Below, in pieces: positions 1 through 64,000 of a DNA stretch of 64,000 nucleotides; positions within the stretch are counted from its first letter, which is position 1; each line of letters starts with the position of its first letter. The stretch lies in NCBI RefSeq assembly GCF_003334385.1, contig NZ_QOWN01000001.1. One strand, written 5' to 3'. Source of the DNA: Escherichia coli. Lineage in GTDB: Bacteria; Pseudomonadota; Gammaproteobacteria; Enterobacterales; Enterobacteriaceae. The position numbers were made by a program, and so were the translations under genes. The notes under the pieces are model-generated. The model saw only the letters and a program-made list of their open reading frames with translations. It was not told where the DNA came from and ran no database searches.

Positions 1-510
<510 letters not shown>

Positions 511-521
511 TAAAACTCCAG

Positions 522-552
522 GCCGGGTACGGTGTTTTACGCCGCATCCGGC
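522..552. repeat. GC-rich REP-like hairpin in the pstS-pstC intergenic region
   Basis: gccgggtacggtgttttacgccgcatccggc: inverted arms gccgg / ccggc flank a REP-like core. May act as partial terminator or mRNA stabiliser between pstS and pstC. Confidence 0.45.
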
Positions 553-593
553 ATTACAAAATGACTTTGTAAACGCGTTTAACTGAAGAGTAA

Positions 594-2446
<1,853 letters not shown>

Positions 2447-2464
2447 TATTGCTGACACGGTTTT

Positions 2465-2578
2465 CCCCTCACCCTAACCCTCTCCCCAGAGGGGCGAGGG
2501 GACCGACCGAGCGCCTTTTTGACTCTGTACACGGTTAACACTTTGCCGGATGCGGCGTGAACGCCTGATCCGGCCTAC
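2465..2578. repeat. Intergenic repeat cluster: GC-rich imperfect palindrome plus REP element
   Basis: 2465-2503 cccctcaccctaaccctctccccagaggggcgaggggacc (imperfect palindrome, boxC-like); 2545-2578 gccggatgcggcgtgaacgcctgatccggcctac, a typical REP consensus. Confidence 0.7.
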
Positions 2579-2589
2579 GGTAAGCCTGA

Positions 2590-3402
<813 letters not shown>

Positions 3403-3416
3403 TTCAGGAGTGCGTT

Positions 3417-4142
3417 ATGGACAGTCTCAATCTTAATAAACATATTTCCGGCCAGTTCAACGCCGAACTGGAAAGTATCCGCACGCAGGTGATGACCATG
3501 GGCGGCATGGTGGAGCAGCAGCTTTCTGATGCAATCACCGCGATGCATAACCAGGACAGCGATCTGGCGAAGCGCGTCATCGAAGGCGACAAGAACGTCA
3601 ACATGATGGAAGTGGCGATCGATGAAGCCTGCGTGCGCATTATCGCCAAACGTCAGCCGACGGCGAGCGACCTGCGACTGGTTATGGTGATCAGTAAAAC
3701 CATTGCCGAGCTGGAGCGTATTGGCGACGTGGCGGACAAAATCTGCCGTACTGCGCTGGAGAAATTCTCCCAGCAGCATCAGCCGTTGCTGGTAAGTCTG
3801 GAGTCGCTGGGCCGTCATACCATCCAGATGCTGCACGACGTGCTGGACGCGTTCGCGCGGATGGACATTGACGAAGCGGTACGTATTTATCGTGAAGATA
3901 AAAAAGTCGATCAGGAATACGAAGGTATTGTTCGTCAACTGATGACCTACATGATGGAAGATTCGCGTACCATTCCGAGCGTACTTACTGCGCTGTTCTG
4001 CGCGCGTTCTATCGAACGTATTGGCGACCGCTGCCAGAATATTTGTGAGTTTATCTTCTACTACGTGAAGGGGCAGGATTTCCGTCACGTCGGTGGCGAT
4101 GAGCTGGATAAACTGCTGGCGGGGAAAGATAGCGACAAATAA
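3417..4142 (+). CDS. phoU: Phosphate signalling regulator PhoU
   Basis: 241 aa from ATG at 3417 ([14 protein letters not shown]...); the ORF-track start at 3399 is probably upstream read-through. Confidence 0.93.
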
Positions 4143-4151
4143 TTCACCAGA

Positions 4152-4186
4152 CAAATCCCAATAACTTAATTATTGGGATTTGTTAT
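4152..4186 (+). terminator. Intrinsic terminator after phoU
   Basis: Hairpin aaatcccaataa / ttattgggattt immediately after the phoU stop, followed by a T-rich tract. Confidence 0.6.
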
Positions 4187-4337
4187 ATATAACTTTATAA
4201 ATTCCTAAAATTACACAAAGTTAATAACTGCGAGCATGGTCATATTTTTATCAATAGCGCATTGCTATTTTCTCTGCACGCAATTAAATTAATTTCCGAA
4301 CCTGGATGTTCGTTATAAAAACCATTAATAAATGACT

Positions 4338-13021
<8,684 letters not shown>

Positions 13022-13489
13022 TTAACTTAAAGAGTCTGTTTCAGGACATGAAATATCCAATCCGGGTAGACGGGTAATGATTCTGCTCATCACCACACCT
13101 GCCAGCAATGCAGGAATGATGCGGACAACGAGACTGTCACCAGAAAGAATGTTTTCAAACAACTCCGAGGAAGCCATGCCCTTAATATGTACAATAACTG
13201 CACAATAGATCTCGGTGATAACGACGCCACCTATGCCACCAGCCAGACAACGATAACGTTTCTGTGACCCGATCTTTTCCGGCAGACAGGCAACCATTAC
13301 ACCGGTTAACAACGCAGGAATAGCTCCCGTAGTTATCGACAATAAGAGAAAAATTGGATGTATTATCACCCAAAGAACCAGCGGTTCTTTTGCGAAGAAT
13401 ATGTAGAGGACAAGAAACAGAACACCAATTAACGGTCCTAAAACTGCAAAATAAAGTCCGTGATGTATTACCCGACGTGAAACAGACAT
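13022..13489 (-). CDS. cbrB: Inner membrane protein CbrB (YieI)
   Basis: 155-aa hydrophobic ORF directly upstream of cbrC on the same strand. Confidence 0.85.
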   Translation of the reverse strand: MSVSRRVIHHGLYFAVLGPLIGVLFLVLYIFFAKEPLVLWVIIHPIFLLLSITTGAIPALLTGVMVACLPEKIGSQKRYRCLAGGIGGVVITEIYCAVIVHIKGMASSELFENILSGDSLVVRIIPALLAGVVMSRIITRLPGLDISCPETDSLS

Positions 13490-13555
13490 ATCAAACTCCC
13501 TTTACTTACCTTTGAGCGCCAATTTAAGCGGGGTAAGTGAAGGGAGTGTGAAGAA

Positions 13556-14221
13556 CTATGCCGTAATATCCCAACCACGCGCTTTCCACAGTTCAGGTAA
13601 CTGCGAAAGATGGGTAAAGGTGGTGACTTTCGGGTGAACGATCGGCTTATTGTGCGGGTCGGCGCAGAAGTAGAACACTTCCATACCTGCGTCGATACCA
13701 GATTGTGCACCGGCAACTGAGTCATCAACCAGAATGCAGTTTTCTACATTTACATTCATCGCTTTTGCCGCATGGAACATTAACGCCGGGTCTGGCTTCC
13801 AGCGCTGAATATCGTAGCCGCTGAACAGTTTATCCGGGAAGTAGTGCAACATATTCAGCTTGCCCATAGAATGCTGCATTTTGTTATTTGGGCCGTTAGA
13901 TACCACACACATTGGCGCAGTGATCGCTGACAGGAGCGCTCCAGCCCCTTCGATGGCTTCCAGTTCTGAATCGAACAGCCGAGCGACTTCTGCACGGTAA
14001 ACGTGTTCAGCTTCTGTTTTCGCTAACGTAACACCATGTTCAAGGGAAACAATATCGATAATTTCGTACAGTTTTACACCTTTGAAACGTTTGAATACCT
14101 CTTCAGGATCGAGCGTAATACCAAATTCCTGAAACATCGTTACATATGCGCGAGAGCAAATGACTTCACTGTCGACCAGCGTACCGTCGCAGTCGAAAAA
14201 TACCGCTTCTATCCGGGACAT
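13556..14221 (-). CDS. yieH: HAD-superfamily phosphatase
   Basis: 221 aa; N-terminal HAD motif FFDCDGTLVDSE. Confidence 0.88.
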   Translation of the reverse strand: MSRIEAVFFDCDGTLVDSEVICSRAYVTMFQEFGITLDPEEVFKRFKGVKLYEIIDIVSLEHGVTLAKTEAEHVYRAEVARLFDSELEAIEGAGALLSAITAPMCVVSNGPNNKMQHSMGKLNMLHYFPDKLFSGYDIQRWKPDPALMFHAAKAMNVNVENCILVDDSVAGAQSGIDAGMEVFYFCADPHNKPIVHPKVTTFTHLSQLPELWKARGWDITA

Positions 14222-14385
14222 GCCTTTCCTTTTTAATCAGTTTAACGTTTTCGTAGAGCCGATTTGCGCAACGCAATCGTTGCCGTATAAGTAAATCCAA
14301 TAAAAAAGTCTCTCACAAACGCGCCTATTGTCGCATTTTGGTATACGATAGCGACGGATTTTCCCTCCTTGTTCGGAAATAGATA

Positions 14386-15723
14386 ATGAGTCATCAACAT
14401 ACCACCCAGACTTCTGGTCAGGGGATGCTGGAACGCGTGTTTAAACTGCGCGAACATGGCACGACGGCACGGACCGAAGTGATCGCCGGTTTTACCACCT
14501 TCCTGACGATGGTTTACATCGTTTTTGTTAACCCGCAAATTCTTGGCGTTGCTGGCATGGATACCAGCGCCGTCTTCGTCACTACCTGTCTGATCGCTGC
14601 ATTCGGCAGTATTATGATGGGACTGTTTGCTAACCTGCCAGTTGCACTGGCACCCGCTATGGGCCTGAATGCGTTCTTCGCTTTTGTCGTTGTACAGGCG
14701 ATGGGCTTGCCGTGGCAGGTCGGGATGGGCGCAATCTTCTGGGGCGCGATAGGTCTGCTGTTACTGACGATTTTCCGCGTTCGCTACTGGATGATAGCCA
14801 ACATTCCGGTGAGTCTGCGTGTGGGTATTACCAGCGGTATCGGTCTGTTCATTGGCATGATGGGGCTGAAAAACGCAGGTGTGATTGTCGCTAACCCGGA
14901 AACGCTGGTGAGCATCGGTAATCTGACTTCTCACAGCGTACTTCTGGGTATCCTCGGCTTCTTCATCATTGCTATTCTGGCCTCGCGCAACATTCACGCA
15001 GCGGTGCTGGTTTCTATCGTGGTGACGACGCTGCTGGGCTGGATGCTGGGTGATGTGCACTACAATGGCATCGTTTCTGCGCCGCCGAGCGTAATGACAG
15101 TTGTGGGTCATGTAGATTTAGCCGGGTCGTTTAACCTCGGGCTGGCAGGGGTGATTTTCTCTTTCATGTTGGTCAACTTGTTTGACTCCTCCGGTACGCT
15201 GATTGGCGTGACCGATAAAGCAGGTCTGGCGGATGAGAAGGGGAAATTCCCGCGCATGAAGCAGGCGCTGTATGTCGACAGTATCTCTTCCGTGACCGGT
15301 TCGTTTATCGGTACTTCTTCCGTTACGGCTTATATTGAGTCCTCTTCCGGCGTATCGGTTGGCGGTCGTACCGGTCTGACGGCAGTGGTTGTTGGTCTGC
15401 TGTTCCTGCTGGTTATCTTTCTGTCGCCGCTGGCGGGGATGGTGCCAGGCTACGCTGCAGCTGGTGCGCTGATTTACGTTGGCGTGCTGATGACTTCCAG
15501 TCTGGCACGCGTGAACTGGCAGGATCTTACTGAATCTGTTCCGGCGTTTATTACCGCCGTGATGATGCCGTTCAGCTTCTCGATTACCGAAGGTATCGCG
15601 CTGGGCTTTATCTCCTACTGCGTGATGAAAATCGGTACCGGACGTCTGCGTGATCTAAGCCCGTGCGTAATCATCGTTGCGCTGCTGTTTATCCTGAAGA
15701 TTGTCTTTATCGACGCTCACTAA
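14386..15723 (+). CDS. adeP: Adenine permease (NCS2 family)
   Basis: 445-aa polytopic membrane ORF; position between yieH and chrR. Confidence 0.9.
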   Translation: MSHQHTTQTSGQGMLERVFKLREHGTTARTEVIAGFTTFLTMVYIVFVNPQILGVAGMDTSAVFVTTCLIAAFGSIMMGLFANLPVALAPAMGLNAFFAFVVVQAMGLPWQVGMGAIFWGAIGLLLLTIFRVRYWMIANIPVSLRVGITSGIGLFIGMMGLKNAGVIVANPETLVSIGNLTSHSVLLGILGFFIIAILASRNIHAAVLVSIVVTTLLGWMLGDVHYNGIVSAPPSVMTVVGHVDLAGSFNLGLAGVIFSFMLVNLFDSSGTLIGVTDKAGLADEKGKFPRMKQALYVDSISSVTGSFIGTSSVTAYIESSSGVSVGGRTGLTAVVVGLLFLLVIFLSPLAGMVPGYAAAGALIYVGVLMTSSLARVNWQDLTESVPAFITAVMMPFSFSITEGIALGFISYCVMKIGTGRLRDLSPCVIIVALLFILKIVFIDAH

Positions 15724-15740
15724 AATCGATAGCGCGTTAA

Positions 15741-15776
15741 AAACCCGCCATGCATGATTGCTGGCGGGTTTTTTAT
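15741..15776. terminator. Bidirectional terminator between convergent adeP and chrR
   Basis: aaaacccgccatgcatgattgctggcgggtttttt: GC stem flanked by A-run and T-run. Confidence 0.7.
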
Positions 15777-16343
15777 TTAGATCTTAACTCGCTGAATAAA
15801 CTCACCAAATGCGGTCAATTGCCCGGTCAGGTGGTCCAGCGTACCCTGATCAATCACTTCTCCGGTTTGCGGATCAACTTTGTTCTGAATCACGCCGCCC
15901 ATAAATTCCGGCTTGTTCATCACCATTGCATCGAGGAAAACCAGAATCTGGCGCAGGTGATACTGACAGCGCGCGCCGCCAATCACGCCCATTGAGCTGG
16001 TCTGAATCAATACCGGTTTACCGGCCAGCGGTTGATCCGGCAGGCGGGAAAGCCAGTCGATGGCATTTTTCAGCCCACCCGGTACCGAGTAGTTATATTC
16101 CGGCGTGACGATCACCACACCGTCAGCCTGACGGATCTGTTCCGCCAGAGCTTCAACCGTTGCTGGAAAACCTTCTTCCTGCTGTACGTCAGCGTCATAC
16201 AAGGGAATGTCGGCAATGGATGGTAACGCATTGACTTCCATGCTCGCCGGAGCAATTTTCGGCAGGGTACGTGCAACCATGCCATTAAATGAGCCTTTGC
16301 GCAGGCTCCCCAGTAACGTAACCACCTGCAATTTTTCAGACAT
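15777..16343 (-). CDS. chrR: NAD(P)H-dependent FMN reductase / chromate reductase
   Basis: 188 aa; flavodoxin-like NADPH-dependent FMN reductase fold; formerly yieF. Confidence 0.88.
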   Translation of the reverse strand: MSEKLQVVTLLGSLRKGSFNGMVARTLPKIAPASMEVNALPSIADIPLYDADVQQEEGFPATVEALAEQIRQADGVVIVTPEYNYSVPGGLKNAIDWLSRLPDQPLAGKPVLIQTSSMGVIGGARCQYHLRQILVFLDAMVMNKPEFMGGVIQNKVDPQTGEVIDQGTLDHLTGQLTAFGEFIQRVKI

Positions 16344-16364
16344 GATGACTCCTGTGGTTGTCTA

Positions 16365-17126
16365 TCAATTTGGCGAAAAAGCCTTCACGGTAGAGAGTTG
16401 GGCAAAACGCATCATCCGGCTGGTAGGATTGTTGGCGCGGCTGTGAATATCCGGCAGGCTTTTCCAGCCGTGTTTGCCATCTAACTCCCAGACACTGAGC
16501 TTTTCAATCGTGGGCGTGACCGCCACGGACCACACCAGCACGTCTTCCGCGTCGCATAACGCTTCTACATGATTTACATGAGCACATTTCAGGCGTCCGG
16601 CAATGGGCAGCAGCTGCAGATCGCGCGGATCGTCATTCAAAACATCACCGGTTAGTTTTAGCACGCTTCGGCGCAGCGTGATGAGCTGCGCCCGCGCTTC
16701 GTTAGGATCGTTTTGTTTACTGATCCATAGCGATTCATTGCTGGAAAAGGTGTGGTTATCGGGCGCGTGTGGGCTATGAAACCCGCGCGTCGCACGCTGT
16801 AGTTCCATATCGAGGCCACATTCACCTTCGGTTGTTAACGCCACGCCAACCATATTCCCGGCATAGGAAATGGAAAACGAAGGCAAATTTTTATCACTGA
16901 AAACCGGTTTACCTTTCGGCAGGGTGACGATTTCCGGCAATTCGCCAATGCCATACAGCATGAACATCAGTTCTGCGAGTAAACCTCTGGACGCCAGAAA
17001 ACGGCTTTGACGATGAGGGGGAATGTTTCGGGCTTCTTGATGACACTGGGAGGGGAGACGAACAGAAATCAGATGTCCTTCCGTTAAAATCCCTCGGGCA
17101 AAGTGAGTCGCCATTTTTCGCTCCAT
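16365..17126 (-). CDS. yieE: Putative 4'-phosphopantetheinyl transferase-like protein
   Basis: ORF-track ORF of 253 aa upstream of chrR on the same strand; exact start uncertain. Confidence 0.8.
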   Translation of the reverse strand: MERKMATHFARGILTEGHLISVRLPSQCHQEARNIPPHRQSRFLASRGLLAELMFMLYGIGELPEIVTLPKGKPVFSDKNLPSFSISYAGNMVGVALTTEGECGLDMELQRATRGFHSPHAPDNHTFSSNESLWISKQNDPNEARAQLITLRRSVLKLTGDVLNDDPRDLQLLPIAGRLKCAHVNHVEALCDAEDVLVWSVAVTPTIEKLSVWELDGKHGWKSLPDIHSRANNPTSRMMRFAQLSTVKAFSPN

Positions 17127-17270
17127 GCTTAATGGTCCATTATGAATACAAGAGTAATCATTTACTGGAATGATGGACAGACTAAAGCGGCTAAAAGTTC
17201 GATTCAGACAAGCTTATTACAACTTTTTTACATTTTATTGTGAAATTGGGTCGCGTTTCATACGATTCGG

Positions 17271-18230
17271 TTATGCCATCGACGCGTAAAGGTTTTTAAT
17301 GGTTTCCCGTAACCAGACGATCTTCGGATTATGGCTGTTCCGTTTATGCCACAGCAGGGTAAAAGGAACTTCCAGCTTTTTTTGCTGGCTTTCGTCAAAC
17401 GGGAGAGGAAGAGCAACCAACGGCAGTTGATGGAGTTGATTGTAGTACTGACAGTAGCGCGGCGCGGTCGCCAGTAGCAGATTGTCGGGTTGCGCTGCCA
17501 TAAACAGTGACTGCTCGAATTCCGGCAGGCTCATAGCAATCGTGCGTTCGCGTCCCAGCTCCTGTAACACATTGTCCAGCGCCCAGGTATCGCTCTGTTC
17601 CCAGCAAATGCTGATATGCGGATAACGTAAGAAGGTGTCCAGATTCCACGTTTGATGCAGTGCCGGATGATCTTTGCGTAACCAGACGCAGGGCACATCA
17701 CTAAACAGCACTTCATAATCAATGGCTAACGGTAGCGAGCTTAACAGCTCCCGCGAGCGAGGATGGCTTTCGCGACCGGAAAAACCGATATCCACTTCAC
17801 CACGAGTAATGGCATCTAAGGAATCGTAATCCCAGTTACGTAATTTGATGGTCGCCTGCGGGTAACGTTGGTAGATCTGTTTCGACAGCGCATTAAGCAT
17901 GATCATCATCAGCGGTGATTCCGCCGCCAGCTCAAACTTCAGGCCGCGCGGTGTCTGGTGGTGCGGTTTATCCAGCAGCAGGTTGCTCATTTGCATCCAC
18001 TCCGCCAGATTTTGCTCCATGCTGACCATCAGCGGTGTGGGCGACAGACCCAGCGGTGAGTTCACAAAGAGCGGGTCGTCAAACCACGCTCTTAACTTTG
18101 CCAGCGACTTACTCACCGCCGAAGGTGTCACGTTTATCCGCTTCGCCGCTTTGGTTACGCTGCGCTCCTGCATCAGCAGTTGCAGACAAAGCAGCAGATT
18201 GAGATCAAGCGTGGTGATGGATTTCTTCAT
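17271..18230 (-). CDS. yidZ: LysR-family transcriptional regulator
   Basis: 319 aa from ATG at 18230 ([19 protein letters not shown]... HTH); its start lies inside the 3' end of mdtL. Confidence 0.85.
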
Positions 18231-19380
18231 GAGCGGCAACGGGGCGTCCAGGCGCGACGAACATAATCAGCAACAGGCTCACTATGCTACAGGCAATCAG
18301 AATCCCGATCAGCATATTCCATGCGCCGATACCAACCACCGCTGCCAGCCAAATCCACAGTGACGAACCGCAAACCTGCGCAATACCTAAGGTCGAGCTG
18401 GCTACGCCCGCGCGTAATGAAAACGGCCCTAACGCCTGACTCATCGCCACACCAAAACCTACCGAGAAACCGGCGCAAATCAGCGTGATACCAAACAGAG
18501 AAACCGCATGGGAAGGTGAAACGGCAAGAGTGATCCCCGCCGCCAGGAATAACACCTGCGAGGTGATCATCAACGTACGTGGCTTAAAAATTCCCAGCGC
18601 AAATGGCGTGGAGAATGAAACGGTCATGCTGACGCCAGCGGTCAGCGCCATAATGGTGGCGTATTCACCGCGCTCAAACCCCATGATTTCCATCAGCAAT
18701 ACCGGTGACGTGTTGACGAAAGTGAGGATCACCGAAACGCTGAGGGTGGTGATAACAACACGGCTGAGGAAAAAACGGTTAAGCAGCGACTCGCTATTTT
18801 CTCGTGGTTTATCCGAAGCTGCGGGGGCCGCTGGGCGCGTTTCTTTTAAAATAAACAAAGACAACATCAGTACCGCGATGCCCATCATTGCCATCGCCCA
18901 GAACAGACTCTGCCACGGGAATTTAAGCATAATCAGATGTCCGAGCACTGGCGCTAACACCGGAATGATGCAGGTAATACCGTTGAGTAATGACAGCACT
19001 TTAGCCCGACGTCGATCATCCAGCGTGTCGCGCAAAATAGCGAACGCCACTACGTAACAACAGCCTGCGCCCAACCCCTGTAGAAATCGGCCTGCAAGAA
19101 ATAACGTGCTGGTTTCAGCCAGTGAACAGAACACCGAGGCAATAATAAATAGCGCCGCGCCGGGTATGGCGACCGGCTTTCTCCCTGAACGATCGGCCAC
19201 TTTACCGGCAAATAACATCGCAGCTGCCATCCCCGCCAGATATACGGAGAACGCAATATGCAACTGCGCTTCGCTGGCATTGAGATCGGCGGCGATGCGC
19301 GGTAAACCAACGAGGTACATATCAATCCCGGCGGGATAAAGTAAAACCAGGGCAAAACTACAAATCAAAAAGCGGGACAT
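18205..19380 (-). CDS. mdtL: MFS multidrug efflux transporter
   Basis: 391-aa 12-TM-like ORF with MFS-type membrane profile. Confidence 0.9.
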
Positions 19381-19511
19381 GGGCTAAAGCGTCCTGATAG
19401 TAAGGTGACGCAAAGCATACGTGGTGAAGGAGGATCAGGCGAGTTGCCATTTGGACATAAGTGATTTCCTGAGAGGCAAGAAGCCAGCGAATGGCTGGCT
19501 TCTTGAAGGAT

Positions 19512-20759
19512 TTAGCCAAATTTAGGTAACACGTTAAAGACGTTGCCGAACCAGCACAAAATCACGGTTATACCAAAGAGAATGACAATCGCCGGAATAA
19601 GATTGCCGCCCCAGACCGTGAACATCTGATTGGGAAACTTCTTGCGAGCTTTGATTGCAAGCACTGCGGGAATAATGACCGCCCAGATGGTGGCGCACAG
19701 CCCGGCACCGCCGATCCCGTAAATAAAGCCGTTCGGGAAGATCAGATACAACAACGCAGGTGGCAGGAAGGTTAACAGCACGGTTTTGAAACGCCCGCCG
19801 TGGGAGTTATCAATCTTAAACAGGTCCGCCAGATAATCGAACAACCCCAGCGTGACACCAAAGAACGAACTGGCAACAGCTAAGTTAGAGAACACCAGCA
19901 GGCAAAACTCGATAATGCCGTGCTGTTTGGTGCCGAGGAACGATTTCACCAGCGAATCAACGTTGCCGCCTGAGGAGATAATCGCCTTAAAGCTTTCTCG
20001 CGGAATATTCCCCATGGTGCAATAGAGCCAGAAGAGATAAATCACCAGCGCCAGCAGCGAACCAAATACCACGCTTTTGATTAACTTATCTTTGCGTTTT
20101 CCATAGCAAATAATCAGGCTGGGAATATTGCCGTGGAAACCAAATGACGCCAGACACACCGGCAAAGCCATAAAGATATACGGGAAGTAAGACGTTCCCG
20201 CAGTGGAGCTGGTGGCGTCGCGCAGAATGGAGTAATCGACCTGGAAGAAAAAAGAACCAAACACGATCACAAAGGAGATAATCTTCAGCCCGAGGAACAA
20301 TGAGGTAATACGACTGGCGGCTAACGAACTTAACCACAATACGCTGGCAACGAAAATGGCTGTGCAGATCCCGACAATACGTGGATTAGCGTGATAACCC
20401 AAATTCATTGATATCGTTTCACTAATGATCGCACCATTAGCAGAGATATAGGCATAAGTGAGGATATAGAGAACGAAGGCAACGGTAATACCGCTGATAA
20501 TGTTCCAGGTGTTACCGATTAAATCTTTGGTGATGGTGTTAAAACTGGAGCCGACGGGATAATTTAAATTTGCTTCTAATAACAATAACCCGGAATGAAG
20601 CATTGAAAACCAGGCAATGATAAGGATAAAGGCACCCCAGAAAAACCAGGCACCGGCAAGATCAACAGGTAAAGCAAACATACCTCCACCAATTACTGTA
20701 CCTGCTATAACCATAACACCCCAAAATGCAGAGTGCTTTTTTTCAGCTTGATCAGTCAT
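19512..20759 (-). CDS. tnaB: Low-affinity tryptophan permease
   Basis: 415-aa membrane ORF immediately downstream of tnaA; hairpin agaagccagc...gctggcttct at 19478-19505 after the stop. Confidence 0.92.
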   Translation of the reverse strand: MTDQAEKKHSAFWGVMVIAGTVIGGGMFALPVDLAGAWFFWGAFILIIAWFSMLHSGLLLLEANLNYPVGSSFNTITKDLIGNTWNIISGITVAFVLYILTYAYISANGAIISETISMNLGYHANPRIVGICTAIFVASVLWLSSLAASRITSLFLGLKIISFVIVFGSFFFQVDYSILRDATSSTAGTSYFPYIFMALPVCLASFGFHGNIPSLIICYGKRKDKLIKSVVFGSLLALVIYLFWLYCTMGNIPRESFKAIISSGGNVDSLVKSFLGTKQHGIIEFCLLVFSNLAVASSFFGVTLGLFDYLADLFKIDNSHGGRFKTVLLTFLPPALLYLIFPNGFIYGIGGAGLCATIWAVIIPAVLAIKARKKFPNQMFTVWGGNLIPAIVILFGITVILCWFGNVFNVLPKFG

Positions 20760-20849
20760 GATGCCACCTTTAGAGGAAGGCTATTTTTGTTATTGAGGAT
20801 GTAGGGTAAGAGAGTGGCTAACATCCTTATAGCCACTCTGTAGTATTAA

Positions 20850-22265
20850 TTAAACTTCTTTAAGTTTTGCGGTGAAGTGACGCAATACTTTCGGTTCGTA
20901 CGTAAAGGTTAATCCTTTAATATTCGCCGCGTTCTCTTTCACATGTTTAAAGGCTTCAATAATGAAGTCCATATGTGTTTGAGTATATGTTGCGCGCGGA
21001 ATGGTTAAACGCAGCAGTTCAGCCGGGCATGGCAGTTGTTTACCGGTTTTCGGATCGCGGCCTAACAGGAAAGAGCCAATTTCTACCGCACGGATACCGG
21101 CGACTTTATACAGCTCGCAGGCCAGCGCCTGTGCCGGGAACTGGTCTGCCGGGATATGCGGCAACAGTTTACCGGCATCAACGAATGCCGCGTGACCGCC
21201 CGCCTGCTGGCAGACAACGCCAATCTCTTCCAGACCATCGACCAGATACTGTACCTGCGCGATACGATAAGCCAGCCAGTCGAGATTCATGCCGTCATAC
21301 AGACCTACCGCCAGACGCTCCATCGCGCCGCCTTCCAGGCCGCCATATGTCGGGAAGCCTTCCTGCACCACGCAAAGGGTTCTGCACTCGGTGTACACAT
21401 CAAAGAAGCTGTCGTCTTTCATGCACAGCAGGCCGCCCATCGGCACCATCGCATCTTTCTTGGCGGACATCGCCAGCATATCGGCATATTTGTAGGTTTC
21501 GCGGGTGATCTGCTCGATGGTCCAGTCTTTGTATTCTGCTTCACGCTGCTTGATGAAATAGGCGTTTTCAGCAAAGCGCGCGGAGTCCATTACCACCGGA
21601 ATATCGTATTTCTTCGCGATGCTGTACATCGCTTTTAAGTTTGCCAGTGAAACCGGCTGACCACCTGCAGAGTTACTGGTGATGGTTGCAACGATATACG
21701 GCACGTTATTCGGACCAACTTCTTCAATACCGCGTTCTAATCCCTCAAGGTCAAAGTTGCCTTTAAAGTCGTAACGCACGCCCGTATCGAAGGCTTCTTT
21801 GATATAGACGTTACGCACGGTACAGCCGTTGATCTGGCTATGGCCCTGCGTGGTATCAAAGAAATAGTTAGAGAACGCCACCATTTTGCTGCGATCCAGG
21901 CCTTTTTCCTGCTCGCGTTTTTTAATCAGTACCGGAATATAGATTTGCTCTGCGCCACGGCCCTGGTGAGTCGGAATGGTGTATTGATAACCAAAGATAT
22001 TTTTCACTGACTCGGCTAACGCATAGTAGCTACGACTGCCGCTGTAGGCTTCGTCGCCGCGCATCATCGCAGCCTGCATGCTCTGCGTCACCGCCCCGGT
22101 GCCGCTGTCGGTCAGTAAATCGATAAACACATCTTCGCTATCCAGCAGGAACGGGTTCATACCGGATTTAATAATTGCCTCTTCACGATAAGCGCGAGTG
22201 GTACGTTTTACTGGCTCAATAACACGAATGCGGAACGGTTCAGGGAGATGTTTAAAGTTTTCCAT
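20850..22265 (-). CDS. tnaA: Tryptophanase (PLP-dependent)
   Basis: 471 aa from ATG at 22265 ([18 protein letters not shown]...); ORF-track start at 22280 adds 5 upstream codons. Confidence 0.95.
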
Positions 22266-22485
22266 TACATAATCCTTCATTTATTTTAATTACAGTGATC
22301 CCTGTGAATATTACATCTGCTATACCGATTAATTCGCCAGATATATATGCAAGCACCATCATTTACTAAAACAAGTAAATAAACGAGAGATGACCTTTGC
22401 AAAAGGCAAAATTAAGATATAGCAAACAAATAGATCACATTGAATCTAATCGGTTTGGCTCTGGTGATGGCTACAGAAGGGCAAA

Positions 22486-22560
22486 TCAAGGGCGGTGATC
22501 GACAATTTTGTTGTCAATATTGAACCATTTTGAGGTCACACATATATGTAAGATATTCAT
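22486..22560 (-). CDS. tnaC: tna operon leader peptide (24 aa)
   Basis: Reverse complement reads ATGAATATCTTACATATATGTGTGACCTCAAAATGGTTCAATATTGACAACAAAATTGTCGATCACCGCCCTTGA = MNILHICVTSKWFNIDNKIVDHRP*; single Trp at codon 12, Pro at codon 24 before the stop. Confidence 0.92.
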   Translation of the reverse strand: MNILHICVTSKWFNIDNKIVDHRP

Positions 22561-22635
22561 AATGCACTTATCCTCGCAAGACACGAGGCTACATTATTAC
22601 ACTCAGAGTTTTTGTCTATTCTGAAATTGTTTAAA

Positions 22636-22651
22636 TGTGAATCGAATCACA
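22636..22651. promoter_or_regulatory. CRP binding site of the tna promoter
   Basis: tgtgaatcgaatcaca: perfect TGTGA-N6-TCACA palindrome about 80 bp upstream of the tnaC start. Confidence 0.8.
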
Positions 22652-22756
22652 ATCGTTCGGGGAGCAATATTAAATGCTTTTTTTAAAGATTATAAATTAC
22701 GTAAGAATTTTAATGTTTAAAAAAAGGGTTGAGGAATAACAGGAGTGGTAACAATG

Positions 22757-22790
22757 AAGCGAAGCCGCATCTGACAGTCAGAATGCGGCT
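22757..22790 (-). terminator. Terminator downstream of mnmE
   Basis: Hairpin gaagccgcat...atgcggcttc just 3' of the mnmE stop. Confidence 0.55.
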
Positions 22791-22802
22791 TCGTAAGCGC
22801 GG

Positions 22803-24167
22803 TTACTTACCAATACAGAAGCTGGAGAAAATCCGCCCCAGCAGGTCGTCTGAAGTAAATTCCCCGGTGATTTCGCTTAAGTTCTGCTGTGCCAGACGCA
22901 ACTCTTCCGCCAGCAGTTCACCTGCCCAGGCTCCCAACAGTTGCGCTTTGCCCTGTTGTAGATGTTCCGCTGCCTGTTCCAGCGCCTGTAGGTGGCGACG
23001 ACGCGCCAGGAAGCCGCCTTCCATGTTGGTGTCAAAGCCCATGCTCTGTTTGAGATGGTTACGCAGCACGTCCACGCCTTCACCAGTCCTTGCCGAGAGA
23101 CGAATTAACGCGTGACCGTTCACTTCACTCATTCCCAGCGTTTCGCCGGTGATATCGGCTTTATTGCGCACCACGGTGATCGGCAGTTTCGCTGGCAGAC
23201 GGGCAATAAATTCCGGCCAGATCTCTGCCGGATCCACGGCGTCTGTTGTGGTGCCATCGACCATAAACAGCACGCGGTCGGCCTGTTCAATTTCCTGCCA
23301 CGCGCGCTCGATACCAATACGTTCTACTTCGTCACTGGCTTCACGTAGCCCGGCGGTATCGATGATATGCAGCGGCATTCCGTCAATGTGGATATGCTCA
23401 CGCAGCACGTCACGCGTAGTTCCGGCGATATCGGTTACGATTGCCGCTTCACGCCCCGCCAGCGCGTTTAACAGGCTCGATTTACCGGCGTTAGGACGTC
23501 CGGCAATCACCACTTTCATCCCTTCGCGCAACAAACTACCCTGACGTGCTTCAGCACGCACTGCATCAAGATCGGCAATAACGTCATTGAGCTGGGCTTC
23601 AATTTTTCCGTCGGAGAGGAAATCGATCTCTTCATCGGGGAAATCAATTGCCGCTTCGACGTAAATGCGCAAGTGGGTGAGGGCTTCTACCAGATGATTA
23701 ACCCGTGCGGAGAATGCGCCTTGCAGCGAGTTAAGTGCCGAACGGGCCGCCTGTTCCGAACTGGCGTCGATAAGATCGGCAATCGCCTCGGCCTGGGCTA
23801 AGTCAAGTTTATCGTTAAGAAACGCGCGTTCGGAAAACTCACCAGGGCGAGCAATCCGCAGGCCGGGAATGGTCAGAATGCGTTTTAACAGCAGGTCGAG
23901 GATCACCGGACCGCCATGACCTTGCAGTTCCAGCACATCTTCGCCGGTGAACGAGTTCGGGCCAGGGAACCATAGCGCAATCCCCTGATCGAGCACGCTG
24001 CCGTCGGCGTCTTTAAACGGAAGATAATCGGCGTAGCGCGGCTTAGGCAGTTTACCCAGCACGGTTTCGGCAACTTCACGGGCTTTGAAGCCGGAGATGC
24101 GCAGGATGCCAACGCCGCCACGTCCCGGAGGCGTGGCCTGGGCTACGATAGTGTCATTATCGCTCAT
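22803..24167 (-). CDS. mnmE: tRNA modification GTPase MnmE (TrmE)
   Basis: 454 aa; G-domain motifs GRPNAGKSS and DTAG; C-terminal ...CIGK. Confidence 0.95.
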
Positions 24168-24272
24168 GATGTTCCTGTTGCTTTGTGTGGCGGATGCGCG
24201 GTGCTTATCCGCCCTACGAAAAGAAAAAAGGCGGTCAACTGACCGCCCTTATTTTAGCGAAAACTCACCGAA

Positions 24273-25919
24273 TCAGGATTTTTTCTTCTCGCGGCTATGC
24301 AGGCCACGTTTTTCCAGACCACGGTAAATCAGCTGCTGCTGAATAATGGTTACCAGGTTGCTGACGATATAGTACAGCACCAGACCTGACGGGAACCACA
24401 GGAAGAACACGGCGAAGATGACCGGCATAAAGGTCATGATCTTCTGCTGCATCGGGTCGGTCACTGTGGTCGGCGACATCTTCTGAATGAAGAACATCGT
24501 TACGCCCATCAGGATCGGCAGGATGTAGTACGGGTCCTGTGCCGACAGGTCGTGGATCCACAGTGCAAACGGTGCCTGACGCAGTTCAACGGAACCCATC
24601 AGCATGTAGTACAACGCCAGGAAGATTGGCATCTGGATCAGCAGCGGGAAGCAGCCGCCCAGCGGGTTAACCTTCTCAGCTTTGTACAGCGCCATCATTT
24701 CCTGGCTGATACGCTGTTTGTCATCGCCCAGACGCTCACGCATTGCCTGAATCTTCGGCTGCAACATACGCATCTTCGCCATGGAGGTGTACTGCGCTTT
24801 GGTCAGCGGGTACATGATGCCACGAACGATAAAGGTGATGATGATAATGGAGAAGCCCCAGTTACCCACAAAGCTATGGATCCATTTCAGCAGTTTGAAC
24901 AGCGGCTGAGAGATGAACCACAACCAACCGTAATCAACGGTCAGATCCAGGTGCGGAGCAACAGCTGCCATTTTGTCCTGGATTTCCGGGCCAACCCACA
25001 GGGTGCTGTTCATCGCGCCAGTCTGACCAGGCTGAACCAGTACCGGCTGAGATTTATAGCCGATAGCGGCGATGCCGTTACCCAGATTAGCGGTATAGAA
25101 GTTGTTGGTACCGTCGTTATGCGGGATCCACGCCGTCGCGAAATACTGTTGCAGCATCGCCACCCAACCACCTTTCGAAGAGATGTTCAGGTTTTCGTTA
25201 TCGGCAATGGTATCGAACTTGTATTTCTCATACTTCTCGTCAGGCGTGGAGTACGCCGCGCCACGGAAGGTGTGCAGTGCGAAGTTGCTGCTTCCGGTAT
25301 CGAGATGCGGTGGCAGAGTGATGGATTGCTTCAACTGACCAAACGAGGAGATTTCCAGCGGTTTCTCGCCAGCGTTCTGCACGTTGTAGTTGACGTTGAC
25401 AGCGTAATCACCACGTTTCAGGACAAACGTTTTGGTAAACGTGTTGCCTGCCGCGTCGGTATACGTCATCGGCACCTGCAGTTCGTTTTGACCTTCAGCC
25501 AGCACATAAGCGTCTTTTTCAACGTTATACAGCGGACGCGGGCCGTTAGCCGGGTTATCCGGGCCATCACGACCGGTCAGACCGCTCTGTGCCTGATAAA
25601 TAAACTGCGGTGAAGTTTCCAACAGCTGGAACGGCTGGGTAGAGTTCAGCTCTTTCGGGTAAGCAGGCAGCAGAGCTTGCTCAACATCACCACCACGGGT
25701 GTTGATGGTCAGATCAAGCACGTCGGTCTTAACCGAGATCAGTTTCCCCTGGCCACTGGCCGGTACGCCCTGGTCGGCGGCGCTACCCGCTGCGGTGGTC
25801 GTTGTCTGCGTGGTCTGTTGGGCCTGAGGTTGCGGGTTTTTATCCTGCTCCCAGGCTTGCCAGATCATGAAAGACACGAACAGCAAAGCGATGACTAAAA
25901 GATTGCGTTGCGAATCCAT
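24273..25919 (-). CDS. yidC: Membrane protein insertase YidC
   Basis: 548 aa; N-terminal TM segment, large periplasmic domain, C-terminal polytopic core; rpmH-rnpA-yidD-yidC-mnmE cluster. Confidence 0.95.
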
Positions 25920-25921
25920 CG

Positions 25922-26179
25922 TTAGTGTTCTCTGGTATCAAATGGTCCGGGCGGGACGGGATCGTCACCACCAGGGTGTAAAGGGTGGCATTTTAATACG
26001 CGTTTCACCGTCAACCAACTGCCTTTTATCACTCCAAACCTGCGCAATGCCTCAATTCCGTAGCTTGAACAGGTTGGAGTGAAACGACAATGCGGCCCGA
26101 GTAGCGGACTAATCAGGCGTTGATAGACCCGAATGAGGGCTATCAGGACCCGCGAGCCAGGCGACAGTGGCGGCGCCAT
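25922..26179 (-). CDS. yidD: Membrane protein insertion efficiency factor YidD
   Basis: 85 aa; its 5' end overlaps the rnpA 3' end by 37 nt in a different frame. Confidence 0.9.
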
Positions 26180-26502
26180 AATTTTTCCAACGCTTCCGAG
26201 AGAGCACGGTTATCGAGGTCGGCAACCCCTTTTTTCGCCACCACCACGAAATCCATAGCCGGGAGTTCATGTTGGCGCAGACGGAAGCTTTCACGCGTCA
26301 GACGTTTAATCCGATTGCGTTCATGGGCGCGTCGAACGTTTTTCTTGGCGACTGTAAGACCGATACGGGGATGCCCCAGCGAATTCAGGCGGCCGAGAAT
26401 GGTAATTTGCGGCGTGCCAGCCCGTTGTGGCTGCTGGAAGACGAATGTGAATTGACTGGGAGTTAACAAGCGTAACTCCCTGGGAAATGCGAGCTTAACC
26501 AC
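26143..26502 (-). CDS. rnpA: RNase P protein component
   Basis: 119-aa basic protein immediately downstream of rpmH. Confidence 0.93.
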
Positions 26503-26518
26503 TCAGGGGTTAGCTTTA

Positions 26519-26671
<153 letters not shown>

Positions 26672-27047
26672 CTAAACTTGAATAAATTCAATGGCTTTAT
26701 TGGATATCCGCCGAAAAATGAAACGATGGACACCGAAGCCATGGGTGATTAAAGAGGCCGGATTGTAATAATTGTACACTCCGGAGTCAATTCTCTTTCC
26801 TTATTTACCGCGCTTTTCCGCACCTTTTCGCAGGGAAAATGTACGACCTCACACCAGTGGAAACCAGCATGGCGCGCCGGGTGGAGGATTATACGGGCTG
26901 ATGGGTAAAGCGCAAGGATCGTCCTGGATCTTTATTAGATCGATTAAGCCAATTTTTGTCTATGGTCATTAAATTTTCCAATATGCGGCGTAAATCGTGC
27001 CCGCCTCGCGGCGGGATCGTTTACACTTAGCGAGTTCTGGAAAGTCC

Positions 27048-27142
27048 TGTGGATAAATCGGGAAAATCTGTGAGAAACAGAAGATCTCTTGCGCAGTTTA
27101 GGCTATGATCCGCGGTCCCGATCGTTTTGCAGGATCTTGATC
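27048..27142. promoter_or_regulatory. dnaA promoter region: DnaA box plus GATC cluster
   Basis: tgtggataa at 27048-27056 (reverse of TTATCCACA); five GATC sites at 27083, 27107, 27120, 27133, 27139 within 60 bp. Confidence 0.8.
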
Positions 27143-27265
27143 GGGCATATAACCGCAGACAGCGGTTCGTGCGTCACCCTCAAGCAGGGTCTTTTCGACG
27201 TACGTCAACAATCATGAATGTTTCAGCCTTAGTCATTATCGACTTTTGTTCGAGTGGAGTCCGCC

Positions 27266-28669
27266 GTGTCACTTTCGCTTTGGCAGCAGTGTCTTGCCCG
27301 ATTGCAGGATGAGTTACCAGCCACAGAATTCAGTATGTGGATACGCCCATTGCAGGCGGAACTGAGCGATAACACGCTGGCCCTGTACGCGCCAAACCGT
27401 TTTGTCCTCGATTGGGTACGGGACAAGTACCTTAATAATATCAATGGACTGCTAACCAGTTTCTGCGGAGCGGATGCCCCACAGCTGCGTTTTGAAGTCG
27501 GCACCAAACCGGTGACGCAAACGCCACAAGCGGCAGTGACGAGCAACGTCGCGGCCCCTGCACAGGTGGCGCAAACGCAGCCGCAACGTGCTGCGCCTTC
27601 TACGCGCTCAGGTTGGGATAACGTCCCGGCCCCGGCAGAACCGACCTATCGTTCTAACGTAAACGTCAAACACACGTTTGATAACTTCGTTGAAGGTAAA
27701 TCTAACCAACTGGCGCGCGCGGCGGCTCGCCAGGTGGCGGATAACCCTGGCGGTGCCTATAACCCGTTGTTCCTTTATGGCGGCACGGGTCTGGGTAAAA
27801 CTCACCTGCTGCATGCGGTGGGTAACGGCATTATGGCGCGCAAGCCGAATGCCAAAGTGGTTTATATGCACTCCGAGCGCTTTGTTCAGGACATGGTTAA
27901 AGCCCTGCAAAACAACGCGATCGAAGAGTTTAAACGCTACTACCGTTCCGTAGATGCACTGCTGATCGACGATATTCAGTTTTTTGCTAATAAAGAACGA
28001 TCTCAGGAAGAGTTTTTCCACACCTTCAACGCCCTGCTGGAAGGTAATCAACAGATCATTCTCACCTCGGATCGCTATCCGAAAGAGATCAACGGCGTTG
28101 AGGATCGTTTGAAATCCCGCTTCGGTTGGGGACTGACTGTGGCGATCGAACCGCCAGAGCTGGAAACCCGTGTGGCGATCCTGATGAAAAAGGCCGACGA
28201 AAACGACATTCGTTTGCCGGGCGAAGTGGCGTTCTTTATCGCCAAGCGTCTACGATCTAACGTACGTGAGCTGGAAGGGGCGCTGAACCGCGTCATTGCC
28301 AATGCCAACTTTACCGGACGGGCGATCACCATCGACTTCGTGCGTGAGGCGCTGCGCGACTTGCTGGCATTGCAGGAAAAACTGGTCACCATCGACAATA
28401 TTCAGAAGACGGTGGCGGAGTACTACAAGATCAAAGTCGCGGATCTCCTTTCCAAGCGTCGATCCCGCTCGGTGGCGCGTCCGCGCCAGATGGCGATGGC
28501 GCTGGCGAAAGAGCTGACTAACCACAGTCTGCCGGAGATTGGCGATGCGTTTGGTGGCCGTGACCACACGACGGTGCTTCATGCCTGCCGTAAGATCGAG
28601 CAGTTGCGTGAAGAGAGCCACGATATCAAAGAAGATTTTTCAAATTTAATCAGAACATTGTCATCGTAA
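27266..28669 (+). CDS. dnaA: Chromosomal replication initiator DnaA
   Basis: 467 aa from GTG at 27266 ([16 protein letters not shown]...); AAA+ Walker [11 protein letters not shown] and C-terminal DNA-binding domain. Confidence 0.95.
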
Positions 28670-28673
28670 ACCT

Positions 28674-29773
28674 ATGAAATTTACCGTAGAACGTGAGCAT
28701 TTATTAAAACCGCTACAACAGGTGAGCGGTCCGTTAGGTGGTCGTCCTACGCTACCGATTCTCGGTAATCTGCTGTTACAGGTTGCTGACGGTACGTTGT
28801 CGCTGACCGGTACTGATCTCGAGATGGAAATGGTGGCACGTGTTGCGCTGGTTCAGCCACACGAGCCAGGAGCGACGACCGTTCCGGCGCGCAAATTCTT
28901 TGATATCTGCCGTGGTCTGCCTGAAGGCGCGGAAATTGCCGTGCAGCTGGAAGGTGAACGGATGCTGGTACGCTCCGGGCGTAGCCGTTTTTCGCTGTCT
29001 ACCCTGCCAGCGGCGGATTTCCCGAACCTCGATGACTGGCAGAGTGAAGTCGAATTTACCCTGCCGCAGGCAACGATGAAGCGTCTGATTGAAGCGACCC
29101 AGTTTTCTATGGCGCATCAGGACGTTCGCTATTACTTAAATGGTATGCTGTTTGAAACCGAAGGTGAAGAACTGCGCACCGTGGCAACCGACGGCCACCG
29201 TCTGGCGGTCTGTTCAATGCCAATTGGTCAATCTTTGCCAAGCCATTCGGTGATCGTACCGCGTAAAGGCGTGATTGAACTGATGCGTATGCTCGACGGC
29301 GGCGACAATCCGCTGCGCGTACAGATTGGCAGCAACAACATTCGCGCCCACGTTGGCGACTTTATCTTCACCTCCAAACTGGTGGATGGTCGCTTCCCGG
29401 ATTATCGCCGCGTTCTGCCGAAGAACCCGGACAAACATCTGGAAGCTGGCTGCGATCTGCTCAAGCAGGCGTTTGCTCGCGCGGCGATTCTCTCTAACGA
29501 GAAATTCCGCGGCGTACGTCTTTATGTCAGCGAAAACCAGCTGAAAATCACCGCCAACAACCCGGAACAGGAAGAAGCGGAAGAGATCCTCGACGTTACC
29601 TATAGCGGTGCGGAGATGGAAATCGGCTTCAACGTCAGTTATGTGCTGGATGTTCTGAACGCGCTGAAATGCGAAAACGTCCGCATGATGCTGACCGATT
29701 CGGTTTCCAGCGTGCAGATTGAAGATGCGGCCAGCCAGAGCGCGGCTTATGTTGTCATGCCAATGAGACTGTA

Positions 29774-29774
<1 letters not shown>
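28674..29774 (+). CDS. dnaN: DNA polymerase III beta sliding clamp
   Basis: 366 aa starting [17 protein letters not shown]; ends ...VVMPMRL. Confidence 0.95.
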
Positions 29775-33290
<3,516 letters not shown>

Positions 33291-33311
33291 TGGCGCTAAC
33301 CATGCGAGCGT

Positions 33312-33410
33312 GCCTGATGCGCTACGCTTATCAGGCCTACGAAAATCTTGCAATGTATTGAATTTTCATGATTTTGTAGGCCGGATAAGGCGTTCACGCC
33401 GCATCCGGCA
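33312..33410. repeat. BIME: two inverted REP elements downstream of gyrB
   Basis: 33312-33340 gcctgatgcgctacgcttatcaggcctac and 33376-33410 gtaggccggataaggcgttcacgccgcatccggca in opposite orientation. Confidence 0.8.
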
Positions 33411-33422
33411 AGAAGCTATAAG

Positions 33423-33457
33423 AAAAGGGCGGAGATCATCTCCGCCCTTTTTATTTC
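33423..33457. terminator. Intrinsic terminator hairpin (bidirectional)
   Basis: aaaagggcggagatcatctccgcccttttt: perfect stem flanked by A-run and T-run. Confidence 0.75.
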
Positions 33458-33529
33458 TGCAATCCGCAATTATCATCCCGCAAATCTATACTTTTTGGGT
33501 CAACACGTAACGCTTTACAGGTGATTATC

Positions 33530-33928
33530 ATGGGGCTTTTTGATGAAGTTGTCGGTGCCTTTCTGAAAGGCGATGCGGGGAAATATCAGGCTATTTTAAG
33601 TTGGGTTGAGGAGCAGGGCGGCATTCAGGTGCTGCTGGAAAAACTGCAAAGTGGCGGCTTAGGGGCCATTCTCTCAACCTGGCTGAGTAATCAACAGGGC
33701 AATCAATCGGTTAGTGGCGAGCAACTGGAATCGGCGCTCGGCACAAATGCGGTGTCCGATCTCGGGCAAAAACTTGGCGTGGATACCAGTACAGCTTCCA
33801 GTTTACTGGCAGAACAATTGCCGAAGATTATTGATGCGCTCTCACCGCAAGGTGAAGTGTCACCACAAGCCAATAACGATCTGCTTTCCGCAGGCATGGA
33901 ACTGCTGAAAGGGAAACTCTTCCGCTAA
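33530..33928 (+). CDS. yidB: Uncharacterised Gly/Gln-rich protein YidB
   Basis: 132 aa from ATG at 33530 (MGLFDEVVGAFLKG...). Confidence 0.85.
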   Translation: MGLFDEVVGAFLKGDAGKYQAILSWVEEQGGIQVLLEKLQSGGLGAILSTWLSNQQGNQSVSGEQLESALGTNAVSDLGQKLGVDTSTASSLLAEQLPKIIDALSPQGEVSPQANNDLLSAGMELLKGKLFR

Positions 33929-34042
33929 GCAAAAAGGGAGCACGCAACGCGCGTTGCATCCCCCTTTTCCCTCGGGTGTTGTACTGATTTTTGAGCGGAA
34001 TCGCGTTAGCATGGGTCAGGAACCAATCTACCTGGGGAACTC

Positions 34043-34855
34043 ATGGCTATTAAACTCATTGCTATCGATATGGATGGCACCCTTCTGCTGCCCGATCACA
34101 CCATTTCACCCGCCGTTAAAAATGCGATTGCCGCAGCTCGCGCCCGTGGCGTGAATGTCGTGCTAACGACGGGTCGCCCGTATGCAGGTGTGCACAACTA
34201 CCTGAAAGAGCTGCATATGGAACAGCCGGGCGACTACTGCATTACTTATAACGGCGCGCTGGTACAGAAGGCCGCTGATGGTAGCACCGTGGCGCAAACT
34301 GCTCTCAGCTATGACGACTATCGTTTCCTGGAAAAACTCTCTCGCGAAGTCGGTTCTCATTTCCACGCCCTGGACCGCACCACGCTGTACACCGCCAACC
34401 GTGATATCAGCTACTACACGGTGCATGAATCCTTCGTTGCCACCATTCCGCTGGTGTTCTGCGAAGCGGAGAAAATGGACCCCAATACCCAGTTCCTGAA
34501 AGTGATGATGATTGATGAACCCGCCATCCTCGACCAGGCTATCGCGCGTATTCCGCAGGAAGTGAAAGAGAAATATACCGTGCTGAAAAGTGCGCCGTAC
34601 TTCCTCGAAATCCTCGATAAACGCGTTAACAAAGGTACGGGGGTGAAATCACTGGCCGACGTGTTAGGTATTAAACCGGAAGAAATCATGGCGATTGGCG
34701 ATCAGGAAAACGATATCGCAATGATTGAATATGCAGGCGTCGGTGTGGCGATGGATAACGCTATTCCTTCAGTGAAAGAAGTGGCGAACTTTGTCACCAA
34801 ATCTAACCTTGAAGATGGCGTGGCGTTTGCTATTGAGAAGTATGTGCTGAATTAA
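34043..34855 (+). CDS. yidA: Sugar-phosphate phosphatase (HAD superfamily, Cof type)
   Basis: 270 aa; HAD motif I IAIDMDGTLL at the N-terminus and GDQENDIAM near the C-terminus. Confidence 0.92.
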   Translation: MAIKLIAIDMDGTLLLPDHTISPAVKNAIAAARARGVNVVLTTGRPYAGVHNYLKELHMEQPGDYCITYNGALVQKAADGSTVAQTALSYDDYRFLEKLSREVGSHFHALDRTTLYTANRDISYYTVHESFVATIPLVFCEAEKMDPNTQFLKVMMIDEPAILDQAIARIPQEVKEKYTVLKSAPYFLEILDKRVNKGTGVKSLADVLGIKPEEIMAIGDQENDIAMIEYAGVGVAMDNAIPSVKEVANFVTKSNLEDGVAFAIEKYVLN

Positions 34856-34900
34856 TCTGTGGGCGGGCAAACAGCATAAACGCGTTTGCCCGCTTACTGA

Positions 34901-35557
34901 TTATTGGTTTACTGCATATACAACCAGAAATTGCAGCGGTGCAGTAATGATGTCCAGCGTAACAGTCACTGGCAGTAATGCTGCGGAAACACCATCCGGA
35001 ATGCCTCTGGGTGAATAGTATTCATAAAATCGCACTTTAAATGGATGGTAGAACGCCATCACCTTTGAGTAATCCATGTTTTTATTTTTCTCATGGATTG
35101 TGCCTTTTAGGTTTTCCAGTGACCTGGTACAGTGTTGAACACCACAGGCAAAACCATAATGCGTTGCCAGTGCCTTTTCTTCTTCGTTATTCCAGTAGTA
35201 GTAAAGCGATATTGTGCCGGTAAATTTCTTTTTCCCCGCATTTAAAACAAATCTTGCGTCATCGGCAACCTGAATATTGTGCCGGTTAAGTGCTGGATCA
35301 TTGAGCATCTTAACGATGTCATCGGCACCATCAGTGATAAGGTAATCCAGCGATTCCCCTACAAAAACATAGCCTTTTGTTCCATTACTATCTTTTGCCT
35401 GCGATAGCCCAGTGATGGTGTCTGACTGCGATTGATACTTTCCTGAACTACCCTTTGCGGTATGGGAAACCAGAGCATACGAGATACAGCCTGAAAGCAT
35501 CAGCGCCAGTGGGAATAAACCGGCAGCCTTAAAAAATCCCTTAAAATTCAACTTCAT
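34901..35557 (-). CDS. yidX: Putative lipoprotein YidX
   Basis: 218 aa from ATG at 35557 ([24 protein letters not shown]... lipobox LSGC); the ORF-track N-terminal extension to 35674 is probably not translated. Confidence 0.8.
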
Positions 35558-35695
35558 GATTAATCCTTTAAACGAGTAGCTAAGCCGTTGAAAGCATACT
35601 CTTCTTTCCCTCCTGTTTAGCGCCTGATATCCCTTTTCAGATTTCTGCCCGACGCATGTCATTTTTTTATGCATTGTTCTTTTTGTGATCTAAAT

Positions 35696-35725
35696 TGTAG
35701 TACAACAATATAAGTTTGTACTACA
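35696..35725. promoter_or_regulatory. Candidate DgoR operator: perfect 9-bp inverted repeat
   Basis: tgtagtaca-N12-tgtactaca about 110 bp upstream of the dgoR ATG, in the yidX-dgoR divergent region. Confidence 0.6.
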
Positions 35726-35834
35726 TTACACGCACGGCAAACGCGAACGTCATCACGCTGGTACTACAAAGTTGCCGCGTTATGCATCGATCGGGGTAAA
35801 GTAGAGAAGAACATACAGAGCACAAGGACTCTCC

Positions 35835-36524
35835 ATGACTCTCAATAAAACCGATCGCATTGTCATTACGCTGGGTAAACAGATCGTTCACGGCAAATAC
35901 GTGCCAGGCTCGCCGCTTCCGGCTGAGGCGGAACTCTGTGAGGAGTTTGCAACCTCGCGCAACATCATCCGTGAGGTGTTCCGTTCGCTGATGGCGAAGC
36001 GGCTGATTGAAATGAAACGTTATCGCGGGGCGTTTGTGGCACCGCGTAACCAGTGGAATTACCTCGACACTGACGTACTGCAATGGGTGCTGGAAAATGA
36101 CTACGACCCACGGCTTATCAGTGCCATGAGCGAAGTGCGAAATCTGGTGGAACCGGCGATTGCCCGTTGGGCAGCAGAGCGCGCGACTTCCAGCGATCTG
36201 GCGCAGATTGAATCGGCGCTGAACGAGATGATTGCCAACAATCAGGACCGCGAAGCGTTTAACGAAGCGGATATTCGCTACCACGAGGCGGTGCTGCAGT
36301 CGGTGCATAACCCGGTGTTACAGCAACTTAGCATTGCGATCAGTTCGCTGCAGCGGGCGGTTTTTGAACGAACCTGGATGGGCGATGAGGCCAACATGCC
36401 GCAAACGCTCCAGGAACATAAGGCGCTGTTCGATGCGATACGACATCAGGACGGCGATGCGGCAGAGCAGGCGGCGCTTACCATGATCGCCAGCTCGACA
36501 CGAAGGTTAAAGGAAATCACATGA
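35835..36524 (+). CDS. dgoR: GntR/FadR-family repressor of the D-galactonate operon
   Basis: 229 aa; N-terminal winged HTH; first gene of dgoRKADT. Confidence 0.92.
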   Translation: MTLNKTDRIVITLGKQIVHGKYVPGSPLPAEAELCEEFATSRNIIREVFRSLMAKRLIEMKRYRGAFVAPRNQWNYLDTDVLQWVLENDYDPRLISAMSEVRNLVEPAIARWAAERATSSDLAQIESALNEMIANNQDREAFNEADIRYHEAVLQSVHNPVLQQLSIAISSLQRAVFERTWMGDEANMPQTLQEHKALFDAIRHQDGDAAEQAALTMIASSTRRLKEIT

Positions 36525-37399
36525 CAGCTCGCTACATCGCAATTGACTGGGGATCGACCAATCTGCGCGCCTGGCTTTATCAGGGCGACCACTGCCTGGA
36601 GAGCAGGCAATCAGAAGCAGGCGTCACGCGCCTGAACGGAAAATCTCCGGCTGCGGTGTTAGCAGAAGTCACGACCGACTGGCGTGAAGAGAAAACGCCA
36701 GTGGTAATGGCAGGAATGGTTGGCAGCAACGTCGGCTGGAAAGTTGCACCGTATTTATCTGTTCCTGCCTGTTTTTCGTCTATTGGCGAACAATTAACGT
36801 CAGTTGGCGACAATATCTGGATTATTCCCGGATTATGTGTCTCTCATGACGATAACCACAATGTGATGCGCGGCGAAGAAACACAATTGATCGGCGCGCG
36901 AGCTCTGGCTCCTTCCTCTCTTTATGTCATGCCCGGAACCCATTGCAAATGGGTGCAGGCCGATAGCCAGCAAATCAACGATTTTCGCACCGTGATGACC
37001 GGTGAATTACATCATTTACTGTTAAATCACTCATTGATTGGCGCAGGTTTGCCGCCGCAGGAAAACTCTGCCGATGCCTTCACAGCTGGCCTTGAGCGTG
37101 GTCTTAATACGCCCGCCATATTGCCGCAGCTTTTTGAAGTTCGCGCCTCGCATGTGCTGGGAACACTTCCCCGCGAACAGGTCAGCGAATTTCTCTCTGG
37201 TTTGTTGATTGGCGCAGAGGTCGCCAGTATGCGCGACTATGTGGCCCATCAACACGCCATCACCCTTGTCGCCGGAACATCGCTGACCGCGCGCTACCAG
37301 CAAGCCTTTCAGGCGATGGGTTGCGACGTGACGGCGGTGGCGGGCGACACGGCATTTCAGGCTGGTATAAGGAGCATCGCTCATGCAGTGGCAAACTAA
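36521..37399 (+). CDS. dgoK: 2-dehydro-3-deoxygalactonokinase
   Basis: 292 aa; start overlaps the dgoR stop by 4 nt. Confidence 0.92.
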   Translation: MTARYIAIDWGSTNLRAWLYQGDHCLESRQSEAGVTRLNGKSPAAVLAEVTTDWREEKTPVVMAGMVGSNVGWKVAPYLSVPACFSSIGEQLTSVGDNIWIIPGLCVSHDDNHNVMRGEETQLIGARALAPSSLYVMPGTHCKWVQADSQQINDFRTVMTGELHHLLLNHSLIGAGLPPQENSADAFTAGLERGLNTPAILPQLFEVRASHVLGTLPREQVSEFLSGLLIGAEVASMRDYVAHQHAITLVAGTSLTARYQQAFQAMGCDVTAVAGDTAFQAGIRSIAHAVAN

Positions 37400-38000
37400 A
37401 CTCCCGCTGATCGCCATTTTGCGCGGTATTACGCCCGACGAGGCGCTGGCGCATGTTGGCGCGGTGATTGACGCCGGGTTCGACGCGGTTGAAATCCCGC
37501 TGAATTCCCCACAATGGGAGCAAAGCATTCCCGCCATCGTTGATGCGTACGGCGACAAGGCGTTGATTGGCGCAGGTACGGTACTGAAACCTGAACAGGT
37601 CGATGCGCTCGCCAGGATGGGCTGTCAGCTCATCGTTACGCCCAATATCCATAGTGAAGTGATCCGCCGTGCGGTGGGCTACGGCATGACCGTCTGCCCC
37701 GGCTGCGCGACGGCGACCGAAGCCTTTACCGCGCTCGAAGCGGGCGCGCAGGCGCTGAAAATATTTCCGTCATCGGCTTTTGGTCCGCAATACATCAAAG
37801 CGTTAAAAGCGGTATTGCCATCGGACATCGCAGTCTTTGCCGTTGGCGGCGTGACGCCAGAAAACCTGGCGCAGTGGATAGACGCAGGTTGTGCAGGGGC
37901 GGGCTTAGGCAGCGATCTCTATCGCGCCGGGCAATCCGTAGAGCGCACCGCGCAGCAGGCAGCAGCATTTGTTAAGGCGTATCGAGAGGCAGTGCAATGA
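37383..38000 (+). CDS. dgoA: 2-dehydro-3-deoxy-6-phosphogalactonate aldolase
   Basis: 205 aa; overlaps dgoK by 17 nt. Confidence 0.92.
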
Positions 38001-39145
38001 AAATCACCAAAATTACCACGTATCGTTTACCTCCCCGCTGGATGTTCCTGAAAATTGAAACCGATGAAGGCGTGGTCGGTTGGGGCGAGCCCGTGATCGA
38101 AGGCCGCGCCCGTACGGTGGAAGCGGCAGTTCACGAGCTGGGTGACTATTTGATTGGTCAGGATCCATCGCGCATCAATGACTTATGGCAAGTGATGTAT
38201 CGCGCCGGATTCTATCGCGGCGGTCCGATCCTGATGAGCGCCATCGCCGGGATTGACCAGGCGTTATGGGATATCAAAGGTAAAGTGCTGAATGCGCCGG
38301 TCTGGCAACTGATGGGCGGCCTGGTTCGCGACAAAATTAAAGCCTACAGTTGGGTTGGCGGCGATCGTCCGGCGGATGTTATCGACGGCATTAAAACGCT
38401 ACGCGAAATCGGCTTCGATACCTTCAAACTGAACGGTTGTGAAGAACTGGGGCTAATTGATAACTCCCGCGCGGTAGATGCGGCGGTTAACACCGTGGCA
38501 CAAATTCGTGAAGCTTTTGGCAATCAGATTGAGTTTGGTCTTGATTTCCACGGTCGCGTCAGCGCGCCGATGGCGAAAGTGCTGATTAAAGAACTGGAGC
38601 CGTATCGCCCGCTGTTTATTGAGGAGCCGGTGCTGGCGGAACAAGCCGAATACTACCCGAAACTGGCGGCACAAACGCATATTCCACTGGCGGCGGGTGA
38701 ACGCATGTTCTCACGCTTCGATTTTAAACGCGTGCTGGAGGCAGGTGGTATTTCGATTCTGCAACCGGATCTCTCCCACGCGGGCGGTATTACCGAATGC
38801 TACAAAATCGCCGGAATGGCAGAAGCCTATGACGTGACCCTTGCGCCGCACTGTCCGCTCGGACCGATTGCACTGGCGGCTTGCCTGCATATCGACTTTG
38901 TTTCCTATAACGCCGTACTTCAGGAACAAAGTATGGGAATTCATTACAACAAAGGCGCGGAGTTACTCGACTTTGTGAAAAACAAAGAAGACTTCAGCAT
39001 GGTCGGCGGCTTCTTTAAACCGTTAACGAAACCGGGCTTAGGCGTGGAAATCGACGAAGCTAAAGTGATTGAGTTCAGTAAAAATGCCCCGGACTGGCGT
39101 AATCCGCTCTGGCGTCATGAAGATAACAGCGTAGCAGAGTGGTAA
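37997..39145 (+). CDS. dgoD: D-galactonate dehydratase (enolase superfamily)
   Basis: 382 aa; overlaps dgoA by 4 nt. Confidence 0.93.
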
Positions 39146-39264
39146 TTCCTGCCACGTAAGCCCCTCATCGGGCACTAAAACAGCAATACAAAAATATAAC
39201 CCTCTGTAAATTACAGGGCATGGTGAGCGGCTTCGCTATGCCCAAAATCTGGAGAAAGCTCGCT

Positions 39265-40557
39265 ATGGATATTCCCGTTAATGCAGCAAAGCCGGGGCGT
39301 CGGCGTTATCTGACGCTGGTGATGATCTTTATTACGGTAGTCATTTGTTATGTCGACCGCGCCAACCTGGCCGTGGCTTCCGCCCATATTCAGGAAGAGT
39401 TCGGCATTACCAAAGCGGAAATGGGCTATGTATTTTCGGCCTTCGCCTGGCTTTATACGCTATGTCAGATCCCCGGCGGTTGGTTTTTAGATCGCGTAGG
39501 TTCTCGCGTGACTTATTTTATTGCGATATTTGGCTGGTCAGTGGCGACTTTATTCCAGGGCTTTGCCACGGGCTTAATGTCATTAATTGGTCTGCGCGCG
39601 ATAACCGGTATTTTCGAAGCGCCTGCTTTCCCGACCAATAACCGGATGGTGACCAGCTGGTTCCCGGAACATGAACGCGCTTCTGCCGTTGGTTTTTATA
39701 CGTCTGGTCAGTTTGTCGGTCTGGCGTTTCTGACGCCGCTGCTGATCTGGATTCAGGAGATGTTGAGCTGGCACTGGGTGTTCATTGTCACTGGTGGTAT
39801 CGGCATTATCTGGTCGCTGATTTGGTTTAAGGTTTATCAGCCGCCGCGCCTGACCAAAGGTATCAGCAAAGCTGAACTGGATTACATTCGTGATGGCGGC
39901 GGTCTGGTGGATGGTGATGCGCCGGTGAAGAAAGAGGCGCGTCAGCCGTTAACAGCCAAAGACTGGAAACTGGTGTTCCATCGTAAACTGATCGGCGTTT
40001 ATCTTGGGCAATTTGCGGTGGCTTCTACACTGTGGTTTTTCTTAACCTGGTTCCCGAACTATTTAACCCAGGAAAAAGGAATCACGGCGCTGAAAGCAGG
40101 CTTTATGACCACGGTGCCATTCCTCGCGGCGTTTGTCGGCGTCCTGCTCTCTGGCTGGGTAGCGGATCTGCTGGTACGTAAGGGCTTTTCACTGGGCTTT
40201 GCGCGTAAAACGCCGATTATCTGCGGCTTGCTGATCTCCACCTGCATTATGGGCGCTAACTACACTAACGATCCGATGATGATTATGTGCCTGATGGCGC
40301 TGGCATTCTTCGGTAACGGTTTTGCTTCGATTACCTGGTCGCTGGTTTCTTCTCTGGCACCGATGCGCCTGATTGGTTTAACCGGCGGCGTGTTTAACTT
40401 CGCCGGTGGTCTGGGCGGCATCACCGTTCCGCTGGTGGTGGGGTACCTGGCGCAGGGTTACGGTTTCGCACCTGCACTGGTTTATATCTCCGCCGTCGCG
40501 TTGATTGGCGCGCTCTCTTATATCCTGCTGGTGGGCGATGTGAAGCGCGTTGGCTAA
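39265..40557 (+). CDS. dgoT: D-galactonate:H+ symporter (MFS)
   Basis: 430 aa from ATG at 39265 ([22 protein letters not shown]...); ORF-track start at 39220 is upstream. Confidence 0.9.
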
Positions 40558-41618
40558 TCCTTCAACTGTGGAATATGTGCCACACCACTGCGCATAATCC
40601 ACTTTCTTAAAGCCGGTGCGGTCAGGCATCGGCTTTTTACTATCTTGCCGAAGAGTTTTAAACGCAGTTTGCGGGTGGCGCGCCAGTAAGCGGTATTGAG
40701 CTTCTCTGGCTGCTTCAGTAACACCGAACGCAGAATGTCTGTGCTATCCAGCGCATAGCTAATCCCCTCCAGCGAGCTGGCGCTGATAAATCCCGCCGCT
40801 TCACCAATCAGAAAGGCGTTGTCCTTACCGCAGACAAAATCCTGCCAGCGCGAGGGAAACAGCACCGTGCATTTTTCGCTTTTCACCGTCTTACCAAACT
40901 GGAACTGAAAGGCGCTCATTTTCTCTTTCAGCGTCGTGAAACGCGTCTGACCGTCTTTCATTGGATAGGCACCGCCAAAGATAAAATAACCGTCTTTGCT
41001 GATACTCCATGAATAACAGTTAGTTATCGAATTATCAAAGATGCAGGAGTAGAACGGCACCGGATGTTTCTCCGCGAACCACTGCTGGATAGCGACATAT
41101 TTACGGATTTGATGATCCGGGTAGAGATGTCGCCGCACCATCGAGTTTGCGCCATCGGCACCGACCAGATAGCGGGCGGTAATATGTTGCTCCCAGCCGT
41201 CTGCACGAAAAATGACATGCCATTTATCATCCTCACGCCAGATTTTTCGGCACAGGCTGTCGTGATAAACCTCAACGCTGGCGGGGATCAGCGATTTCAT
41301 CCACAAGTCGAAAGCATGGCGATTAATATTGATATAGCTTCGCTGGTAGTTACGCGTGAGCGATGCGGCGACGTCGACGGTTTTGACGCTGAAAATCTGC
41401 GGATTAGCGATCACATCGACAGGAAGCGTCAGCCCATCGCGAATAAAAGATCGCTGCGCGTCCGGTGCCAGCAGACCGCCGCAGGGTTTGCTGAAACCTT
41501 CAGTACCACACTGGTGCTTTTTATCCAGCGCGATCACCTGCATTTTGCCTGCTAACTTTCGTGCCAACGCCGATCCTGCCGGGCCGAGGCCAATAATCGC
41601 CACGTCGAAATGTTCCAT
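40554..41618 (-). CDS. cbrA: FAD-dependent oxidoreductase CbrA (colicin M resistance)
   Basis: 354 aa from ATG at 41618 ([22 protein letters not shown]: GxGxxG FAD-binding motif). Confidence 0.88.
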
Positions 41619-41682
41619 CTTTTCACTCACATTCATCACGATGGCAAAAGACTATTGTCTGAAAGTGAAGTCCTTGTGAAGT

Positions 41683-42933
41683 ATGATGGCGGGACCCGTT
41701 TTGTATCAGGACCGCGCCATGAAACAGATAACCTTTGCTCCCCGTAATCACCTGCTCACCAATACCAATACCTGGACGCCCGACAGCCAGTGGCTGGTAT
41801 TTGACGTGCGTCCTTCTGGCGCGTCGTTTACCGGCGAGACCATTGAGCGTGTGAATATCCATACCGGCGAGGTCGAGGTTATCTATCGCGCGTCACAGGG
41901 CGCACACGTCGGCGTGGTGACCGTTCATCCGAAGTCAGAGAAATATGTTTTCATCCACGGCCCGGAAAATCCTGATGAAACATGGCATTACGACTTCCAT
42001 CATCGGCGCGGAGTGATTGTTGAAGGCGGCAAGATGAGTAACCTTGATGCGATGGATATTACCGCGCCGTATACGCCAGGAGTGCTGCGCGGCGGCAGCC
42101 ATGTGCATGTCTTTAGCCCGAACGGTGAAAGGGTGAGCTTTACCTATAACGACCATGTAATGCATGAACTCGATCCGGCGCTGGATTTGCGAAACGTCGG
42201 TGTTGCTGCGCCGTTTGGCCCGGTCAACGTACAAAAGCAGCATCCGCGTGAATACAGCGGTAGCCACTGGTGCGTGCTGGTGAGCAAAACCACGCCCACG
42301 CCACAGCCTGGCAGTGATGAAATCAATCGTGCTTATGAAGAAGGATGGGTAGGAAATCACGCGCTGGCATTTATTGGCGACACACTTTCGCCAAAGGGCG
42401 AGAAAGTGCCGGAGCTGTTTATCGTTGAGTTACCGCAAGATGAAGCTGGCTGGAAAGCGGCAGGTGATGCGCCGTTAAGCGGAACGGAAACAACCCTGCC
42501 CGCGCCACCGCGTGGCGTCGTGCAGCGACGTTTAACCTTTACCCACCATCGGGCTTATCCGGGGTTAGTCAACGTCCCGCGCCACTGGGTGCGCTGTAAT
42601 CCGCAGGGTACACAAATCGCGTTTTTAATGCGAGATGATAACGGCATTGTGCAACTGTGGCTTATCTCGCCACAGGGCGGCGAGCCGCGCCAGTTAACCC
42701 ATAACAAAACGGATATTCAGTCTGCATTTAACTGGCATCCGTCAGGAGAATGGTTGGGCTTTGTGCTGGATAATCGAATTGCTTGTGCCCATGCGCAAAG
42801 CGGCGAGGTTGAGTATTTAACCGAACACCACGCCAATTCACCTTCTGCGGACGCCGTGGTCTTCTCGCCGGATGGTCAGTGGCTGGCGTGGATGGAAGGC
42901 GGCCAGCTGTGGATCACCGAAACTGATCGCTAA
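41683..42933 (+). CDS. yidR: Uncharacterised protein YidR
   Basis: About 415 aa; tandem ATGs at 41683 and 41686, so the exact start is uncertain. Confidence 0.85.
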   Translation: MMAGPVLYQDRAMKQITFAPRNHLLTNTNTWTPDSQWLVFDVRPSGASFTGETIERVNIHTGEVEVIYRASQGAHVGVVTVHPKSEKYVFIHGPENPDETWHYDFHHRRGVIVEGGKMSNLDAMDITAPYTPGVLRGGSHVHVFSPNGERVSFTYNDHVMHELDPALDLRNVGVAAPFGPVNVQKQHPREYSGSHWCVLVSKTTPTPQPGSDEINRAYEEGWVGNHALAFIGDTLSPKGEKVPELFIVELPQDEAGWKAAGDAPLSGTETTLPAPPRGVVQRRLTFTHHRAYPGLVNVPRHWVRCNPQGTQIAFLMRDDNGIVQLWLISPQGGEPRQLTHNKTDIQSAFNWHPSGEWLGFVLDNRIACAHAQSGEVEYLTEHHANSPSADAVVFSPDGQWLAWMEGGQLWITETDR

Positions 42934-42934
42934 A

Positions 42935-43267
42935 TCAGTTATCAGGCATTCTGGCCGGTGGAATAACCGCATTGGTGGCTTGCGCGTTGGCTTCGCTTTT
43001 TTCAACGCGCGAGCGCACCGAGCTGTCTTTGCGGAACACATCCCACGGCAGTAAAAGCGTGTCCATCACAGCGGTAAACGGCATATCGAGAATCGCCAGC
43101 GACTTAGTGCCCCAGTTGGTTTCATCGTCGCCAATCATGGTTGCGCTGGCGCGGGTGCCGGGATACGTTCCTTCTTTCCCTCCGGTATGGGACATCACGC
43201 TGGAGCATCCTCCGAGTAATGTCATTCCGCTGCATATCATGAACGCTAACAACACATTTCTTATCAT
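42935..43267 (-). CDS. yidQ: Putative lipoprotein YidQ
   Basis: 110 aa from ATG at 43267 (MIRNVLLAFMICSGMTLLGGCSS: signal peptide plus lipobox). Confidence 0.82.
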   Translation of the reverse strand: MIRNVLLAFMICSGMTLLGGCSSVMSHTGGKEGTYPGTRASATMIGDDETNWGTKSLAILDMPFTAVMDTLLLPWDVFRKDSSVRSRVEKSEANAQATNAVIPPARMPDN

Positions 43268-43441
43268 AATAAATTCATCTGTTGATCGTGGGTGTTGGCC
43301 TGATGAGTTATAGCGATCCCTTGCTGAAAATAACATCATCATTACGTCGCACTGTGGCGGCTATCGCACTTTAACGTTTCGTGCTGCCCCCTCAGTCTAT
43401 GCAATAGACCATAAACTGCAAAAAAAAGTCCGCTGATAAGG

Positions 43442-43470
43442 CTTGAAAAGTTCATTTCCAGACCCATTTT
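43442..43470 (+). promoter_or_regulatory. Sigma-32 heat-shock promoter of ibpAB
   Basis: cttgaaaagttcatttccagacccattttt: -35 cTTGAAA and -10 region gaCCCATtTtt match the sigma-32 consensus with appropriate spacing. Confidence 0.75.
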
Positions 43471-43572
43471 TACATCGTAGCCGATGAGGACGCGCCTGAT
43501 GGGTGTTCTGGCTACCTGACCTGTCCATTGTGGAAGGTCTTACATTCTCGCTGATTTCAGGAGCTATTGATT

Positions 43573-43986
43573 ATGCGTAACTTTGATTTATCCCCGCTTT
43601 ACCGTTCTGCTATTGGATTTGACCGTTTGTTTAACCACTTAGAAAACAACCAGAGCCAGAGTAATGGCGGCTACCCTCCGTATAACGTTGAACTGGTAGA
43701 CGAAAACCATTACCGCATTGCTATCGCTGTGGCTGGTTTTGCTGAGAGCGAACTGGAAATTACCGCCCAGGATAATCTGCTGGTGGTGAAAGGTGCTCAC
43801 GCCGACGAACAAAAAGAGCGCACCTATCTGTACCAGGGCATCGCTGAACGCAACTTTGAACGCAAATTCCAGTTAGCTGAGAACATTCATGTTCGTGGTG
43901 CTAACCTGGTAAATGGTTTGCTGTATATCGATCTCGAACGCGTGATTCCGGAAGCGAAAAAACCGCGCCGTATCGAAATCAACTAA
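43573..43986 (+). CDS. ibpA: Small heat-shock protein IbpA
   Basis: 137 aa from ATG at 43573 ([20 protein letters not shown]...); alpha-crystallin domain. Confidence 0.95.
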
Positions 43987-44097
43987 TTCCCTAAGGCCGC
44001 CTGGCGCGGCCTGACATCTCCATGCTCGCCGTCAGGGAGCATATGCGAATCTTCGGATTTGCAGGTACTTACTCGCTTCTTAGAAGGAGAAATGACT

Positions 44098-44526
44098 ATG
44101 CGTAACTTCGATTTATCCCCACTGATGCGTCAATGGATCGGTTTTGACAAACTGGCCAACGCACTGCAAAACGCCGGTGAAAGCCAGAGCTTCCCGCCGT
44201 ACAACATTGAGAAAAGCGACGATAACCACTACCGCATTACCCTTGCGCTGGCAGGTTTCCGTCAGGAAGATTTAGAGATTCAACTGGAAGGTACGCGCCT
44301 GAGCGTAAAAGGCACGCCGGAGCAGCCAAAAGAAGAGAAAAAATGGCTGCATCAAGGGCTTATGAATCAGCCATTTAGCCTGAGCTTTACGCTGGCTGAA
44401 AATATGGAAGTCTCTGGCGCAACCTTCGTAAACGGTTTACTGCATATTGATTTAATTCGTAATGAGCCTGAACCCATCGCAGCGCAGCGTATCGCTATCA
44501 GCGAACGTCCCGCGTTAAATAGCTAA
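44098..44526 (+). CDS. ibpB: Small heat-shock protein IbpB
   Basis: 142 aa from ATG at 44098 ([20 protein letters not shown]...); paralogue of ibpA. Confidence 0.95.
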
Positions 44527-44541
44527 CTAGCTATTCTCTTT

Positions 44542-44570
44542 GCCCCGCCATTCTGGTGGGGCTTTTTTTG
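44542..44570 (+). terminator. Intrinsic terminator after ibpB
   Basis: ccccgccattctggtggggcttttttt. Confidence 0.7.
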
Positions 44571-44721
44571 TCTTACTTACTCAACAATGCGTTAAATTTC
44601 GACTGTTTAAGATATTTCGGCACGTTCTTTCCCGTGATAATGTGCGCTATAAGGCAAATCTGCTTCACCGATTCAGCCATAATCCGTAGCAATTAAAATG
44701 TTATCTCAAGAGAAATGGACG

Positions 44722-46383
44722 ATGAGTGATATAGCATTAACGGTCAGTATTCTGGCTTTGGTGGCAGTCGTCGGTTTGTTTATCGGCAACGTCAAATTTC
44801 GCGGCATAGGATTAGGTATTGGCGGCGTGCTGTTTGGTGGGATCATCGTCGGCCATTTTGTTTCTCAGGCGGGGATGACATTAAGTAGCGATATGCTGCA
44901 TGTTATTCAGGAATTTGGCCTGATCCTGTTCGTTTATACTATCGGGATTCAGGTAGGGCCGGGCTTCTTTGCCTCATTGCGCGTCTCCGGATTACGCCTC
45001 AACCTGTTTGCTGTTCTGATCGTCATCATCGGTGGTCTGGTTACCGCCATCCTGCATAAACTGTTTGATATTCCACTGCCGGTAGTGCTGGGGATTTTCT
45101 CCGGTGCGGTTACCAATACGCCAGCGCTGGGGGCAGGGCAGCAGATTTTGCGCGACCTGGGTACACCAATGGAAATGGTCGATCAGATGGGGATGAGTTA
45201 CGCGATGGCGTATCCATTCGGCATTTGCGGGATTTTGTTCACCATGTGGATGTTGCGGGTTATTTTCCGCGTCAATGTCGAGACAGAAGCTCAGCAGCAC
45301 GAGTCTTCACGCACCAATGGCGGCGCGCTGATCAAGACTATCAATATTCGCGTTGAGAACCCTAACCTGCATGATTTAGCCATTAAAGATGTACCGATTC
45401 TCAACGGCGACAAAATTATCTGCTCGCGTCTGAAACGCGAAGAAACCCTAAAAGTTCCTTCGCCAGATACCATTATCCAACTGGGCGATTTGCTGCATCT
45501 GGTGGGTCAGCCAGCGGATTTACATAATGCGCAACTGGTGATTGGTCAGGAGGTCGATACTTCGCTGTCCACGAAAGGCACTGATTTGCGCGTCGAGCGT
45601 GTGGTGGTCACCAATGAAAACGTGCTCGGAAAACGTATTCGCGACCTGCACTTTAAAGAACGCTATGACGTTGTTATCTCGCGCCTGAACCGTGCCGGGG
45701 TCGAACTGGTCGCCAGTGGCGATATCAGCCTGCAGTTCGGCGATATCCTCAATCTGGTGGGGCGTCCGTCCGCAATTGATGCCGTTGCCAATGTGCTGGG
45801 GAATGCGCAGCAAAAACTGCAACAGGTTCAGATGCTGCCAGTGTTTATTGGCATCGGGCTAGGCGTATTGTTAGGTTCTATTCCCGTCTTTGTGCCAGGA
45901 TTCCCGGCCGCGTTGAAACTGGGGCTGGCGGGCGGACCGCTGATTATGGCGTTGATCCTCGGGCGTATCGGCAGTATCGGCAAGCTGTACTGGTTTATGC
46001 CGCCAAGCGCCAACCTCGCGCTGCGGGAGCTGGGGATCGTGCTGTTCCTCTCGGTCGTTGGTCTGAAATCTGGTGGGGATTTTGTGAATACCCTGGTCAA
46101 TGGCGAAGGGCTAAGCTGGATTGGTTATGGTGCCCTGATCACCGCCGTTCCGCTGATTACTGTTGGCATTCTGGCGCGGATGTTAGCCAAAATGAATTAC
46201 CTGACCATGTGCGGGATGCTGGCAGGTTCCATGACCGATCCTCCGGCGCTGGCGTTTGCTAATAATCTTCATCCAACCAGCGGTGCGGCGGCGCTCTCTT
46301 ACGCCACTGTCTATCCGTTGGTAATGTTCCTGCGCATTATCACCCCCCAATTACTGGCGGTGCTCTTCTGGAGTATCGGTTAA
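44722..46383 (+). CDS. yidE: Putative transporter YidE (AAE-type, two cytoplasmic TrkA-C-like domains)
   Basis: 553 aa from ATG at 44722 ([18 protein letters not shown]...); membrane halves flank soluble repeat domains. Confidence 0.88.
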
Positions 46384-47096
46384 CTCTTTTCCGGGTGGAG
46401 TCGCCGTAAATGGTACTCCACCTGGTATTCGCTGGCATTTCTGAACATCACTGAATAATTCAAAAACTCCCCGCTCTCGCTATATGACAACGAGGTGATC
46501 CGCAGCAGTGGCGTGTGTTCCGCTACCTTCATTTGCCGCGCCAGCAGTCTATCGGCGAGCACTGGCGTCAGGCTTTCATAATTACCGCCAATCAAAATCC
46601 CGCACTCTTGTTCAATATATTCAAACTTCGACCCTTCCAGATGTTGCAGCGAAAGATTACGGAACAGTTTTACCGGCATATAGCTGTCTTCCAGCATCAG
46701 CGGTTTCCCTTCCACAAAACGAACGCGACGGGAGAAGTAGATCTGCTCGTTGATTTGAATCCGTAACTGGCTGGCAATGGCCGGAGGCGCAGGCATGATT
46801 TCAAAAATCAGCACCTGGCTGGTGACCGTTTTTCCCTGCCGTTTTAACACCTCCACCAGCCCGGTCAGACTGGCGGTTTGATGCAGTACATCTTTGCGCA
46901 CCAGGTAAGTGCCACTACCGTGGCGGCGGACCACCAGCCCCCACGCTACCAGCAGGTCAATGGCTTTACGGATGGTCATCCGCGATACCGCAAACTCTTC
47001 CGCCAGCTTTTTTTCACCGGGAAGAAGGCTGTTTAGCGTGAAATCTGCGGAGTTAAGTCGAATTCTTAACCGCTCCGCAATGCTTTTGTAGATCAT
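46380..47096 (-). CDS. yidP: GntR-family (HutC-type) transcriptional regulator
   Basis: 238 aa from ATG at 47096 ([49 protein letters not shown]: winged HTH). Confidence 0.85.
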
Positions 47097-47165
47097 CTCT
47101 AGATCTCTTTTTTGCCTGCAAGCCCGGGTAATGCGCACACAAGTTCTGCTTAATCGATTGAAAAA

Positions 47166-47186
47166 ACATCTTTTTTTTAAAGATGT
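47166..47186. promoter_or_regulatory. Perfect palindrome in the yidP-glv divergent promoter region (candidate operator)
   Basis: acatcttt-ttttt-aaagatgt: 8-bp arms with a 5-bp spacer. Confidence 0.5.
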
Positions 47187-47391
47187 GTTCGATGCTGTGT
47201 ACCTGTGCTCACAGAGGTCTACTTTTTCGCGAAAACGTAGATCTCTACCGCCCAACGAAAAGCATGAAAGCGATCACGAATCCCATTGGGTCGTCATGTT
47301 CTGCCGATCGCATCTTCCTATCCTCGCTCCAGGCCTGCCGCATAACCAATCAGGCTTCCTACTTACAGAATTGAGAAAAGAGGATGTGGAA

Positions 47392-50712
<3,321 letters not shown>

Positions 50713-50878
50713 TTTAATATCCCTCCGGCGAATTATGCTCACAACCTGAACTTAACAGAAAACAATCCGTTCAGGGATACGACGTTTGTATTTTAAGAAT
50801 CTGACTGCCTGACCCGACGCATTTTACCTCTCCCTATATTCATGCGTCCGGGACATAAACATAAATAAGGGCTATGAG

Positions 50879-52594
50879 ATGAATTCGTTACAAATCTTGA
50901 GTTTTGTCGGTTTTACGCTGCTGGTGGCGGTGATCACCTGGTGGAAGGTCCGCAAAACAGATACCGGATCGCAACAAGGCTATTTTCTTGCCGGACGTTC
51001 ACTAAAAGCGCCGGTTATTGCCGCTTCGTTAATGCTAACCAACCTTTCCACGGAACAACTGGTCGGCCTTTCCGGGCAGGCCTACAAAAGCGGCATGTCG
51101 GTGATGGGCTGGGAAGTGACTTCAGCGGTGACGCTGATCTTCCTCGCGCTAATCTTTTTACCGCGCTATCTGAAGCGCGGCATTGCCACCATCCCCGATT
51201 TTCTGGAGGAACGTTATGATAAAACGACGCGTATTATCATCGACTTCTGCTTCCTAATTGCCACCGGCGTCTGCTTTCTGCCGATTGTTCTCTACTCCGG
51301 CGCGTTGGCGCTCAACAGCCTGTTTCACGTCGGGGAATCGCTACAGATTTCTCACGGTGCGGCTATCTGGCTACTGGTAATTTTGCTTGGTCTGGCGGGA
51401 ATTTTGTATGCGGTGATCGGCGGACTGCGCGCAATGGCAGTGGCGGACTCCATCAACGGTATTGGGCTGGTTATCGGCGGGTTGATGGTGCCGGTATTTG
51501 GCCTGATCGCGATGGGCAAGGGCAGCTTTATGCAGGGCATTGAGCAACTCACCACCGTTCACGCCGAGAAATTAAACTCAATCGGTGGCCCGACCGATCC
51601 CTTGCCGATTGGCGCGGCATTTACCGGTTTGATTCTGGTGAACACCTTTTACTGGTGTACAAATCAGGGCATCGTGCAACGCACGCTGGCGTCAAAAAGC
51701 CTGGCGGAAGGGCAAAAGGGGGCGCTGTTAACGGCGGTGCTGAAAATGCTCGACCCGCTGGTACTGGTGCTGCCAGGGTTGATTGCGTTTCATCTGTATC
51801 AGGATTTACCGAAAGCCGACATGGCCTACCCGACGCTGGTCAATAACGTTCTGCCAGTGCCAATGGTGGGTTTCTTCGGCGCGGTGTTATTTGGTGCGGT
51901 GATCAGTACCTTCAACGGCTTTCTGAATAGCGCCAGTACGTTATTCAGTATGGGTATTTACCGTCGCATCATTAACCAGAATGCCGAGCCGCAGCAGCTG
52001 GTCACCGTCGGGCGCAAATTTGGTTTCTTTATCGCTATCGTTTCGGTGCTGGTCGCGCCGTGGATCGCCAACGCGCCGCAGGGGCTGTATAGCTGGATGA
52101 AACAGCTCAACGGCATTTACAACGTGCCGCTGGTTACCATCATCATTATGGGCTTTTTCTTCCCGCGCATCCCGGCGCTGGCGGCAAAAGTAGCGATGGG
52201 GATTGGCATAATCAGCTACATCACCATCAACTATCTGGTGAAGTTCGACTTCCATTTCCTCTATGTGCTGGCCTGTACGTTCTGCATCAACGTGGTCGTG
52301 ATGCTGGTGATCGGTTTTATCAAACCGCGCGCCACGCCGTTCACCTTCAAAGATGCGTTTGCGGTGGACATGAAACCGTGGAAAAACGTCAAGATCGCGT
52401 CAATTGGCATCCTGTTCGCGATGATTGGCGTCTATGCCGGGCTGGCTGAATTCGGCGGCTACGGTACGCGCTGGTTAGCGATGATCAGTTATTTCATTGC
52501 CGCCGTAGTGATTGTCTACCTGATTTTTGACAGCTGGCGGCATCGTCACGACCCAGCCGTAACCTTTACTCCCGACGGGAAGGATAGCCTATGA
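50879..52594 (+). CDS. yidK: Sodium:solute symporter (SSS family)
   Basis: 571-aa polytopic membrane ORF. Confidence 0.88.
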   Translation: MNSLQILSFVGFTLLVAVITWWKVRKTDTGSQQGYFLAGRSLKAPVIAASLMLTNLSTEQLVGLSGQAYKSGMSVMGWEVTSAVTLIFLALIFLPRYLKRGIATIPDFLEERYDKTTRIIIDFCFLIATGVCFLPIVLYSGALALNSLFHVGESLQISHGAAIWLLVILLGLAGILYAVIGGLRAMAVADSINGIGLVIGGLMVPVFGLIAMGKGSFMQGIEQLTTVHAEKLNSIGGPTDPLPIGAAFTGLILVNTFYWCTNQGIVQRTLASKSLAEGQKGALLTAVLKMLDPLVLVLPGLIAFHLYQDLPKADMAYPTLVNNVLPVPMVGFFGAVLFGAVISTFNGFLNSASTLFSMGIYRRIINQNAEPQQLVTVGRKFGFFIAIVSVLVAPWIANAPQGLYSWMKQLNGIYNVPLVTIIIMGFFFPRIPALAAKVAMGIGIISYITINYLVKFDFHFLYVLACTFCINVVVMLVIGFIKPRATPFTFKDAFAVDMKPWKNVKIASIGILFAMIGVYAGLAEFGGYGTRWLAMISYFIAAVVIVYLIFDSWRHRHDPAVTFTPDGKDSL

Positions 52595-54084
52595 AACGCC
52601 CCAATTTTCTGTTCGTCATGACCGATACCCAGGCCACCAATATGGTCGGTTGCTATAGCGGTAAACCGCTGAATACGCAAAATATTGATAGTCTGGCGGC
52701 GGAAGGTATTCGCTTTAATTCCGCCTACACCTGTTCACCGGTTTGTACGCCTGCACGGGCCGGACTATTTACCGGTATCTACGCTAACCAGTCCGGCCCG
52801 TGGACCAACAACGTCGCGCCAGGCAAAAACATCTCCACTATGGGGCGCTACTTTAAGGATGCCGGCTATCACACCTGTTACATCGGCAAATGGCATCTCG
52901 ACGGTCATGACTATTTCGGCACTGGCGAGTGTCCGCCGGAGTGGGACGCTGATTACTGGTTCGATGGGGCGAACTATCTTAGCGAACTGACGGAAAAAGA
53001 GATTAGCCTGTGGCGCAATGGCCTAAACAGCGTCGAAGATTTACAGGCGAACCATATCGACGAAACCTTCACCTGGGCGCATCGTATCAGCAATCGGGCG
53101 GTGGATTTTCTGCAACAGCCTGCGCGCGCAGACGAGCCTTTCCTGATGGTGGTTTCGTATGATGAGCCGCATCACCCGTTCACCTGTCCGGTGGAGTATT
53201 TAGAGAAATACGCTGATTTTTACTACGAGCTGGGCGAGAAAGCACAGGATGACCTGGCTAACAAACCGGAACATCACCGCTTATGGGCGCAGGCGATGCC
53301 ATCGCCAGTCGGTGATGACGGGCTTTATCACCATCCGCTCTATTTTGCCTGTAATGACTTTGTTGATGACCAAATCGGACGGGTCATCAATGCCTTAACG
53401 CCAGAGCAACGTGAAAATACGTGGGTTATTTATACCTCCGATCACGGCGAAATGATGGGCGCACATAAGCTGATCAGTAAAGGGGCGGCGATGTATGACG
53501 ACATCACCCGCATTCCGCTGATCATCCGTTCGCCGCAAGGGGAGCGGCGACAGGTCGATACGCCAGTCAGTCATATCGATTTACTGCCGACAATGATGGC
53601 GCTGGCAGATATTGAAAAACCAGAGATTCTGCCGGGGGAAAATATCCTTGCCGTGAAAGAGCCACGCGGCGTGATGGTGGAATTTAACCGCTACGAGATT
53701 GAGCATGACAGCTTTGGCGGTTTTATTCCGGTGCGTTGCTGGGTGACGGATGACTTTAAACTGGTACTCAACCTCTTCACCAGTGATGAACTTTACGATC
53801 GCCGTAATGACCCAAATGAAATGCATAACCTGATCGATGATATCCGTTTTGCAGACGTTCGCAGCAAAATGCATGACGCCTTATTGGATTACATGGACAA
53901 AATTCGCGATCCGTTCCGCAGTTACCAATGGAGTCTGCGTCCGTGGCGTAAAGATGCACGGCCGCGCTGGATGGGGGCGTTTCGTCCACGTCCACAAGAT
54001 GGCTATTCGCCAGTTGTACGCGACTATGACACCGGCCTACCGACACAAGGGGTGAAGGTGGAGGAGAAAAAACAGAAGTTCTGA
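52591..54084 (+). CDS. yidJ: Cys-type sulfatase
   Basis: 497 aa; sulfatase signature C-x-P-x-R present as CSPVCTPARAGLFTG near the N-terminus; start overlaps the yidK stop by 4 nt. Confidence 0.9.
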   Translation: MKRPNFLFVMTDTQATNMVGCYSGKPLNTQNIDSLAAEGIRFNSAYTCSPVCTPARAGLFTGIYANQSGPWTNNVAPGKNISTMGRYFKDAGYHTCYIGKWHLDGHDYFGTGECPPEWDADYWFDGANYLSELTEKEISLWRNGLNSVEDLQANHIDETFTWAHRISNRAVDFLQQPARADEPFLMVVSYDEPHHPFTCPVEYLEKYADFYYELGEKAQDDLANKPEHHRLWAQAMPSPVGDDGLYHHPLYFACNDFVDDQIGRVINALTPEQRENTWVIYTSDHGEMMGAHKLISKGAAMYDDITRIPLIIRSPQGERRQVDTPVSHIDLLPTMMALADIEKPEILPGENILAVKEPRGVMVEFNRYEIEHDSFGGFIPVRCWVTDDFKLVLNLFTSDELYDRRNDPNEMHNLIDDIRFADVRSKMHDALLDYMDKIRDPFRSYQWSLRPWRKDARPRWMGAFRPRPQDGYSPVVRDYDTGLPTQGVKVEEKKQKF

Positions 54085-54130
54085 CGATAATGCCCGCTGA
54101 TGATCACCCGGCGGGCATTATTCAGGCTGC

Positions 54131-54580
54131 TTAAACCAGTGAACCGCCGGTCAGGAAGGAAAAGATAAGGAATATCAGCAAAATGCTGCACACGATGCCG
54201 ATACCAAAAAGCAAGGTATGGAAAGCCAGCGTCCCGCCGCCAAAAACCAGCGCGCCGCGAATGCCCCAGCGATTTTCCTTACGCATACCGCCAATAAATG
54301 CGCAAAGTAGCGCAGCAATGGCCAGTGCGATACCGCTTTGATTGAGGATTTTATCGACATCTACGTCCTCTTTTTTCTCCACGGTGGTAATTTTTTCGCC
54401 TTTTATTCCGGCGAGAAGACCTCTTTTAATTTCAGCCGTTTTGTCCGCCACGATGCTTTCAAACGTTGGCGGTGGTGCGGAGAAAGGGCCGAATGAAAAG
54501 TGGATAATCCCCATCATTAAAGCGATGGCACCGAACAGCATGCCCAATGAACTGATTTTATTTTGAGCTATGATACCCAT
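54131..54580 (-). CDS. yidI: Inner membrane protein YidI
   Basis: 149 aa from ATG at 54580 (MGIIAQNKISSLGMLFGAIALMMG...), preceded by RBS ggaggtcag. Confidence 0.8.
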   Translation of the reverse strand: MGIIAQNKISSLGMLFGAIALMMGIIHFSFGPFSAPPPTFESIVADKTAEIKRGLLAGIKGEKITTVEKKEDVDVDKILNQSGIALAIAALLCAFIGGMRKENRWGIRGALVFGGGTLAFHTLLFGIGIVCSILLIFLIFSFLTGGSLV

Positions 54581-54687
54581 CTGACCTCCTTGTAGCGGAT
54601 GGCAAAAGCATATCAGGAAACGGGCGGACGAAATTCTTAAAAAAACCGCTAAAGGTAGAGCGTTAGTGAAATTGCAAAGGAGCAACA

Positions 54688-55035
54688 ATGAAAATTTCCC
54701 GCCTCGGAGAAGCGCCTGATTACCGCTTCTCGCTGGCTAATGAGCGTACTTTTCTGGCGTGGATCCGTACTGCACTAGGATTTCTGGCGGCGGGGGTTGG
54801 GCTTGATCAACTTGCGCCAGATTTCGCCACGCCCGTCATTCGCGAACTGCTGGCGTTGTTGTTGTGTCTGTTTTCCGGCGGGTTAGCGATGTATGGCTAC
54901 TTGCGCTGGTTACGCAATGAAAAAGCGATGCGTCTGAAAGAGGACCTGCCCTACACCAACAGCTTATTAATCATTAGCTTAATATTGATGGTCGTGGCGG
55001 TGATCGTTATGGGACTGGTGTTGTATGCCGGATAG
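54688..55035 (+). CDS. yidH: Small inner membrane protein (DUF202-like)
   Basis: 115 aa, two hydrophobic helices. Confidence 0.82.
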   Translation: MKISRLGEAPDYRFSLANERTFLAWIRTALGFLAAGVGLDQLAPDFATPVIRELLALLLCLFSGGLAMYGYLRWLRNEKAMRLKEDLPYTNSLLIISLILMVVAVIVMGLVLYAG

Positions 55036-55387
55036 CCGCAAAGCCAGACGCATTGCCGACCCAGGACTGCAGCCGGAGCGCACATCACTGGCGTGGTTTC
55101 GTACCATGCTGGGCTACGGCGCGTTGATGGCGTTGGCTATCAAACACAACTGGCACCAGGCGGGCATGTTATTCTGGATTTCGATTGGCATTCTCGCCAT
55201 CGTGGCGCTGATCCTCTGGCACTACACCCGTAATCGCAATTTAATGGATGTCACGAATAGCGATTTTTCCCAATTTCACGTAGTCCGTGACAAATTTTTG
55301 ATCTCCCTCGCGGTGTTATCTCTCGCAATACTGTTTGCTGTAACGCATATACATCAACTTATCGTATTTATTGAGAGAGTCGCATGA
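55025..55387 (+). CDS. yidG: Small inner membrane protein (DUF202-like)
   Basis: 120 aa; overlaps yidH by 11 nt and yidF by 4 nt. Confidence 0.82.
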   Translation: MPDSRKARRIADPGLQPERTSLAWFRTMLGYGALMALAIKHNWHQAGMLFWISIGILAIVALILWHYTRNRNLMDVTNSDFSQFHVVRDKFLISLAVLSLAILFAVTHIHQLIVFIERVA

Positions 55388-55881
55388 CAGGAAGTCAGGT
55401 CATTGATGCTGAAGAGGACAGGCATAAACTGGTTGTAGAGTACAAGGATGCTCTGCAACCTGCCGATTTTTATCACAATTTCAAACAGCGGGGCATCCGC
55501 TCCGTACAGCTCATTCCCTATCTTGAATTTGATGACCGGGGCGATCTGACGGCCGCTTCGGTGACAGCAGAGCTGTGGGGGAAATTTTTAATTGCCCTGT
55601 TCGATTGTTGGGTGCGGGCAGATATCAGTCGTATCTCGATTGAGCTTTTTGACGCCACCTTACAAAAATGGTGTGGCAGCGAAAACCCGCAACCGCGCTG
55701 TGACTGCCAGGCGTGCGACTGGCATCGCCTGTGCCCGCACGCTCGGCAGGAGACGCCAGACAGCGTGCTTTGTGCGGGCTATCAGGCGTTTTATTCTTAC
55801 TCCGCACCGCATATGCGGGTGATGCGTGATCTGATAAAGCAGCATCGTTCTCCCATGGAGCTGATGACGATGCTGCGGTGA
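55384..55881 (+). CDS. yidF: Cys-rich protein resembling the C-terminal domain of anaerobic sulfatase-maturating enzymes
   Basis: 165 aa; Cys cluster CDCQACDWHRLCPH...C; no N-terminal CxxxCxxC radical-SAM motif. Confidence 0.8.
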   Translation: MTGSQVIDAEEDRHKLVVEYKDALQPADFYHNFKQRGIRSVQLIPYLEFDDRGDLTAASVTAELWGKFLIALFDCWVRADISRISIELFDATLQKWCGSENPQPRCDCQACDWHRLCPHARQETPDSVLCAGYQAFYSYSAPHMRVMRDLIKQHRSPMELMTMLR

Positions 55882-55888
55882 CGTGCGC

Positions 55889-57073
55889 TTAAACGGGCTG
55901 CCCCTGATGCGACATCCGCGTCGCCAGCGGCAGCCAGCACAGCACGATCAACAATCCCATTAAGGTCATCAACAACCCCAGGCTGCCCTGACCGGTTTGC
56001 GGCAACATCGCAGAGAGCGACGCCAGCACGCCGGAACCAATGTTTTGCAGACCGCCGACCAGCGCGCCAGCCGTGCCCGCCAGGAAGGGGAACGGCTCCA
56101 TCGCGCCGCTGGTCGCCAGCGGAAACAGCATCCCGGCACCGAAAAAGAACAGCGCGGCGGGAACGAGCAGCGTCCAGACATTCATCACGCCAAACCAGTC
56201 GGGGATCCACATCAGCAAGCCAGCCAGCAGGCAGCAGATAACCGACTGCCACATTAACGTGGAGAAGCGTTTATTGGGACGTCCGGCAAACCATGCGCCA
56301 AAAAACGCTGCCGGAATCGGCAGAATAAACAAAATACTGACCGTCATACTGCTCAGCCCTAACACCGCGCCCATCAGCACGCCGGAGCAGGCTTCAAAGG
56401 CGGCAATCCCGGCCAGACCGCCAATCAGCATCAGCAAATAACAGTTAAAACCGCTGTTACCGAAAAGCGTTTTATAACTGGTAAGCAGGCGCGTGCGCGG
56501 TGCATCGACCGGACGCGTTTCCGGCATCCAGCGGGCCATACTGAAGGTCACACCAGCACAAAGAACCAACAAAAAGAGATAACAGGCGCGCCAGTTCCAC
56601 ATCGTATCCAGCAGACCGCCGATTAGCGGTGCGAGCAACGGACTGACGAGAATCCCCATGTTTAACAGGCTGTTAGCATGGCGCAACTGTGTCCGTTCAT
56701 ATAAATCTCGCGGTAAAGTACGCGCCATTACGCCGCCAACGCCGGTGCCCATCCCCTGCATCGCGCTGGCGGCAATCAACACCGTCAAACTGGAGGTCGT
56801 GACCGCGACCAGCGTTGCCAGCATAAAAATGGACATTCCGACGAGGATCACCGGTCGGCGGCCCACGCGGTCGGAAATCGGGCCATAAAACAGCTGTGAG
56901 ACACCGTAAGTCAGCAGATAAGCGCCCATTACGCTCTGCACCGCCCCTTCACGGACGTTGAGATCGCGCGCCATATCGGCAATAGCTGGAATATAAATGG
57001 TTTGCGCCATCTGACCGACGGCCACGAGTAATACCAACATCAATAACAAATTGACGTTTCTTTGCCTTTTCAT
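55889..57073 (-). CDS. emrD: MFS multidrug efflux transporter EmrD
   Basis: 394 aa from ATG at 57073 (MKRQRNVNLLLMLVLLVAVGQ...). Confidence 0.92.
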   Translation of the reverse strand: MKRQRNVNLLLMLVLLVAVGQMAQTIYIPAIADMARDLNVREGAVQSVMGAYLLTYGVSQLFYGPISDRVGRRPVILVGMSIFMLATLVAVTTSSLTVLIAASAMQGMGTGVGGVMARTLPRDLYERTQLRHANSLLNMGILVSPLLAPLIGGLLDTMWNWRACYLFLLVLCAGVTFSMARWMPETRPVDAPRTRLLTSYKTLFGNSGFNCYLLMLIGGLAGIAAFEACSGVLMGAVLGLSSMTVSILFILPIPAAFFGAWFAGRPNKRFSTLMWQSVICCLLAGLLMWIPDWFGVMNVWTLLVPAALFFFGAGMLFPLATSGAMEPFPFLAGTAGALVGGLQNIGSGVLASLSAMLPQTGQGSLGLLMTLMGLLIVLCWLPLATRMSHQGQPV

Positions 57074-57250
57074 TATCACGGATGCTTTTATAAAAATAAT
57101 TAGAATAAGTCACTACGCATTCCCATAAATGCGGGAGAGGAATCTATCACATTGATGAATGTTAGCCAGATATACGCCAGGAATGGGGAATTGTTTAGCG
57201 GCAGAATATGTAAACAAAAGCGGCAATAAATGTTGCCGGGAGAGATGGTA

Positions 57251-57286
57251 GGGCGGATAAGATGCGTCAGCATCGCATCCGACACC
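57251..57286. repeat. REP-like element between emrD and tisB
   Basis: gggcggataagatgcgtcagcatcgcatccgacacc resembles the REP consensus. Confidence 0.5.
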
Positions 57287-57304
57287 AACCCGCACGCTAA
57301 ATAT

Positions 57305-57334
57305 AAAAGGGGAGCGGTTTCCCGCTCCCCTTTG
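57305..57334 (-). terminator. Intrinsic terminator of the tisAB transcript
   Basis: aaaaggggagcggtttcccgctcccctttt: perfect stem; on the minus strand it is followed by TTTTATAT. Confidence 0.8.
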
Positions 57335-57352
57335 GTGCGACTTGAATCTGAA

Positions 57353-57442
57353 TTACTTCAGGTATTTCAGAACAGCATCAAGCAGTTGCAGTGCTGCAAC
57401 AATGAGTTTGAGGATAAGAATGGCGATATCCACCAGGTTCAT
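57353..57442 (-). CDS. tisB: Type I toxin TisB (29-aa membrane peptide, SOS-induced)
   Basis: Reverse complement ATGAACCTGGTGGATATCGCCATTCTTATCCTCAAACTCATTGTTGCAGCACTGCAACTGCTTGATGCTGTTCTGAAATACCTGAAGTAA = MNLVDIAILILKLIVAALQLLDAVLKYLK*. Confidence 0.93.
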   Translation of the reverse strand: MNLVDIAILILKLIVAALQLLDAVLKYLK

Positions 57443-57676
57443 ACGCGTCTCCTGTGGTTCAGGAGCACTGCCAGCTGACGTACCTTTCCGCTGCCTGTTG
57501 CCAGCTGTTGTGCACGCGGTATCTCAAGGAGAAACGTTGTGCTTGTTGACATAACACAGTGTGCTCACGCGGGGTTAAGGCGCTGACGGCACCACCCGTT
57601 TCAGCCAGGACTTAGTGCGCCGGGTAACGATGCGGCCCCCGCATAACACATTGCGTACAGTGATATTATAGAAGTT

Positions 57677-57696
57677 TACTGTATAAATAAACAGTA
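57677..57696. promoter_or_regulatory. LexA box (SOS operator) in the tisAB/istR control region
   Basis: tactgtataaataaacagta: palindromic CTGT-N8-ACAG matching the LexA consensus TACTGTATATATATACAGTA. Confidence 0.88.
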
Positions 57697-57739
57697 ATAT
57701 TTGGACAAAACGCAAACTGTGATCGATACTCAACTATGC

Positions 57740-57880
57740 ACTAAATACGTCAAAATTCGTGCCGAAATTGCGCGTTCTGCGCGGAACACGTATACTTTCA
57801 GTGTTGACATAATACAGTGTGCTTTGCGGTTACCAGCCGCAGGCGACTGACGAAACCTCGCTCCGGCGGGGTTTTTTGTT
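57740..57880 (+). ncRNA. istR: IstR antitoxin sRNA (IstR-2 about 140 nt; IstR-1 is the 3' roughly 75 nt from about 57805); ends approximate
   Basis: Transcribed divergently from tisAB; 57803-57829 (gttgacataatacagtgtgctttgcgg) nearly repeats 57545-57572 in the tisAB leader, making the sRNA complementary to the minus-strand mRNA; T-run at 57871-57877. Confidence 0.6.
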
Positions 57881-58006
57881 ATCTGCAATTCAGTACAAAA
57901 CGTGATCAACCCCTCAATTTTCCCTTGCTGAAAAATTTTCCATTGTCTCCCCTGTAAAGCTGTGCTTGTATAAATATTGTTAAACACAAAACCAACAAGG
58001 TCCCCA

Positions 58007-58105
58007 ATGACTACTTCCATGCTCAACGCAAAACTACTACCAACTGCGCCATCCGCCGCAGTGGTCGTCGTGCGTGTGGTGGTGGTCGTCGGCAATGCGC
58101 CGTAG
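58007..58105 (+). CDS. ivbL: ilvB operon leader peptide (32 aa)
   Basis: MTTSMLNAKLLPTAPSAAVVVVRVVVVVGNAP*: Val-rich regulatory codon run with two Leu codons. Confidence 0.92.
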   Translation: MTTSMLNAKLLPTAPSAAVVVVRVVVVVGNAP

Positions 58106-58130
58106 GGACTGGAACAACACACGATTCCAA

Positions 58131-58165
58131 AACCCCGCCGGCGCAAACCGGGCGGGGTTTTTCGT
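58131..58165 (+). terminator. ilvBN attenuator terminator
   Basis: aaaaccccgccggcgcaaaccgggcggggtttttcgttt: GC-rich hairpin plus U-run between ivbL and ilvB. Confidence 0.85.
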
Positions 58166-58210
58166 TTAAGCACCTCCCGGAAAGTCGGCCCAGAAGAAAA
58201 GGACTGGAGC

Positions 58211-59899
58211 ATGGCAAGTTCGGGCACAACATCGACGCGTAAGCGCTTTACCGGCGCAGAATTTATCGTTCATTTCCTGGAACAGCAGGGCATTAAGATT
58301 GTGACAGGCATTCCGGGCGGTTCTATCCTGCCTGTTTACGATGCCTTAAGCCAAAGCACGCAAATCCGCCATATTCTGGCCCGTCATGAACAGGGCGCGG
58401 GCTTTATCGCTCAGGGAATGGCGCGCACCGACGGTAAACCGGCGGTCTGTATGGCCTGTAGCGGACCGGGTGCGACTAACCTGGTGACCGCCATTGCCGA
58501 TGCGCGGCTGGACTCCATCCCGCTGATTTGCATCACTGGTCAGGTTCCCGCCTCGATGATCGGCACCGACGCCTTCCAGGAAGTGGACACCTACGGCATC
58601 TCTATCCCCATCACCAAACACAACTATCTGGTCAGACATATCGAAGAACTCCCGCAGGTCATGAGCGATGCCTTCCGCATTGCGCAATCAGGCCGCCCAG
58701 GCCCGGTGTGGATAGACATTCCTAAGGATGTGCAAACGGCAGTTTTTGAGATTGAAACACAGCCCGCTATGGCAGAAAAAGCCGCCGCCCCCGCCTTTAG
58801 CGAAGAAAGCATTCGTGACGCAGCGGCGATGATTAACGCTGCCAAACGCCCGGTGCTTTATCTGGGCGGCGGTGTGATCAATGCGCCCGCACGGGTGCGT
58901 GAACTGGCGGAGAAAGCGCAACTGCCTACCACCATGACTTTAATGGCGCTGGGCATGTTGCCAAAAGCGCATCCGTTGTCGCTGGGTATGCTGGGGATGC
59001 ACGGCGTGCGCAGCACCAACTATATTTTGCAGGAGGCGGATTTGTTGATAGTGCTCGGTGCGCGTTTTGATGACCGGGCGATTGGCAAAACCGAGCAGTT
59101 CTGTCCGAATGCCAAAATCATTCATGTCGATATCGACCGTGCAGAGCTGGGTAAAATCAAGCAGCCGCACGTGGCGATTCAGGCGGATGTTGATGACGTG
59201 CTGGCGCAGTTGATCCCGCTGGTGGAAGCGCAACCGCGTGCAGAGTGGCACCAGTTGGTAGCGGATTTGCAGCGTGAGTTTCCGTGTCCAATCCCGAAAG
59301 CGTGCGATCCGTTAAGCCATTACGGCCTGATCAACGCCGTTGCCGCCTGTGTCGATGACAATGCAATTATCACCACCGACGTTGGTCAGCATCAGATGTG
59401 GACCGCGCAAGCTTATCCGCTCAATCGCCCACGCCAGTGGCTGACCTCCGGTGGGCTGGGCACGATGGGTTTTGGCCTGCCTGCGGCGATTGGCGCTGCG
59501 CTGGCGAACCCGGATCGCAAAGTGTTGTGTTTCTCCGGCGACGGCAGCCTGATGATGAATATTCAGGAGATGGCGACCGCCAGTGAAAATCAGCTGGATG
59601 TCAAAATCATTCTGATGAACAACGAAGCGCTGGGGCTGGTGCATCAGCAACAGAGTCTGTTCTACGAGCAAGGCGTTTTTGCCGCCACCTATCCGGGCAA
59701 AATCAACTTTATGCAGATTGCCGCCGGATTCGGCCTCGAAACCTGTGATTTGAATAACGAAGCCGATCCGCAGGCTTCATTGCAGGAAATCATCAATCGC
59801 CCTGGCCCGGCGCTGATCCATGTGCGCATTGATGCCGAAGAAAAAGTTTACCCGATGGTGCCGCCAGGTGCGGCGAATACTGAAATGGTGGGGGAATAA
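58211..59899 (+). CDS. ilvB: Acetolactate synthase I large subunit (ThDP-dependent)
   Basis: 562 aa; ThDP-binding motif GDGS...NN. Confidence 0.95.
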   Translation: MASSGTTSTRKRFTGAEFIVHFLEQQGIKIVTGIPGGSILPVYDALSQSTQIRHILARHEQGAGFIAQGMARTDGKPAVCMACSGPGATNLVTAIADARLDSIPLICITGQVPASMIGTDAFQEVDTYGISIPITKHNYLVRHIEELPQVMSDAFRIAQSGRPGPVWIDIPKDVQTAVFEIETQPAMAEKAAAPAFSEESIRDAAAMINAAKRPVLYLGGGVINAPARVRELAEKAQLPTTMTLMALGMLPKAHPLSLGMLGMHGVRSTNYILQEADLLIVLGARFDDRAIGKTEQFCPNAKIIHVDIDRAELGKIKQPHVAIQADVDDVLAQLIPLVEAQPRAEWHQLVADLQREFPCPIPKACDPLSHYGLINAVAACVDDNAIITTDVGQHQMWTAQAYPLNRPRQWLTSGGLGTMGFGLPAAIGAALANPDRKVLCFSGDGSLMMNIQEMATASENQLDVKIILMNNEALGLVHQQQSLFYEQGVFAATYPGKINFMQIAAGFGLETCDLNNEADPQASLQEIINRPGPALIHVRIDAEEKVYPMVPPGAANTEMVGE

Positions 59900-59902
59900 G
59901 CC

Positions 59903-60193
59903 ATGCAAAACACAACTTATGACAACGTAATTCTGGAGCTCACCGTTCGCAACCATCCGGGCGTAATGACCCACGTTTGTGGCCTTTTTGCCCGCCGCGC
60001 TTTTAACGTTGAAGGCATTCTTTGTCTGCCGATTCAGGACAGCGACAAAAGCCATATCTGGCTACTGGTCAATGACGACCAGCGTCTGGAGCAGATGATA
60101 AGCCAAATCGATAAGCTGGAAGATGTCGTGAAAGTGCAGCGTAATCAGTCCGATCCGACGATGTTTAACAAGATCGCGGTGTTTTTTCAGTAA
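59903..60193 (+). CDS. ilvN: Acetolactate synthase I small (regulatory) subunit
   Basis: 96-aa ACT-domain protein 3 nt after ilvB. Confidence 0.93.
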
Positions 60194-60268
60194 CCGCTCA
60201 AGGCTTGAACAACATCGCGCTTATCGTTAAGGTAAGCGCGTATTTTTTTTACCCGCCAGGACAAGACC

Positions 60269-60859
60269 ATGATCACCGTTGCCCTTATAGACGATCACCT
60301 CATCGTCCGCTCCGGCTTTGCGCAGCTGCTGGGGCTGGAACCTGATTTGCAGGTAGTTGCCGAGTTTGGTTCGGGGCGCGAGGCGCTGGCGGGGCTGCCG
60401 GGGCGCGGTGTGCAGGTGTGTATTTGCGATATCTCCATGCCCGATATCTCCGGTCTGGAGCTGCTAAGCCAGCTGCCGAAAGGTATGGCGACGATTATGC
60501 TCTCCGTTCACGACAGTCCTGCGCTGGTTGAGCAGGCGCTTAACGCGGGGGCACGCGGCTTTCTTTCCAAACGCTGTAGCCCGGATGAACTCATTGCTGC
60601 GGTGCATACGGTTGCCACGGGCGGCTGTTATCTGACGCCGGATATTGCCATTAAACTGGCATCCGGTCGTCAGGACCCGCTAACCAAACGTGAACGCCAG
60701 GTGGCGGAAAAACTGGCGCAAGGAATGGCGGTGAAAGAGATTGCCGCCGAACTGGGCTTGTCACCGAAAACGGTACACGTCCATCGCGCCAATCTGATGG
60801 AAAAACTGGGCGTCAGTAACGACGTAGAGCTGGCGCGCCGCATGTTTGATGGCTGGTGA
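60269..60859 (+). CDS. uhpA: Response regulator UhpA (NarL/FixJ family)
   Basis: 196 aa; receiver domain with the conserved Asp in [10 protein letters not shown]; C-terminal LuxR-type HTH. Confidence 0.94.
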
Positions 60860-62361
60860 TGAAGACGTTGTTCTCCCGCTTAATTACCGTTATTGCCTGC
60901 TTTTTTATCTTCTCTGCCGCATGGTTTTGCCTGTGGAGTATCAGCCTGCATCTGGTTGAGCGCCCTGATATGGCGGTGCTGTTATTTCCGTTTGGTCTGC
61001 GTCTGGGGCTAATGCTGCAATGCCCGCGCGGATACTGGCCCGTATTGCTGGGCGCGGAGTGGCTGCTGATTTACTGGCTAACGCAGGCGGTCGGTTTAAC
61101 CCATTTTCCGTTATTGATGATCGGTAGTTTACTGACGTTACTGCCCGTAGCGCTGATCTCGCGCTATCGCCATCAGCGTGACTGGCGCACCTTGCTGTTA
61201 CAGGGGGCGGCGTTAACGGCGGCGGCGTTGTTGCAGTCGCTGCCCTGGCTTTGGCACGGCAAAGAGTCGTGGAATGCGCTGTTGCTGACTTTAACTGGCG
61301 GCCTGACGCTGGCCCCGATATGTCTGGTGTTCTGGCACTATCTCGCCAATAACACCTGGCTGCCGCTCGGTCCGTCACTGGTTTCTCAGCCAATCAACTG
61401 GCGCGGGCGACATCTGGTCTGGTACTTGCTGCTGTTTGTTATCAGTCTCTGGCTCCAGTTGGGATTGCCGGACGAACTGTCGCGCTTTACGCCATTCTGT
61501 CTGGCGCTGCCGATTATCGCGCTGGCCTGGCACTATGGTTGGCAAGGGGCGCTGATTGCGACGTTGATGAACGCCATCGCGCTGATCGCCAGTCAAACCT
61601 GGCGCGATCATCCGGTGGATTTATTGCTCTCGCTGCTGGTGCAAAGTCTGACAGGGTTGTTGCTTGGCGCTGGCATCCAGCGGTTGCGTGAACTTAACCA
61701 GTCGCTGCAAAAGGAACTGGCGCGCAATCAGCATCTGGCTGAACGGTTGCTGGAAACCGAAGAGAGCGTGCGCCGTGATGTGGCGCGTGAGCTGCATGAT
61801 GATATCGGTCAGACCATCACTGCTATTCGTACTCAGGCGGGCATTGTTCAGCGGCTGGCGGCAGATAACGCCAGCGTGAAGCAGAGCGGGCAGCTCATCG
61901 AACAACTATCGCTGGGCGTTTACGACGCGGTGCGCCGTTTGTTGGGTCGGTTACGTCCGCGCCAGTTGGATGATCTCACCCTGGAGCAGGCCATCCGCTC
62001 ACTGATGCGGGAAATGGAGCTGGAAGGGCGCGGTATTGTCAGCCATCTCGAATGGCGAATCGATGAATCAGCGTTAAGCGAAAACCAGCGCGTGACGCTG
62101 TTTCGTGTCTGCCAGGAAGGGCTGAACAACATTGTGAAACATGCTGATGCCAGCGCGGTCACCCTGCAAGGCTGGCAGCAGGATGAACGGTTGATGCTGG
62201 TTATTGAAGACGATGGCAGCGGTTTGCCGCCGGGTTCCGGGCAACAAGGTTTTGGCCTCACCGGAATGCGCGAGCGCGTAACGGCGCTGGGTGGCACATT
62301 ACACATTTCCTGTCTGCACGGCACGCGTGTCAGCGTTTCTCTACCTCAACGCTATGTCTAA
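60859..62361 (+). CDS. uhpB: Sensor histidine kinase UhpB
   Basis: 500 aa from ATG at 60859, which overlaps the uhpA stop; membrane N-terminal half; His box [13 protein letters not shown] and ATPase domain. Confidence 0.93.
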
Positions 62362-62370
62362 GGTTTGATG

Positions 62371-63690
62371 ATGTTGCCGTTTCTGAAAGCGCCTGCCGAT
62401 GCGCCATTAATGACTGATAAATATGAAATTGATGCCCGCTATCGCTACTGGCGTCGGCATATTCTGCTGACCATCTGGCTGGGTTACGCGCTGTTTTACT
62501 TCACGCGGAAAAGTTTTAACGCCGCCGTACCAGAAATCCTTGCTAACGGCGTGCTCAGCCGTAGCGATATCGGCCTGTTAGCGACCCTGTTTTACATTAC
62601 CTATGGCGTGTCGAAGTTTGTCTCCGGCATTGTCAGCGATCGCTCAAATGCCCGTTATTTTATGGGGATAGGGCTTATCGCCACGGGCATTATCAACATT
62701 CTGTTTGGCTTCTCGACGTCGCTATGGGCGTTTGCCGTGCTCTGGGTGCTGAACGCCTTTTTCCAGGGCTGGGGTTCACCGGTGTGTGCGCGTCTGTTAA
62801 CGGCCTGGTATTCACGTACCGAGCGCGGCGGTTGGTGGGCATTATGGAACACGGCGCATAACGTCGGCGGCGCACTCATTCCCATTGTGATGGCAGCGGC
62901 TGCGCTGCATTACGGCTGGCGTGCCGGGATGATGATTGCTGGTTGTATGGCGATAGTCGTGGGGATTTTTCTCTGCTGGCGGCTACGCGATCGCCCGCAG
63001 GCGTTAGGTTTACCGGCGGTCGGTGAATGGCGACACGACGCGCTGGAAATTGCTCAACAACAAGAAGGGGCAGGGTTGACGCGTAAAGAGATCCTCACCA
63101 AATATGTGTTGCTGAATCCGTATATCTGGCTGCTTTCGTTTTGCTATGTGCTGGTCTATGTGGTCCGGGCGGCGATCAACGACTGGGGCAATTTGTATAT
63201 GTCCGAGACACTGGGCGTCGATCTGGTCACGGCGAATACGGCAGTGACGATGTTTGAACTGGGCGGATTTATCGGTGCGCTGGTAGCCGGTTGGGGCTCG
63301 GACAAATTGTTTAACGGCAACCGAGGGCCGATGAATTTGATTTTCGCCGCCGGAATTTTGCTTTCAGTCGGCTCCCTGTGGCTGATGCCATTTGCCAGCT
63401 ACGTGATGCAGGCAACCTGCTTCTTCACCATTGGTTTTTTTGTCTTTGGCCCACAGATGTTAATCGGTATGGCGGCGGCAGAGTGTTCCCACAAAGAGGC
63501 GGCAGGGGCGGCGACGGGGTTTGTCGGCTTGTTTGCTTATCTGGGGGCGTCGCTTGCTGGTTGGCCGCTGGCGAAAGTACTCGATACCTGGCACTGGAGC
63601 GGATTTTTTGTGGTTATCTCTATCGCCGCCGGGATTTCCGCACTGCTGTTACTGCCCTTTTTGAACGCCCAGACACCGCGCGAAGCGTGA
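62371..63690 (+). CDS. uhpC: Membrane sensor UhpC (MFS, UhpT-like)
   Basis: 439 aa from ATG at 62371 (MLPFLKAPADAPLMTDKYEIDARYRYWRRH...). Confidence 0.92.
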   Translation: MLPFLKAPADAPLMTDKYEIDARYRYWRRHILLTIWLGYALFYFTRKSFNAAVPEILANGVLSRSDIGLLATLFYITYGVSKFVSGIVSDRSNARYFMGIGLIATGIINILFGFSTSLWAFAVLWVLNAFFQGWGSPVCARLLTAWYSRTERGGWWALWNTAHNVGGALIPIVMAAAALHYGWRAGMMIAGCMAIVVGIFLCWRLRDRPQALGLPAVGEWRHDALEIAQQQEGAGLTRKEILTKYVLLNPYIWLLSFCYVLVYVVRAAINDWGNLYMSETLGVDLVTANTAVTMFELGGFIGALVAGWGSDKLFNGNRGPMNLIFAAGILLSVGSLWLMPFASYVMQATCFFTIGFFVFGPQMLIGMAAAECSHKEAAGAATGFVGLFAYLGASLAGWPLAKVLDTWHWSGFFVVISIAAGISALLLLPFLNAQTPREA

Positions 63691-63826
63691 TGCATCTCAC
63701 CTTTTCACTTCATATCCGGCAAAACTAAGAAATTTTCCAGGTTTTGCCTGGACGCTATCTCAGGCCTGATTTGCTGCTGATTTTTACAATGCATGCCTCA
63801 CGCAGGTATTCATTTCAGGAGTAACC

Positions 63827-64000
63827 CATGCTGGCTTTCTTAAACCAGGTTCGCAAGCCGACCCTGGACCTTCCGCTCGAAGTGCGGTGCAAAATGTGGT
63901 TCAAACCGTTCATGCAATCCTACCTGGTGGTCTTTATCGGCTACCTGACGATGTACCTGATTCGCAAGAACTTTAACATCGCGCAGAACGATATGATTTC
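63827..64000 (+). CDS. uhpT: Hexose-phosphate:phosphate antiporter UhpT, 5' portion (3' end outside window)
   Basis: ATG at 63827 after RBS aggag; [58 protein letters not shown]...; continues past the window edge. Confidence 0.9.

Follow-up and report, generated by a model that had tools for sequence, protein, structure and literature searches.

The trpL and tnaC genes encode short leader peptides with Trp codons, which link translation to the termination of transcription upstream of genes related to tryptophan. The tna leader has become a paradigm both of nascent peptides that sense a ligand and of attenuation by Rho, as well as a synthetic-biology part in wide reuse. The mechanism of tna regulation has been established experimentally (PMC8429421, PMC12360218), and so has the catabolite repression of tna transcription in Escherichia coli K-12 (PMC8429421). 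A shared logic is found in the ornithine-sensing speFL-speF leader, where a small-molecule-dependent ribosome stall on a short upstream open reading frame (ORF) likewise masks a Rho utilisation (rut) region and blocks premature Rho termination (PMC12360218).

Here, we describe the region upstream of tnaA in a 64-kb stretch of the E. coli chromosome, the whole of which is referred to below as the window. We are nearly certain that this is the native region controlling the tnaCAB operon in E. coli, with a two-layer control formed by CRP-dependent initiation and Trp/Rho attenuation. An initial annotation of the same DNA had read it as a tna leader with a CRP site, where Rho-dependent termination would be relieved by Trp-induced ribosome stalling; the sequence supports this reading, and no sequence evidence contradicting a tnaCAB leader was found in it. 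The positions of the elements, their integrity, the identity with K-12, the constraint among strains, and the protein families come from our own analysis, whereas CRP dependence, Rho action, and Trp-induced stalling are taken from the literature. The feature is an already known, ordinary, textbook one, and no open question is made more testable by its finding. Its value lies only in having the annotation right: present in the window is an indole switch, intact and identical to that of K-12, which responds to tryptophan and glucose.

Organization of the tna operon in the window

All the tna elements are located on the minus strand of the window, and the gene order is mnmE-tnaC-tnaA-tnaB-mdtL, as in the RefSeq annotation. 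On this strand, tnaA (22265..20850) and tnaB (20759..19512) lie downstream of tnaC (22560..22486). Following the direction of transcription, the elements are the following:

22803, minus strand: stop codon of mnmE, whose 3' end comes first in strand order, ahead of a hairpin (22793..22760), an AT-rich stretch, the CRP site, tnaC, the spacer, and tnaA
22636..22651, minus strand: cAMP-CRP binding site, reading TGTGATTCGATTCACA, with both core pentamers perfect
22591..22618, minus strand: weak sigma-70 core promoter tnaCp, with a -35-like TAGACA (22618..22613), a 16-nt spacer, and a -10 TAATGT (22596..22591)
22584, minus strand: transcription start site (TSS), +1 = G, the 5'-RACE start of PMC2760140 transferred to window coordinates
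22486..22560, minus strand: tnaC, 24 codons and a TGA stop (RefSeq tnaC, WP_001364348.1), with its Shine-Dalgarno GAGGA at 22575..22571
22486..22494, minus strand: boxA-like CGCCCTTGA, overlapping tnaC codons 23-24 and the stop (CGC CCT TGA), same as in K-12
22431..22485, minus strand: rut region, C-rich and G-poor, beginning directly past the tnaC stop
22266..22485, minus strand: transcribed tnaC-tnaA spacer of 220 nt, with the tnaA Shine-Dalgarno AAGGA at 22277..22273
20850..22265, minus strand: tnaA, tryptophanase, 471 aa (TIGR02617, 1010 bits; cut-off 825.8)
19512..20759, minus strand: tnaB, low-affinity tryptophan permease, 415 aa (NF007235, 925 bits; cut-off 497)

The family membership of TnaC, TnaA, and TnaB was judged by the NCBIfam equivalog cut-offs, and all three proteins exceed them. 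In the case of TnaC, the score with the model TIGR02616 (tnaC_leader) is 44.3 bits, with a cut-off of 23.55.

The start of tnaA is the ATG at 22265 in RefSeq (MENFKHL...). A mechanical list of ORFs extends the gene to an in-frame ATG at 22280 (MKDYVMENF...), which overlaps the tnaA Shine-Dalgarno. This extended start is probably the reason why the initial annotation began its range at 22281. That range (22281-22700) includes all of the CRP site and of tnaC, together with most of the spacer, and to this extent it stands; the final 15 nt before the tnaA ATG fall outside it, and with them the tnaA Shine-Dalgarno, and the strand had been left unstated.

The region is preceded by a hairpin located 10 nt past the mnmE stop (22760-22793, minus strand). 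It has 15 predicted pairs and a predicted energy of -23.9 kcal/mol (z = -4.9), and none of 200 shuffles was as stable. The hairpin is not followed by a U tract. Its role may be that of a 3'-end or stability element of mnmE, insulating tnaCp from upstream transcription.

The tnaC promoter and its CRP site

The motif TGTGA-N6-TCACA has a single perfect match in the whole window, with 0.07 expected and at least one match in 6 of 100 shuffles. The perfect CRP site that had been placed about 80 bp upstream of tnaC is indeed found there, its near edge being 75 bp and its centre 83.5 bp from the tnaC ATG. Supplement file 6 of PMC2760140 gives the 24-mer ACGATTGTGATTCGATTCACATTT as the tnaC CRP site, and the identical 24-mer is present here. 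The tnaC promoter has also been used to illustrate the Class I type of CRP promoter (PMC5957442).

In supplement file 3 of PMC2760140, 5'-RACE places the start of tnaC transcription at -24, the same as for the known tnaCp, and 454 sequencing places it at -23. Taking the former, the transcribed leader up to the tnaA ATG would add up to 24 + 75 + 220 = 319 nt, a length that we derived from this start and of which our literature searches found no explicit statement. The centre of the CRP site (22643.5) is then located at -59.5 with respect to the 5'-RACE start or at -60.5 with respect to the 454 start, 1-2 bp from the canonical -61.5. The site lies upstream of the -35 region, without overlapping it, and is in Class I position, centred near -60.

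The best reading of the core promoter is TAGACA-16-TAATGT, with five of six and three of six matches, respectively. An alternative -10, AATAAT (22598..22593), overlaps TAATGT, and the -35 box of tnaC is given as GAATAGACA in PMC2760140. A consensus scan of the minus strand returned no strong or consensus-grade sigma-70 promoter, which is to be expected since the promoter is activator-dependent. Transcription from this weak sigma-70 promoter (+1 at 22584) would depend on cAMP-CRP bound at 22636-22651, through Class I activation, and the operon would be off in glucose because of this dependence.

A DNA inverted repeat, CCTCG-N7-CGAGG (22572-22588, minus strand), straddles the +1 at 22584 and includes the tnaC Shine-Dalgarno, its arms being nearly conserved across the alleles described below. 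Read as a hairpin of the 5'-UTR (22588..22572), it would have an energy of -8.6 kcal/mol and would occlude the tnaC Shine-Dalgarno. We rejected it as an RNA element, since the mapped +1 leaves four of the five left-arm bases untranscribed. The repeat could be a protein-binding site or a coincidence.

The leader peptide, the rut region, and the spacer

The translation of tnaC is MNILHICVTSKWFNIDNKIVDHRP, with the UGA stop directly after Pro24. The 24-codon gene with Trp12, Pro24, and then a stop, as the initial annotation had it, is recovered, the three codons being TGG, CCT, and TGA. The functional residues Trp12, Asp16, Ile19, and Pro24 are all present; the critical residues of TnaC are listed in PMC8429421. 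A 24-codon ORF is not informative by itself, as the 7 kb around it are overlapped by 103 ORFs with 20 aa or more. At the end of tnaC, we take the boxA to extend over CGCCCTTGA at 22494..22486. A role for the tna boxA was reportedly described by Konan and Yanofsky in 2000.

The 40-nt intervals with the highest C excess in the leader are 22500-22461 (15 C and 7 G) and 22480-22441 (13 C and 6 G), and the spacer turns U-rich further downstream. The rut site has been defined in K-12, where it is adjacent to the tnaC stop codon (PMC8429421, PMC9071393). As far as base composition can tell, the C excess fits a rut that would start at the tnaC stop, close enough to it for masking by a stalled ribosome.

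The scan for intrinsic terminators gave none in the leader, its two matches being both within the 3' end of mnmE. Rfam, which is without a model of this leader, returned no RNA family at the leader, either in a permissive search of 21800-23200 or in one of the whole window at the gathering threshold. The fold predicted for the leader RNA (minimum free energy of -76.2 kcal/mol, z = -1.57) is not significant, with 7 of 100 shuffles folding as well. Such a weak structure is expected for a Rho-dependent leader with an unstructured rut region, and adds no support. Taken together, the lack of an intrinsic terminator and of a structured leader RNA is consistent with a factor-dependent termination.

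At low levels of free tryptophan, the ribosome would terminate at the tnaC UGA and depart, exposing the C-rich rut after the stop. Rho would then load on the exposed rut and terminate the RNA polymerase paused in the 220-nt spacer; as a result of this termination, tnaA and tnaB would remain untranscribed. At high levels of tryptophan, one L-Trp would be held in the exit tunnel, between the A752:U2609 pair of the 23S rRNA and the residues Trp12, Ile15, and Asp16 of TnaC. With this L-Trp bound and Pro24 in the P site, the release of TnaC-tRNA(Pro) by RF2 would be blocked. The stalled ribosome would cover the boxA and the rut, Rho loading would be prevented, and transcription would run on into tnaA and tnaB. 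We infer the Trp-blocked RF2 release and the Rho termination without tryptophan for this strain from its sequence identity with K-12.

The distance between tnaC and the tnaA ATG, previously estimated at about 220 nt, is exactly 220 nt from the stop to the ATG at 22265, and the same length is given for the spacer in PMC7186457. This spacer may have further roles. It is possible, even though we consider it rather less probable than not, that it works mainly as a post-transcriptional platform, where the binding of ribosomal protein L4 and the pairing of the sRNA Spot 42 lower the translation or the mRNA of tnaA, Rho attenuation being one layer of several. This would complement the main explanation and would not exclude it. 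L4 does bind the spacer and lowers TnaA translation; however, its repression survives the deletion of either spacer half, so that no discrete site is defined (PMC7186457). In PMC5748587, overexpressed Spot 42 represses a tnaA'-'lacZ fusion carrying only the spacer, and a 15-nt Spot 42 site is reported. When spf from MG1655 was paired with our leader, the best duplex energies were no better than those of shuffled targets, 128 and 33 of which, out of 300 trials each, were at least as good. The longest complementary runs were of 8-11 nt with several G-U pairs, and no distinctive site was localised among them. Natural variation gives the platform some weight, since the last 55 nt before the tnaA ATG (two of 55 variable) are under more constraint than a ribosome-binding site alone would need. 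Nevertheless, L4 and Spot 42 would act as modulators on top of the Trp/Rho switch, not as substitutes for it, and the two-layer control by CRP and by Trp/Rho attenuation is the reading that we maintain.

Strain variation and comparison with known systems

The initial annotation had described all elements as intact, and the comparison with K-12 bears this out. The region 22200-22830 is 100% identical to K-12 MG1655, C600, J53, and ATCC 8739, and codons 12 and 24 of tnaC, as well as the CRP site, are exactly those of the functional reference. There is no difference from NC_000913.3 between window positions 22129 and 24412. The whole window corresponds, end to end and as the reverse complement, to NC_000913.3 3,846,995-3,910,994, with 10 substitutions and no indels, none of them in the control region. 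The source of the DNA is thus a very close K-12 relative, and not MG1655 itself.

These 10 differences raise the question of an operon whose control region is intact and whose function is altered by changes nearby, with an indole production unlike that of K-12. We regard this as very improbable. The differences closest to the control region are one in tnaA (22128) and one in yidC (24413), 1.85 kb upstream. However, the first is synonymous (V46, GTT>GTG), so that the TnaA protein is that of MG1655, and it is common to E. coli C, which differs here from the window only at 24413 and 27013. The second sits in a separate upstream gene, and tnaC, tnaB with its protein, mnmE, the promoter, and the leader are all identical to MG1655.

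In order to describe natural variation, we compared nine alleles, namely the one in the window and eight sampled down the identity range, spanning about 94-100% identity, and counted the variable positions per segment:

CRP 16-mer: 0 of 16 variable (nine alleles)
74 nt directly upstream of the CRP site: 66% variable (nine alleles)
Spacer nt 1-55 (rut end): 5% variable, 3 of 55 (nine alleles)
Spacer nt 56-165 (middle): 16% variable (nine alleles)
Spacer nt 166-220 (tnaA end): 4% variable, 2 of 55 (nine alleles)

The nine alleles all encode the TnaC protein WP_001364348.1 and have a spacer of 220 nt. The five variable sense-codon sites of tnaC are all synonymous and none is non-synonymous, a pattern with a probability of about 2e-4 under no constraint, or of about 3e-3 when only transitions are counted. 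In the promoter, TAGACA is invariant, and the -10 region occurs in two allelic forms, AATAATGT in the K-12-type allele present here and TATACTGT in most other lineages, both with A2 and T6. This pattern agrees with the prediction of the known mechanism: the constrained parts are the CRP site, the TnaC sequence, the length of the spacer, and both of its ends, next to the rut and at the tnaA ribosome-binding region.

Three of the alleles (M15, 95_0274, and OkiPb01701) have TAA instead of TGA as the tnaC stop (window position 22487), plus a G>A change 5 nt later. The TAA stop alters the boxA-like CGCCCTTGA in these strains. Since TAA is read by RF2 and also by RF1, their induction characteristics could differ. 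As for the allele in the window, its K-12-type -10, its UGA stop, and its own spacer middle might give it a basal or induced indole output measurably unlike that of other E. coli lineages, which we consider doubtful. If true, the tna leader would not be a fixed switch, and its tuning would differ between lineages.

The idea that both the short ORF and the palindrome arose by chance in AT-rich intergenic DNA, with no regulatory role, can be practically dismissed: short ORFs are certainly common around the site and the consensus promoter scan was empty on the minus strand, but the CRP motif is a rare one (0.07 expected per window) and is invariant next to a highly variable upstream flank, the TnaC peptide is invariant with synonymous changes only and passes its equivalog model, and the identity with the experimentally characterised K-12 locus, where mutants of tnaC and of the CRP site do have a phenotype (PMC8429421 and the work cited in it), refutes it.

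The 406-nt core of the region (22260-22665) is present in 5,394 of 5,426 complete E. coli genomes, at a coverage of at least 80% and with 90-100% identity, and the longer query of 631 nt (22200-22830) reaches a coverage of at least 80% in only 4,629 of 5,420. This last figure is probably due to a loss of homology just upstream of the CRP site. In some lineages, represented by two of the sampled alleles, the homology to the window stops 3-5 bp upstream of the site (window position 22652 and upstream). An example is E. coli strain 144 (NZ_CP028603.1, L017 1-892), where the neighbour is not mnmE but a frameshifted type III effector of the ShET2/EspL2 family; in other strains, a pathogenicity-island junction adjoins the CRP site. 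The CRP site marks the edge of the conserved tna module. Another type of rearrangement is found in at least seven otherwise identical genomes, such as that of E. coli E70 (NZ_CM173937.1, L003 829-1526), which carry an IS1 inside the tnaC-tnaA spacer. This insertion should uncouple tnaA from the Trp/Rho switch.

Elsewhere in the window, the substitution at 24413 (yidC codon 503, minus strand) changes ACC to GCC, and thereby Thr503 of YidC to Ala, relative to E. coli C as well as to MG1655. When 5,425 complete E. coli genomes were searched with an 81-nt query that has this site at its centre, none gave an exact match, all of them having at least one mismatch. As YidC is an essential membrane insertase, T503A is either a variant private to this DNA, or the product of a sequencing error, or a change that was introduced. 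The substitution at 27013 (A>G vs MG1655) is located between dnaA and rpmH, at a distance of 253 bp upstream from the dnaA start (27266, plus strand). It turns CCCGCC-TCGC-GGCAGG into the perfect inverted repeat CCCGCC-TCGC-GGCGGG, which adjoins a GATC and is followed, about 40 bp downstream, by the DnaA box TGTGGATAA of the dnaA promoter region, and it was found in only one of 5,426 genomes (strain SCU-104). With two substitutions that are private or nearly so, we rejected an exact match of the window to a sequenced strain. At 48496, the TAG stop of MG1655 glvC is CAG (Gln) in the window, so that glvC and glvB form one continuous ORF (47131..49008, plus strand) ending at the glvB stop. The PTS IIC and IIB genes, split in MG1655, are therefore fused in this strain. 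The other substitutions with respect to MG1655 (63888, 59918, 55605, 51505, 30727, and 4946) affect uhpT, a gene cut by the window end, ilvN (H6Y), and yidF (E74D), or are synonymous in yidK, recF, and bglG. The Rfam search of the window at gathering score gave the following matches, which are all expected for this part of the E. coli chromosome:

57748-57877, plus strand: istR, antitoxin sRNA of tisB
27776-27856, minus strand: AsdA, antisense RNA of dnaA mRNA
43507-43579, plus strand: ROSE_2 thermometer upstream of ibpA
33333-33375, minus strand: ES036 sRNA

Compared with the known systems, the locus resembles Class I CRP promoters, such as lac P1, in having one CRP site, both of whose core pentamers are perfect, placed upstream of a weak core promoter and centred about 60 bp from +1, the difference being a centre at -59.5 (or -60.5) instead of -61.5. 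The likeness to speFL-speF, a system that we compared from the literature only, is limited to the logic, as the peptide, the ligand (ornithine vs tryptophan), and the operon differ and there is no sequence relationship. In trpL, charged tRNA(Trp) is sensed by means of an intrinsic terminator and alternative RNA hairpins, whereas the signal for tnaC is free L-Trp in the ribosome tunnel and the terminator under its control is Rho-dependent. This difference is consistent with a tna leader that lacks an intrinsic terminator or a significant RNA structure. With respect to the tnaCAB leader of E. coli K-12, nothing differs in the control region: the sequence (22200-22830), the gene order, and the TSS-to-ATG distances are the same.

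Follow-up and report, generated by a model that had tools for sequence, protein, structure and literature searches.

A canonical BIME-1 and a predicted Rho-independent terminator make up the 3' untranslated region of gyrB in Escherichia coli

The window analysed here, a stretch of 64,000 nucleotides (nt) of Escherichia coli DNA, carries dnaA, dnaN, recF, gyrB, yidB, and yidA, all on the plus strand; the first gene on the minus strand, yidX, lies at approximately position 34900. The coding sequence of gyrB extends from 30876 to 33290 (+), ending in a TAA stop codon at 33288 to 33290, and yidB, the next gene in the same direction, occupies 33530 to 33928 (+), beginning 73 nt beyond the U-tract of the terminator described below; these limits follow RefSeq for K-12 records of identical sequence. 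The 361 bases around the element between the two genes are 100% identical to the E. coli K-12 records BW2952 and MC1061, in which gyrB and yidB are annotated on either side, and by this identity the stretch is the gyrB-yidB intergenic region of E. coli K-12, with the gyrB 3' untranslated region (UTR). A window position p corresponds to position 3910995 - p of MG1655 (NC_000913.3), a conversion that agrees with the sequence printed in a published supplement. The spacer itself, with its REPs and a potential (putative) terminator, is displayed in PMC7967276. Taken whole, the 186-nt region has a folding z score of -5.4.

The first element downstream of gyrB is a Y-type REP of the short form (TGCCTGATGCGCTACGCTTATCAGGCCTAC; 33311 to 33340, +), which folds at -15.0 kcal/mol and ends in the CTAC "tail." Counted from the stop codon, the first base predicted to pair is 18 nt away and the REP proper 21 nt away. 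The window has a single match to the Y pattern (33312 to 33340, +), against 0.00 matches expected in shuffled sequences. The Y REP is followed by the 35-nt L linker of a BIME-1 (GAAAATCTTGCAATGTATTGAATTTTCATGATTTT; 33341 to 33375, without assigned strand), which is recognised both by alignment with other copies and by the Rfam model ES036 (33333 to 33375, -; 44.8 bits, the gathering score being 37.6). Beyond the linker lies a Z1-type REP (GTAGGCCGGATAAGGCGTTCACGCCGCATCCGGCA; 33376 to 33410, -), the plus strand of which begins with GTAG and which is inverted relative to the Y REP (tail-to-tail). The Z1 consensus GCCGGATGCGGCGTNNACGCCTTATCCGGCCTAC matches positions 33376 to 33409 (-) with 0 mismatches and has 2 matches in the window, against 0.00 expected from 100 shuffles. 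This REP folds at -20.9 kcal/mol on the plus strand and at -21.3 kcal/mol on the minus strand, and its internal palindrome was found by a repeat search, as were the inverted arms that link the two REPs (33327 to 33344 with 33372 to 33389, and 33311 to 33321 with 33400 to 33410).

The attributes that define REPs are all present: GTAG at 33376 to 33379 and its complement CTAC at 33337 to 33340, imperfect palindromes capable of folding, and a high copy number, with a REP-containing query finding at least 11 places in each of 5426 complete E. coli genomes (median of at least 40 among the matches listed). The element is a single, extragenic Y-L-Z1 unit between the gyrB stop and the yidB start, without a tandem array, and it is separated from the hairpin beyond it by a spacer (AGAAGCTATAAG; 33411 to 33422, +) unlike the TAAACAAAGCGCAC flank that follows the Z1 REP in four other copies. 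The earlier note had proposed a BIME here, made of two REPs in inverted orientation; the Y and Z1 consensus matches and the inverted arms bear out the arrangement at the coordinates given there, and the consensus matches, the alignment, and ES036 identify the element more specifically as a BIME-1.

Within the L linker, an IHF-like core (ATTCAATACATTG; 33351 to 33363, -) differs by 1 mismatch from the IHF core consensus WATCAANNNNTTR. A match with 1 mismatch occupies the identical place in all of the BIME-1 copies, against a chance expectation of 0.045 per 45 nt, and the linker DNA probably binds IHF at this predicted site. The main text of Prieto 2012 (IHF ChIP) makes no mention of REPs.

A coding interpretation of the open reading frame that crosses this region (33310 to 33510, 66 amino acids) was rejected. 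In the MC1061 record (NZ_CP169569.1), PGAP places a pseudo "hypothetical protein," with both ends missing, exactly over the BIME (312 to 410 of the retrieved sequence, equivalent to window positions 33311 to 33409, -). This feature is evidently an annotation artefact stemming from REP-derived entries in protein databases.

According to PMC3333891 (Ton-Hoang et al. 2012, summarising Bachellier/Gilson), BIME-1 elements pair a y REP with an inversely oriented z1 REP, occur in single copy, and have a long, well-conserved linker L in which an IHF site is frequent. Five other copies, retrieved by BLAST with the linker consensus, served for comparison (dtpD-phrB, chbG-katE, metJ-yiiX, paeA-msrA, and avtA-ysaA). 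The gyrB copy aligns with all five over a common linker of 34 to 35 nt, with the invariant core TGCAATnTATTGAATTT, and over the Z1 REP; a near-identical short Y is present in 4 of the 5, the Y of dtpD-phrB being longer. At stringent E values in a 28-Gb database, the linker consensus has a median of 20 occurrences per E. coli genome, and approximately 31 in K-12. By the identity and order of its parts, the repeat beside gyrB is thus an ordinary, canonical single-copy BIME-1 (also termed RIP or RIB). The Rfam model behaves accordingly: all BIME-1 copies tested have an ES036 match in their L linker, as does the gyrB locus of Escherichia albertii, and no match occurs in the allele that lacks the BIME or in Kluyvera. 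This "CssrF sRNA" model therefore recognises the repeat linker and not a specific gene.

Several further repeats were encountered during this comparison. The flank TAAACAAAGCGCAC lies approximately 25 nt past the Z1 REP in 4 of the 5 other BIME-1 copies, and this conserved sequence may be one of the outer BIME motifs. A scan of 200 kb more of MG1655 sequence found no further Y-L-Z1 unit with a 35-nt linker, only a BIME-2-like tandem cluster (fre-fadA) and one degenerate copy. The latter, in the spf-yihA spacer (MG1655 approximately 4,050,020 to 4,050,140; 39020 to 39140 of the scanned segment), is BIME-1-like: its Y REP is short, its core (TGTAATCTATTGAATTT) resembles that of L, and its Z REP is truncated. 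Another REP pair within the window (2545 to 2610), a Z1 with 1 mismatch and then a short inverted palindrome resembling a Y, is found just upstream of an open reading frame that starts at approximately 2626, which by position places it in the pstA-pstB spacer; its short linker indicates that it is not a BIME-1. A preference of gyrase has been documented for BIME-2; BIME-1 goes unmentioned in the Topo-seq paper.

Twelve bases past the Z1 REP is a hairpin (AAAAGGGCGGAGAT-C-ATCTCCGCCCTTTT, then TATTT; 33423 to 33451, +), whose 14-nt arms (33423 to 33436 and 33438 to 33451) are 100% complementary and were returned by the repeat search as a perfect palindrome. In its core stem of 9 bp (7 G-C and 2 A-U), GGGCGGAGA (33427 to 33435) pairs with TCTCCGCCC (33439 to 33447) around a UCA loop (33436 to 33438), such that the core reads GGGCGGAGA-UCA-UCUCCGCCC and directly abuts a U-tract, UUUUUAUUU, with 8 U in 9 nt (33448 to 33456, +). 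An extension of 4 A:U pairs joins AAAA (33423 to 33426) to UUUU (33448 to 33451). The hairpin folds at -23.3 kcal/mol with a z score of -7.0, and 0 of 200 shuffled sequences fold as well.

In our own terminator scan, in which only the sequence upstream of each T-tract was folded, this was the only compact GC-rich hairpin abutting a U-tract on the plus strand between 26500 and 35000 (dnaA to yidB). A consensus terminator scan of the window did not list it, which we ascribe to a greedy stem rule that takes in the pairs between A-tract and U-tract (14 pairs) and leaves too few T residues in the tail, and a full-text literature search with the hairpin sequence yielded no match. By sequence criteria, the BIME is followed by a strong Rho-independent terminator, in keeping with the earlier proposal of a perfect hairpin terminator after the REPs, which is upheld by the 14-nt arms, the fold energy, and the adjacent U-tract. 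The 3' end of the gyrB transcript is accordingly predicted at approximately 3,877,539 to 3,877,547 of MG1655, minus strand.

A second palindrome, composed of an A-tract, a GC hairpin, and a T-tract, occupies positions 33935 to 33975, in the interval from the yidB stop (33928) to the yidA start (34043). It is terminator-like on the minus strand in both scans (tail UUUUUGCUU); its tail on the plus strand is TTTTCCC.

The two parts of the 3' UTR differ in their conservation. Among the 5426 complete genomes, the allele with the BIME was recovered over at least 80% of the query in 4603 (~85%), and an allele without the BIME occurs in 861 (~16%), where the terminator is retained. Between TAATGGC and GGGCGGAG, the BIME-less allele has an unrelated 41-nt filler (GCTTTTTGTTGCTGATAAAATGACTTAGTCGTCAGTCC) in place of 137 nt; this filler is single-copy in the genomes (for example, E. 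coli CUVET20-PYO4, 692 to 735 of the retrieved sequence). The hairpin core, the U-tract, and the region upstream of yidB are kept in 5424 of the 5426 genomes. That the terminator persists when the BIME is absent suggests that the former is a constrained 3'-end signal and that the latter is dispensable.

Beyond these genomes, the hairpin core is conserved in E. albertii and in the cryptic Escherichia clades, as it is in E. coli strains with and without the BIME. Variants of the stem involve G:U wobbles (ETEC4067, KY1497, and "E69") or one mismatch (E. albertii), and no compensatory double changes were seen among the variants examined. The BIME, with the same flanks, is present in E. albertii, in Escherichia sp. 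E1V33, and in the divergent "E. coli E69," indicating that the element is older than E. coli. The BIME-less allele is probably a later replacement, as judged from E. albertii and the cryptic clades; the genome scan with YidB gave 8 loci, none of them from Salmonella or Escherichia fergusonii. Kluyvera has no BIME after gyrB and carries a different intrinsic terminator (AAAACGCCUGAAucuUUCAGGCGUUUU plus U9) at the equivalent place, so that a terminator after gyrB is conserved by position and not by sequence.

Two genomes have additional changes in this spacer. E. coli KY 1497 (NZ_AP019803.1, 1750 to 2470 of the retrieved sequence) contains a copy of IS200C, with tnpA annotated, right past the U-tract of the gyrB terminator; the left junction is CGCCCTTTTTATT followed by GTGCACAG, the host sequence resumes at TTATTTCTGCAATCC, and the gap between terminator and yidB is approximately 700 bp. 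In Escherichia whittamii (~980 to 1500 of the retrieved sequence), no gyrB 3' end was found within 520 nt upstream of yidB, which is preceded by an AT-rich stretch with a degraded hairpin (AACGGCGGAGAACATCTGTACC), suggesting an insertion or rearrangement between gyrB and yidB.

With respect to the transcript that reaches this region, PMC8359277 describes gyrB as a transcription unit in its own right, with a supercoiling-sensitive (relaxation-stimulated) promoter. In view of this promoter, the assignment of this 3' end to a dnaA-dnaN-recF-gyrB transcription unit, as in the earlier note, is overstated. No terminator-like site was found in the recF-gyrB spacer, which is only 28 nt long, so some read-through from recF into gyrB may occur. 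The curated Term-seq list of Adams et al. 2021, which covers three conditions, has no 3' end between 3,868,543 and 3,881,679, an interval that includes gyrB and its 3' UTR; the list is thresholded, and it neither confirms nor refutes the predicted end. The same list includes a 3' end inside dnaN (window 29316; MG1655 3,881,679, minus strand) and another, labelled "orphan," just upstream of dnaA (window 27199; MG1655 3,883,796, minus strand). Elsewhere in the window, three Rfam models score above their gathering thresholds: AsdA, the antisense RNA of dnaA mRNA (27776 to 27856, -); the ROSE_2 thermoregulator (43507 to 43579, +), in the ibpA region by position; and istR (57748 to 57877, +).

From these observations, we conclude with a probability of roughly 0.85 that the gyrB 3' UTR consists of one canonical BIME-1 and, approximately 12 nt further on, a classical Rho-independent terminator, with the BIME a passenger and the terminator setting the 3' end. 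At the level of sequence, the identities of the parts, the family membership of the repeat, the stability and uniqueness of the hairpin, and the polymorphism of the BIME with retention of the terminator are established. RNA polymerase that starts at PgyrB, and possibly at upstream promoters as well, would traverse the BIME and stop within the U-tract at approximately 33448 to 33456. The terminator hairpin would then guard the 3' end, and if it were breached, the two REP stem-loops could act as extra obstacles to 3'-to-5' exonucleases. On the DNA, the L linker would probably be bound by IHF. The BIME would be a dispensable, once-mobile passenger rather than a dedicated regulator of gyrB.

The likeliest of the alternatives is that the REPs define the stable 3' end of gyrB, with exonucleases trimming the transcript back to the REP stem-loops and the BIME stabilising the mRNA, and the earlier note had likewise described the 3' end as REP-stabilised. 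In its favour are the stability of the REP hairpins (-15.0 and -20.9 kcal/mol), the stabilising effect on mRNA that is widely ascribed to REPs (PMC3333891, introduction), and the presence of the BIME at this same site in E. albertii and the cryptic Escherichia clades, where it is conserved. The terminator hairpin, however, lies furthest 3' of the three structures and is the most stable of them (-23.3 kcal/mol), and it is therefore this hairpin, and not the REPs, that should define and protect the primary 3' end. Moreover, the 861 genomes without the BIME have kept gyrB and its terminator, Kluyvera has a terminator only, and PMC7967276 calls the roles of REPs in mRNA stability unconfirmed in general. 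A REP-defined end is thus doubtful, and its description as REP-stabilised goes further than the position and stability of the REPs and the BIME-less genomes allow. A related effect, the BIME-associated Rho-dependent attenuation of Espeli et al. 2001, is known to us as it is cited in PMC7967276.

The hairpin has also been viewed as a bidirectional terminator, which would keep antisense transcription, whether begun in the 5' region of yidB or reading in from the side of yidX, out of gyrB. Structurally, the case has some merit. The stem is flanked by AAGAAAA on its 5' side and by TTTTTATTT on its 3' side, the arrangement of A-tract and U-tract that gives it a bidirectional look; read on the minus strand, the hairpin has a folding energy of -21.7 kcal/mol and leads into a U-tract, UUUUCUUAU (ATAAGAAAA on the plus strand; 33418 to 33426), and our own fold-based scan finds the hairpin on both strands. 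In addition, PMC7967276 reports a start site in the yidB-gyrB spacer on the strand opposite to the two genes, giving an RNA antisense to the yidB 5' UTR, the expression of which is "considerable" in the supplement but weak in the main text. Against this, gyrB and yidB do not converge but lie on one strand, and because they are codirectional, the term "bidirectional" applies only to the structure and does not denote a terminator between convergent genes. No promoter-like site was found on the minus strand between 33455 and 33560, and the terminator-like hairpin on that strand at approximately 33935 to 33975 would already halt transcription reading in from the yidA/yidX side. In the BIME-less allele, furthermore, the 5' flank of the hairpin is CAGTCC instead of AAGAAAA, and the A-tract, and with it the reverse U-tract, is absent. 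The symmetry therefore belongs to the BIME allele only, and a two-way function is not conserved within the species. What stands of the bidirectional claim is the symmetry of A-tract, hairpin, and U-tract; the codirectional genes, and a weak antisense RNA as the sole candidate for a reverse transcript, make termination in both directions unlikely.

A more elaborate version of this idea is that, in lineages with the BIME, the A-tract arrived in the same replacement as BIME-1 and made the terminator a two-way stop, which together with an IHF-bent L linker would form a boundary element shielding the supercoiling-sensitive gyrB from antisense read-in and from the diffusion of supercoils from the yidB side. 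We regard this as very improbable. Were it true, the BIME-less alleles (~16% of genomes) would differ measurably in the formation of the gyrB 3' end or in gyrB expression.

The region might instead be an independent small RNA, either ES036/CssrF on the minus strand, whose score exceeds its gathering threshold of 37.6 bits, or an RNA resembling naRNA4 on the plus strand (47.1 bits, E = 1e-6). The former model hits all of the BIME-1 copies tested, in their L linker; the score of the latter (RF02564) is below its gathering threshold of 59.5 bits, and the match joins the Z1 REP to the terminator hairpin, not a Y-Z2 pair. No promoter-like site for such an RNA was found, and a literature search on ES036/CssrF returned nothing relevant. 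An independent small RNA is accordingly rejected as hardly credible. Equally implausible, and likewise rejected, is the mechanism of Liang, Rudd and Deutscher 2015, by which a stop-proximal REP would stall terminating ribosomes and lower GyrB: a REP does lie close behind the gyrB stop codon, but its distance of 18 to 21 nt is greater than the 15 nt or less that the rule demands, according to PMC7967276 and PMC12306157.

The preferred reading, a passenger BIME-1 ahead of a terminator that sets the 3' end, involves no new class of element. In MG1655, 355 REP elements are annotated (PMC4550694), and the spacer with its REPs and putative terminator was already in print (PMC7967276), such that its description here matters little. 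The feature is real, ordinary, and already known, and nothing about it is novel. Since the 1980s and 1990s, REP and BIME elements, as well as intrinsic terminators, have belonged to the textbook picture of how E. coli genes end. The value of the locus lies in its polymorphism: with the BIME present in ~85% of genomes, replaced in ~16%, and the terminator kept, it constitutes a natural experiment on the contribution of BIME-1 to the mRNA of an essential gene.

Among known systems, REP325/naRNA4, with its BIME-2-type Y-l-Z2 units (PMC4550694), resembles the gyrB region in having two adjacent hairpins, one of them a REP, and in a partial Rfam match. At gyrB, however, the second hairpin is a terminator and not a REP, and the repeat is a single BIME-1 unit without a tandem array. 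The closest known system is BIME-1 itself: the Z1 of the gyrB copy is identical to the consensus, and the order of parts, the short Y, the 35-nt L linker, and the location at the 3' end of a gene are likewise shared. The gyrB copy differs in a slightly diverged linker (ES036 score of 44.8 bits, against 75 for the best copy) and in lacking the right flank TAAACAAAGCGCAC common to four of the others.

As judged by its sequence, the hairpin has no structural difference from a canonical intrinsic terminator, both possessing a GC-rich 9-bp stem, a 3-nt loop, and an adjoining U-tract. Bidirectional intrinsic terminators between convergent genes were reportedly described by Ju et al. in 2019 with SEnd-seq, and the gyrB hairpin is like them in its symmetric A-tract, hairpin, and U-tract, but unlike them in its codirectional flanking genes and its allele-specific A-tract. 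REPs are also said to act as mRNA stabilisers in the classic work on malE-malF. As with stabilisers of that type, and with BIMEs that cause Rho-dependent attenuation, the REP stem-loops of gyrB lie in a 3' UTR between codirectional genes, but here a strong predicted intrinsic terminator is situated directly downstream, and with such a terminator in place, the 3' end of gyrB can be explained without invoking REPs as stabilisers or attenuators.

Follow-up and report, generated by a model that had tools for sequence, protein, structure and literature searches.

We identify the perfect inverted repeat in front of dgoR, with near certainty, as the known operator of the E. coli dgoRKADT operon, in which two 11-bp palindromes of GntR/FadR type, IR1 and IR2, lie next to each other. 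The repeat lies in a stretch of Escherichia coli DNA of 64,000 nucleotides, in the following called the window, to which all positions refer. The operator itself is already known, as its mapping and its use in EMSAs go back to 2018-2019, and its confirmation adds nothing new. The same intergenic region carries a third palindrome of this type, box 3, which could be a functional third DgoR operator, kept weak by selection, phased with IR1 and IR2 and adjoining a weak downstream promoter; we put this possibility at somewhat below even. Box 3 is not a new discovery either, as it was predicted in 2015, and only its role is perhaps new.

Genomic Context

The repeat is located in the intergenic control region between the divergently oriented yidX (34901-35557, minus strand) and dgoR (35835-36524, plus strand). 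This region comprises 277 bp (35558-35834) as judged from sequence and annotation, and the borders given for it in an earlier, sequence-only reading of the window agree with the starts of yidX at 35557 (minus strand) and of dgoR at 35835. Complete E. coli chromosomes match a 601-bp query around the site at 100% and have yidX and dgoR annotated as its flanks; the RefSeq annotation of yidX was transferred by coordinates from such an identical locus. According to the transferred annotation, dgoR is the first gene of dgoRKADT and follows immediately 3' of the operator. The structural genes under this operator, dgoK (36521-37399), dgoA (37383-38000), dgoD (37997-39145) and dgoT (39220-40557), together span 36521-40557 on the plus strand and were assigned from the ORF list and the transferred RefSeq annotation. 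The Shine-Dalgarno sequence of dgoR (AAGGA, 35824-35828, plus strand) was read from the sequence and is conserved in the alignments.

RefSeq annotation, Pfam and a PDB match agree on dgoR as the gene of a GntR/FadR-family repressor of its own operon. Its product combines a winged-helix GntR domain (PF00392, 7e-14) with an FCD domain (PF07729, 3e-27) and gives a full-length match (E = 4e-149) to PDB entry 7C7E, a solved DgoR chain that, according to the literature, represents the C-terminal domain. This is the only DgoR entry in the PDB, which holds no DgoR-DNA structure. On the other side of the region, the yidX frame remains open upstream to an ATG at 35674, corresponding to a protein of 257 aa, while RefSeq gives 218 aa starting from 35557. 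The extra 117 bp of open frame (35558-35674) show low conservation across species (0.47).

Composition of the Inverted Repeat

As the sequence-only reading had reported, a 9-bp inverted repeat, tgtagtaca-N12-tgtactaca, occupies 35696-35725, and its letters and positions are exact. The left arm TGTAGTACA (35696-35704) is perfectly complementary to the right arm TGTACTACA (35717-35725), with the 12-nt spacer acaatataagtt (35705-35716) separating the two. In a repeat search the arms grow one base inward to 10 nt (TGTAGTACAA, 35696-35705, and TTGTACTACA, 35716-35725), with 100% complementarity and 10 nt in between. Measured against 2000 dinucleotide-preserving shuffles of the 277-bp intergenic region (spacer of at most 30 nt), the bare inverted repeat is only moderately unusual, perfect repeats of at least 9 nt occurring in 3.3% and of at least 10 nt in 1.0% of the shuffled regions. 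Its motif content, unlike the bare repeat, raises the element far above chance: when one mismatch is allowed, TTGTANTACAA matches three times in the intergenic region, whereas 5000 shuffles of this region contain at most one match each (one in 1.8%, three never).

Outside the intergenic region, the 64-kb window has just one more match to TTGTANTACAA with at most one mismatch, ATGTAGTACAA at 24604-24614, which carries one mismatch. It was rejected as a DgoR box, as it lies inside an ORF of 548 aa (24273-25919, minus strand) and 1.7 matches are expected per window, i.e., the chance level. A direct repeat (D1, beginning with TTATGCAT, at 35667 and 35780) is not conserved across species and was likewise treated as a chance occurrence.

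The functional symmetry of the element is not that of 9 nt-N12-9 nt. Each arm is the core of an 11-bp palindrome of its own, with the box form TTGTA-N-TACAA. IR1 (TTGTAGTACAA, TTGTA-G-TACAA, 35695-35705) is perfect and holds the left arm, and IR2 (TTGTACTACAT, TTGTA-C-TACAT, 35716-35726) has one mismatch, holds the right arm and overlaps the -10 element of the promoter. The long-range repeat is seen because the centres of these nearly identical palindromes are separated by 21 bp and the middle base of IR1 (G) is complementary to that of IR2 (C). A solitary third 11-bp copy at 35759-35769, the above-mentioned box 3, confirms the 11-bp box as the repeating unit.

Operators of the FadR subfamily follow the consensus TKGT/ACMA with GT-N3-AC in a short A/T-rich palindrome, and DgoR is named as an example. 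This motif is present in each of the boxes (TTGT-AGT-ACAA in IR1, TTGT-ACT-ACAT in IR2 and TGGT-ACT-ACAA in box 3). The sequence-only reading had attributed FadR-subfamily symmetry to the repeat as a whole. That symmetry is indeed found within each 11-bp box as GT-N3-AC, but it is absent between the 9-nt arms, which are 21 bp apart and do not fit a FadR-type geometry with half-sites a few base pairs apart in a palindrome of about 11-17 bp.

Identity with the Published DgoR Operator

Window positions 35690-35711 reproduce, letter for letter, the IR1 oligonucleotide published by the Chaba laboratory (CTAAATTGTAGTACAACAATAT). The literature calls IR1 a perfect inverted repeat and IR2 one with a single mismatch, and TTGTACTACAT shows exactly that mismatch. 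By Sort-Seq, a DgoR-dependent repressor site has been placed at -140 to -110 from the dgoR ATG (Belliveau et al., 2018, PNAS), which corresponds to 35695-35725 with the ATG at 35835. DNA-affinity mass spectrometry on the repressor stretch returned DgoR as the most enriched factor, and the expression shift at -140 to -110 is gone when dgoR is deleted and likewise in D-galactonate (Belliveau et al., 2018). A 55-nt probe with both repeats binds DgoR in EMSA with an apparent KD near 0.5 uM and is released by D-galactonate; the literature documents binding of purified DgoR and its release by D-galactonate by EMSA, microscale thermophoresis and affinity chromatography. The primary footprint and the mutagenesis of the dgo operator are those of Singh et al. 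(2019, J Bacteriol 201:e00281-18), considered here as presented in later papers of the same laboratory. As far as the accounts drawn on here extend, the literature has shown that DgoR binds at the site, that binding depends on both repeats and is relieved by D-galactonate, and that CRP activates, and it has defined the -10 element.

The published model has two DgoR dimers on two closely spaced inverted repeats that overlap the promoter. In solved GntR-DNA complexes, each monomer sits on one half of a short palindrome, and by analogy with FadR one DgoR dimer would occupy each box. The earlier proposal that the divergent yidX/dgoR region, which precedes dgoRKADT, holds the DgoR operator is borne out by the 100% match of the locus, the identity of the IR1 oligonucleotide and the Sort-Seq site. 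The published DgoR footprint falls on 35695-35725 and not elsewhere in the intergenic region, where it would have contradicted the proposal.

Conservation across Species

One genome per species was scanned, which gave 80 loci with DgoR identities of 79-99% and 79 usable sequences, one from the window and 78 from other species. Of these, 73 have a perfect IR1. IR2 has exactly one mismatch in 72 and is perfect in a single one, and the spacing between IR1 and IR2 is 21 bp in every sequence. Box 3 is never perfect; it carries one mismatch in 67 and two mismatches in 10 of the 79 sequences, and it follows IR2 at a distance of 43 bp in 70 sequences and of 42-44 bp in all 77 carriers (at most two mismatches). 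When conservation is expressed as the mean column fraction with the majority base over the 79 sequences, IR1 reaches 0.99, IR2 0.95 and box 3 0.92, compared to 0.59 for the spacer between IR1 and IR2 and 0.52 for the leader segment that precedes box 3 (35728-35754). The boxes are thus 92-99% conserved vs. 52-59% for the spacers. The left CRP half-site with its flank (35680-35691) scores 0.95. Within the species, the control regions of three divergent E. coli strains have all their substitutions outside the boxes.

Some genomes depart from this picture. About 400 of the 5426 complete E. coli genomes give no match to the control region. In E. coli TB06052 the whole dgoRKADT operon, the counterpart of window positions 35558-40557, is deleted (locus 3040-3290), and only a short pseudogene fragment, apparently a remnant of the dgoT 3' end, is present between yidX and cbrA. 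A sequence titled Chryseobacterium sp. 18061 (CACSKA010000004.1) contains an enterobacterial-type dgoR (90% amino-acid identity) with an unchanged IR1 and IR2 layout and a degenerate box 3 (3 mismatches); this assembly is probably contaminated or mislabelled. In Shigella flexneri (SF3769), IR1 reads TTGTAGCGCAA, with two mismatches in an otherwise near-invariant box (Suvorova et al., 2015, S1 File), which hints at a possible decay of dgo regulation in this lineage.

Promoter Organization and Regulatory Model

A consensus scan of 35450-35950 gave no sigma-70 promoter and no terminator, which is consistent with weak, activator-dependent promoters but is no positive proof of them. The promoter elements were therefore taken from the published Sort-Seq data. 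Belliveau et al. (2018) name TACATT, between -120 and -100, as the wild-type -10 element; it corresponds to 35722-35727 (plus strand), in IR2, and belongs to the D-galactonate-inducible promoter P1. With a 17-bp spacing and a class II CRP geometry, a weak -35 element (AGTACA) would be located at about 35699-35704 and the start near 35733-35735 on the same strand. At -160 to -140, the same study found a CRP site that contains TGTGA and is read as class II, its right half lying over the -35 element. In the window, the CRP site of the inducible promoter would cover 35681-35702 (plus strand), when extended to 22 bp based on the CRP consensus, with a left half TGTGA at 35684-35688 and a poor right half TTGTA at 35695-35699 that overlaps IR1. 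The sequence TTTTTGTGATCT of this site is 95% conserved over the 79 sequences. Its centre, deduced from TGTGA, is 35691.5 and would lie at -41.5, the distance of a class II site, relative to a presumed start around 35733, which was derived from the -10 position.

The left CRP half-site further contains a Dam site (GATC in TGTGATC, 35687-35690), which is situated 5 bp from IR1 and is invariant in an 8-sequence alignment. In Salmonella, a hemimethylated GATC in a putative CRP site of dgoR is reported to cause an ON/OFF heterogeneity of dgoR expression (PMC7708049). A35688 of the window occupies the position of that hemimethylated GATC, -147 relative to the dgoR ATG.

Sort-Seq also revealed a separate RNAP site at -30 to -70 from the ATG (Belliveau et al., 2018), i.e., 35765-35805 in the window. 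The candidate hexamers TTGCCG (-35, 35772-35777) and TAAAGT (-10, 35797-35802), separated by an unusually long spacer of 19 bp, match this site and would constitute a weak downstream promoter P2 (35772-35802, plus strand). TAAAGT is contained in the block GGTAAAGTAG (35795-35804), which is conserved at 0.93 over the 79 sequences in an otherwise variable leader. The dgoR leader also includes a mini-ORF of five codons (ATG CAT CGA TCG GGG TAA, 35782-35799), the ATG of which is absent in most other aligned species; it is probably meaningless.

In the regulatory model that emerges, the distance of 21 bp between the centres of IR1 and IR2, equal to two helical turns, would bring both palindromes to the same face of the DNA. 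Following the published model, one DgoR homodimer would sit on each palindrome and place one of its winged-helix domains on each 5-bp half-site. IR1 would overlap the right half of the class II CRP site as well as the weak -35 element, and IR2 overlaps the -10 element TACATT. Because IR1 covers the CRP half-site and the -35 element and IR2 the -10 element, bound DgoR is expected to exclude both CRP and RNA polymerase from P1. The exact -35 element, the start site and the geometry of this steric exclusion are deduced from the layout. Once D-galactonate has bound to the C-terminal FCD domain, DgoR changes its conformation and leaves the DNA, and CRP-cAMP then activates the transcription of dgoR and the catabolic genes. 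Box 3, judged by its conservation, may contribute a DgoR site of low affinity to the leader, beside the weak P2.

A Third DgoR-Type Box in the Leader

Box 3 (TGGTACTACAA, 35759-35769) was found by motif search and is a predicted site, a palindrome of the DgoR type in which one position is mismatched. Measured between centres, it stands 43 bp from IR2 and 64 bp from IR1. The three centre distances of 21, 43 and 64 bp approximate 2, 4 and 6 helical turns. It adjoins the candidate -35 element of P2. The flanks of box 3, checked by eye, have no motif likeness 21 bp to either side, indicating that the box is solitary. The position of its mismatch depends on the lineage: in 16 sequences of the Escherichia/Salmonella/Citrobacter/Klebsiella type it affects the left half (T[G/A]GTACTACAA), and in 51 sequences, from most other lineages, the right half (TTGTACT[G/T]CAA). 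Such an always imperfect box with a lineage-varying mismatch suggests that box 3 may be held at weak affinity by selection.

The three E. coli boxes found here are exactly those in the table of Suvorova, Korostelev and Gelfand (2015, PLoS One, S1 File), who predicted the DgoR sites CTAAATTGTAGTACAACAATA, TAAGTTTGTACTACATTACAC and CACGCTGGTACTACAAAGTTG. The last of these is their third predicted E. coli site and has equivalents in seven other enterobacteria; the triplet is also listed for Salmonella, Klebsiella, Enterobacter, Cronobacter, Shigella and E. fergusonii. Compared to these computational predictions, the layout is now seen in 78 species, with a fixed spacing of 21 and 43 bp and a graded box quality. 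On the experimental side, Sort-Seq reported a DgoR-dependent shift only at -140 to -110 and none at box 3 (Belliveau et al., 2018), and the papers up to 2025 keep the two-repeat model, without box 3. In the literature to 2026 we found no experimental third site, no looping and no DgoR-DNA structure. Binding of DgoR to box 3 in vivo is a prospect to which we give a little less than an even chance. If it occurs, box 3 could set the basal level of autoregulated DgoR or stabilize the repression complex, and the accepted dgo model with two inverted repeats would be incomplete across the enterobacterial species sampled.

Alternative Interpretations

A single long inverted repeat, with arms of 9-10 nt and a spacer of 10-12 nt, could in principle be recognized as one unit, because it extrudes as a cruciform or because one DgoR oligomer takes the two arms, 21 bp apart, for its half-sites. 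The complete complementarity of the arms over 10 nt would fit such a unit, as would the central bases that create the mirror symmetry (G in IR1, C in IR2), which are almost invariant in the 79 sequences. Yet each arm forms a full palindrome by itself, with a FadR-type GT-N3-AC, the solitary box 3 is equally well conserved and lacks a partner at 21 bp, and the distant DgoR orthologues of Chromohalobacter and Vibrio are listed with one 11-bp palindrome (Suvorova et al., 2015). In solved GntR-DNA complexes, moreover, the two halves of a short palindrome are each occupied by one monomer. Between IR1 and IR2, the letters of the spacer vary freely and its length is fixed, which points to two phased protein sites and not to a particular hairpin loop. 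We therefore regard recognition as one long unit as very improbable. A role of the repeat in RNA, as a hairpin, attenuator or terminator, is more improbable still. A stem of 10 bp with a loop of 10 nt is possible in principle, but the repeat is positioned upstream of and across the -10 element of P1, hence mostly outside the dgo transcript, and yidX is transcribed away from it. Searching 35500-35900 against Rfam gave no match at E <= 1, folding of a 28-species alignment of the downstream leader predicted neither a consensus structure nor any pairs, and the single-sequence folding energy of the leader is ordinary compared to shuffles (z = -0.64). On these grounds, together with the lack of a terminator in the consensus scan, a structured RNA element was rejected. 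An accidental inverted repeat in an AT-rich intergenic region can be dismissed with equal assurance. The fraction of shuffled regions in which a perfect repeat reaches 9 nt or more (3.3%) would leave some room for it, but the boxes are near-invariant in 79 sequences while their flanks drift, three motif copies never occur together in the shuffles, and DgoR binding has been published directly; it is the conservation of the boxes and these binding data that discard chance.

The two-palindrome operator itself may be part of something larger. IR1, IR2 and box 3 could form one higher-order DgoR repression complex, arranged on one helix face or in a small loop, an extension that we consider plausible without favouring it. 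It would imply that the operator is larger than the published element and that box 3 sets basal DgoR via the downstream promoter, to which we attach the same guarded expectation. The occurrence of box 3 in 77 of the 79 sequences at 42-44 bp from IR2 speaks for such a complex, and so do the proximity of the distances of 21, 43 and 64 bp to whole pairs of helical turns and the persistence of at least one mismatch in box 3, in a half-site that differs by lineage (left in 16 sequences, right in 51). Box 3 in addition abuts the RNAP site at -30 to -70 and was predicted as a DgoR site in 2015. Against it, the DgoR-dependent shift in Sort-Seq is confined to -140 to -110, DgoR shows normal binding to a 55-nt probe that lacks box 3, and papers up to 2025 describe the two repeats as enough. 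The conservation of box 3 could also reflect the overlapping downstream promoter or another factor. The operator made up of IR1 and IR2 is the reading that we retain with near certainty, and the participation of box 3 is kept as a tentative addition.

The control of D-galactonate use by DgoR is relevant to gut colonization. In E. coli evolving in the mouse gut, loss-of-function mutations in dgoR are recurrent and under frequency-dependent selection, and natural DgoR variants alter growth on D-galactonate. A functional box 3 would refine a well-studied, textbook-style repression circuit.

Comparison with Known Systems

The element is the same as the E. coli dgo IR1/IR2 described before (Singh et al., 2019; Belliveau et al., 2018; Arya et al., 2021; NAR 2025 gkae1299). 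DNA, position, flanking genes and repressor are identical, and the sole difference is the 9-N12-9 description given in the sequence-only reading. The three dgo boxes have the same GT-N3-AC core as the operators of FadR, PdhR, LldR, ExuR and GlcC (TKGT-N3-ACMA), and DgoR likewise shares the GntR and FCD architecture of FadR-type regulators. Whereas many FadR-type regulators make use of a single palindrome, dgo has two, possibly three, phased sites across one promoter.

Multi-operator repression, as in lac (O1/O2/O3) and gal (OE/OI), combines a strong primary operator with weaker, phased auxiliary sites. The dgo region resembles these systems in having a strong operator and a weaker phased site, a resemblance only, with the cooperation of box 3 being putative. 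The distances of box 3 from the other two dgo boxes (43-64 bp) are short for loops.

Follow-up and report, generated by a model that had tools for sequence, protein, structure and literature searches.

As shown in Table 1, two small heat-shock genes, ibpA and ibpB, lie in tandem on the plus strand of a 64-kb stretch of Escherichia coli DNA (the whole of this stretch is called the window here), behind a sigma-32-type promoter and ahead of an intrinsic terminator, with a structured leader before each gene. The reading frame of ibpA runs from an ATG at 43573 to a stop codon at 43984–43986, as read from the sequence, and that of ibpB from an ATG at 44098 to a stop codon at 44524–44526. The products are identified as the small heat-shock chaperones IbpA and IbpB because both NCBIfam equivalog scores exceed the curated cut-offs and because RefSeq annotation of identical DNA gives the order yidQ, ROSE element, ibpA, ibpB and yidE. 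Many E. coli chromosomes match positions 43300–44620 of the window with 100% identity, and the region is carried by 5420 of the 5426 complete genomes. A terminator scan reported a single site, at 44542, and none between ibpA and ibpB. A first-pass annotation of this DNA had called an ibpAB heat-shock operon, which the equivalog scores and the RefSeq annotation of identical DNA bear out; the span that it assigned, 43343–44100, closes at the ibpB start codon, while the operon reaches the ibpB stop codon and the terminator beyond it. The locus is almost certainly the small heat-shock operon ibpA-ibpB of E. coli, whose several layers of control are already known.

Table 1. Features of the ibpA-ibpB locus; positions are those of the 64-kb window.
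Feature	Position	Strand	Description	Basis
Sigma-32-type promoter	43442–43470	+	−35 CTTGAAA (43442–43448), 13-nt spacer, −10 ACCCATTTT (43462–43470)	Sequence read
ibpA 5' leader	43477–43572	+	About 96 nt; fold −34.1 kcal/mol	5' end inferred from the promoter
ibpA leader stem-loop 1	43477–43515	+	Stable, dG37 −18.5 kcal/mol	Inner helix: compensatory changes in 3/9 pairs
Rfam ROSE_2 (RF01832) match	43507–43579	+	Full length, model positions 1–73	100.4 bits, gathering score 65, E = 9.7e-22
ibpA leader stem-loop 2	43518–43539	+	Stable, dG37 −9.0 kcal/mol	Compensatory changes in 3/9 pairs; 100% of cells paired
ibpA stem-loop 3 (thermosensor)	43547–43563	+	CUC-G-CUG/auuu/CAG-GAG; dG37 about −4.1 kcal/mol	Folds; ROSE_2 consensus structure
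ibpA CDS	43573–43986	+	137 aa	NCBIfam NF008013 equivalog, 295.5 bits (cut-off 212); RefSeq annotation
Sigma-54-like site	43907–43922	+	TGGTAAATGGTTTGCT, inside ibpA	Published, now disputed, ibpB sigma-54 promoter
ibpA-ibpB intergenic leader	43987–44097	+	111 nt, four hairpins; fold −40.4 kcal/mol	RNAalifold consensus
Spacer hairpin 1	43994–44012	+	AGGCCGC-cuggc-GCGGCCU, 7 bp, 5-nt loop	Stable, dG37 −12.8 kcal/mol
Spacer hairpin 2	44022–44042	+	dG37 −10.1 kcal/mol	Compensatory changes in 2/8 pairs; 99% of cells paired
Spacer hairpin 3	44044–44063	+	dG37 −8.4 kcal/mol	Compensatory changes in 6/7 pairs; 100% of cells paired
Spacer hairpin 4 (ibpB thermosensor)	44072–44089	+	CUC-G-CUUC/uua/GAAG-GAG; dG37 −4.0 kcal/mol	Folds
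ibpB CDS	44098–44526	+	142 aa	NCBIfam NF008618 equivalog, 288.4 bits (cut-off 207); RefSeq annotation
Operon intrinsic terminator	44542–44569	+	9-bp G+C-rich stem (44542–44562), then TTTTTTT	Terminator scan

The promoter resembles those used by E. coli sigma-32 (RpoH). The consensus, as quoted in PMC3168786, is CTTGAAA-13/15 bp-CCCCAT, and the arrangement CTTGAAA-13 nt-ACCCAT found here matches it at 12 of 13 positions, the single difference being an A for the first C of the −10 element. The pattern CTTGAAA-N12-16-CCCATNT occurs once on the two strands of the window (0.01 expected from shuffles), and this sole site is the one at which the first-pass annotation had placed a sigma-32-type promoter, with coordinates that proved exact. 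Both the −35 and −10 elements are kept across 12 enterobacterial sequences, from Escherichia to Cronobacter, Klebsiella and Dryocola; the spacer between them varies. A scan of 43200–44750 for sigma-70 promoters returned no sites. It has been stated in the literature that ibpAB transcription depends on RpoH (bioRxiv 10.1101/2020.04.20.050740; PMC8155344). Judging from the position of the −10 element, transcription of ibpA would start at about 43477, 6–9 nt downstream, and the promoter would then give rise to a bicistronic ibpA-ibpB transcript that ends at the terminator.

Counted from this probable start, the ibpA leader comes close to the length of roughly 90 nt estimated earlier. Of the 5418 E. 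coli genomes carrying the leader, 5385 have it at 99% identity or more, and it folds into three hairpins both as a single sequence and in the RNAalifold consensus; three stem-loops, SL1–SL3, have also been reported for it (bioRxiv 10.1101/2020.04.20.050740). In the definition of ROSE elements taken from PMC3669281 and applied here to both leaders, a small heat-shock gene has two to four hairpins in its 5' UTR, and the three hairpins of the ibpA leader fall within this range. The span of the ROSE_2 match carries the RefSeq annotation 'ROSE', and stem-loop 2 belongs to the ROSE_2 consensus. In stem-loop 3, which is invariant in 12 enterobacterial sequences, UCGCU at 43548–43552 pairs with the Shine–Dalgarno (SD) sequence AGGAG at 43559–43563 around the bulged G43550. 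The leader also scores 20.8 bits with ROSE_3, below the threshold of that family. The ibpA leader is a ROSE_2 RNA thermometer element, and as such it is already published; the enterobacterial ibpA ROSE-like thermometer (ROSE_2) is reportedly the subject of Waldminghaus et al. 2009.

Between ibpA and ibpB, the measured spacer length agrees with the roughly 110 nt given earlier. The one hairpin that the first-pass annotation had noted in the spacer, at 43997–44013, does exist, with coordinates that were somewhat off: it corresponds to hairpin 1, with 3 nt of the 5' arm clipped and a 1-nt overshoot at the other end. It is the first and a stable one of four hairpins, and not the thermosensor; the hairpin that masks the SD is hairpin 4, at 44072–44089, which had gone unmentioned. 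In hairpin 4, UCGCU at 44073–44077 pairs with the SD AAGGAG at 44084–44089 around a bulged G; its stems are invariant in 13 sequences, and its loop varies between UUA and AAA. The spacer thus has the ROSE-like features of lying directly 5' of a small heat-shock gene, with three extra hairpins ahead, and of a 3'-proximal hairpin in which a U(U/C)GCU motif pairs imperfectly with the SD. Its three top Rfam matches are the three ROSE families, each below its gathering score (ROSE 19.3 vs. 45, ROSE_3 18.5 vs. 43, and ROSE_2 15.2 vs. 65); no Rfam family covers the spacer, and it carries no RefSeq annotation. Hairpin 3 is deleted in one Citrobacter freundii genome, where the spacer is 88 nt long. A different pairing of the ibpB SD, with an upstream CUCC (around 44018–44021) in the E. 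coli centroid fold, was set aside, as conservation of this CUCC does not extend beyond E. coli.

The comparative sample consisted of 12–13 enterobacterial sequences gathered by protein search, from cluster members and by exact-protein look-ups; ten loci were near-identical Salmonella. A degenerate IbpB N-terminus pattern run on a genome collection was too strict, its only matches being four genomes of Escherichia and two small heat-shock genes of alphaproteobacteria. In the spacer, 98.6% of cells are paired and both partners have changed in 8 pairs, where a slid-partner control gave no more than 3; in the ibpA leader, 98.5% of cells are paired and both partners have changed in 6 pairs, where the control gave no more than 1. 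None of 500 shuffles matched the observed covariation values of either leader. Both SD hairpins never vary in the 12–13 sequences, and because of this lack of variation the covariation analysis is silent on them. This silence is the one point in favour of regarding the hairpins as chance features of ordinary intergenic DNA, a reading whose probability is negligible. Against it, both leaders fold more stably than their dinucleotide shuffles (z = −2.76 for the ibpA leader and −2.63 for the spacer), compensatory changes accumulate to a level that no shuffle reached, the ROSE_2 match has E = 9.7e-22, and the motif CTCGCT-N5-9-AGGAG, expected 0.04 times in the 64-kb window, occurs there exactly twice, once ahead of each gene. 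Chance is thus already refuted by the fold, covariation, ROSE_2 and motif results.

It is reported, based on structure probing and reporter assays, that RNA thermometers are present in both the ibpA and the ibpB 5' UTR (bioRxiv 10.1101/2020.04.20.050740; PMC8155344). According to the passages of bioRxiv 10.1101/2020.04.20.050740, PMC3669281, PMC8155344 and PMC10410725 in which Gaubig, Waldminghaus and Narberhaus 2011 is cited, the ibpB thermometer lies in the ibpA-ibpB intergenic region and responds to temperature and to IbpA. The two leaders had been proposed as RNA-thermometer candidates from the sequence, and the proposal is supported by the ROSE_2 match of ibpA, by the SD-pairing 3' hairpin in each leader and by these published thermometers; structures sequestering the SD are predicted in both, in single-sequence folds as well as in the RNAalifold consensus of 12–13 species, so that the outcome named beforehand as refuting the proposal, a lack of such a structure in either leader, did not occur. 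The SD hairpins are the weakest helices of the two leaders (dG37 about −4 kcal/mol vs. −8.4 to −18.5 kcal/mol for the others), and from 30 to 42 °C they lose a further 1.6–1.9 kcal/mol (1.6 for ibpA). In a temperature series calculated with ViennaRNA over 20–50 °C, the nearest-neighbour model showed no sharp switch from 30 to 42 °C, with the SD mostly paired at all physiological temperatures; the series was taken neither for nor against thermometer behaviour. Taken in isolation, the SD hairpins are predicted to melt above 70 °C. For ibpA the outcome varies with the length of coding sequence that is folded along: when 15–20 nt of coding sequence are added to the ibpA SD hairpin, an alternative fold competes and the predicted SD accessibility is about 0.2–0.5; this accessibility shifts little with temperature, and inconsistently, going down in one construct and up in another.

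In the mechanism proposed for the operon, the two stable 5' hairpins of the ibpA leader are followed by a weak 3' hairpin (43547–43563) that would gate translation through the UCGCU/SD pairing with its bulged G, and the three stable hairpins of the spacer by a weak, like-built hairpin (44072–44089) that masks the ibpB SD. At low temperature the ribosome site would be closed; as the temperature rises, the weak hairpin would be open more often, and 30S subunits could bind. The same stem-loops may also serve as the platform on which IbpA represses translation of ibpA and ibpB until protein aggregates titrate it away. Three parts of this scheme, namely sigma-32 dependence, temperature-dependent melting and IbpA binding, are taken from the literature.

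Repression by IbpA was absent from the first-pass annotation; the literature describes the same stem-loops as the target of translational repression by this protein, Miwa et al. having reported that IbpA represses ibpA and ibpB translation via the 5' UTR stem-loops (bioRxiv 10.1101/2020.04.20.050740; PMC10410725). It could be argued from this that the stem-loops are mainly a binding platform for IbpA, with autogenous repression that aggregates relieve and a minor share left to temperature sensed directly by the RNA, and we regard this as rather unlikely, with evidence on both sides. Miwa et al. found that aggregates induce expression at 30–37 °C, where a thermometer would not act (bioRxiv 10.1101/2020.04.20.050740; PMC10410725); the energy model opens the SD hairpins only slightly from 30 to 42 °C, and covariation shows conservation of the upstream hairpins, none of which contacts the SD, in keeping with a role beyond simple melting. 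However, when the E. coli ibpA leader by itself was placed behind an arabinose promoter in a reporter, expression rose about 4-fold between 25 and 42 °C (PMC3669281), and the ROSE design, in which UCGCU and a bulged G face the SD, typifies a class for which melting has been directly shown. Moreover, the authors call the two mechanisms coupled, not exclusive (bioRxiv 10.1101/2020.04.20.050740). Temperature sensing by the SD hairpins together with IbpA feedback is kept as the reading of the two leaders.

Two further alternatives concern how ibpB comes to be transcribed. Spacer hairpin 1 might act as a terminator or attenuator, so that a monocistronic ibpA mRNA is made and ibpB expression is limited. 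The hairpin is stable and G+C-rich and begins 8 nt after the ibpA stop codon, from genus to genus its stem hardly changes and its loop does, and the level of IbpA is 3–10 times that of IbpB (PMC10410725), all of which would suit such a role. Nevertheless, position 44012 is followed by UGACAUCUCC and not by a U-tract, and the terminator scan called the 44542 site and not this hairpin; hairpin 1 was rejected as an intrinsic terminator because it has no U-run. A stabiliser of the 3' end after processing would be equally compatible with the data, and termination or attenuation here is considered improbable. RNA processing is reportedly listed by Gaubig 2011 as one layer of control.

The sigma-54-like site inside ibpA, a published and disputed ibpB promoter, was likewise missing from the first-pass annotation. 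If ibpB were transcribed mainly from this site, its leader would be the 5' UTR, of about 165 nt, of a separate mRNA, which appears very improbable. TGGTAAATGGTTTGCT agrees with TGGCACG-N4-TTGCW at 9 of 12 positions and contains GG-N10-GC, and the identical site is listed for ibpB, with ChIP enrichment, in a regulon study (PMC2831329, citing Kuczynska-Wisnik 2001). In genome-wide sigma-54 ChIP-seq, by contrast, only background signal was obtained and the promoter was called 'misannotated' (PMC4591121). The site lies in constrained codons; since these encode a conserved peptide, the conservation of its GG and GC is due to coding constraint, and four other Escherichia lineages have CTGC in place of the −12 TTGC. 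The terminator scan, with no site between the two genes, also argues against a separate ibpB mRNA, and the bicistronic transcript from the sigma-32 promoter remains the preferred reading.

Taken together, what the first-pass annotation observed is real and its interpretation is right, and it describes ordinary, already published biology with nothing new: the ibpAB operon, the sigma-32 promoter, the ROSE-like thermometer of ibpA, the thermometer of ibpB and IbpA autoregulation have all been published. Its value lies in the fact that a known regulatory architecture was recognised from raw sequence alone with near-exact coordinates. The analysis also points to a gap in curation: comparison clearly supports the ibpB leader, with four hairpins, two of which carry compensatory changes, and an invariant SD hairpin, and the leader is without an Rfam family, for which reason annotation pipelines miss it. 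Unlike the ibpB leader, the ibpA element receives automatic annotation in RefSeq.

With respect to known systems, the ibpA leader shows no difference from ROSE_2 (RF01832), the enterobacterial ibpA ROSE-like thermometer: it has exactly the sequence that was studied in E. coli as ROSE_2, with the same UCGCU anti-SD motif, bulged G and SD in the 3' hairpin, and it is the same element; the Rfam model spans SL2 and SL3 only, SL1 lying upstream of it. The spacer is likewise the same locus and sequence as the published ibpB thermometer, a leader of several stem-loops whose last hairpin masks the SD. Compared with each other, the two leaders, described as 'not identical' in PMC10410725, share the ROSE design in the last hairpin and differ in the three hairpins upstream of it in the spacer. 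They align at the blocks CCUGAC-U-UCCAU and UAC-UU-CUCGCU, and the ibpB leader may be a diverged duplicate of the ibpA leader. It is quite conceivable, if somewhat short of an even chance, that the spacer RNA forms a distinct and conserved four-hairpin element of Enterobacteriaceae, diverged by duplication from the ibpA ROSE, in which the three covarying upstream hairpins would have a function of their own beyond aiding the folding of the thermosensor, e.g., in binding IbpA, in processing or in protecting the 3' end of ibpA, with hairpin 3 dispensable in at least one C. freundii genome. Both leaders share with the rhizobial ROSE (RF00435) and the pseudomonad ROSE_3 (RF02523) the imperfect pairing of U(U/C)GCU with the SD, its position in the 3'-proximal hairpin and the association with small heat-shock genes, whereas the scores obtained with these two families are sub-threshold only and the number and sequence of their upstream hairpins differ.

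The reading of ibpAB in the first-pass annotation, as an operon with a sigma-32 promoter and thermometer-type leaders, was confirmed as an observation and supported as an interpretation. Many Escherichia coli chromosomes carry the DNA of 43300-44620 with 100% identity, and of 5426 complete E. coli genomes, 5420 have it in single copy; RefSeq features on identical DNA are yidR, yidQ (opposite strand), a 'ROSE' sequence feature, ibpA, ibpB and yidE. The promoter lies at exactly the coordinates proposed and resembles the sigma-32 consensus CTTGAAA-13/15 bp-CCCCAT (as quoted in PMC3168786). This pattern occurs once on both strands of the 64-kb window, against 0.01 expected from shuffles, and both elements are kept in Escherichia, Salmonella, Citrobacter, Klebsiella, Cronobacter and Dryocola, with a variable intervening spacer. 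The terminator scan found no site between ibpA and ibpB. An eight-A run (43420-43427), which may be an UP-element-like tract, lies ~15 nt 5' of the -35 element and is kept in 5/5 Escherichia sequences. Elsewhere in the window, Rfam matches above the gathering score include AsdA, the antisense RNA of dnaA mRNA (27776-27856, minus strand, 101.9 bits), and the ES036 (CssrF) sRNA (33333-33375, minus strand, 44.8 bits); istR (RF01400; 57748-57877, plus strand, 150.1 bits) marks the IstR antitoxin sRNA of the tisB/istR locus.

Features of the ibpAB region (dG37 in kcal/mol)
Feature	Position	Description	Score or basis
sigma-32-type promoter	43442-43470	CTTGAAA, 13 nt, ACCCATTTT	sequence read
ibpA SL1	43477-43515		dG37 -18.5
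ibpA SL2	43518-43539		dG37 -9.0
ibpA SL3	43547-43563	CUC-G-CUG/auuu/CAG-GAG	dG37 -4.1
ibpA ORF	43573-43986	137 aa	NCBIfam equivalog IbpA, 295.5 bits (cut-off 212)
sigma-54-like site	43907-43922 (+)	TGGTAAATGGTTTGCT, inside ibpA	GG-N10-GC, 9/12 consensus positions
spacer hairpin 1	43994-44012		dG37 -12.8
spacer hairpin 2	44022-44042		dG37 -10.1
spacer hairpin 3	44044-44063		dG37 -8.4
spacer hairpin 4	44072-44089	CUC-G-CUUC/uua/GAAG-GAG	dG37 -4.0
ibpB ORF	44098-44526	142 aa	NCBIfam equivalog IbpB, 288.4 bits (cut-off 207)
terminator-like site + T-run	44542-44562	3' of ibpB	terminator scan

A transcription start near 43477, inferred from the promoter, gives an ibpA leader of ~96 nt, so the earlier figure of roughly 90 nt was fair. 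The promoter and leader are ≥99% identical in 5385/5418 E. coli genomes, and 43507-43579 scores 100.4 bits over the full length of the Rfam ROSE_2 model (RF01832), whose gathering score is 65. Three hairpins form in the predicted fold of the complete leader (-34.1 kcal/mol, z = -2.76 relative to dinucleotide shuffles), matching the published description of stem-loops SL1-SL3 in this RNA (10.1101/2020.04.20.050740). The RNAalifold consensus of 12 sequences, which represent at least six genera, gave them again, with compensatory changes at three pairs in SL1 and three in SL2 and an invariant SL3. In the predicted SL3, the UCGCU motif, the defining mark of ROSE-like thermometers (PMC3669281), pairs with the Shine-Dalgarno (SD) sequence AGGAG around a bulged G.

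The ibpA-ibpB spacer, described as roughly 110 nt, measures 111 nt, is ≥99% identical in 4881/5418 E. coli genomes, and folds into four hairpins (-40.4 kcal/mol, z = -2.63). The hairpin first placed at 43997-44013 is real, but its true position is 43994-44012 (AGGCCGC-cuggc-GCGGCCU); it is the first of the four and has no contact with the ribosome-binding site. Hairpin 4 is predicted to share the design of SL3: it combines UCGCU and a bulged G with a 3' arm that holds the SD AAGGAG (44084-44089), 8 nt upstream of the AUG; CTCGCT-N5-9-AGGAG occurs at exactly these two sites in the window, against 0.04 expected. Among 13 distinct spacers, standard pairs fill 98.6% of cells and both-side changes occur in eight pairs, against at most three with slid pairing partners, and 0/500 shuffles match these values. 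Compensatory changes affect 6/7 pairs of hairpin 3 and 2/8 of hairpin 2; hairpin 1 keeps its stem with a variable loop, and hairpin 4 has invariant stems with a UUA or AAA loop. In a Citrobacter freundii locus (L010, 1913-2000) the spacer is 88 nt, with hairpin 3 and its 3' flank deleted and the other three hairpins retained (1, 2 and that of the SD), so at least that genome can do without hairpin 3. The E. coli centroid fold offers an alternative partner for the SD (44086-44089), an upstream CUCC between hairpins 1 and 2 (44017-44021); this pairing is probably incidental, since the CUCC is conserved only within E. coli.

An in-frame ATG (44092-44094; ATGACTATG), 6 nt 5' of the ibpB start, gave a 144-aa IbpB in older annotations, which accounts for the '-185' offset in PMC2831329. 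Because a mere 2 nt separate this ATG from the SD, and Klebsiella, Cronobacter and Dryocola do not keep it, 44098 is the true start. The same paper lists TGGTAAATGGTTTGCT as the ibpB sigma-54 promoter, a site absent from the first-pass annotation, as was IbpA repression; later genome-wide ChIP-seq gave only background signal there, and the site has been termed misannotated (PMC4591121). Other Escherichia lineages have CTGC in place of its -12 TTGC. Downstream contexts vary: a Klebsiella contig (L023, 2596-3414) has a Bro-N-domain gene after ibpB in place of yidE, perhaps through insertion of a prophage or island, and in Cronobacter (L022, 2029-3291) a 161-aa ibpB product is followed by a GntR-family gene. 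A degenerate 11-residue IbpB N-terminal pattern also matched small heat-shock genes in two alphaproteobacteria (L006, L007), indicating strong conservation of that motif; the L006 product (Kordiimonas laminariae, 3143-3553) is 55% identical to IbpA.

Folding, the check proposed in the first-pass annotation, predicted SD-sequestering structures in both leaders. In the energy model, no other helix of either leader is nearly as weak as its SD hairpin, which loses 1.6-1.9 kcal/mol from 30 to 42 °C, in line with 'stable and unstable structural elements'. The same model gave no sharp switch: the computed melting points of the isolated SD hairpins exceed 70 °C, the SD is mostly paired at all physiological temperatures, and predicted ibpA SD accessibility varies with the length of coding sequence included. 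Such computation cannot by itself establish thermometer behaviour, which rests on published experiments with identical sequence. It has been reported that a reporter carrying the ibpA leader behind an arabinose promoter is induced 4-fold between 25 and 42 °C (PMC3669281), and both leaders were examined by probing and reporter assays (10.1101/2020.04.20.050740; PMC8155344). IbpA protein also represses ibpA and ibpB translation, for which the leader stem-loops are required, and repression is relieved once aggregates titrate IbpA (10.1101/2020.04.20.050740; PMC10410725); two coupled controls therefore act through the leaders.

All of this regulatory architecture is already known. The mildly useful residue is that the published ibpB leader has no Rfam family and the spacer no annotated RefSeq feature; the comparative evidence would support curating a family. 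In Rfam, the spacer scores best with the three ROSE families but reaches the threshold of none: ROSE gives 19.3 against 45, ROSE_3 18.5 against 43 and ROSE_2 15.2 against 65. Two blocks, CCUGAC-U-UCCAU and UAC-UU-CUCGCU, align between the leaders, and our reading from sequence is that the ibpB leader arose by duplication of the ibpA leader and then diverged. Although it falls outside every curated ROSE family, its last hairpin is ROSE-like in design.

Follow-up and report, generated by a model that had tools for sequence, protein, structure and literature searches.

The window that we analysed, a 64,000-nucleotide stretch of an Escherichia coli contig (NZ_QOWN01000001.1), carries a sulfatase locus whose genes and features are collected in Table 1. 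Coordinates, Pfam matches and annotation agree with the first-pass annotation in placing here a sulfatase, a symporter, an AraC regulator and the overlapping genes yidHGF. The yidH and yidG frames overlap by 11 nt and those of yidG and yidF by 4 nt (ATGA), with a Shine-Dalgarno-like GAGAGAG preceding the yidF ATG. Both YidH and YidG match the DUF202 profile (PF02656), and the yidK equivalents in related loci match Pfam SSF. The window is from E. coli K-12, and the 3291-base stretch from 52591 to 55881 has a match in MG1655 and in 5421 of the 5426 complete E. coli genomes. Among the loci compared, yidI occurs only in Escherichia, Salmonella and some Citrobacter, and the gap between yidJ and yidH in Trabulsiella is ~12 nt; yidI is a lineage-specific insertion that lies outside the ancestral operon. 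The order yidH-yidG-yidF is contiguous in every enterobacterial locus compared, and YidH is 79-99% identical across genera (yidH dN/dS 0.00-0.13).

Table 1. Genes and sequence features of the yidL-yidF locus (window coordinates).
Feature	Position	Strand	Description	Basis
yidL	49819..50712	-	AraC-family regulator, divergent from yidK	RefSeq annotation; Pfam HTH_18, HTH_AraC, AraC_binding
yidK	50879..52594	+	Solute:sodium symporter; stop overlaps yidJ start	ORF list; RefSeq annotation
yidJ	52591..54084	+	Cys-type sulfatase, 497 aa	Pfam Sulfatase PF00884, SGSH_C
CTPAR motif of YidJ	52744..52758	+	C52-T-P-A-R56, predicted formylglycine target	Translation; 28/28 orthologues
yidI	54131..54580	-	Small membrane-protein gene between yidJ and yidH	Annotation
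yidH	54688..55035	+	DUF202 membrane protein, first gene of yidHGF	Pfam DUF202, E 6.3e-19
yidG	55025..55387	+	Second DUF202 membrane protein	Pfam DUF202, E 3e-11
yidF	55384..55881	+	165-aa in-frame-deleted anSME derivative	TIGR03942; alignments; AF2 model; Foldseek
yidF codons 1-9	55384..55410	+	MTGSQVIDA, kept N-terminus (ancestral MTGCQVMAK)	Alignment with full-length orthologues
yidF residues 99-107	55678..55704	+	Scar of 59-aa deletion	Alignment with full-length orthologues, AslB, YdeM
C108-x2-C111-x5-C117...C130	55705..55773	+	Predicted auxiliary cluster II ligand set	HMMER alignment to anSMEcpe
yidF residues 129-165	55768..55878	+	LCAGYQAFYSYSAPHMRVMRDLIKQHRSPMELMTMLR, strongest-conserved segment	dN/dS; AF2 model

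YidJ matches the Pfam Sulfatase domain (PF00884, E = 1.3e-72), which is followed by SGSH_C, and it also matches the NCBIfam arylsulfatase and choline-sulfatase models at E values of 1e-59 to 1e-64, below those models' cutoffs. Its signature, PVCTPARAGLFTG, holds the Cys-type motif CTPAR that had been reported for it, whose Cys is residue 52 of the translation (nt 52744-52746), and CTPARAGLFTG is unchanged in all 28 of the YidJ orthologues examined. With both a sulfatase domain and a C-x-P-x-R signature, YidJ is a Cys-type sulfatase. No obvious signal peptide was apparent when the N-terminus, MKRPNFLFVMTD, was read by eye. The yidJ dN/dS of 0.03-0.06 indicates strong purifying selection.

YidF had been described as a 165-aa protein with a C-terminal Cys cluster and no CxxxCxxC motif, and this is borne out by the translation and a motif check: the Cys stretch, CDCQACDWHRLCPH, spans residues 106-119, and CX3CX2C was found neither in E. 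coli YidF nor in any reduced form from other genomes except that at locus L020. A profile search against the anaerobic sulfatase-maturating enzymes (anSMEs), which had been proposed as its relatives, returned significant similarity to NCBIfam TIGR03942 (E = 3.5e-21), with 75.7 bits in two stretches and thus under the curated cutoff of 349.45; a Pfam search of YidF gave no match. Using phmmer, YidF aligned to the PDB sequence of C. perfringens anSMEcpe (E = 9.5e-5), and the alignment fell into two collinear blocks, where residues 28-96 match anSMEcpe 176-247 and residues 102-152 match 311-370, leaving anSMEcpe 248-310 unmatched. The AF2 model of YidF (pLDDT 83, pTM 0.81) had as its top eight Foldseek matches only anSMEcpe chains (4K36-4K39; probability 1.00, E = 2.8e-6), with a TM-score of 0.63 normalised to the query, and the retained region is thus modelled as fitting a solved anSME. 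The similarity between YidF and the anSMEs is far beyond chance.

YidF is homologous to the anSMEs (radical SAM/SPASM, TIGR03942; anSMEcpe and E. coli AslB and YdeM) and shares their fold over the parts it retains, including the auxiliary cluster II CX2CX5C...C ligands and a C-terminal C-x-G-Y-x-x-F motif and helix. Like them, it has a Cys-type sulfatase as a genomic neighbour, and its positional orthologues are full anSMEs. Unlike these enzymes, which are 370-410 aa long, the 165-aa YidF lacks the radical-SAM cluster, the SAM site and auxiliary cluster I, and its identity to AslB and YdeM is ~29% over shared columns.

The proposal that YidF is the remnant of a sulfatase-maturating enzyme is supported most directly by the genes found at the same position elsewhere. 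A full-length maturase at orthologous loci had been suggested as a check, and a ~370-aa gene that starts at the yidG stop is present in more than 25 genomes from seven genera (Citrobacter, Kluyvera, Trabulsiella, Atlantibacter, Pluralibacter, Kosakonia and some Enterobacter). These proteins begin MTGCQVMAKPASSRCNLxCRYC, with CNLxCRYC at residue 15, have a full SPASM domain, and score 469-484 bits against TIGR03942, as compared with 518 for AslB and 505 for YdeM. Those of Citrobacter werkmanii (locus L022, 7530-8642) and Trabulsiella guamensis (L040) occupy the same locus, with a start that overlaps the yidG stop. The full-length orthologues share with YidF the first residues (MTGC/SQV) and a nearly identical C-terminal tail, are 47-50% identical to it over shared columns, and, unlike it, hold residues 10-151, a 59-aa SPASM segment and an HGDC tetrapeptide. 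The yidF ancestor was a third enterobacterial anSME, a paralogue of AslB and YdeM.

Our alignments show that YidF equals the full-length orthologue minus in-frame deletions of 142, 59 and 4 aa (370 - 142 - 59 - 4 = 165). The 142-aa deletion, with its junction at 55410|55411, removed ancestral residues 10-151, and with them CX3CX2C (C15, C19, C22), the SAM-binding GGE motif and the first two-thirds of the barrel; past the junction, YidF residues 10-26 correspond in the alignment to 152-168 of the protein from C. werkmanii. The 59-aa deletion took the SPASM hairpin and the region with the catalytic base, as well as all but one of the four auxiliary cluster I cysteines, so that the spacing from W-C-G to C108 is 9 residues in E. 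coli YidF versus 68 in full-length proteins. The 4-aa deletion after C117 (55734|55735) removed the equivalent of C330. In anSMEcpe, the auxiliary cluster I ligands are C255, C261, C276 and C330 and those of auxiliary cluster II are C317, C320, C326 and C348 (PMC5715301). All four auxiliary cluster I positions thus fall inside deletions, C330 being the fourth, while C108, C111, C117 and C130 align to the complete auxiliary cluster II set, for which cluster binding is predicted. The Cys cluster had been likened to the auxiliary-cluster domain, which holds for the four auxiliary cluster II ligands but not for the domain as a whole, from which the auxiliary cluster I cysteines are deleted. Across the 52 sequences compared, C108, C111 and C130 do not vary, and every reduced form shown has C117 apart from one Citrobacter group with Tyr at that position. 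Along with these ligands, YidF retains the ancestral start codon, which overlaps the stop of yidG, together with the final beta/alpha units of the barrel and the C-terminal helix. Nowhere within the 64-kb window were the lost segments found displaced to another site. In Twitch-domain radical SAM enzymes the SPASM domain is naturally reduced to a single auxiliary-cluster site (PMC5715301). In the Twitch proteins it is the CX2CX5CX3C motif that is lost, while the radical-SAM core and the side with auxiliary cluster I are kept; YidF is their opposite, having kept the auxiliary cluster II side and lost auxiliary cluster I and the core.

One explanation for such a protein is that yidF is a slowly and neutrally decaying pseudogene, with its open frame and similarity mere leftovers, and the first-pass annotation had called the maturase decayed. 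In keeping with this, all catalytic motifs are gone, Pfam recognises nothing, and deletion boundaries vary by genus, with intermediate or broken copies (L020, L037, L038, L041), frameshifts at L018, L030, L047, L066 and L076, frameshifted genes in the E. albertii type strain and Leclercia NCTC13032, and rare disrupted alleles within E. coli. Reduced forms also change at roughly double the rate of the full-length ones (54% versus 74% identity over the same columns at equal YidH+YidG divergence), and therefore constraint is relaxed; close pairs of full-length orthologues have a lower dN/dS, 0.03-0.14. However, the reduced forms are uniformly 165-178 aa, with a frame that has stayed open in about ten genera despite saturated dS, as well as in the E. 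coli sampled, where near-full-length yidF (at least 95% identity) is found in 5421 of 5426 complete genomes; the other two coding-strand frames have 10 stops each. Within clades that share a reduction, dN/dS is 0.10-0.34 (Fisher p 1e-3 to 1e-22) by pairwise NG86, a crude estimator for which dS is saturated between genera, and between K-12 and Escherichia sp. E1V33 it is 0.12 (Fisher p 1.7e-18). Because these clades already shared the reduction, the divergence accrued after truncation. The last 37 codons have a dN/dS of 0.02-0.09 in most such clades, although their dS is no lower than elsewhere in the gene, which suggests constraint on the protein. This segment includes helices 130-152 and 159-164, predicted at pLDDT above 90. 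The Cys-rich stretch, on the other hand, evolves faster and is modelled with less confidence than any other part (dN/dS 0.2-0.55, pLDDT 52-63), which speaks against the subunit role proposed below. Finally, yidF ends the operon, so its retention cannot be put down to polar effects on a gene further along. The remainder of YidF is under purifying selection, and neutral decay is unlikely. Since selection still preserves the 165-residue remainder, yidF is best seen as reduced yet still serving some role, rather than as a dead or dying gene. A uniform length near 165 aa with a distinct conserved function had been named as counting against a remnant; the uniform length was found for the reduced orthologues, and it is selection that points to a function.

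Two further explanations tie YidF to YidJ. RefSeq names YidF a 'radical SAM protein', implying a maturase, and an older name, which we take to be of EcoCyc/EcoGene style, is 'putative Cys-type oxidative YidJ-maturating enzyme'. The homology to anSMEs and the closeness to a Cys-type sulfatase gene under strong purifying selection fit these names. The sequence nevertheless contradicts an active YidJ maturase: CX3CX2C, GGE and about two-thirds of the barrel are gone, as are auxiliary cluster I and the catalytic-base segment, the profile score is below the cutoff that the orthologues, AslB and YdeM exceed at 469-518 bits, and yidF is kept in many genomes without yidJ. That YidF still matures YidJ is hardly credible. 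It could instead be a non-catalytic factor directed at YidJ, rather than a partner of YidH/YidG, for instance binding or escorting the unfolded sulfatase motif for another maturase, or regulating YidJ. The ancestral enzyme binds the sulfatase motif peptide, and yidJ and yidF are found together in Escherichia, S. arizonae and Superficieibacter. Against this, the substrate-binding barrel and SPASM hairpin are largely deleted, and many genomes hold yidHGF without yidJKL, including those with most of the reduced forms (Citrobacter freundii complex, Klebsiella, Raoultella, Leclercia, Silvania and S. diarizonae). Even within E. coli, yidJ is present in fewer complete genomes than yidF (5132 of 5426), and ~290 keep yidF without it. 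We consider a YidJ-directed factor quite improbable. The gene yidF is linked more tightly to yidH/yidG than to yidJ.

We favor, as the probable explanation, an in-frame-reduced anSME remnant under selection that is now a non-catalytic subunit, likely a partner of YidH/YidG. The ancestral operon was yidK-yidJ-yidH-yidG-yidF, encoding an importer, a cytoplasmic Cys-type sulfatase, two DUF202 membrane proteins and, last, the maturase. In the Escherichia lineage, yidF then underwent its three in-frame losses with the start codon kept. From established radical-SAM enzymology, the motif content predicts that YidF cannot cleave SAM and so cannot convert Cys52 of YidJ to formylglycine; the maturation of YidJ would then have to fall to AslB, to YdeM or to the E. 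coli system that depends on oxygen. YidF itself would now be a small non-catalytic subunit, probably with one [4Fe-4S] cluster still bound, most likely working with YidH/YidG through the surface formed by the former auxiliary cluster II and the C-terminal helix. Its remainder is predicted to be compactly folded and persists beside yidH/yidG even where yidJ is absent. Selection and synteny are what suggest this role with YidH/YidG, which is the least certain part of the proposal.

YidH-like DUF202 genes adjoin anSMEs and sulfatases in five of eight informative distant contexts from unrelated bacteria. DUF202 pairs are also found without any sulfatase or anSME, and therefore the linkage may reflect a pathway and not a physical partnership. 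We speculate, tentatively and with doubts that outweigh our confidence, that the ~165-aa core stands alone as a module, made up of the C-terminal helix and the Fe-S site of auxiliary cluster II, and docks on YidH/YidG, and that this DUF202 subfamily is an unrecognised part of cytoplasmic sulfatase/anSME systems. If so, YidH/YidG might be a membrane-side outlet for the electron that leaves the enzyme by auxiliary cluster II, or an exit route for released sulfate, and truncated YidF would be kept since YidH/YidG need it even with no sulfatase to mature. Under such a self-standing module, enterobacteria would have repeatedly whittled the YidF maturase down to its ~165-aa core.

The 3291-base stretch under study matches MG1655 (E. 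coli K-12) and is present in 5421 of 5426 complete E. coli genomes. The ORF list, RefSeq annotation and Pfam bear out what the first-pass annotation had read from the sequence about YidJ, YidF, the gene overlaps, the DUF202 pair and the AraC-type regulator. Residue 52 of YidJ is the target Cys, located in PVCTPARAGLFTG; the motif does not vary among the 28 orthologues compared. The YidF sequence includes CDCQACDWHRLCPH, while CxxxCxxC is absent. Overlaps of 11 nt join yidH to yidG and of 4 nt join yidG to yidF, with a GAGAGAG run 5′ of the yidF ATG. A sigma-70 consensus scan of the yidI-yidH gap gave no matches, and a PADLOC defence-system search with YidF, YidG, YidH, YidI and YidJ likewise returned none. 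Relative to the MG1655 record, the window has four differences in 13.3 kb (48496, 51505, 55605 and 59918). The difference at 55605 falls in yidF (T vs G) and gives Asp74 rather than Glu74, Asp being the residue carried by most other genera; the window allele has no exact match among complete E. coli genomes, the closest being 99.8% identical. Both glv-type genes upstream of yidL are pseudogenes in the RefSeq annotation: an internal stop interrupts one and a frameshift the other. Intact counterparts adjoin yidH upstream in genera without yidJKL.

Features of the yidF locus in the window and of related loci (L-numbers) in other genomes
Feature	Coordinates	Strand	Description
PTS IIB/IIC component and 6-phospho-alpha-glucosidase-like gene	47131-49822		glv-type
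yidL	49819-50712	-	AraC-type; ORF list and RefSeq annotation
yidK	50879-52594	+	ORF list and RefSeq annotation
yidJ	52591-54084	+	Pfam Sulfatase, E 1.3e-72, plus SGSH_C domain
yidI	54131-54580	-	between yidJ and yidH, on the opposite strand
yidH	54688-55035	+	DUF202
yidG	55025-55387	+	DUF202
yidF	55384-55881	+	165 residues
emrD			convergent with yidF; start 7 nt past the yidF stop
dsdA/dsdX/dsdC-like genes	L008 8544-12377; L033 4582-8413; L024 8496-12330; L034 8483-12274		directly downstream of yidF, convergent
L081	4749-5436		order AraC, SSF, sulfatase, DUF202, DUF202
L082	2-1208		anSME, DUF202, DUF202; organism 35% GC
L084	2487-6982		PTS, sulfatase, GntR, DUF202, DUF202, 430-aa anSME
L084 anSME	5690-6982		ends in SEC-C-type Cys-rich motif
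L085	1-10360		sulfatase/GH16/GH127 locus; DUF202 gene, anSME nearby
L087-89	L087 603-5384		SSF, sulfatase, anSME, DUF202; stop/start overlap

YidF is related to the sulfatase maturases by sequence, fold and position. TIGR03942, the NCBIfam profile for anaerobic sulfatase-maturating enzymes (anSMEs), matches YidF at E 3.5e-21, but the 75.7-bit score, spread over two stretches, falls short of the curated 349.45-bit cutoff. In a search of solved-structure sequences the sole significant match was the Clostridium perfringens enzyme, anSMEcpe, with YidF residues 28-96 aligned to anSMEcpe 176-247 and residues 102-152 to 311-370, skipping anSMEcpe 248-310. An AlphaFold2 model of YidF built from 52 sequences (pLDDT 83, pTM 0.81; weak only at residues 1-10 and 101-129) was compared with the PDB using Foldseek, and the best eight matches were all anSMEcpe chains (probability 1.00, TM-score 0.63). 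A Pfam profile search of YidF gave nothing significant, as the remnant is too fragmented for both the Radical_SAM and the SPASM profile. Over shared columns YidF has about 29% identity with AslB and YdeM, the E. coli anSMEs, and 47-50% with full-length orthologues.

These full-length orthologues came from a locus scan of one genome per species (77 loci), in which a maturase of about 370 aa was found directly 3′ of yidG, starting at the yidG stop. It occurs in Citrobacter werkmanii, C. braakii, C. amalonaticus, C. sedlakii, C. youngae ATCC 29220, several Kluyvera, Trabulsiella, Atlantibacter, Pluralibacter, Kosakonia and some Enterobacter, with the N-terminus MTGCQVMAKPASSRCNLxCRYCFY and a complete SPASM domain. 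These proteins score 469-484 bits against TIGR03942 (AslB 518, YdeM 505), above the cutoff, and since they occupy the same site, YidF is orthologous by position to a true third anSME. The proposal that YidF is what remains of a maturase therefore stands.

Alignment of E. coli YidF to the C. werkmanii protein revealed the anatomy of the reduction. YidF retains residues 1-9 (MTGSQVIDA vs MTGCQVMAK) and lacks C. werkmanii residues 10-151, which hold C15/C19/C22, the SAM motif WQGGEPTL and the greater part of the barrel. Between W-C-G and CxxC, 59 of 68 residues are deleted, taking with them C246, C252 and C267, whose spacing is exactly that of anSMEcpe C255/C261/C276. The third deletion removed the HGDC tetrapeptide after C117, which carried the C330 equivalent. 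All three are in frame, as 370 - 142 - 59 - 4 = 165. By published ligand assignments for the anSME auxiliary clusters (PMC5715301), auxiliary cluster I is entirely lost along with the radical-SAM site, and the auxiliary cluster II ligands C108, C111, C117 and C130 are all retained. In this YidF is the opposite of Twitch domains, where auxiliary cluster I stays and the auxiliary cluster II motif is lost. YidF fails three defining anSME features for which it was tested, and it should thus be filed as a derived, non-catalytic variant. We considered a split gene and rejected it, because neither the lost N-terminal half nor the SPASM segment left a trace elsewhere in the window in any frame (E < 0.1), indicating that the segments were deleted and not moved.

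The reduced forms share one core but not one N-terminal junction. Escherichia, Salmonella and the reduced Citrobacter forms have the same junction, and different junctions are found in Klebsiella/Raoultella, K. indica, Leclercia/Silvania, Superficieibacter, Kluyvera sichuanensis, C. amalonaticus ku-bf3 and a metagenomic 213-aa form. All reduced forms start at the yidG stop and share a barrel remnant of about 85 residues, the CxxC...C...C set and the C-terminal tail. As read from the alignment, the distinct junctions argue for several truncation events or several steps. A neighbour-joining tree places the reduced forms on long basal branches, although it is dominated by rate differences and the placement could reflect rate acceleration.

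The first-pass annotation read YidF as a decayed or truncated maturase, and two observations favour decay. At 85-90% YidH+YidG identity, reduced forms are 54% identical over shared columns and full-length forms 74%, so the former diverge about twofold faster. Intermediate or broken copies also occur in several genomes: one keeps CHLECRHC with a deletion after it (L020), two show either small deletions in the SPASM region or a broken motif (L037, L038), two are full-length with one frameshift (L030, L047) and three are disrupted (L018, L066, L076). However, the bulk of the evidence is against decay. Intact-frame forms of 165-178 aa are found in Escherichia, the Citrobacter freundii complex, Salmonella arizonae and diarizonae, Superficieibacter, Klebsiella, Raoultella, Leclercia, Silvania, one Kluyvera and one Enterobacter, and the two alternative frames on the E. 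coli yidF coding strand contain 10 stops each. Synonymous sites are saturated between genera with reduced forms; dN/dS was calculated for pairs inside clades whose members have a reduction in common. The values, all well below 1, were 0.12 for K-12 vs Escherichia sp. E1V33 (Fisher p 1.7e-18), 0.10 for S. arizonae vs S. diarizonae (p 2e-11), 0.14 for reduced Citrobacter forms (p 1e-22), 0.19 for Superficieibacter (p 2e-15) and 0.29 for Silvania (p 9e-6). For comparison, close pairs of full-length orthologues gave 0.03-0.14, and for most pairs the values were 0.01-0.07 (YidH), 0.05-0.2 (YidG) and about 0.05 (YidJ).

In most within-clade comparisons the last 37 codons of yidF fall to a dN/dS of 0.02-0.09 with dS as high as in the rest of the gene, so the constraint acts at the protein level rather than the DNA level. 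At ≥95% identity and near full length, yidF is present in 5421/5426 complete E. coli genomes, and as the last gene of its operon it cannot owe this retention to polarity. Reduced yidF is under purifying selection; the maturase origin holds, and decay does not.

What yidF is tied to is the DUF202 pair. In every enterobacterial locus of the scan yidH, yidG and the yidF homologue are contiguous. Reduced forms accompany yidJKL in Escherichia, S. arizonae and Superficieibacter, and occur without yidJKL in most Citrobacter, Klebsiella, Raoultella, Leclercia, Silvania and S. diarizonae, while Kosakonia has the full-length gene with no adjacent yidJ. The invariant unit is therefore yidH-yidG-yidF. Within E. 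coli, yidJ is found in 5132 of the 5426 complete genomes vs 5421 for yidF; about 290 retain yidF with yidJ absent, and one strain (H71) has an IS1 element within yidJ. In genera without yidI, 12-100 nt separate yidJ from yidH, which makes yidKJHGF the probable ancestral operon. yidI is confined to Escherichia, Salmonella and some Citrobacter and appears to have been inserted into this operon, splitting it.

A wider homologue search with YidH recovered close enterobacterial relatives only, and distant relatives (41-54% identity) were obtained from a representative-sequence search, with neighbouring genes read on their contigs. YidH-like DUF202 genes lie beside an anSME and/or a cytoplasmic-type sulfatase in 5/8 informative distant contexts, far above expectation for such sparse gene families. 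An importer (SSF or PTS) also adjoins these genes, the bacteria are unrelated (GC 35-54%), and the DUF202 genes may precede or follow the anSME. The other contexts were a menaquinone, an ETF and a MurQ/PTS locus, and no DUF202 gene was found in Bacteroidales anSME loci, so the linkage is not universal. The SEC-C-type extension of the distant L084 anSME (PCPCGSGKKYKKCCGG) has no counterpart in AslB, YdeM or the YidF orthologues.

The RefSeq product name of yidF is 'radical SAM protein', which, judged by the missing radical-SAM cluster motif, is misleading; nothing that a radical SAM enzyme requires is left. An older name in EcoCyc/EcoGene style is YidJ-maturating enzyme, and the kinship with sulfatase maturases is already implicit in such database names. 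Work by Benjdia and colleagues in 2007 on aslB and ydeM mutants reportedly pointed to a further maturation system, which is why a miscount matters: yidF should not be counted as a third E. coli maturase. Our literature search found no paper linking yidF to sulfatases (one match was rejected as a typo for YdiF), and no description of full-length orthologues at this site, the precise layout of the three deletions, the purifying selection that still acts on the reduced gene, its closer tie to DUF202 genes than to the sulfatase, or the wider DUF202-anSME-sulfatase neighbourhood. This is a tidy enzyme reduction under selection together with an annotation correction, and not a new kind of system. 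As a case of domain salvage, in which an enzyme was repeatedly cut in frame to the same core under selection, the natural series of full-length, intermediate and minimal forms amounts to a test by nature of which portion of a SPASM enzyme is viable by itself. The repeated proximity of YidH-like DUF202 genes to anSME and cytoplasmic-type sulfatase genes offers a first testable functional lead for the widespread DUF202 family.

By established radical-SAM chemistry, formation of the 5′-deoxyadenosyl radical requires the CX3CX2C cluster and the SAM site. Lacking both, YidF cannot form this radical and therefore cannot mature YidJ; because YidJ is under strong constraint, it must then rely on AslB, YdeM or an oxygen-dependent route. 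The ancestry of yidF, its three deletions, the loss of the radical-SAM site and auxiliary cluster I, the kept auxiliary cluster II cysteines, purifying selection and linkage to yidHG are directly supported; the remainder of YidF is most likely a small non-catalytic subunit, probably Fe-S-binding, working together with YidH/YidG. Auxiliary cluster II of anSMEcpe is surface-proximal and has been proposed to pass the electron out of the enzyme (PMC5715301), which would make that face of YidF a plausible docking surface.

Two weak hints come from published data sets. A table in PMC12363166 lists YidF overexpression as raising D-serine resistance. The dsdA/dsdX/dsdC-like genes downstream of yidF, read from their N-termini, occur in Citrobacter, Klebsiella and Silvania, and the pairing of these neighbours with D-serine resistance may be coincidence. 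The RIL-seq partners of GcvB include yidF mRNA, indicating that yidF is at least transcribed.

Follow-up and report, generated by a model that had tools for sequence, protein, structure and literature searches.

The window, a stretch of 64,000 nucleotides, is E. coli chromosome. The RefSeq annotation gives the order emrD, ysdE, tisB, ivbL, ilvB, ilvN, uhpA, and uhpB for the neighborhood studied (Table 1). Of 5426 complete E. coli genomes, 5419 contain the 381 bases around the ivbL leader with at least 95% identity. Many E. coli genomes carry the stretch with 100% identity, and the annotation there reads 'ivbL: ilvB operon leader peptide IvbL', followed by ilvB. The element is that of E. coli K-12 (RefSeq ivbL, WP_001300753.1), with the same 32-aa peptide and terminator. 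It shares the neighbors emrD, tisB/istR, ivbL, ilvB, ilvN, and uhpA, and no difference was detected. The identity of the locus, the open reading frame (ORF), the terminator, the alternative pairing and its exclusivity, and the conservation were all determined in silico.

The two genes downstream of the leader match the NCBIfam equivalogs for ilvB and ilvN. They are genes for making the amino acids coded in the leader, as expected for an attenuator. Directly 5' of the ilvB promoter lies the tisB/istR type I toxin-antitoxin locus. Rfam covariance models were run over positions 56800 to 58800, and istR was the only genuine match. No amino-acid leader family (Leu, Thr, His, Trp, or others) was found in this interval at E <= 1; Rfam evidently has no model for the ilvB leader. 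Minus-strand matches to P6 and STnc310 scored 22 and 21 bits against gathering thresholds of 50 and 40. They cover the terminator-like hairpin only and were rejected.

Table 1. Features of the ivbL-ilvBN locus and its upstream neighbors, in positions of the window
Feature	Positions	Strand	Evidence and remarks
ysdE small ORF	57155-57229	+	RefSeq; same as the 25-aa frame at 57152-57229 in the ORF list; lies between emrD and tisB
tisB ORF, encodes MNLVDIAILILKLIVAALQLLDAVLKYLK	57353-57442	-	ORF list, annotation
istR	57748-57877	+	Rfam RF01400, 150 bits; own terminator at 57852-57875
Candidate -10 hexamer of the ilvB promoter, TATAAA	57969-57974	+	Putative; read from the sequence
ivbL 5' UTR, C/A-rich tract and Shine-Dalgarno AAGG	57982-58006	+	Sequence; reported GcvB target region
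ivbL leader ORF, 32 codons and TAG (58103-58105)	58007-58105	+	ORF list, Pfam, NCBIfam, RefSeq annotation
Leu10-Leu11, CUA-CUA	58034-58039	+	All six bases invariant in 73 distinct enterobacterial leaders
Small hairpin just 5' of the Val run, 58044-58048/58057-58061	58044-58061	+	Covariation; local fold -9.8 kcal/mol, z = -2.6
Regulatory Val run VVVV-R-VVVVV, codons 19-28	58061-58090	+	Codon count; kept in 78/78 loci (best 80 of 426 relatives)
Antiterminator 5' arm: last base of Asn30 (U), Ala31 GCG, Pro32 CCG, UAG stop, GG	58096-58107	+	Predicted pairing, conservation, RNAalifold
Inner hairpin enclosed by the antiterminator, 58110-58115/58123-58129	58110-58129	+	Predicted folds
Intrinsic terminator (attenuator)	58129-58167	+	Stem 58129-58141/58148-58161; U run 58158-58162, CG, UUU
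Antiterminator 3' arm	58134-58145	+	Predicted pairing; 58134-58141 also in terminator 5' arm
ilvB, acetolactate synthase I large subunit, regulated gene	58211-59899	+	NCBIfam NF006016, 1087.5 bits vs cut-off 870; RefSeq annotation
ilvN, acetolactate synthase I small subunit	59903-60193	+	NCBIfam NF006036, 184.6 bits vs cut-off 128; RefSeq annotation

The leader ORF encodes the peptide MTTSMLNAKLLPTAPSAAVVVVRVVVVVGNAP. It contains 9 Val, 3 Leu, and no Ile. The Val codons are codons 19 to 22 and 24 to 28, and codons 17 to 28 (58055-58090) read AAVVVVRVVVVV. The Leu codons are CUC at 58022 (codon 6) and the CUA pair at codons 10 and 11. CUA is a rare Leu codon that is also found in the leader of the leu operon. 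Ala accounts for five further codons of ivbL and Thr for three; Hauser and Hatfield (1984) reportedly saw effects of Ala and Thr too. A Shine-Dalgarno sequence, AAGG, lies at 57997-58000, 6 nt ahead of the ATG (58007). The peptide matches Pfam PF08049 (IlvB_leader) with 72.5 bits and E = 2.3e-20 over residues 1 to 32 of 32. It matches NCBIfam NF007579, the IvbL equivalog, with 78.7 bits against a cut-off of 60. The six-frame translation of the whole window holds only three stretches of 10 residues with 8 or more Val; these overlap one another, and all are in ivbL. The initial annotation had described a Val/Leu-rich leader peptide with Leu codons near the Val run, and both parts of that description are borne out.

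The terminator stem has 13 pairs and one bulge. Its G+C core is 58133-58139/58151-58157 (CCCCGCC/GGCGGGG), and the tail is UUUUU-CG-UUU. The fold has an energy of -21.6 kcal/mol (z = -2.65 against dinucleotide shuffles), and 2 of 200 shuffles were equally stable. The 164-nt leader region as a whole folds better than 199 of 200 shuffles. A strong GC hairpin with a U run about 25 nt after the ORF had been claimed for this site. The hairpin and run are there. Counted from the stop codon, the first A-U pair comes after 23 nt and the G+C core after 27 nt, in agreement with the claimed distance. A simple consensus terminator scan did not list the attenuator hairpin, because the loop measures 11 nt when no bulge is allowed and the scan accepts at most 8; thermodynamic folds recover it. 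A leaky 3' end named 'ivbL_t' has been reported from Term-seq data (PMC9023263).

A second structure is predicted in the transcript before the 3' arm of the terminator is made. The nascent transcript was modeled as ending at 58146-58147. In it, the 3' end of the leader ORF pairs with a segment downstream to form an antiterminator (58096-58107/58134-58145). The antiterminator segment folds with -21.9 kcal/mol (z = -4.0), and none of 200 shuffles was as stable. The enclosed inner hairpin contributes about 4.7 kcal/mol of this. Antiterminator and terminator are nearly isoenergetic (-21.9 and -21.6 kcal/mol). Positions 58134-58141 are common to both, so the two structures cannot coexist. The exclusive pairing is compatible with all 73 sequences of the alignment described below. 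The initial annotation had proposed folding this region for alternative, mutually exclusive structures, and the antiterminator and terminator are such a pair.

The full-length transcript favors the terminator. Its terminator state is about 4 kcal/mol lower and would thus win whenever the antiterminator has not formed first. In these models, the energy gap at full length fits a kinetic switch. The fold of the whole leader gives the terminator and a long imperfect hairpin inside the ORF. A test of duplex energy between the terminator 5' arm and shuffled upstream sequence was not significant, the real value being matched or beaten in 194 of 1000 shuffles. This test is crude: a G+C-rich arm easily finds partners, and the best duplex was an unrealistic split pairing. 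It was superseded by the antiterminator fold z-score and by folding with barred pairs.

A four-segment anatomy was considered in place of this pairing. In this classical model, the G/U-rich Val run serves as segment 2 (58061-58093) and has two alternative partners: the C/A-rich 5' half of the ORF (1:2, the protector) or the C-rich 5' arm of the terminator (2:3, the antiterminator). The segment near the stop codon, 58096-58107, would then have no antiterminator role. The unconstrained minimum-energy fold does contain a long 1:2-like hairpin, 58007-58020/58076-58089 with 58026-58030/58071-58075. In the duplex search, bases 58078-58086 of the Val run can pair with 58131-58139. Such a layout would also explain termination without translation. 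Several results argue against it. A ribosome stalled in the Val run covers segment 2, so a 2:3 antiterminator could not serve Val starvation. Barring 58096-58107 from downstream pairing costs the nascent transcript 6 to 14 kcal/mol, the margin by which the antiterminator beats the next-best fold, and no other antiterminator approaches it. The long 1:2 helix is only 58 to 87% paired across species and has no changes on both sides. The Val-run hairpin is no better than shuffles (z = -0.33). We consider the four-segment anatomy unlikely and retain the antiterminator at 58096-58107/58134-58145.

The effect of ribosome position was modeled on the transcript ending at 58147. The ribosome was represented as a 28-nt unpaired mask around the A-site codon, and folding was taken at equilibrium; both are simplifications. 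The probability of the antiterminator was 0.98 to 1.00 without a ribosome or with the A site anywhere from Leu10 through Val27. Once the A site was placed at Val28, Asn30, or the stop codon, it fell to 0.00. Ribosome position decides which structure forms in this model, a computed rather than an experimental result.

These results suggest the following mechanism. A ribosome would translate the 32-codon leader while RNA polymerase proceeds towards the terminator. With charged tRNA-Val and tRNA-Leu plentiful, the ribosome would reach codons 28 to 32 or the UAG and cover 58096-58107. The antiterminator would then be blocked, the terminator stem (58129-58161) and its U run would form, and transcription would stop before ilvB. 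Under a shortage of Val or Leu, the ribosome would stall at the CUA-CUA Leu codons or at Val codons 19 to 27. The stalled ribosome would leave 58096-58107 free to pair with 58134-58145 once that segment is made. The antiterminator would sequester the terminator 5' arm, and polymerase would read through into ilvBN. We infer the part played by ribosome position from the folding model; the response of expression to Val and Leu is taken from the literature. Reporters of ivbL show a dose response to Val and Leu, and the Leu response is lost when the Leu codons are replaced (PMC11187965). A mutation in ivbL has been found in a Leu overproducer (PMC6127279).

The element is very probably the ivbL-ilvBN ribosome-mediated transcription attenuator of E. 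coli. It shows each of the defining traits of leader-peptide attenuators that were examined in silico, with only weak candidates for a protector hairpin. The Val and Leu attenuation arrangement named in the initial annotation agrees with the identity to annotated ivbL-ilvB, the exclusive structures, the conservation, and the literature. The attenuator has long been known and is ordinary (Friden et al. 1982, cited in PMC6123439). The part of PMC6123439 that cites Friden et al. 1982 places ilvBN under attenuation via a 32-aa leader. Four papers treat ivbL as the Val/Leu-responsive attenuator of ilvBN (PMC6123439, PMC11187965, PMC6127279, and PMC11347164), and the last of these describes attenuation of ilvBN through the ivbL leader.

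Conservation was assessed in a scan with IlvB, using one genome per species. The best 80 of 426 relatives were taken. All are Enterobacteriaceae, and their proteins are 83 to 99% identical. Among these best 80 of 426, 78 loci extend far enough 5' of ilvB, and every one of them has an ivbL leader. All 78 (best 80 of 426 relatives) also keep the Val run, the pair of CUA Leu codons, and the arms of both structures. The C-terminal two-thirds of the leader, (A)VVVV[R/S]VVVVVG[N/S/I]AP, and the LL pair are conserved in these 78 loci from the best 80 of 426, and the N-terminus is variable. One locus, L040 (CACSKA010000004.1), is titled 'Chryseobacterium sp. 18061', but its ilvB is enterobacterial (86% identical) and is preceded by a typical ivbL leader. 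That assembly is probably contaminated or mislabeled.

The alignment contained 73 distinct enterobacterial sequences. It is almost invariant from the Val run through the U run. Mean column identity is 0.98 over codons 19 to 32 and 0.97 in the terminator region, and it drops to 0.67 in the bases directly after. Fourfold third positions in leader codons 17 to 32 have a mean identity of 0.94, and 47% of them are invariant; comparable ilvB codons have 0.70 and 5%. None of the 73 sequences departs from Ala31 GCG, Pro32 CCG, or the UAG stop, as RNA-level constraint on the antiterminator arm predicts. Judged from the alignment, the conservation of synonymous sites and of the terminator is strong evidence for selection on the RNA itself. 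The lone non-Val codon inside the Val run, at 58073-58075, encodes Arg (CGU) in nearly every genus, and four Klebsiella-type leaders have Ser (UCU) there. The third base of this codon never changes, and the interruption of the Val run stays at a fixed place.

The predicted stems were scored on the same 73 sequences. In the terminator, pairing holds in 98.7% of cells, and 11 of the 13 pairs show no variation. The antiterminator arms pair in 98.6% of cells, with 8 of 10 pairs invariant. No covariation was found in either stem across these sequences. The arms are invariant, so covariation can neither confirm nor contradict them. The comparative support for the two stems consists of conservation, which could also reflect other constraints.

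Covariation was found only in the inner hairpin and in the small hairpin just 5' of the Val run. In the inner hairpin, one pair switches from A-U to U-A in 11 sequences. In the small hairpin, the pair 58045:58060 is U-A in 39 of the 73 sequences, C-G in 33, and U-G in 1, and it is never unpaired. These two bases are the synonymous third positions of Thr13 and Ala18. On the ilvB tree, the pair requires 4 state changes by parsimony, one of them being the single U-G intermediate. This hairpin may be part of a pause or 1:2 structure. The RNAalifold consensus of the full alignment contains the antiterminator and this hairpin.

These comparisons also bear on the view that a chance ORF lies beside a chance hairpin. 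The nonsignificant duplex shuffle test (194 of 1000) is the only result in its favor. It is refuted by conservation: among the best 80 of 426 relatives, which span genera with IlvB proteins 83 to 99% identical, 78 of 78 loci have the leader. The leader also holds the sole Val-rich stretch in six frames of 64 kb, and it matches curated families in Pfam and NCBIfam. We give coincidence practically no weight.

The start of the transcript can be placed tentatively. With the TATAAA hexamer as the -10 element, the ilvB transcript would start near 57981-57984, about 25 nt 5' of ivbL. A consensus promoter scan did not call this hexamer at 57969-57974. A weak -35 would fit dependence on cAMP-CRP. The paper of Friden et al. 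1982 (PMC6123439, reference 80) mentions such dependence in its title. A candidate CRP site at 57901-57916 (CGTGATCAACCCCTCA) has 3 mismatches. There are 191 such matches in the window against 211 expected; the candidate is thus no better than chance, gives no evidence from sequence alone, and was rejected. A perfect CRP-type palindrome, TGTGA-N6-TCACA (TGTGAATCGAATCACA), lies far from the leader at 22636-22651 on the plus strand. It is the sole match with zero mismatches in the window.

The 5' UTR of ivbL (57982-58006) is poorly conserved, with a mean column identity of 0.74. It is contacted by region R1 of the small RNA (sRNA) GcvB, and translation of ivbL is repressed (PMC9299463). Fusions of ivbL and of ilvB are both repressed by GcvB through R1 (PMC9299463). 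The spacer between ivbL and ilvB is cut by RNase E (PMC11347164). The part of this spacer just before the ilvB ATG, 58166-58210 (AAAGTCGGCCCAGAAGAAAAGGACTGGAGCATG), is well conserved, with a mean identity of 0.80 over the last 45 nt. This conservation fits reports of a second GcvB site and of RNase E sites in that segment (PMC9299463, PMC11347164).

The spacer varies in length. From the ivbL stop to the ilvB ATG it is 163 to 231 nt in some Citrobacter, Klebsiella, Kluyvera, and Enterobacteriaceae genomes versus about 100 to 107 nt. The insertions are about 125 bp in loci L007 (~1035-1170), L022, and L054 and about 60 to 80 bp in loci L016, L044, and L052. One example of inserted sequence is ...GTGAGCGAATCCCCAGGAGCGTACATAGGTACGTGACTGGGGTGA... 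The inserts resemble ERIC (enterobacterial repetitive intergenic consensus) elements. They sit inside the transcribed leader-ilvB spacer, and the conserved AAAGTCGGCCCAGAA..AAGGACTGGAGCATG is intact. The sequence before the ilvB ATG is kept even in loci with ERIC-like insertions.

The sRNA and RNase E data raise another reading of the hairpin. It could be the constitutive terminator of a free-standing small transcript, either a peptide gene or an sRNA, with ilvBN controlled by its own promoter, by CRP, or by GcvB with RNase E. The terminated leader is an abundant RNA that was ligated to GcvB in RIL-seq and CLASH, and GcvB represses the ivbL and ilvB fusions (PMC9299463). The RNase E cuts in the spacer (PMC11347164) and the fair conservation of the spacer agree with this reading too. 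A promoter scan between the terminator and ilvB found no promoter-like site. A free-standing transcript does not account for the codon content (Val and Leu), for the invariance at synonymous sites, or for the alternative structure that overlaps the terminator. Read-through that depends on Val and Leu has been reported from reporters (PMC11187965). We judge this reading very improbable. The effects of the sRNA and of RNase E are an added layer and not a replacement of attenuation.

The folds were searched for a protector, a 1:2 structure that sequesters 58096-58107 in an untranslated leader, and only weak candidates were found. One is an invariant 4-bp hairpin, 58090-58093/58099-58102. The other, close to the Shine-Dalgarno sequence, is GGUCCC:GGGACU (57999-58004/58105-58110), which is 85.8% paired and has a central mismatch in 49 of 73 sequences; no convincing covariation was found for it in the 73 sequences. 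The covarying hairpin at 58044-58061 lies clear of the antiterminator arm. With no strong protector in the folds, the model predicts the antiterminator, and read-through, for an untranslated ivbL leader. Early in vitro work (papers of 1982-83) is said to have found efficient termination, which disagrees with the modeled read-through.

The modeled read-through bears on control by GcvB. Lower translation of ivbL would raise read-through into ilvBN and would not superattenuate. GcvB would then paradoxically increase transcription into ilvBN while repressing translation of ilvB at its second site, and the terminated leader could titrate GcvB. We regard this proposal, which follows from the folding model, as quite improbable. 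If it were true, ivbL would be a coupling point of sRNA control and attenuation, with a logic opposite to the trp paradigm.

Other attenuators of amino acid operons share the logic of ivbL to different degrees. The ilvL-ilvGMEDA and leuL-leuABCD systems of E. coli and Salmonella likewise combine a short leader ORF of branched-chain codons, a terminator, and a competing antiterminator (PMC6123439). The ivbL leader has no sequence similarity to them. Its branched-chain codons are Val and Leu without Ile, in contrast to ilvL, so that it cannot sense Ile directly. With trpL it has in common the choice between terminator and antiterminator that depends on ribosome position. In trpL, a strong 1:2 hairpin makes the untranslated leader terminate, whereas no comparably strong protector was found in ivbL. 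Unlike in the trp paradigm, the stop codon lies within the 5' arm of the ivbL antiterminator, so it may be enough that a terminating ribosome simply covers this arm. The ilvBNC operon of Corynebacterium glutamicum likewise has a Val/Leu/Ile-rich leader peptide and a multi-hairpin attenuator 5' of ilvB (PMC11857589, PMC10272879). Its sequence is unrelated and its operon content (ilvBNC) is different. The C. glutamicum attenuator arose or diverged independently of ivbL.

For a genome scan, ivbL is the correct annotation, and it explains the short Val-rich ORF and the hairpin 5' of ilvB. The reasoning of the initial annotation, made from the bases alone, was sound. This analysis adds a concrete predicted antiterminator pairing that overlaps the stop codon and is backed by extreme conservation of synonymous sites across the Enterobacteriaceae.
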